From: Candidatus Nanohaloarchaea archaeon | GTDB lineage: Archaea > Nanohalarchaeota > Nanosalinia > Nanosalinales > Nanosalinaceae | Reading direction: 5' to 3' | Length of the DNA: 16,872 nt | Assembly: GCA_042217585.1 (NCBI GenBank) | Contig: JBDGSJ010000022.1 | Span: forward strand, 1 to 16,872 | In this document: piece by piece, positions 1 through 16,872 of the stretch | Layout: every line of letters begins with the position of its first letter | Numbering within the stretch: position 1 is the stretch's first letter | Program-made: the position numbers and the translations under genes | Notes under the pieces: generated by a model | Seen by the model: the letters and a program-made list of their open reading frames with translations, nothing else | Told to the model about the DNA's origin: nothing | The model's database searches: none

Positions 1-36
1 GTCGACTCAGCGTAACGAGTCGGAGCAGATGATGGA

Positions 37-954
37 TTACAGGGAGAGCTGGTAGATGTAACGGGTCATCGAGCCGTGGACGTAGACCGAGTGGTCCGGC
101 TCCATCCCCCTCAGTTCTTCCCTGTCGGAGACCACGACCGCCCTGTCCGCCAGGCCCTCGAGGACGTCGAAAAGGTCCTCAACGGGGTTTCCCTCCGTCT
201 TCGACGCCTTGCCGTACGGGAGGTCAGTCACGACCGCGTCCATCCCCCCGAACATCTCGAGGGCCTCCGATACCTCGCCCTGCTGGATGTCATGGACTAT
301 CACGCCGTACTCCTCAAGGTTCTCCCGCGTCCCCTCCACCATCTCCTCCTGGATGTCGAGGCCGTGGACCCCCACGCCGCAGAGCCCTGCCTCGATCAGT
401 ATCCCGCCGGTCCCGCAGAACGGGTCCAGGACGTGTCCTCCGGGTTCGACGCCAGAGAGGTTCACGAGGACCCTTGCCAGCACGGGATCCATGGAGACGG
501 GTGACTGGAAAGGTCTCTCCTCGTTCTCCCTTTTTTGAAAAAGGCCGCGGTCTATGTCCTCGACGGTCCTCCCGATGACGTACTGTTCCTCGAAGCCGTA
601 GACGCGGACGGTTTCCCGTGGATGGTCGAGGTCCACCTCGTTCTCCTCCGTGGAGAGCACCTCTCCCAGTTCTCTCTCGATCTCTTCCTCGCGGTCCCCT
701 GCGTAGTCCTTCGCCCTGACCGCGAAACGGCGTTCAGGCCTGTAATCCGTGTCGAGCTCTCCCGTCCTTTCCACGACCTTCACGGCCTCGTGGGTCAGCG
801 CCAGTCTCTTCAGCTGGTCCGGCTCCGAATCCGTGAACGCTATCCTGTCGGTCCTCTCCGGTTCCTCCTCCACGCCCTGGGACCTGAGGAAACCCCGGAG
901 TTCTGCCTCCGCGAGCTCCAGGTCCTCCCCGGCCAGCCTGTACGCGTATGTCAC
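37..954 (-). CDS. trm11: THUMP-domain tRNA (guanine-10-N2)-methyltransferase (Trm11/TrmG10 family), ~305 aa
   Basis: C-terminal part of ORF 37..1791. Motifs RPFQSPVSMDPVLARVLVNL, VLDPFCGTGGILIEAG (SAM binding) and TDLPYG. The likely start is GTG at 954, which overlaps the upstream TGA as GTGA. The ORF-track extension to 1791 is an out-of-frame overlap with the neighbouring gene. Confidence 0.88.
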   Translation of the reverse strand: MTYAYRLAGEDLELAEAELRGFLRSQGVEEEPERTDRIAFTDSEPDQLKRLALTHEAVKVVERTGELDTDYRPERRFAVRAKDYAGDREEEIERELGEVLSTEENEVDLDHPRETVRVYGFEEQYVIGRTVEDIDRGLFQKRENEERPFQSPVSMDPVLARVLVNLSGVEPGGHVLDPFCGTGGILIEAGLCGVGVHGLDIQEEMVEGTRENLEEYGVIVHDIQQGEVSEALEMFGGMDAVVTDLPYGKASKTEGNPVEDLFDVLEGLADRAVVVSDREELRGMEPDHSVYVHGSMTRYIYQLSL

Positions 955-1952
955 CGCGGACCACCCTGTTTGTCTATCGTGGCTAGCGAGATGTACCCTA
1001 TCAGGAGTCCGGGCCAGTAGGTCGTCAGCCTGAACAGCACCCCGATTATTATCGCGAGGTGGGGTGGAACACCCATAAGGACGTTGAGGACGCCCGCCAT
1101 CATCGCCTCGTAGGCGCCCGTCCCTCCAGGCGTGGGTGAGAACTGGGCGAGGTCCCCGACCGCCAGCACGAAGTAGAGCGGTGTGAAGTCGGGGTCCATC
1201 CCCAGAGAGAACATGATGAAGTAGAGGGAGAGGACCTGGAAAAGGAAGGAGAGGTGTGCGACCGCCGCGGTTTCGAGGAGGTGGCGCGGGTTCTCCCCTA
1301 TCATGTCGAAAGACTCCTCGAGCTCGTCGAGCCAGTCCTCCGCCCGGTCGACCAGCGATTCTCCACGTCCGAGGAAGTCTGAAACTTTTTCGAGGGAGGC
1401 AAATACGTATCCCTCTATCAGGCCGGCCCGGAACCACAGCACGTAGACGAGTGCTCCGCCCAGCATCATTACTACGGTGGAGACGTAGGCGAGCTGGAGC
1501 ACAAGATCGTTTACAGATTTGAAGAAAAGCATGTAGAAGGTCCCGCCTATCACGAAGGAGAAGCCGGGGAGCGCGTTGACTATGTCGGCGGAGAGGACCG
1601 CGGAGAGGGATCTCTCGTATCCTGATTCCGTGTTCTGGTTTATGACGTAGGCCATGAATGGTTCTCCGCCGAACTGTCCGAGCGGTGTCACCGAGTTCAT
1701 GAAGCTCCCGGCCATGAAAAGCCTGAGAGTGTACAGGTAGGAGAGATCCAGACCCATCTTCTTCAGGAACTGGTACCAGGTGTTGGCCCACACCGGGAAG
1801 ACCGCCATCCCGAAGACCAGTGCAGGGATGAGCGGGAGGAGGTCAGCCTTTCCCAGCGAGTCGATTATCTTGCCGGTGTCCGAGAAGTAAACCATGCCGA
1901 CCAGTATCAGGGTCGCGACCCCGAACCAGAGCCACTTGTTGTCCTTCTCCAT
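951..1952 (-). CDS. UPF0104 / lysylphosphatidylglycerol-synthase TM-domain (flippase-like) membrane protein, paralog 1
   Basis: 333 aa, multiple hydrophobic helices, family motifs FMNSVTPLGQFGGEP, SPTPGGTGAYE and LFRLTTYW. Confidence 0.85.
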   Translation of the reverse strand: MEKDNKWLWFGVATLILVGMVYFSDTGKIIDSLGKADLLPLIPALVFGMAVFPVWANTWYQFLKKMGLDLSYLYTLRLFMAGSFMNSVTPLGQFGGEPFMAYVINQNTESGYERSLSAVLSADIVNALPGFSFVIGGTFYMLFFKSVNDLVLQLAYVSTVVMMLGGALVYVLWFRAGLIEGYVFASLEKVSDFLGRGESLVDRAEDWLDELEESFDMIGENPRHLLETAAVAHLSFLFQVLSLYFIMFSLGMDPDFTPLYFVLAVGDLAQFSPTPGGTGAYEAMMAGVLNVLMGVPPHLAIIIGVLFRLTTYWPGLLIGYISLATIDKQGGPR

Positions 1953-2757
1953 CTCTATCCTCTCACCGGTTCCACACCGATTTTATTGTCACCGTTCTTT
2001 TTGAAACAGGACCTGTCAGGACTCGTCAAGTGAAAGCAGTGCCAGGTATCCCAGCGCTATACCCGGCCAGTAGGTCGTCATCCGGAACAGTATCGCCGCT
2101 ATCAGGGCGACCGGGAAGCTCAGGCTCATGAAGACGGTCAGGACCGATGCCATCGCGGCCTCGAAGGTCCCGGAGCCTCCAGGCGTGGGTGAGAACTGGG
2201 CCAGCCCCGAGACCGCCAGCACGAAGTAGAGCGGCGTGAAGTCGGGGTCCATCCCCAGAGAAAACAGGATGAAGTAGAGGCAGAAGACCTGCGACAGGAA
2301 GGAGAGATGCGCGATGACAGCGACCCTGAAAAGGTCCTCCGGCTCCTCCCCGATCATCTGGAAGGACTCCTCGAACCGGTCGGTCCACCTGTCAGCCTTC
2401 CGGACGAGCGATTCCCCGCGGCCCAGAACCCCCGATAACCTCTCCAGCAGGCTGAGGACCTGGTCCTCGATGGTCCCGGCCCTGAACCAGAGGGTGTAGA
2501 TGATGGAGCCTCCGAGGAGGAATACAAGCAGCGCTATGTAGGTGACCTGGAGGAACAGGTCGTTGACGGATTTGAAGAACAGCATGTAGAGCGCCCCGCC
2601 GAATATGAAGGTGAGGACCGGAGCTCCATTTACCACGTCGGCGGAGAACACCGCGGAGAGGGATCTCTCGTAGCTTGCGTCGGTGTTCCTGTTTATGACG
2701 TAGGCCATGAACGGTTCTCCGCCGAACTGTCCGAGCGGCGTCACCGAGTTCATGAAG
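1123..2757. repeat. Direct-repeat blocks shared by the two flippase-like paralogs (offset 1053 nt)
   Basis: By manual alignment, 1123-1208 vs 2176-2261 match at 80/86 nt and 1638-1704 vs 2691-2757 match at 65/67 nt. Confidence 0.9.
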
Positions 2758-3005
2758 TTTCCCGCCATGAAGAGCTTCAGGGTCTTCCTGTAGCTGACGT
2801 CCAGGTTCATCTGCCGGAAGAAGCTGTACCACGTGTTCGCCCATATCAGGAAGACCACCATCCCGAAGAAGAACGCCGGGACCAGGGGGAGAAGTTTCGC
2901 GCTCCTGACCGCATCGAGGAACTTCCCGACGTCCGCGAAGTAGATCATCGCGGCGAATATCAGCGTCGTGACCCCGAACCAGAGCGCCCTGCTGTCAGTA
3001 TCCAT
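2016..3005 (-). CDS. UPF0104 / lysylphosphatidylglycerol-synthase TM-domain (flippase-like) membrane protein, paralog 2
   Basis: 329 aa with the same motifs (FMNSVTPLGQFGGEP, SPTPGGSGTFE, LFRMTTYW); colinear with 951..1952. Confidence 0.85.
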   Translation of the reverse strand: MDTDSRALWFGVTTLIFAAMIYFADVGKFLDAVRSAKLLPLVPAFFFGMVVFLIWANTWYSFFRQMNLDVSYRKTLKLFMAGNFMNSVTPLGQFGGEPFMAYVINRNTDASYERSLSAVFSADVVNGAPVLTFIFGGALYMLFFKSVNDLFLQVTYIALLVFLLGGSIIYTLWFRAGTIEDQVLSLLERLSGVLGRGESLVRKADRWTDRFEESFQMIGEEPEDLFRVAVIAHLSFLSQVFCLYFILFSLGMDPDFTPLYFVLAVSGLAQFSPTPGGSGTFEAAMASVLTVFMSLSFPVALIAAILFRMTTYWPGIALGYLALLSLDES

Positions 3006-3282
3006 ACCTGTTTACAGCCCCGCACTCCTCGCAGGTGTAGTTCACGGTGTCGTTCTTCGAGTTTATGCGGACCGTGCAGTTCTCGCCCGGCAGGAGGAAG
3101 CTCTCGCATTCGTGGCAGTACTGCTTCCTGAGCCCGGACGGTATCGAGACCTGGGTCTTCATACCTATCTTCAGTGCCAGCTCCACGTACCGGTCCGCCA
3201 GCTCCTTCCTCCCGTTCTCCATCCGCCTTCTCGCCAGCGTGAAAAGCCGTTCGATGCGCTCCCGGGCGATTTCCTCCGCCAT
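2995..3282 (-). CDS. rnp4: Ribonuclease P protein component 4 (Rpp21)
   Basis: 95 aa; IARERIERLF, ADRYVELA and zinc-ribbon CHEC...CEECG..RY motifs. Overlaps the next gene by 11 nt. Confidence 0.93.
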   Translation of the reverse strand: MAEEIARERIERLFTLARRRMENGRKELADRYVELALKIGMKTQVSIPSGLRKQYCHECESFLLPGENCTVRINSKNDTVNYTCEECGAVNRYGY

Positions 3283-3321
3283 AGTTTCAAAAGTGTCGGC
3301 AGAAGTTTATACCTTACTTCG
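3283..3321. promoter_or_regulatory. Divergent promoter region rnp4 / glycosyltransferase
   Basis: 39-nt AT-rich gap. Minus-strand GTATAAAC (3312-3305) lies about 22 nt before the rnp4 ATG; plus-strand TTTCAAAA lies near 3285-3292. Confidence 0.55.
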
Positions 3322-4329
3322 ATGAGGATCAGCCACTACTTCGAGTGGGAGGACCAGATAACCGGAGGACACGCCCAGTCCGTGAAGAACCAGCGGAAGA
3401 TACTGGACCGCCGGGGCATCGACTACACCACAGAGCCGGACCTCGACGCAGACATCCTCCACCTCAACAACATGGGCCCTAAATCTGTTTACTACGCGAA
3501 GAAGGCCCGCGAGAGAGGTATCCCGGTCCTGGTCCACGCCCACCAGACCGCGGAGGACTTCAGGGAGAGCTTCTTCCTCTCCAACCTGCTCGCGGTCCCG
3601 CTGAGACCTTACCTCGAGTACGCGTACTCCCTGGCGGACCACCTGATATGTCCCTCGGAACACAACCGCGAGGTGATGGAGGGCTACTCCGACGCGGAGA
3701 AGACGGTCATAAGCAACGGGTTCGACCCGGACAAGCTGGAGGGCTTCCAGGACCTCAGGGAGGAGTACCTCGACAGGTACGACCTGGAGCCGCCCGTCGT
3801 GTTCTGCGTCGGCCACGTGATAAAGAGGAAGGGGCTTGAGAAGTTCATAGAGACCGCCAGGCAGATGCCGGAGCTGGACTTCGCCTGGTTCGGCTATATC
3901 AACCCGATGGGCGAGGGAGCTCTCGGATCGGTCCTCCAGAGCAGGGACACGAAAAAGCTGGTCGAGGAATCCCCGGACAACTGCACCTTCACGGGATACA
4001 TAGAAGACGTCAGGGGAGGATTCGCCGCCGGAGACATATTCTTCTTCCCGACCAAGAACGAGAACGAGGGTATGGCGCTCCTCGAGGCGATGCACTGCGG
4101 AAAACCGGTTGTGGTCCGCGATATCGAAACATACACCTGGCTTGAAGACGGCAAGGACTGTCTCAAGGCGGAGGAAGATTTCACCGGGGAGTTAGAGGAA
4201 CTGAAGGATGAGGAAAGAAGGGAGAAGCTGGGAGAGCGTGCGAGAGATGTCAGCAGGCAGTTCAGGCTTGAGAACGTCGGTGACAGGCTCGTGGAACTTT
4301 ACAGGGACGTGCTCGAGGACCGGAGCTGA
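3322..4329 (+). CDS. GT4 glycosyltransferase, CpoA/LafB-like putative diglycosyl-lipid synthase, ~335 aa
   Basis: Start corrected to ATG 3322 (MRISHYFEW). Motifs HAHQTAEDFRESF, ISNGFD, RKG and EX7E (ENEGMALLE). Confidence 0.85.
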   Translation: MRISHYFEWEDQITGGHAQSVKNQRKILDRRGIDYTTEPDLDADILHLNNMGPKSVYYAKKARERGIPVLVHAHQTAEDFRESFFLSNLLAVPLRPYLEYAYSLADHLICPSEHNREVMEGYSDAEKTVISNGFDPDKLEGFQDLREEYLDRYDLEPPVVFCVGHVIKRKGLEKFIETARQMPELDFAWFGYINPMGEGALGSVLQSRDTKKLVEESPDNCTFTGYIEDVRGGFAAGDIFFFPTKNENEGMALLEAMHCGKPVVVRDIETYTWLEDGKDCLKAEEDFTGELEELKDEERREKLGERARDVSRQFRLENVGDRLVELYRDVLEDRS

Positions 4330-4390
4330 GAGAGCCTCTTGATATGTTTTTCAACGCTCAGAGGGGTTCTGGCCGCTGAGAATCCACCTG

Positions 4391-4397
4391 TATAAAA
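4391..4397 (+). promoter_or_regulatory. TATA box, probable leaderless transcript
   Basis: TATAAAA ending 23 nt before ATG 4421, typical archaeal spacing. Confidence 0.65.
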
Positions 4398-4420
4398 GAG
4401 CTTGTGAGTTAATCCGGTGC

Positions 4421-5461
4421 ATGAGGGTCGGATTCTTCTCCGACAGCTACTTCCCGGAGATAGACGGGGTCTCCTACACGCTGAAGTCGTGGAGGGACCG
4501 GCTGGAGGAGAGAGGTCACGAAGTATACATAATCTACCCGGACTCCGACAGGTACGAGCCGGGCGAACGGGAGATACCTGTACCTTCACTGCCGAATCCT
4601 TTCTACAGCGGCTACAATGTCCCGTTCCCGGTCAACACCGGGAGATTCCCCGAGGTCGATGTGGTCCACTGCCACTCGCCATTCAACCTCGGACGGGTGG
4701 GAAGGTACTACGCGAGGATCAGGGACCTGCCGACGGTCTACACCCACCACACGCCGGTTGAGGAGTACTTCGAGCAGGCGACCCGGAGCGAGGCGATGGC
4801 GAAGATGATAGAGAAGTTATACCTCCCGCTCGAGAACAGGTTCATGAGGAAGTTCGACACCGTGACGTCCTCCACCTCACGGATAAACAGGGATGTCGAG
4901 ACGGTCCAGCTGCCGGTCGGCCTGGACATGAGGTTCTTTGAACCCCGGGACGGATCGTTCGTCGACGAACTTGAAGGTCCTGTCGCGGGGTACAGCGGCA
5001 GGATAAGCATGGAGAAGAACGTGGAGAAGCTGCTGGAGTTCGCCGGCGGTTTCGACGGGACCGTGATGATAGTGGGTGAGGGACCGCGGAAGGAGGCACT
5101 GGTCAGGAAGGCGCCGGATAACGTCGTGTTCAGGGATTTCCTGGACCGGGAGAAGCTTCCCGAGTTCTACTCCGGTATCGACGTTTTCGTCACTGCCTCG
5201 ACCGGCGATACGCTTGGTCTCTCGACGCTCGAGGCCAACTCCTGCGGCACACCGGTCGCGGCGCCTGACGTCCCTCCCTTCGACGAGACCATACAGGGGG
5301 AGAACGGCCTCAGGTACGACCTTGATGATATGGAGGATATGAGAGAGAAGATCCGGGGATGCCTCAAGGGCGAGTTCAGCACCAGGGAGGCGGTCCGGGG
5401 TTACTCACTGGAGAAAACCATCGACGGTCTCGAAGAAATTTATACAGCTATCACGGGTTGA
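4421..5461 (+). CDS. GT4 glycosyltransferase, LafA/MGS-like putative monoglycosyl-lipid synthase
   Basis: 346 aa; MRVGFFSDSYFPEIDGVS, VHCHSPF, YTHHT, GRISMEKN and DX7E (DTLGLSTLE) motifs. Confidence 0.87.
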   Translation: MRVGFFSDSYFPEIDGVSYTLKSWRDRLEERGHEVYIIYPDSDRYEPGEREIPVPSLPNPFYSGYNVPFPVNTGRFPEVDVVHCHSPFNLGRVGRYYARIRDLPTVYTHHTPVEEYFEQATRSEAMAKMIEKLYLPLENRFMRKFDTVTSSTSRINRDVETVQLPVGLDMRFFEPRDGSFVDELEGPVAGYSGRISMEKNVEKLLEFAGGFDGTVMIVGEGPRKEALVRKAPDNVVFRDFLDREKLPEFYSGIDVFVTASTGDTLGLSTLEANSCGTPVAAPDVPPFDETIQGENGLRYDLDDMEDMREKIRGCLKGEFSTREAVRGYSLEKTIDGLEEIYTAITG

Positions 5462-5466
5462 TCTCC

Positions 5467-7113
5467 ATGGGGTCCGACAACGTCGATATATTCAAGAAGA
5501 TCGTCTTCAGCCTCCCGTCGACGAGGACGGACCTCGCGGCGATGTTCGTGCTGGGCACATTTTACGCAGGACTGATGTTCCTGGGTATAGAGACGTTCAC
5601 GGCGTTCAGGCCTCCCGTGGAGGCGGTCATTTACATCGCGGTGTTCCTCTTCATACTGCCGACCCTTCTGTCGGCGGAGGCGATGCACAGGACCCTTCCG
5701 GACTACCCGAGGAAATGGGGTTACTTCCTCAGCCTGGTGAACCAGCTCATAATCTTCCTCTACAGCATGGTGCTCACAGGAGCGGACAACACGCTCAACG
5801 CCTGGAACATCATCTGGCTCGGTCTGATGACGGTCTTCCTCGGGAGCTTCTTCGTCCTGATAGTCTCGAAGGGCCTGGAGCTGGTGAAGAGGATAGCAGC
5901 GGTCAGCCTGGTCCACCCAGCGATGATAATCATCGCCTTCCACCTTTTCCTCGGCAGCAGGATAGGGATACCGCCGAGGCTCTACCTGATGAACACCGCG
6001 GTCCTCCTCGTCCTTGGAGCGATACTCATCGCCATATTTTTCATCGCCGAGTACCTGATGGGGAGCAACGTTGCGATATCCGCGTTCGAGCTGACATCGG
6101 GCATACTGCAAGAGGACCAGCGCTCCCTGGACCTCGGAAGACCTGTAAGACCGGATGTCCAGACCCTGAAGCTGGAGAACGACCAGGGAGAACTTACTGT
6201 CGCGGTACCGTGGGTCCACCCCGGACCGCTGGACGCGTTCGGCGGCGGCAAACTCACGCAGAAGGTCATAGGCGAACTGAACAGGGAGGGAGACGGTTTC
6301 TTCCTCCACGTGCCCTGCAGCCACCGGGAGGACCTCGCAAACCCGGGAGAGGCCGACAAGGTACTTGAGGCTCTCCAGGACCCTGAATGCGCGGACCAGG
6401 CCTCACGGATGGTGAAGAAGGAGTACGAGCTCGCCACGCTTTACGGCAGGAGGATCGGCGACCAGAAGATCATCTACATGGACGCGCCTGGATACGACGA
6501 CTACCACGTCGCGATCTTCCGCGAGTTCATCGACAGGGATGACACGATGCTGATAGACCTCCACAACCACGACGACCAGGAAGGGCCGGACCGTGTGATG
6601 TTCTACAGCACCACCGAGGCGGACGAGATAAGGAGGGAGGTGGAAGACATGATAGAGGTCCTGGAGGACGAAGAACTTCACGACTACTCCGCGGGCTACG
6701 GAGTCAGGATGGGCGAGAAACCCGTGTTCGCGCTGGCCGAGGAGGTCCAGGGCCAGGAGACACTGCTGTTCGGGGTCGAGGGCAACGGCTCGATAGAGGA
6801 GACCCGTAGGCTCAGGGACGAGATGGCGCAGGAGGTCGACGAGGCCATACTGTTCTCCACAGACACCCACGCCAGTCTCCACGAGCTCGCGAAGGGACAG
6901 GAGGTCGACATAGGGCTGATGAGGGAGGCCATACAGGAGGCAAGGGAGAGCATCTCGCCGGCGAGGACCGGGTTCTCGAACACCCGGGCACGGGAGATCC
7001 ACCTCCTCAGGGAGGACTACCTCAAGCTGATATTCAGCATAAACATGCTGATAAGAGGCCTGATACTGGCGCTGATCGTCTACTACATCGTGCTGGTCCT
7101 CTGGGTCTTCTGA
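5467..7113 (+). CDS. DUF2070-like archaeal membrane protein, ~548 aa
   Basis: Start corrected to ATG 5467, 5 nt after the GT stop. Several N-terminal TM helices, a soluble domain with VHPGP..FGGG, DLHNH and TDTH motifs, and a C-terminal TM helix. Confidence 0.72.
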   Translation: MGSDNVDIFKKIVFSLPSTRTDLAAMFVLGTFYAGLMFLGIETFTAFRPPVEAVIYIAVFLFILPTLLSAEAMHRTLPDYPRKWGYFLSLVNQLIIFLYSMVLTGADNTLNAWNIIWLGLMTVFLGSFFVLIVSKGLELVKRIAAVSLVHPAMIIIAFHLFLGSRIGIPPRLYLMNTAVLLVLGAILIAIFFIAEYLMGSNVAISAFELTSGILQEDQRSLDLGRPVRPDVQTLKLENDQGELTVAVPWVHPGPLDAFGGGKLTQKVIGELNREGDGFFLHVPCSHREDLANPGEADKVLEALQDPECADQASRMVKKEYELATLYGRRIGDQKIIYMDAPGYDDYHVAIFREFIDRDDTMLIDLHNHDDQEGPDRVMFYSTTEADEIRREVEDMIEVLEDEELHDYSAGYGVRMGEKPVFALAEEVQGQETLLFGVEGNGSIEETRRLRDEMAQEVDEAILFSTDTHASLHELAKGQEVDIGLMREAIQEARESISPARTGFSNTRAREIHLLREDYLKLIFSINMLIRGLILALIVYYIVLVLWVF

Positions 7114-7145
7114 GCCTTGAAATAAGTTCGTGAGAAAACGGTGTT

Positions 7146-7469
7146 ATGCCGACGGAAGAAGAGGTCCGGGGACAGCTGGAACAGGTCATGGACCCGGAGC
7201 TCGACGTGAACATAGTCGACCTCGGACTGATATACGAGATAGATGCGGGAGAGGACGAGGTATACATCAAGATGACTCTCACGACCCCGGGATGCCCTCT
7301 CCACGGCGTATTCGACGAGATGGTGAGGAGAGAGGTCGGAAAACTGGAGAGCATCTCGGAAAGAGATATAGAGGTCGAACTCACCTTCGAGCCGAAATGG
7401 ACTCCTGAAAAGATGAGCGAAGAGGCGAGGGACCAACTCGGCCACCTGCCCGGCACAAACACCTTCTGA
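7146..7469 (+). CDS. Metal-sulfur cluster assembly factor (SufT / DUF59 / PaaD-like)
   Basis: 107 aa; DPELDVNIVDLGLIY, MTLTTPGCP and PKWTPEKMSEEAR motifs. TTGAAATA box at 7117-7124. Confidence 0.92.
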   Translation: MPTEEEVRGQLEQVMDPELDVNIVDLGLIYEIDAGEDEVYIKMTLTTPGCPLHGVFDEMVRREVGKLESISERDIEVELTFEPKWTPEKMSEEARDQLGHLPGTNTF

Positions 7470-7889
7470 CTACTCTTCCCTGCCCGGACCGACCGTCATG
7501 ACCGGGACCTCCGCGGTCCTTATGACCTTTTCAGCGGTGCTTCCCAGGAGCACCCGCTCAAGCCCGGACTTTCCAAGGCTTCCCATCACTATCAGGTCCA
7601 CCTCCTTCTCCTCCACGAACTCGTTTATCGCCTCGTGCGGGATGCCGCGGCGGACGTGCTCCTCCGCCTCATCGAACTCCCCGGCGACGCTCTCGGTCGC
7701 CCTCTCACCCTCCTCCTCTATCTCCCCCATGATCGTGTCGAGGTACTCGCCCGCGGTATCGACCCTCAGGTCCACGACGTAGAGGACGTGGACCTCCGCA
7801 TCGTACTTCTCCGCGAGACTTCTCGCATGAGGCACAGCTCTCCGGGATTCCTCGCTTCCGTCCGTCGGTAGAAGTATCCTCTCGTACAT
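7470..7889 (-). CDS. Universal stress protein (UspA family)
   Basis: 139 aa; ILLPTDGSE, DLIVMGSLGKSG and LLGSTAEKVIR.AEVPV motifs. Confidence 0.95.
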   Translation of the reverse strand: MYERILLPTDGSEESRRAVPHARSLAEKYDAEVHVLYVVDLRVDTAGEYLDTIMGEIEEEGERATESVAGEFDEAEEHVRRGIPHEAINEFVEEKEVDLIVMGSLGKSGLERVLLGSTAEKVIRTAEVPVMTVGPGREE

Positions 7890-7941
7890 GTTTCCTGTTG
7901 CGGGACCGCAGGTTTTCTTACTTCCGGTCCAGCAGATCGAG

Positions 7942-7949
7942 TTTTTAAG
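7942..7949 (+). promoter_or_regulatory. TATA box, probable leaderless transcript
   Basis: TTTTTAAG ending 23 nt before ATG 7973. Confidence 0.6.
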
Positions 7950-7972
7950 CCCTGAGCGTTAATGACTGTAGC

Positions 7973-8761
7973 ATGGCTACAGCAGGGGAGGAGGTCGAGG
8001 ACCCGGAGCCGGTGATGTGGACCGAGGTCATGGACACGGATGAACTCGCCTTCGTCCAGCAGAGGCTGGAGGCGGACCATGGTATCGACATGGAGGACGA
8101 GGCCGGAAAGAAGGGTGCCTCCCGGAAGATCGGAAGGACGTTCTACACGGACCTGGAGACGGAGGTCCAGGTCGGTGACGCCGAACTTACTATAACTCTG
8201 GAGGGCGAGGACGAGGTCGAGATGGGTTACTTCTCGGACGACGTGGAGATGCTCTCCTCCTTCCAGGACTACCTCGAGAACACGCTGGAGGAGTTCCGCG
8301 GCGACGGTGTCGAGGGCGACGAGATGATGCTTGAACCCTACAAGTTCAGGGATCTCGACGGCGCCGAACTGCTTTACGTGACCCGGTCGCTCAGGCAGGA
8401 GGAAAGGGTCGAGGGACCTGAGTCCCGGCCTGCGAAGGGCCAGGTCAGGGAGTACCCCATCAGGGTCGAGAACCTGGATATGGACGAGGAGGACTCGTAC
8501 ATCATGCAGGGAGACACCGTGGTCGGCGACGGCAGGTACCAGGTCAAGGACCTGGAGTTCAGGGGGACGCAGGGACCTGTCACCGGTGCAGAGGGCCAGA
8601 TATCGGTCAGGCCGGTGAAGAACGAGGACGGTCTGTACAACCTCAAGGTCCGGTCGCAGGACGAGGACGCGCTCGGCTACCTCGTGAACCTGGTGCGCAG
8701 GTTCAGGTCGGAGGCGCCTGAACAGGTCGACTCCGACTACATGCTGGACGGCAAGGCTTGA
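7973..8761 (+). CDS. Hypothetical highly acidic protein
   Basis: 262 aa with GC3-rich codon usage like its neighbours and an upstream TATA box. It fills the gap exactly; no motif recognised. Confidence 0.8.
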   Translation: MATAGEEVEDPEPVMWTEVMDTDELAFVQQRLEADHGIDMEDEAGKKGASRKIGRTFYTDLETEVQVGDAELTITLEGEDEVEMGYFSDDVEMLSSFQDYLENTLEEFRGDGVEGDEMMLEPYKFRDLDGAELLYVTRSLRQEERVEGPESRPAKGQVREYPIRVENLDMDEEDSYIMQGDTVVGDGRYQVKDLEFRGTQGPVTGAEGQISVRPVKNEDGLYNLKVRSQDEDALGYLVNLVRRFRSEAPEQVDSDYMLDGKA

Positions 8762-9796
8762 TCACCTGTCCCTGTGGACGCAGAGGTCCGCCAGCGATTC
8801 CAGCATCGACCTCATCCCGGGTCCGAGCTCTGATCCCTCGATCATATCCTCCATCTCCTTCCTCTCCTCCTGTATCTTCTGCTCCACTTTTTCCCTGACC
8901 CCTTTCTCCTTCATCAGGTCCAGGACCTCTCTCTTCTCCTCCATCGACATCTCGGACCTGAGCTTCTCCCTCCACTTCTCCCTGTCCTCGACGGACTCCA
9001 GGAAGTACAGCCTGTGGAGGGTTTTCTTGTCCTCGTCGAGGTCCGAGCCCACCGGCTTCCCGGTCTTCTCCTCGTCTCCGAAAAGCCCGAGTTCGTCGTC
9101 CTTCATCTGGTACATCCGGCCCAGCCTTTCTCCCAGATCGCCGAGCAGTTCGGCGTTTTCCGCCCCGGCGTGGACCGCGCCTATCCTCATCGGCAGGGAG
9201 AAGGTGTAGACCGCGGTCTTGTTGGTGAAGGTCGACGCTATCTGTTCCTCGGACCTCTCCTCGTTCGAGAAAGCTGACTCTATGTCCATCATCTCGCCCA
9301 TCCCGACCCGGGCGAACACCGTCGAGAAGATCTCCGAGATCTCGACTTTTTTCTCCGGCTCCATCTCCATCTCCGCTATCATCTTCTGGGCGAGGAAGAA
9401 CGATACGTCCGCGAGGCATATCGCCATCCCCTTTCCGTACATGTCGGGTTCCTTGACCTCGCCCTCTCCCTCGGTCCTGTACTGGCTGTGGATAGAGTCG
9501 ACTCCCCGCCTCATCAGGTCCCTGTCGATTATGTCGTCGTGTATCAGCAGTCCGGTGTGGACCAGCTCTATCGCGCCCGCGGCGTTCACGAGATCTTCGG
9601 GGTACTCTCCCAGCCTTTCAGCTGTCTCGAGCGTGAGCGCGGCTCTTATCATCTTTCCTCTCTTCACCAGGTCCAGGAGCTTGTCCTCTATCTCCCCCGA
9701 GATCCTCGGCTCGTCCAGTTCGTCGAGGCCCTCTATGTAGTCCTCGAGGAAGCTGACCACTTGCTCCTTCCTCTCCCTGACGTCATCCAGCTCCAT
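8762..9796 (-). CDS. Polyprenyl diphosphate synthase (CrtE/IdsA-like)
   Basis: 344 aa; GKMIR, FARM LIHDDIID..RRG, KT, YQMKDDELG and GKPVGSDL motifs. Coupled to crtB by a TGATG overlap. Confidence 0.9.
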   Translation of the reverse strand: MELDDVRERKEQVVSFLEDYIEGLDELDEPRISGEIEDKLLDLVKRGKMIRAALTLETAERLGEYPEDLVNAAGAIELVHTGLLIHDDIIDRDLMRRGVDSIHSQYRTEGEGEVKEPDMYGKGMAICLADVSFFLAQKMIAEMEMEPEKKVEISEIFSTVFARVGMGEMMDIESAFSNEERSEEQIASTFTNKTAVYTFSLPMRIGAVHAGAENAELLGDLGERLGRMYQMKDDELGLFGDEEKTGKPVGSDLDEDKKTLHRLYFLESVEDREKWREKLRSEMSMEEKREVLDLMKEKGVREKVEQKIQEERKEMEDMIEGSELGPGMRSMLESLADLCVHRDR

Positions 9797-10608
9797 CAGA
9801 CCGCGCTCCTCAAGAGCTCGTATGCTATACGGGTTTTCGACGGCCTCACCTTCTCCTCGTAGACTCTCAGCGGTCTTTTCTCTATCCTTTCCGCGGTCCA
9901 GCGGTAGAGCCGGGAGGAGAGGTCAACGGGTACGCGGCTCCTGTAAGGTATGTACTTCAGTCCCTTCCTCGCCTCGTCGCTCCACTGCCTGTACCGGTCT
10001 ATCTCTGCCCTCATGAACTCCCTGAACTTCTCCGGGTTTCCGCGGGCCTCCTCCCTGGAGAGGTCCTCCAGTCCGTGTCTCTCGACCTCTTCCTGGGGCA
10101 GGTACTGTCTTCCCAGTCCGTTGTCCTCCTTCACGCCCCTCAGGAAGTTCGCGTACTGCATCGCTCTTCCCATCAGCTGCGCGGGTTCCTTCGCCCCGGG
10201 GTCGAGGTCCAGTATCTCGCACATCATCAGCCCGATCACCTCTGCGGAGCCGTACGTGTATTCAAGGGTCTCATCGACCGTTTCATACCTCGATTTCTCC
10301 AGGTCCATCTCCATCGCATCCAGGAAGGCCTCTATCCAGTCGTCCTCTATACCGTTCTCCCGTGCCTCCAGCAGGGCCTCGATCACCTTCCGGTCGGACT
10401 CACCGGTCTCCAGCGCTCTCTCCGTATCCTCCCTGAAGCTGTAGAATCCCTGCCTGTCCTGCGGCTCGGAATCCACGAAGTCGTCCGCGGTCCTCACGAA
10501 GGCGTAGAGCCGGAAGACGTCCTCCTTGACCCCTGAGGGGAGAAAAAGGCTGCTGTAGTAGTACGATGTGCTCCCGTCCCTGAATATCCGCCGGAGCTCC
10601 TGGTCCAT
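9796..10608 (-). CDS. crtB: Phytoene synthase
   Basis: 270 aa; LYAFVRTADDFVD, YTYGSAEVIGLMM, AMQYANFLR(G)VKED and GRQYLP motifs; carotenoid gene context. Confidence 0.9.
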   Translation of the reverse strand: MDQELRRIFRDGSTSYYYSSLFLPSGVKEDVFRLYAFVRTADDFVDSEPQDRQGFYSFREDTERALETGESDRKVIEALLEARENGIEDDWIEAFLDAMEMDLEKSRYETVDETLEYTYGSAEVIGLMMCEILDLDPGAKEPAQLMGRAMQYANFLRGVKEDNGLGRQYLPQEEVERHGLEDLSREEARGNPEKFREFMRAEIDRYRQWSDEARKGLKYIPYRSRVPVDLSSRLYRWTAERIEKRPLRVYEEKVRPSKTRIAYELLRSAV

Positions 10609-10661
10609 TTAAGTGGATCTTTTTAGGCAAACCATAAAAAATCGTCTGATGATGGTTCAGT
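10609..10661. promoter_or_regulatory. Divergent promoter crtB / crtD
   Basis: 53-nt AT-rich gap with a central ATAAAAAA (10634-10641; TTTTTTAT on minus), 20-26 nt from the start codons on both sides. Confidence 0.6.
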
Positions 10662-12137
10662 ATGTCTATGGAGGGCAAGAAGGTAGTGGTGGTCGGAGGA
10701 GGTTTCGGAGGTCTCTCGGCCGCCTGTTTCCTCGCCGATAGTGGAACAGAAGTCGAACTGATAGAGAAGAACGATCACGTCGGGGGTAGAGCCTCTGTGC
10801 TGGAGGAAGAAGGCTTCAGGTTCGACATGGGTCCCTCCTGGTACCTGATGCCCGACATATTCGAGAGGTTCTTCGGGAAGTTCGACCGGGAGCCGGAGGA
10901 CTACTACGAACTGGACAGGCTTGAACCCAACTACAGCGTCTTCTTCAAGGACGGGGATCGCATGGACGTACCCGCCGACCCTGAGAAGGCCGCCGAGATG
11001 TTTGAAAGCTATGAGAGCGGTGCCGGGGACGCCTTCATGGACTACCTGGAGAAGTCCAGGGAGACGTACGAGGTGGGAATGAGCGAGTTCGTGCTGAAGG
11101 ACCGCAACAGTTTCAGGGACTACCTCTCCCTGGACGTGCTGAAGAACGCCAGGAACCTGAGCCTTGTGAAGAAGATGGAGGACCACGTGGACAGCTACTT
11201 CGACCACCCGAAGATAAAGCAGGTGCTCCAGCACACCCTGGTGTTCCTCGGGGGCTCGCCGTCGAACACGCCCGCGCTCTACAACCTGATGAGCCACGTC
11301 GACTTCAACATGGGCGTATACTACCCGGAGGGAGGTATCTACTCGGTCGTGGAGGCGATGAAGGATCTCGCGGAGGAGAAAGGAGTGGAGATCAGCACCG
11401 GCGAGGAGGTCCTCGCCATCGACCGGGACGGAAAGCCGGTCGTCAGGACCGAGGAAAGGACCGTGAAGGCGGACGCCGTGGTCTCGAACGCGGACTACGC
11501 CTACACCGAGACCCGGCTGCTCCCGGAGGAATACACCACGTACGACGAGGACTACTGGGATTCCCGGACCTACGCCCCCTCCGCGTTCCTGATGTACCTC
11601 GGGGTCGACGACGAACTGGAGGAGCTTGACCACCACAACCTGGTCTTCCCGGAGGACTGGGACCCGCATTTCGAGAAGATATTCGACGATCCCGGACTGC
11701 CGGAGGACCCGGCATACTACGTCTGCAACCCTTCCCACACCGATGACTCGGTGGCGCCGGAGGGGAAGTCCGCGATATTCATACTGGTGCCGGTCGCGGC
11801 CGAACTGGAGATGTCCGATAGCGATGTGGACGAGTTCCGGGACCTCGTGATCTCGGACTTCGAGGAGCAGACCGGCGCGGACCTGGAGGAAAACATAGTT
11901 TACGAGAAAGTCTTCAGGGGAGAGGACTTCTCCGAGAGGTACAACAGCTACAACGGGACCGCGCTCGGGATCGCGCACACATTGACCCAGACCTCGGTCT
12001 TCAGGCCGGGCCAGCGCTCGAAGAACATGGAGGGCCTCTACTACGTCGGCCAGTACACCAACCCCGGCATCGGCGTGCCGATGTGCCTCATAAGCGGGGA
12101 GCACGTCGCGGAGAAGGTGGAGGAGGACCTTGGATAG
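10662..12137 (+). CDS. crtD: Phytoene desaturase family protein; by position the carotenoid 3,4-desaturase CrtD (CrtI-like)
   Basis: 491 aa (alternative ATG at 10668); GGGFGGL FAD motif, GFRFDMGPSWYLMPD and PGIGVPMCLISG. First gene of a haloarchaeal-style crtD-lyeJ-cruF operon. Confidence 0.85.
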   Translation: MSMEGKKVVVVGGGFGGLSAACFLADSGTEVELIEKNDHVGGRASVLEEEGFRFDMGPSWYLMPDIFERFFGKFDREPEDYYELDRLEPNYSVFFKDGDRMDVPADPEKAAEMFESYESGAGDAFMDYLEKSRETYEVGMSEFVLKDRNSFRDYLSLDVLKNARNLSLVKKMEDHVDSYFDHPKIKQVLQHTLVFLGGSPSNTPALYNLMSHVDFNMGVYYPEGGIYSVVEAMKDLAEEKGVEISTGEEVLAIDRDGKPVVRTEERTVKADAVVSNADYAYTETRLLPEEYTTYDEDYWDSRTYAPSAFLMYLGVDDELEELDHHNLVFPEDWDPHFEKIFDDPGLPEDPAYYVCNPSHTDDSVAPEGKSAIFILVPVAAELEMSDSDVDEFRDLVISDFEEQTGADLEENIVYEKVFRGEDFSERYNSYNGTALGIAHTLTQTSVFRPGQRSKNMEGLYYVGQYTNPGIGVPMCLISGEHVAEKVEEDLG

Positions 12138-12957
12138 ACTGAAGTACCTGCTCAAGCTTTCCCGTCCCCGTTTCTGGATGTACCTCGCCGGACCGGCGCT
12201 GGTGGGCCTGGTGTACGGCGACCTGTCCGCGGTTCTCACACCTGAAGGCCTGGGCCTCCTCATATACTTTCTCCTGCCGGCGAACATCGCCCTCTACGGC
12301 ATAAACGACTACTTCGACCGCGACATAGACGAGGAGAACCCGAAGAAGGAGGAGAAGGAGGAGGTCTACCGGGGGGCGCGCTGGGTGGACCTGACCGTCG
12401 CTATATCCGCGGCGCTCTCAATTCCCGTAGCGCTCACGCTGTCCTCCCGGACCTGGCCGTGGTTCGCCGCCTTCCTTTTCCTCAGCGTGGCTTACAGCGC
12501 GCCTCCCCTCCGGTTCAAGGCCAGACCGTTCCTTGACTCGCTGAGCAACGGTCTCTACCTGACCCCGTTCGTGATAGCCTACGTTCACGCCGCGGGAGGT
12601 CTGCCGCCGGTGGAGGTCCTCGCGGGCGGCTGGCTCTGGACCATGGCGATGCACACGTTCTCCGCGATACCGGATATAGGTCCGGACAGGAGGTCCGGGG
12701 TCGAGACGACCGCTACCTTCCTCGGGAGGGAGAGGACCTACGGTTACTGCACCGCGGTCTGGTCGCTCTCCGCCGTCTCCTTCGCCACTCACTCGGCCCT
12801 GCTCGGCGCCCTCTTCTCTTTCTACCCCCTGCTCTGCGCCGCCGTCTACCTCTCCGGCGTGGAGGACTCGCGCGCCTACTGGTGGTATCCGTACATAAAC
12901 GGCCTGACTGGGATGGTGATAACGCTCTACGGACTGAGGGTGCTTGTCGGTGGATAG
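12130..12957 (+). CDS. lyeJ: Lycopene elongase/hydratase (UbiA-family prenyltransferase)
   Basis: 275 aa; SRPRFW, YGINDYFD..ID..NPKK, YSAPPLRFK.RPFLDS and HTFSAIPDI.PDR motifs. TTG start preceded by AGGTGGAGG. Confidence 0.9.
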   Translation: MDRLKYLLKLSRPRFWMYLAGPALVGLVYGDLSAVLTPEGLGLLIYFLLPANIALYGINDYFDRDIDEENPKKEEKEEVYRGARWVDLTVAISAALSIPVALTLSSRTWPWFAAFLFLSVAYSAPPLRFKARPFLDSLSNGLYLTPFVIAYVHAAGGLPPVEVLAGGWLWTMAMHTFSAIPDIGPDRRSGVETTATFLGRERTYGYCTAVWSLSAVSFATHSALLGALFSFYPLLCAAVYLSGVEDSRAYWWYPYINGLTGMVITLYGLRVLVGG

Positions 12958-13732
12958 GCTGGACCGGCTGGTCTCGGAGAACAGGTTCACGATAGCGGTC
13001 CTTTTCCCTCTTGTCGGAGCCCTGATGTTCGTCGCGTCCGCGGAGCAGATGCTTCCCGGACCCCTCTCCTTCAACCCCTACCTGATTATCCTCGGCACAG
13101 TGGTGATGAGGCTCCCGCTCATAGCCGGGCTGGAGCCGCTGATGGACCGGAAAGCGGTCCTGGGGCTCTCCGCCCTCACCCTTTACGCCTACCTCGTCGA
13201 GTACGTCGGCATCAGGACCGGGCTGCCGTACGGCGAGTTCGAGTACCTGGTCCAGCTCGGACCGATGGTGGAGGGAGTGCCGCTGGGACTCCCGGTCTTC
13301 TTCATACCCCTGGTCCTGAACTCCTACCTGCTGGTCAGGCTGTACGACCCCGGGAGAAGGTTCCGCAGGATCGTCGCCGTGATAGCCGCGGTACTGCTGA
13401 TAGACGCGGTCCTGGACCCGGCGGCGGTATCCCTCGGCATCTGGACGTACGCCTCGGGCATCTACTACGGCGTCCCGGTCCAGAACTTCCTGGGATGGGT
13501 TCTCAGCGCGGCTGTCGCGACCCTCCTGCTCGAGTACTCTCTGGACGGGGACGCGCTCAGCGAGAGGCTGGTATCCACGGACTTCATGCTGGACGACATG
13601 GTCAGCTTCACGGTCCTCTGGGGCCTGGTGAACCTGTACTACTTCAACATCGCACCCTTCCTCGTCGCCGCTTTATTCGCCGCCGCTCTCTGGAACGCGG
13701 ACAGGTTCAGCTTCGTCTTTCAGACGAGGTAG
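12950..13732 (+). CDS. cruF: Bisanhydrobacterioruberin hydratase (carotenoid hydratase)
   Basis: ENRFTIAV.FP, GLPYGEF, LDPAAV, YYGVP.QNFLGW and FMLDD.VSF motifs. GTG 12950 is preferred over TTG 12944 because GAGGGTG lies 7 nt upstream. Confidence 0.88.
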   Translation: MDRLDRLVSENRFTIAVLFPLVGALMFVASAEQMLPGPLSFNPYLIILGTVVMRLPLIAGLEPLMDRKAVLGLSALTLYAYLVEYVGIRTGLPYGEFEYLVQLGPMVEGVPLGLPVFFIPLVLNSYLLVRLYDPGRRFRRIVAVIAAVLLIDAVLDPAAVSLGIWTYASGIYYGVPVQNFLGWVLSAAVATLLLEYSLDGDALSERLVSTDFMLDDMVSFTVLWGLVNLYYFNIAPFLVAALFAAALWNADRFSFVFQTR

Positions 13733-14640
13733 CCTCCCAGGTAGACGAAGAAGCCTGTCAGGACCGCCAGCGTCCCGTTCCACGCAAGCATCACCAGCCT
13801 CTCCGTGCTCATTTCCAGCTCCCTGTCTCTCAGTGTTATCAGGACGATGGCGGCGAGACCGCATCCCAGGACCGTGAAGACGAAGCCGAAGGGTGATCCA
13901 AGAGTCGGCGGAGGGACGAAAGGTATCGCGGACGCGTAAAGCAGACCGACCAGGAACTCCGGCCTTATATCCGGGCCGTGGCCCTTCAGGGAGGCGAAGG
14001 TCGCCAGCGCCGAGGCAGACACCAGCGCCTCCATGAAGAAGACCGCGAGCAGGTTCAGCACCGGATCCGCCATCAGCTGTATCCTCGAGCTGAAAAGCTG
14101 GATTTTCAGCGGAAACAGGAAATCGGGCGGCACGCCGGTGAAAAGGTCCCCGAAGGAGTGGGACAGCAGGCCGATGAAGACCGCTGGTATGAAGTCGTGC
14201 CAGCTGACGTACCTCTCCGACAGCCGGGTCAGGGCCAGCCCCGAGAAGAGGAAGACGCCCATCACGAAGCCGGCGACAGGGCCCGAGGTCAGGATACCGT
14301 ATCCCACGCCGGCGGAGAGGACTGCGGTCTCGGCGACGGGGTCCCTCAGCCTGTAGTAAGCCGAGAATGTTCCGGCGGCGAAGAAACCTGTCAGGAGGCT
14401 GTGGGTGATGCCGCGGTGGACTCCCTCCGAGGCCTCCCAGAACGACCTCATGAAATGTTCCGGACCGGTGCCGAACACCACCGCGACCTCTTTCCATGCG
14501 TAGATTATATCGACGTCCGGCAGGGCCGCGAAACCTCCGGCGACCAGTCCAGCCGCCACAGCCCTCCGGTCCTCCAGCCCGTACAGGTGTGAAAGCAGAG
14601 CCACGGCTGTGAACGCCAGCAGGCCGTGGCCGATTATCAT
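13720..14640 (-). CDS. Membrane-bound metal-dependent hydrolase (YdjM-like)
   Basis: 306 aa, hydrophobic; GH, LPDVD, HRGITHS and SH..GD motifs. TTTTTTAC box (14671-14664) lies 23 nt before the ATG. Confidence 0.85.
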   Translation of the reverse strand: MIIGHGLLAFTAVALLSHLYGLEDRRAVAAGLVAGGFAALPDVDIIYAWKEVAVVFGTGPEHFMRSFWEASEGVHRGITHSLLTGFFAAGTFSAYYRLRDPVAETAVLSAGVGYGILTSGPVAGFVMGVFLFSGLALTRLSERYVSWHDFIPAVFIGLLSHSFGDLFTGVPPDFLFPLKIQLFSSRIQLMADPVLNLLAVFFMEALVSASALATFASLKGHGPDIRPEFLVGLLYASAIPFVPPPTLGSPFGFVFTVLGCGLAAIVLITLRDRELEMSTERLVMLAWNGTLAVLTGFFVYLGGYLV

Positions 14641-14747
14641 GAGGGACCTTCAGTCCGGAACGGGTAAAAAACGTGGGTCTGGGTTGCTCTGGAAGATAAC
14701 GAGCTTTCCGTCCACCATGAATGCTCAGGAGCGCTCAGATTTTCTGA

Positions 14748-14758
14748 AATATAAAAAA
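14748..14758 (-). terminator. U-rich archaeal terminator candidate
   Basis: TTTTTTATATT on the minus strand, shortly after the last helix of the candidate RNA. Confidence 0.5.
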
Positions 14759-15140
14759 GGAGGAGTGGGAAATGTTCCCGCCTCTGGGATGCGGACTTGT
14801 CTTGTTTTCCCTCTTTCCAGGGAAGTTCCACAGGGTTTCCGACTTATGGATCGACGTTCAGGGTGCTGTGAGCGTTTTCGGTCCTACAACCTCTCCAGTC
14901 TTGAATCGTAGCTTATTTGGTCCGTGCTTTTTCCCGGAAGGTGATATGGCCGGCGGATTTCGGTTGGGTCCTGTCGCCCGGGGCCCGCTGAGTTGCGAGC
15001 CAGGCCAGGTTTCCCCAACCTACTAATCCTGTATCAAAAATACAGGATATTCGGCACGGAGATAGTCTGATAGAAAACGCTCGCATTACCCCTGGCACGT
15101 TGCTCCATTCCGGAAACCGGGCCATGGGCTATGCGAGTCA
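14753..15140 (-). ncRNA. Candidate large structured ncRNA of unknown family (~390 nt)
   Basis: Only long gap in the window without a credible CDS. At least nine helices, several with G-U pairs that work only on the minus strand. Upstream TTTTATAAA and downstream U6 tract. Confidence 0.62.
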
Positions 15141-15163
15141 TATCTCTATATTGCGCAGCAGGG

Positions 15164-15172
15164 TTTATAAAA
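15164..15172 (-). promoter_or_regulatory. TATA box for the candidate ncRNA
   Basis: Consensus-like TTTTATAAA about 23-26 nt upstream of the first helix. No protein gene begins in either direction here, apart from a doubtful 35-codon ORF. Confidence 0.6.
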
Positions 15173-15216
15173 GTTTGCGACCAATAAGACGGTTTCATCC
15201 GGAAACGCCCTCACCC

Positions 15217-15777
15217 CTAACGAGAGCGGTGCTTCTCCACGAACTCTCTGAAGGACCGGTAATCCTCGCCCGAGACCAGCCGCTTGAACGGGTCCCTGGT
15301 CACCAGTGCGGTCCTGACGCCCGCTCTTCTCCCCGTCAGGAGGTCGCGGACCGAATCGCCGACGTAAACGAAGCTCTCCTTTTCCCGGCCCGATTCCCTG
15401 ATTATGGCCTTCAGGCCCGACGGATCCGGCTTCCTGCCGTACTCCTCTGGTCCGACCACGCGGTCAAGCAGCCGGTCCAGTTCCAGCTCCCGGACCTTCA
15501 CCTCCGTGCTTCCCGGCGGGGAGTTCGTCAGCCCGGCGGCGCAGAAATCACGGTCCTCCAGGAACTCCCGGACTCCCGGCGAGAGCCTGATAACCCCGTC
15601 CTCGATAAGCTCCCGGGTCTTGTCCCGGTGCCAGTCGGCGTAAAGGTCCTGGAGGTCCTCGGCCTCGGAGATATTCGAGTTCCACGGCAGGAACTCCCGT
15701 GTTATCCTGAGCGCCGGCCCTATGAAGAGGTCGGAGTTATCGATTATGGTGTCGTCCAGGTCGAACACGTAGTTCAC
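15217..15777 (-). CDS. HAD-superfamily hydrolase (class IA)
   Basis: 186 aa, GTG start; FDLDDT (motif I), LTN, KPDP and YVGDSVRD motifs. Confidence 0.9.
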   Translation of the reverse strand: MNYVFDLDDTIIDNSDLFIGPALRITREFLPWNSNISEAEDLQDLYADWHRDKTRELIEDGVIRLSPGVREFLEDRDFCAAGLTNSPPGSTEVKVRELELDRLLDRVVGPEEYGRKPDPSGLKAIIRESGREKESFVYVGDSVRDLLTGRRAGVRTALVTRDPFKRLVSGEDYRSFREFVEKHRSR

Positions 15778-15780
15778 GTC

Positions 15781-16377
15781 TCACACCTTCCCGATCAGCT
15801 CCCGCGCCCTCTCCATCTCGTCGCTGTTCACCTCGTGGCTGGACCCGGGGTAAAGCTTCTTCTCCAGGTCCGCGCCCAGGTCCTCCAGCACGTCCGCGGT
15901 CTCCTCCACCCTTTCCCGGGGGATGTGGGGGTCGTTCTCGCTGCAGCCGACGAATGCCGGGGTGCCTTCCAGGTCCCCGCTGTAATCCCGGACCTGGTCT
16001 CCTATCAGTCCGCCGCTGAAGAGGACCAGTCCGCCGAACCTCTCCGGGTTGCGCGAGGCGTACTCCGAGGCGAGGCATGCGCCCTGTGAGAACCCGAGCA
16101 GGACCGTTTTCTCCCTGTCTCCGATCTCCTCCACTATCGTGTCTATCTTCTCCAGAGCCGAGTCAAGCTCCGGCTGATTGGCTTCACGCGGCTCCAGGAA
16201 GGACCTGGGGTACCATTCACGTCCCGCTGCCTGCGGCGCGTAGTAGTGCGCATCGGGGAGCTGCTCCGAGAGCCTCATTATGCTCTCCGCGGTCGCCCCT
16301 CTCCCGTGTATCATCACGACCGATACATCTCCTCCTCTGTCGTTCTCCAGCACCTTCTGGTCTCCGTGAGGTTCCAT
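15781..16377 (-). CDS. Phospholipase/carboxylesterase (alpha/beta hydrolase), ~198 aa
   Basis: Start corrected to ATG 16377 (MEPHGDQ). HGRG, GFSQG nucleophile elbow, DPHIP and catalytic His in SSHEV. Confidence 0.9.
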   Translation of the reverse strand: MEPHGDQKVLENDRGGDVSVVMIHGRGATAESIMRLSEQLPDAHYYAPQAAGREWYPRSFLEPREANQPELDSALEKIDTIVEEIGDREKTVLLGFSQGACLASEYASRNPERFGGLVLFSGGLIGDQVRDYSGDLEGTPAFVGCSENDPHIPRERVEETADVLEDLGADLEKKLYPGSSHEVNSDEMERARELIGKV

Positions 16378-16428
16378 GGTCCTTTCTTGGAAGCACAGGT
16401 ATATCACTCTGTGGACGGAACCTGTTAC
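16378..16428. promoter_or_regulatory. Divergent promoter esterase / VOC gene
   Basis: 51-nt gap with a central TATAT (16400-16404), 22-24 nt from both ATGs. Confidence 0.55.
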
Positions 16429-16872
16429 ATGACAGATGAAGAACCCGTAACCGCTGAAAGACCTGAAACGACGCTGAACACCTCCGGAGTCGACCACATC
16501 ACGATATGGGGGAGCAACGAGGAGGACACCATCGAGTTCTACCGGGACGTGCTCGGGATGCCGCTGGTCCTCCGCCAGCCCAACCTCGACGACCCGGACC
16601 AGACACATCTCTTCTTCGACGCCGGCGACGGAAGGATAATCACCTTCTTCGTGAGCGACGACAGGGACTCGAGTAGAAGCCCGCAGAGGGGAGGGGTCGG
16701 AGCGGTCCACCACATCTCGTTCAAGGTCTCCCCGGACCGCTTCCAGGACGCGATAGACGCGCTCGAGGAGGACGGCCGCAGCTTCAACATGTTCGACCGC
16801 GGGATATTCCACTCCCTGTACACCCACGACAACAACGGACTGGTCATAGAACTCTCTGCTGACAAGTACGAG
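16429..16872 (+). CDS. VOC-family (glyoxalase / ring-cleaving dioxygenase-like) protein, 3'-truncated by the window edge
   Basis: Absent from the ORF track. Manual translation: MTDEEPVTAERPETTLNTSGVDHITIWGSNEEDTIEFYRDVLGMPLVLRQPNLDDP...GAVHHISF...DNNGLVIELSADKYE, with the His/His/Glu metal-ligand pattern. Confidence 0.9.
   Translation, partial: MTDEEPVTAERPETTLNTSGVDHITIWGSNEEDTIEFYRDVLGMPLVLRQPNLDDPDQTHLFFDAGDGRIITFFVSDDRDSSRSPQRGGVGAVHHISFKVSPDRFQDAIDALEEDGRSFNMFDRGIFHSLYTHDNNGLVIELSADKYE

Follow-up and report, generated by a model that had tools for sequence, protein, structure and literature searches.

Bacterial dual-function RNAs carry open reading frames (ORFs) of 26–43 codons. The large 'ornate' RNAs OLE, GOLLD, ROOL and raiA have covarying helices, invariant loops and high expression, and a role that is not understood. 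Small ORFs also lie within stable folds with long-range pairing in hok and aapA1, bacterial type I toxin mRNAs that are multi-copy and patchily distributed, and the internal frame of transfer-messenger RNA (tmRNA) is short, varies in its middle, has a conserved hydrophobic end and stops within a hairpin loop. We know of no archaeal tmRNA; to our knowledge, large structured archaeal RNAs beyond rRNA, RNase P RNA and SRP RNA are almost unknown, and the DPANN archaea have hardly been examined for them. Dual-function RNAs include RNAIII, SgrS, SR1 and AzuCR, and the archaeal 'spRNAs' of Methanosarcina mazei (PMC12612679; PMC12310071; PMC8915982; PMC11456600; 10.1101/2025.10.28.685009); in the parts of these sources available to us, the design is a single transcript that joins a very small ORF to a functional RNA part.

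The locus analyzed here lies on the minus strand of a 16,872-nt nanohaloarchaeal contig (the window, meaning this whole stretch) and has the same design. In contrast to the bacterial and M. mazei examples, its RNA part is far larger and more elaborate, built from long-range helices, an extended hairpin of 59 nt and a junction whose strands are invariant; its leaderless ORF is set within the fold and ends at a stop codon that keeps its place in a hairpin loop, and no base-pairing target is known. With OLE, GOLLD, ROOL and raiA it shares the size class, many covarying helices, invariant loops and high expression, but it has no Rfam match, is archaeal rather than bacterial or phage-borne, and holds a conserved frame that is predicted to be translated. 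Like hok and aapA1, it is multi-copy and patchy and buries its ORF in a fold with long-range pairing, whereas its peptide is not hydrophobic and no antisense promoter is conserved. The short frame with a variable middle, a conserved hydrophobic end and a hairpin-loop stop recalls tmRNA; here, however, the frame starts with its own 5' ATG, and ARAGORN detected no tRNA-like domain. The combination of a folded RNA with a conserved 35-codon mini-gene is absent from Rfam.

Table 1. Features of the RNA gene, in window coordinates.
Feature	Position	Strand	Remark
Promoter: BRE-like purine-rich stretch plus TATA box (…AAACTTTTATAAA)	15164..15178	minus	sequence reading
TATA box TTTTATAAA	15172-15164	minus	sequence reading
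Leaderless small ORF MTRIAHGPVSGMEQRARGNASVFYQTISVPNILYF	15034..15141	minus	ATG 15141-15139, 35 codons, stop TGA 15036-15034
P1 hairpin CUCGCAU…AUGCGAG	15080..15137	minus	inside ORF, codons 2-21
P1 strands CUCGCAU / AUGCGAG	15137-15131 / 15086-15080	minus	sequence reading
10-bp long-range helix GAGCGUUUUC / GAAAACGCUC	15082-15073 / 14879-14870	minus	sequence reading
Helix UCCGUGC / GCACGGA	15060-15054 / 14927-14921	minus	sequence reading
P2, 9-bp hairpin AUCCUGUAU-UUUUG-AUACAGGAU	15026..15048	minus	
Junction strand AGUA	15021..15024	minus	invariant
P3 extended hairpin	14962..15020	minus	two internal loops; apical loop AACUCA (14994-14989) invariant
Junction strand GAAA	14958..14961	minus	
CGGC	14949..14952	minus	possible 3' strand of short helix with GCCG 15055-15052
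3' domain	14759..14948	minus	GC-richer, hairpin-rich in this copy
Helix CUACGAU / GUUGUAG	14911-14884	minus	sequence reading
Helix CACAG / CUGUG	14870-14829	minus	sequence reading
Helix UUCCCU / AGGGAA	14824-14807	minus	sequence reading
Helix UCCGC / GCGGG	14795-14777	minus	sequence reading
U6 tract	14753..14758	minus	likely terminator; sequence reading; T-rich runs end unit in most relatives

An earlier note on this DNA, made from its letters alone, had called it an independently transcribed, folded minus-strand RNA of unrecognised class, poorer in GC than its surroundings. Base-by-base reading of the window confirmed the TATA box, every helix and the U6 tract that it had listed (Table 1); the first 3 nt of the 5' strand of the long-range helix overlap P1, the preceding helix. 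GC content was 0.50–0.54 in the RNA region and 0.61–0.66 in the flanking genes. In 49/51 family members, a TATA-like motif begins 30 nt upstream of the ATG. Among crude long ORFs of the window's genome the same kind of motif was found at −31 to −28 in 52 of 791 and in only 0–5 per position elsewhere, and the ATG of the mini-ORF thus stands at the leaderless-start position of the genome's own genes. The position of the conserved archaeal promoter sets the start of transcription on this invariant ATG or a few bases upstream of it. The RNA gene occupies a gap of about 450–570 nt per genome, and its neighbors differ in 10/10 relatives' loci: no protein family recurred among relatives in the 18 flanking proteins of these 10 loci. 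The only recurrence was PF04240, whose gene is the immediate neighbor of the element in one relative (L003) and, in the window, is separated from it by one gene. With a conserved BRE/TATA promoter in front, an oligo-U tract behind and unrelated neighbors in 10 relatives, the note's independently transcribed unit held up. The data support a stand-alone gene that, on the genomes compared, appears confined to part of one nanohaloarchaeal family.

The relatives that the note had suggested looking for in nanohaloarchaea and metagenomes were found. BLAST detected homologues in 11/24 genomes of the same family, and covariance models detected them in 27/49 other genomes of that family (the same 27 were recovered with a model of the 106-nt core alone) and at 24 metagenome loci. 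None was found in 20 genomes of four sister families (0/20), and a core-pattern scan of viral contigs gave 0 matches. Within the family, 22/49 genomes showed no copy, and even at E ≤ 0.1 no match turned up in five genomes of good quality, one of which is a single contig; given this patchy presence, the RNA is not essential. Tandem arrays of 2–3 copies per locus occur in three genomes (G055, G056 and G006) and on one metagenome contig. Two DNA sequencing runs contain the window, and one of them may be its source. One metatranscriptome run yielded a 185-nt contig of a relative's core; a contig by itself shows neither strand nor ends nor level, and it is not counted here as evidence of expression.

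The predicted folding energy of the minus strand (−145.2 kcal/mol, z = −4.0) was reached by 0/100 shuffles, but the plus strand scored even better against its shuffles (z = −5.0), so energy alone cannot pick the strand. The strand was decided by substitutions among homologues: in the helices of the family, 201 cells were G·U or U·G and 28 were A·C or C·A, an excess that indicates a structured RNA on the minus strand of the window and bears out the strand call that the earlier note had made from G–U pairs in this one copy. Covariation was measured on 54 distinct homologues and 38 pairs, all within the alignable part, which is the 5' 218 nt (15145–14928). Of the helix cells, 96.0% were paired, compared with 87.0% in shuffles, and 26/38 pairs showed double changes; 0/500 shuffles reached the observed values, and control helices slid along the alignment were 34–45% paired. 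In P1 all pairs carried double changes (7/7; 91.6% of cells paired in 54 sequences). P3 has 21 pairs (helices 3–5), of which 14 carried double changes, and was 96–99% paired. P2 was nearly invariant in sequence (96.2% paired), with covariation confined to divergent members.

In the 42 core sequences, AGUAGG following P2 and GAA following P3 were each invariant (42/42), and the P3 loop CAACU(C/A)AG was invariant or nearly so. AGUA and GAA(A) after P3 have the orientation of what we take to be a loop-E/bulged-G motif. A GCCG/CGGC helix closing a three-way junction of roughly 107 nt is weakly supported (77.3% paired vs 73.4% in shuffles, with 8/500 as good; one pair with double changes). The 10-bp long-range helix of this copy was matched by 13/200 shuffles; in relatives, helices of other sequence (14, 12, 9, 8 and 8 bp) join the same 5' linker to the tail, and such helices were individually better than at least 95% of shuffles in 5/50 members. 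The ORF is buried in P1, the long-range helix to the 3' domain, and P2. The 3' domain itself could not be aligned with relatives, in which it is variable in sequence and constrained in length, and its helices in Table 1 are read from the single sequence of this copy. A GGUGA(U) motif lies 99–120 nt after the core in 19/50 members with a tail, followed by the T-run 45–60 nt later; the copy in the window has AGAGGG at this site. A 5'–3' terminal helix (AGAUAUG with a CAUAUCU that precedes the T-run, in some groups) was no better than shuffles.

The earlier note had also found no signatures of several familiar RNA classes, and the searches agreed with it. Rfam gave 0 matches in the whole window at gathering thresholds; at E ≤ 10 the RNA region matched only snoR122 (16.4 bits) and DUF3800-XI (12 bits), both far below their cut-offs, and at E ≤ 1 the 15 homologous loci gave one stray C/D-box match (19.5 bits). 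The SRP RNA of the window's genome lies elsewhere (RF01857, G000:C6:29374-29645, 125 bits), with no match in the window. Archaeal RNase P RNA (RF00373) likewise had no match in the window, or anywhere in the window's genome, and in the 7/7 relatives that carry the element and also match RF00373 (G001, G002, G005, G010, G017, G019 and G021) the two lie at different places. ARAGORN found 0 tRNA or tmRNA genes in the window. 5S rRNA, at about 120 nt, has a three-way junction with a loop E, and the core resembles it only in the roughly 107-nt junction with the AGUA/GAA motif; 5S genes (RF00001) are found elsewhere in the window's genome and in 4/4 relatives tested. The complement of the P3 loop (CTGAGTTG) was no commoner than a control in 5 complete genomes, and none of its listed matches fell within the genes mapped for 16S rRNA or RNase P RNA.

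Comparison with published nanohaloarchaeal ncRNAs showed that parts of one family member are already in print. SVXNc_nc0004 (140 nt) and SVXNc_nc0003 (115 nt), two ncRNAs of Ca. Nanohalococcus occultus reported in 2023 (PMC10266531, Supplementary Table S3), are, letter for letter by eye, the reverse complements of the core (L050 1515–1654) and of the 3' domain (L050 1364–1478) of that member. Both were labelled 'putative rancRNA with H/ACA boxes', organism-specific and without BLAST match, and had RPKM values of 39,795 and 15,317, compared with typical values of 362–5,063 for coding sequences among the rows listed (PMC10266531). They are printed on the opposite strand, and the portions of the paper available to us hold no statement on library strandedness. 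The fragments omit the first 64 nt (the ATG and P1) and a 36-nt gap, so the abundant species could be processed pieces. The novelty claimed in the earlier note is slightly reduced by these entries; the paper, in those portions, describes two separate ncRNAs and not a family, a covarying fold, a promoter, a single unit or an ORF. A 266-nt nanohaloarchaeal RNA known from strand-specific metatranscriptomes, STRG.4577.1 (PMC7002113), may belong to the same family. Where the record has two 'organism-specific' opposite-strand RNAs, the data point to one conserved gene.

The earlier note is not supported on one point: the RNA does not appear to be purely non-coding, and no evidence of ribozyme activity was found. 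From the 5'-terminal ATG to the stop in the P2 loop, a leaderless frame of 35 codons is kept open across the family. It was open in 39/39 members of equal length, compared with 1/39 and 3/39 for the other two frames, even though the variable codons have a median pairwise identity of only 41%. These codons held 0 stops in the ORF frame and 14 and 82 in the other frames; shuffling them produced 46.5 ± 6.2 stops, with a minimum of 28 in 500 shuffles. Nine length variants (+60, +60, −15, −6, −6, +9, −3, −3 and +3 nt) were all multiples of three, and a homologous 60-nt insertion of two extra hairpins preserves the frame. The one exception was a 1-nt deletion inside the frame in L067, seen against its near-twin L065. 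The stop codon always lies in the P2 loop, divergent paralogues included: the 5' strand of P2 encodes I-L-Y, and the loop with the first stem base holds the stop. Read-through was considered and rejected: the frame behind the stop closes within 20 codons in 10/50 members. So was a second ORF behind GGUGAU, which had no consistent start codon (by eye).

The peptide is conserved at its termini (M-[ST]-H-x-A … S-N-[LP]-[NF]-I-L-Y). Codon changes in 11 independent pairs were 34 synonymous and 100 non-synonymous, and differences by codon position were 41/67/70; variability showed no codon periodicity. Four conserved residues (A5, S15, S28 and N29) vary mostly at the third codon position, a hint that the peptide itself may have some function. 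Ser, Thr, Asn and basic residues abound in the peptides, and only a short end is hydrophobic. Pfam and NCBIfam gave stray single matches at E > 0.1, the best ESM Atlas score (0.87) was below a meaningful level, and AlphaFold2 on 35 sequences reached a pLDDT of 57, which is unusable. A profile search of 1.84 billion proteins returned only three members of the family, each an unnamed call of the long form or with an extension. Constraint is stronger on the RNA than on the peptide: AGUAGG, the P3 loop and GAA do not vary while the codons drift, and the most conserved RNA parts, P3 and the junction strands, are positioned 3' of the stop codon.

Two marks of a dual-function RNA are present, an ORF selected to stay open and conserved structure beyond coding needs. 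The reading we favor, to which we would give about an even chance, is a clade-specific, abundant, structured RNA of roughly 390 nt that is also translated, as predicted from its frame, with the RNA as the working part and translation acting in cis. The folded RNA would be the main working part, and the P2–P3 junction would serve as a platform for a protein or RNA partner. A ribosome starting at the 5' end would have to melt P1, the long-range helix and P2, so its passage would switch or license how the RNA folds or how stable it is, and on terminating its leading edge would lie against P3. By this geometry, from which the cis-remodelling is deduced, translation of the mini-ORF would act in cis and the activity of the RNA would be tied to the translational state of the cell. 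The peptide, conserved at its ends only, would probably be secondary.

The peptide may instead be the functional product, with the fold a stabilizing, translation-gating untranslated region of a leaderless small-protein mRNA. The preserved frame, the ATG in leaderless-start geometry, the conserved N- and C-termini and the third-position wobble at several conserved residues all fit this possibility, and the need for P2 both to encode I-L-Y and to pair would account for its frozen sequence beside the covarying P1 and P3. We nevertheless regard it as doubtful: the evolution of the peptide is close to neutral, second codon positions varying as much as third positions, it has neither a confident fold nor a family match, and the P3 loop and junction strands, which are not translated, show no variation in 42/42 sequences, beyond the needs of stability. 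The dual-function reading could also be taken further, to an RNA that engages its own ribosome, the stop in the P2 loop parking the ribosome at termination so that its mRNA entry site abuts the invariant P3/loop-E platform. If true, the RNA would represent a novel type of ribonucleoprotein that docks ribosomes or senses translation, peculiar to these host-dependent nano-archaea. A nascent chain of about 35 residues would roughly fill the ribosome exit tunnel, and the Shine-Dalgarno-like GGUGAU in the 3' domain of many members could pair with the 3' end of 16S rRNA; we offer this as a speculation that is unlikely to be right as it stands.

A module resembling a type I toxin, in which a small harmful peptide is encoded by a stable mRNA silenced by its own fold, would account for sequestration of the whole ORF in helices, including the long-range helix to the 3' domain, for the patchy distribution, tandem copies and lack of synteny, and for a peptide that varies in sequence and is fixed in length. 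This is improbable to a greater degree, because the peptide lacks a hydrophobic stretch long enough to cross a membrane, antisense TATA-like motifs occur in at most 6/51 members per 20-nt bin with none conserved (an antitoxin RNA encoded in trans may still exist), and the RNA level is very high; we also know of no type I toxin system in archaea. That the RNA is a purely non-coding structured RNA or ribozyme with an accidental open frame seems very unlikely. The strong covariation, the invariant loops, a peptide conserved without codon periodicity and the 1-nt deletion in L067 would all be at home there, but 0 stops in 39 sequences, when shuffles never gave fewer than 28, nine other length variants all in multiples of three and an ATG where the genome's own genes start are not.

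An H/ACA guide RNA is a hairpin whose internal pocket is large; it also has a K-turn or K-loop, and its stem is followed by an ACA box. In the consensus of this family the internal loops are 1–4 nt only, CGAAA follows the stem, and no pocket-sized internal loop, K-turn or ACA box, the features that we take to define the class, is visible; no Rfam H/ACA model matched at E ≤ 10 in the region or at E ≤ 1 in the 15 homologues. Despite the label in the supplement of PMC10266531 and the good fold of the plus strand (z = −5.0), a ribosome-associated H/ACA-type ncRNA on the opposite strand is therefore scarcely credible, the G·U excess, the promoter and the T-run all favoring the minus strand. Equally little can be said for a cis-acting leader or riboswitch of the YdjM-like gene downstream on the same strand (14640–13720), since the downstream genes differ in every relative, some being on the other strand, and the U6 tract and a further 110 nt precede the YdjM-like gene.

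The family adds a large RNA to the archaeal repertoire, with clear covariation, its own promoter and very high published expression. Its frame stays open while the peptide drifts, and the stop is fixed beside the most conserved RNA elements, which makes it a testable case of translation and RNA folding mechanically coupled in one transcript. Cultivated family members are available (PMC10266531, in the portions available to us), so that experiments on the RNA are feasible.

Every element that the earlier note had listed, the four 3' hairpins included, was found in place when the minus strand of the window was read, and the GC content of the element (0.50–0.54) is, as it had claimed, below that of the flanking genes (0.61–0.66). 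The predicted folding energy of the minus strand beats that of shuffled sequences (–145.2 kcal/mol, z = –4.0). The plus strand does so too (z = –5.0), so folding energy can settle neither the strand nor the reality of the RNA. Homologues were found, and their covariation is very strong. In the 54 distinct sequences compared, pairing holds in 96.0% of helix cells versus 87.0% in shuffles, and double changes occur in 26 of 38 pairs. None of 500 shuffles did as well, and in slid controls 34–45% of cells were paired. The choice of the minus strand likewise held, since the excess of G·U/U·G cells (201) over A·C/C·A cells (28) identifies it as the folded one.

Features of the element in the window
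Feature	Position	Strand	Observation
TATA box	15172-15164	minus	
ATG of the ORF	15141-15139	minus	invariant
P1 (5' hairpin)	15137-15131 and 15086-15080 (stems)	minus	covariation at 7/7 pairs
P2 (9-bp hairpin)	15048-15026	minus	sequence almost invariant
Stop codon of the ORF	15036-15034	minus	T(G/A)A; last two loop bases and first stem base of P2
Junction strand AGUA	15024-15021	minus	AGUAGG invariant in 42/42
P3 (extended hairpin, 59 nt)	15020-14962	minus	free covariation; invariant loop CAACUCAG
Junction strand GAAA	14961-14958	minus	GAA invariant in 42/42
U6 tract	14758-14753	minus	

AGUA and GAA, which precede and follow P3, have what we take to be the orientation of a loop-E/bulged-G motif stacked on P3. 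A 4-bp helix closing P2 and P3 into a ~107-nt three-way junction is weakly suggested. The 3' half, whose hairpins are present in the window copy, cannot be aligned across genera and is A/C-rich in relatives. It is nevertheless constrained in length: of the 50 members with a tail, 19 have GGUGA(U) 99–120 nt past the core, and in these a T-run follows after 45–60 nt. Long-range helices of differing sequence join the tail to the stretch between P1 and P2 (10 bp in the window; 14, 12, 9, 8 and 8 bp in relatives, for example), and 5 of 50 individually beat at least 95% of shuffles. A suspected 5'–3' terminal helix was no better than chance. GGUGAU is the Shine-Dalgarno consensus of the organism (GGTGA lies at –15 to –9 before ATGs in 50 of 69 occurrences) and complements the 3' end of 16S rRNA in relatives, GGAUCACCUCC. 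No start codon follows the motif, it is absent from the window's own copy, and in some groups it apparently pairs with upstream sequence, as judged partly by eye. The 110 nt that separate the U6 tract from the next gene (14752-14641, minus strand) contain another T6 run (~14670) and what may be a 22-codon ORF, with an ATG near 14707.

In 49 of 51 members, the ATG stands 30 nt past the first base of the TATA box. Leaderless mRNAs are common in haloarchaea, and this spacing is their signature: among 791 crude long ORFs of the window's genome, 52 have a TATA-like motif at –31 to –28, versus 0–5 per position elsewhere. The frame runs for 35 codons and is open in all 39 members of equal length, versus 1/39 and 3/39 for the other frames. 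Variable codons (median pairwise identity there, 41%) contain no stop in this frame, 14 and 82 in the other two, and 46.5 ± 6.2 when shuffled (minimum 28 in 500). Nine variants of ATG-to-stop length differ by +60, +60, –15, –6, –6, +9, –3, –3 and +3 nt. The exceptions are a 1-nt deletion in one member relative to its near-twin, one member with GTG replacing ATG, and one truncated second copy lacking the ATG. The 60-nt insertion consists of two extra covarying hairpins and is in frame in three sequences; it is homologous in loci L058 (542-819) and L062 (542-819), which belong to different subgroups, and the insertion forms (proteins P0003 and P0005) are 55-residue peptides sharing a QIQ..DLL..E stretch. 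Read-through past the stop is not conserved. These sequence patterns indicate that the element undergoes translation, or has at least been kept fit for it.

The window peptide is MTRIAHGPVSGMEQRARGNASVFYQTISVPNILYF. Conservation is confined to its ends (N-terminal M-[ST]-H-x-A, C-terminal S-N-[LP]-[NF]-I-L-Y-x), and at a few conserved residues wobble falls mostly at the third codon position. Codon-position entropies are 0.98, 1.19 and 1.13, and 11 independent close pairs carry 34 synonymous versus 100 non-synonymous codon changes; peptide evolution is close to neutral. Pfam, NCBIfam, ESM Atlas and AlphaFold2 yielded nothing usable for the peptide. Gene callers hardly ever called the ORF: 1.84 billion representatives include only three family members (two with the insertion, one extended call), all unnamed, and a 15-billion collection lacks the exact 35-residue peptides of three members. 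That the peptide is the product, for which the open frame and conserved ends could speak, is possible but unlikely; a type-I-toxin-like module is distinctly less probable. P2 has both to encode I-L-Y and to form its helix, a double demand that would account for its frozen sequence while other helices covary. Of the earlier note's proposal, the real folded RNA stood, its conservation and covariation being very strong, and the plain noncoding RNA did not, given the open frame; a pure ncRNA is now very improbable.

As the earlier note had supposed, no known class accounts for the RNA. Rfam 15 gave no match at gathering thresholds over the whole window, just two chance-level matches in the element region at E ≤ 10, and a single stray match across 15 homologous loci at E ≤ 1. 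ARAGORN found no tRNA or tmRNA. The genome's SRP RNA (125 bits) and 5S rRNA lie on other contigs, excluding these identities. The archaeal RNase P model found nothing in the window's genome (89.7% complete); seven relatives have an RNase P RNA match as well as an element homologue, and in all of them the two lie at different places. Most matches of this model in relatives G001–G040 (20–93 bits) are far under the gathering cut-off of 84, which was exceeded in only 7 of 41 genomes, and several good-quality genomes show no match. In this nanohaloarchaeal family, RNase P RNA seems to have diverged too far for the present model to recognise it.

Excerpts of PMC10266531 list five 'ncRNAs' with RNA-seq support from a nanohaloarchaeon in culture. 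Two of them, SVXNc_nc0004 (140 nt, RPKM 39,795) and SVXNc_nc0003 (115 nt, RPKM 15,317), agree by eye in every letter with two stretches 36 nt apart in family locus L050, as reverse complements of the family core and of the 3' domain, respectively. They are labelled there as organism-specific, without BLAST match and 'putative rancRNA with H/ACA boxes', a reading that we consider scarcely credible; the excerpts carry no statement on the strandedness of the library. Supplementary Table S3 of that source also has SVXNc_nc0001 (322 nt, RPKM 39,987), highly expressed and of unknown family. The genome from which L050 comes is complete and gives no match to the archaeal RNase P model RF00373; SVXNc_nc0001 might be a divergent RNase P RNA of that organism. 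The part of PMC7002113 consulted describes, on the basis of strand-specific metatranscriptomes, a conserved intergenic RNA of Nanohaloarchaea, 266 nt long, which might be the same RNA. In the portion of the Nanohaloarchaea/Nanohalococcus ncRNA literature consulted, the family appears only as two mis-oriented fragments, noted in passing. It is new and uncatalogued; as a kind, both dual-function RNAs and the small-protein RNAs of archaea are established in the sources sampled.

In a BLAST search, 11 of 24 genomes from the same family had homologues and none of 16 from four other families did. A covariance model covering the 5' 218 nt detected the element in 27 of 49 family genomes, the window's own excluded, and in none of 20 from other families; a core-only model built from 42 sequences gave an identical outcome over the same 70 phylum genomes. 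Five good-quality family genomes lacking a hit gave none at E ≤ 0.1 under laxer filtering either, so the RNA is clade-restricted, not universal. A pattern scan added 24 loci from metagenome contigs and none from viral contigs. Two to three diverged copies occur close together in G055, G056, G006 and one metagenome contig (G055:C70, G056:C60, G006:C1 and L054/L055; 0.5–1.7 kb apart, same strand). The ORF is kept in three of four diverged extra copies examined (one in G055, two in G056); the second copy in G006 lacks promoter and ATG. In the window the flanking genes are ordinary (upstream, a HAD hydrolase and an alpha/beta hydrolase; downstream, a YdjM-like membrane protein). A UbiA-family prenyltransferase gene lies beside a carotenoid-biosynthesis (PF04240) gene (both within 12130-13732, plus strand), and the PF04240 gene, one gene away from the element in the window, adjoins the RNA gene in relative L003. 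The genes around 10 homologues are all different, while each genome reserves a gap of ~450–570 nt, which argues for a gene of its own, the independent transcription unit that the earlier note had envisaged, and leaves a cis leader with a negligible chance.

The element is thus one promoter-to-terminator unit whose fold covaries and whose open leaderless frame stops in the P2 loop; RNA level is very high in one member. Since the whole ORF would lie inside helices, with its stop fixed beside the most conserved, untranslated elements, a translating ribosome would have to open P1, the long-range helix and P2. Given ribosome footprint distances, P3 and the AGUA/GAAA motif would sit at the mRNA entrance of this ribosome when it terminates. 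A real structured RNA with a conserved ORF we hold to be much more probable than the whole package of RNA, ORF and coupling to ribosome passage, to which we give an even chance; the coupling mechanism itself is much less secure. Helix melting and termination against P3 favour a reading in which the fold, partner binding or stability of the RNA would be set by ribosome passage in cis, and the peptide would be of secondary importance.
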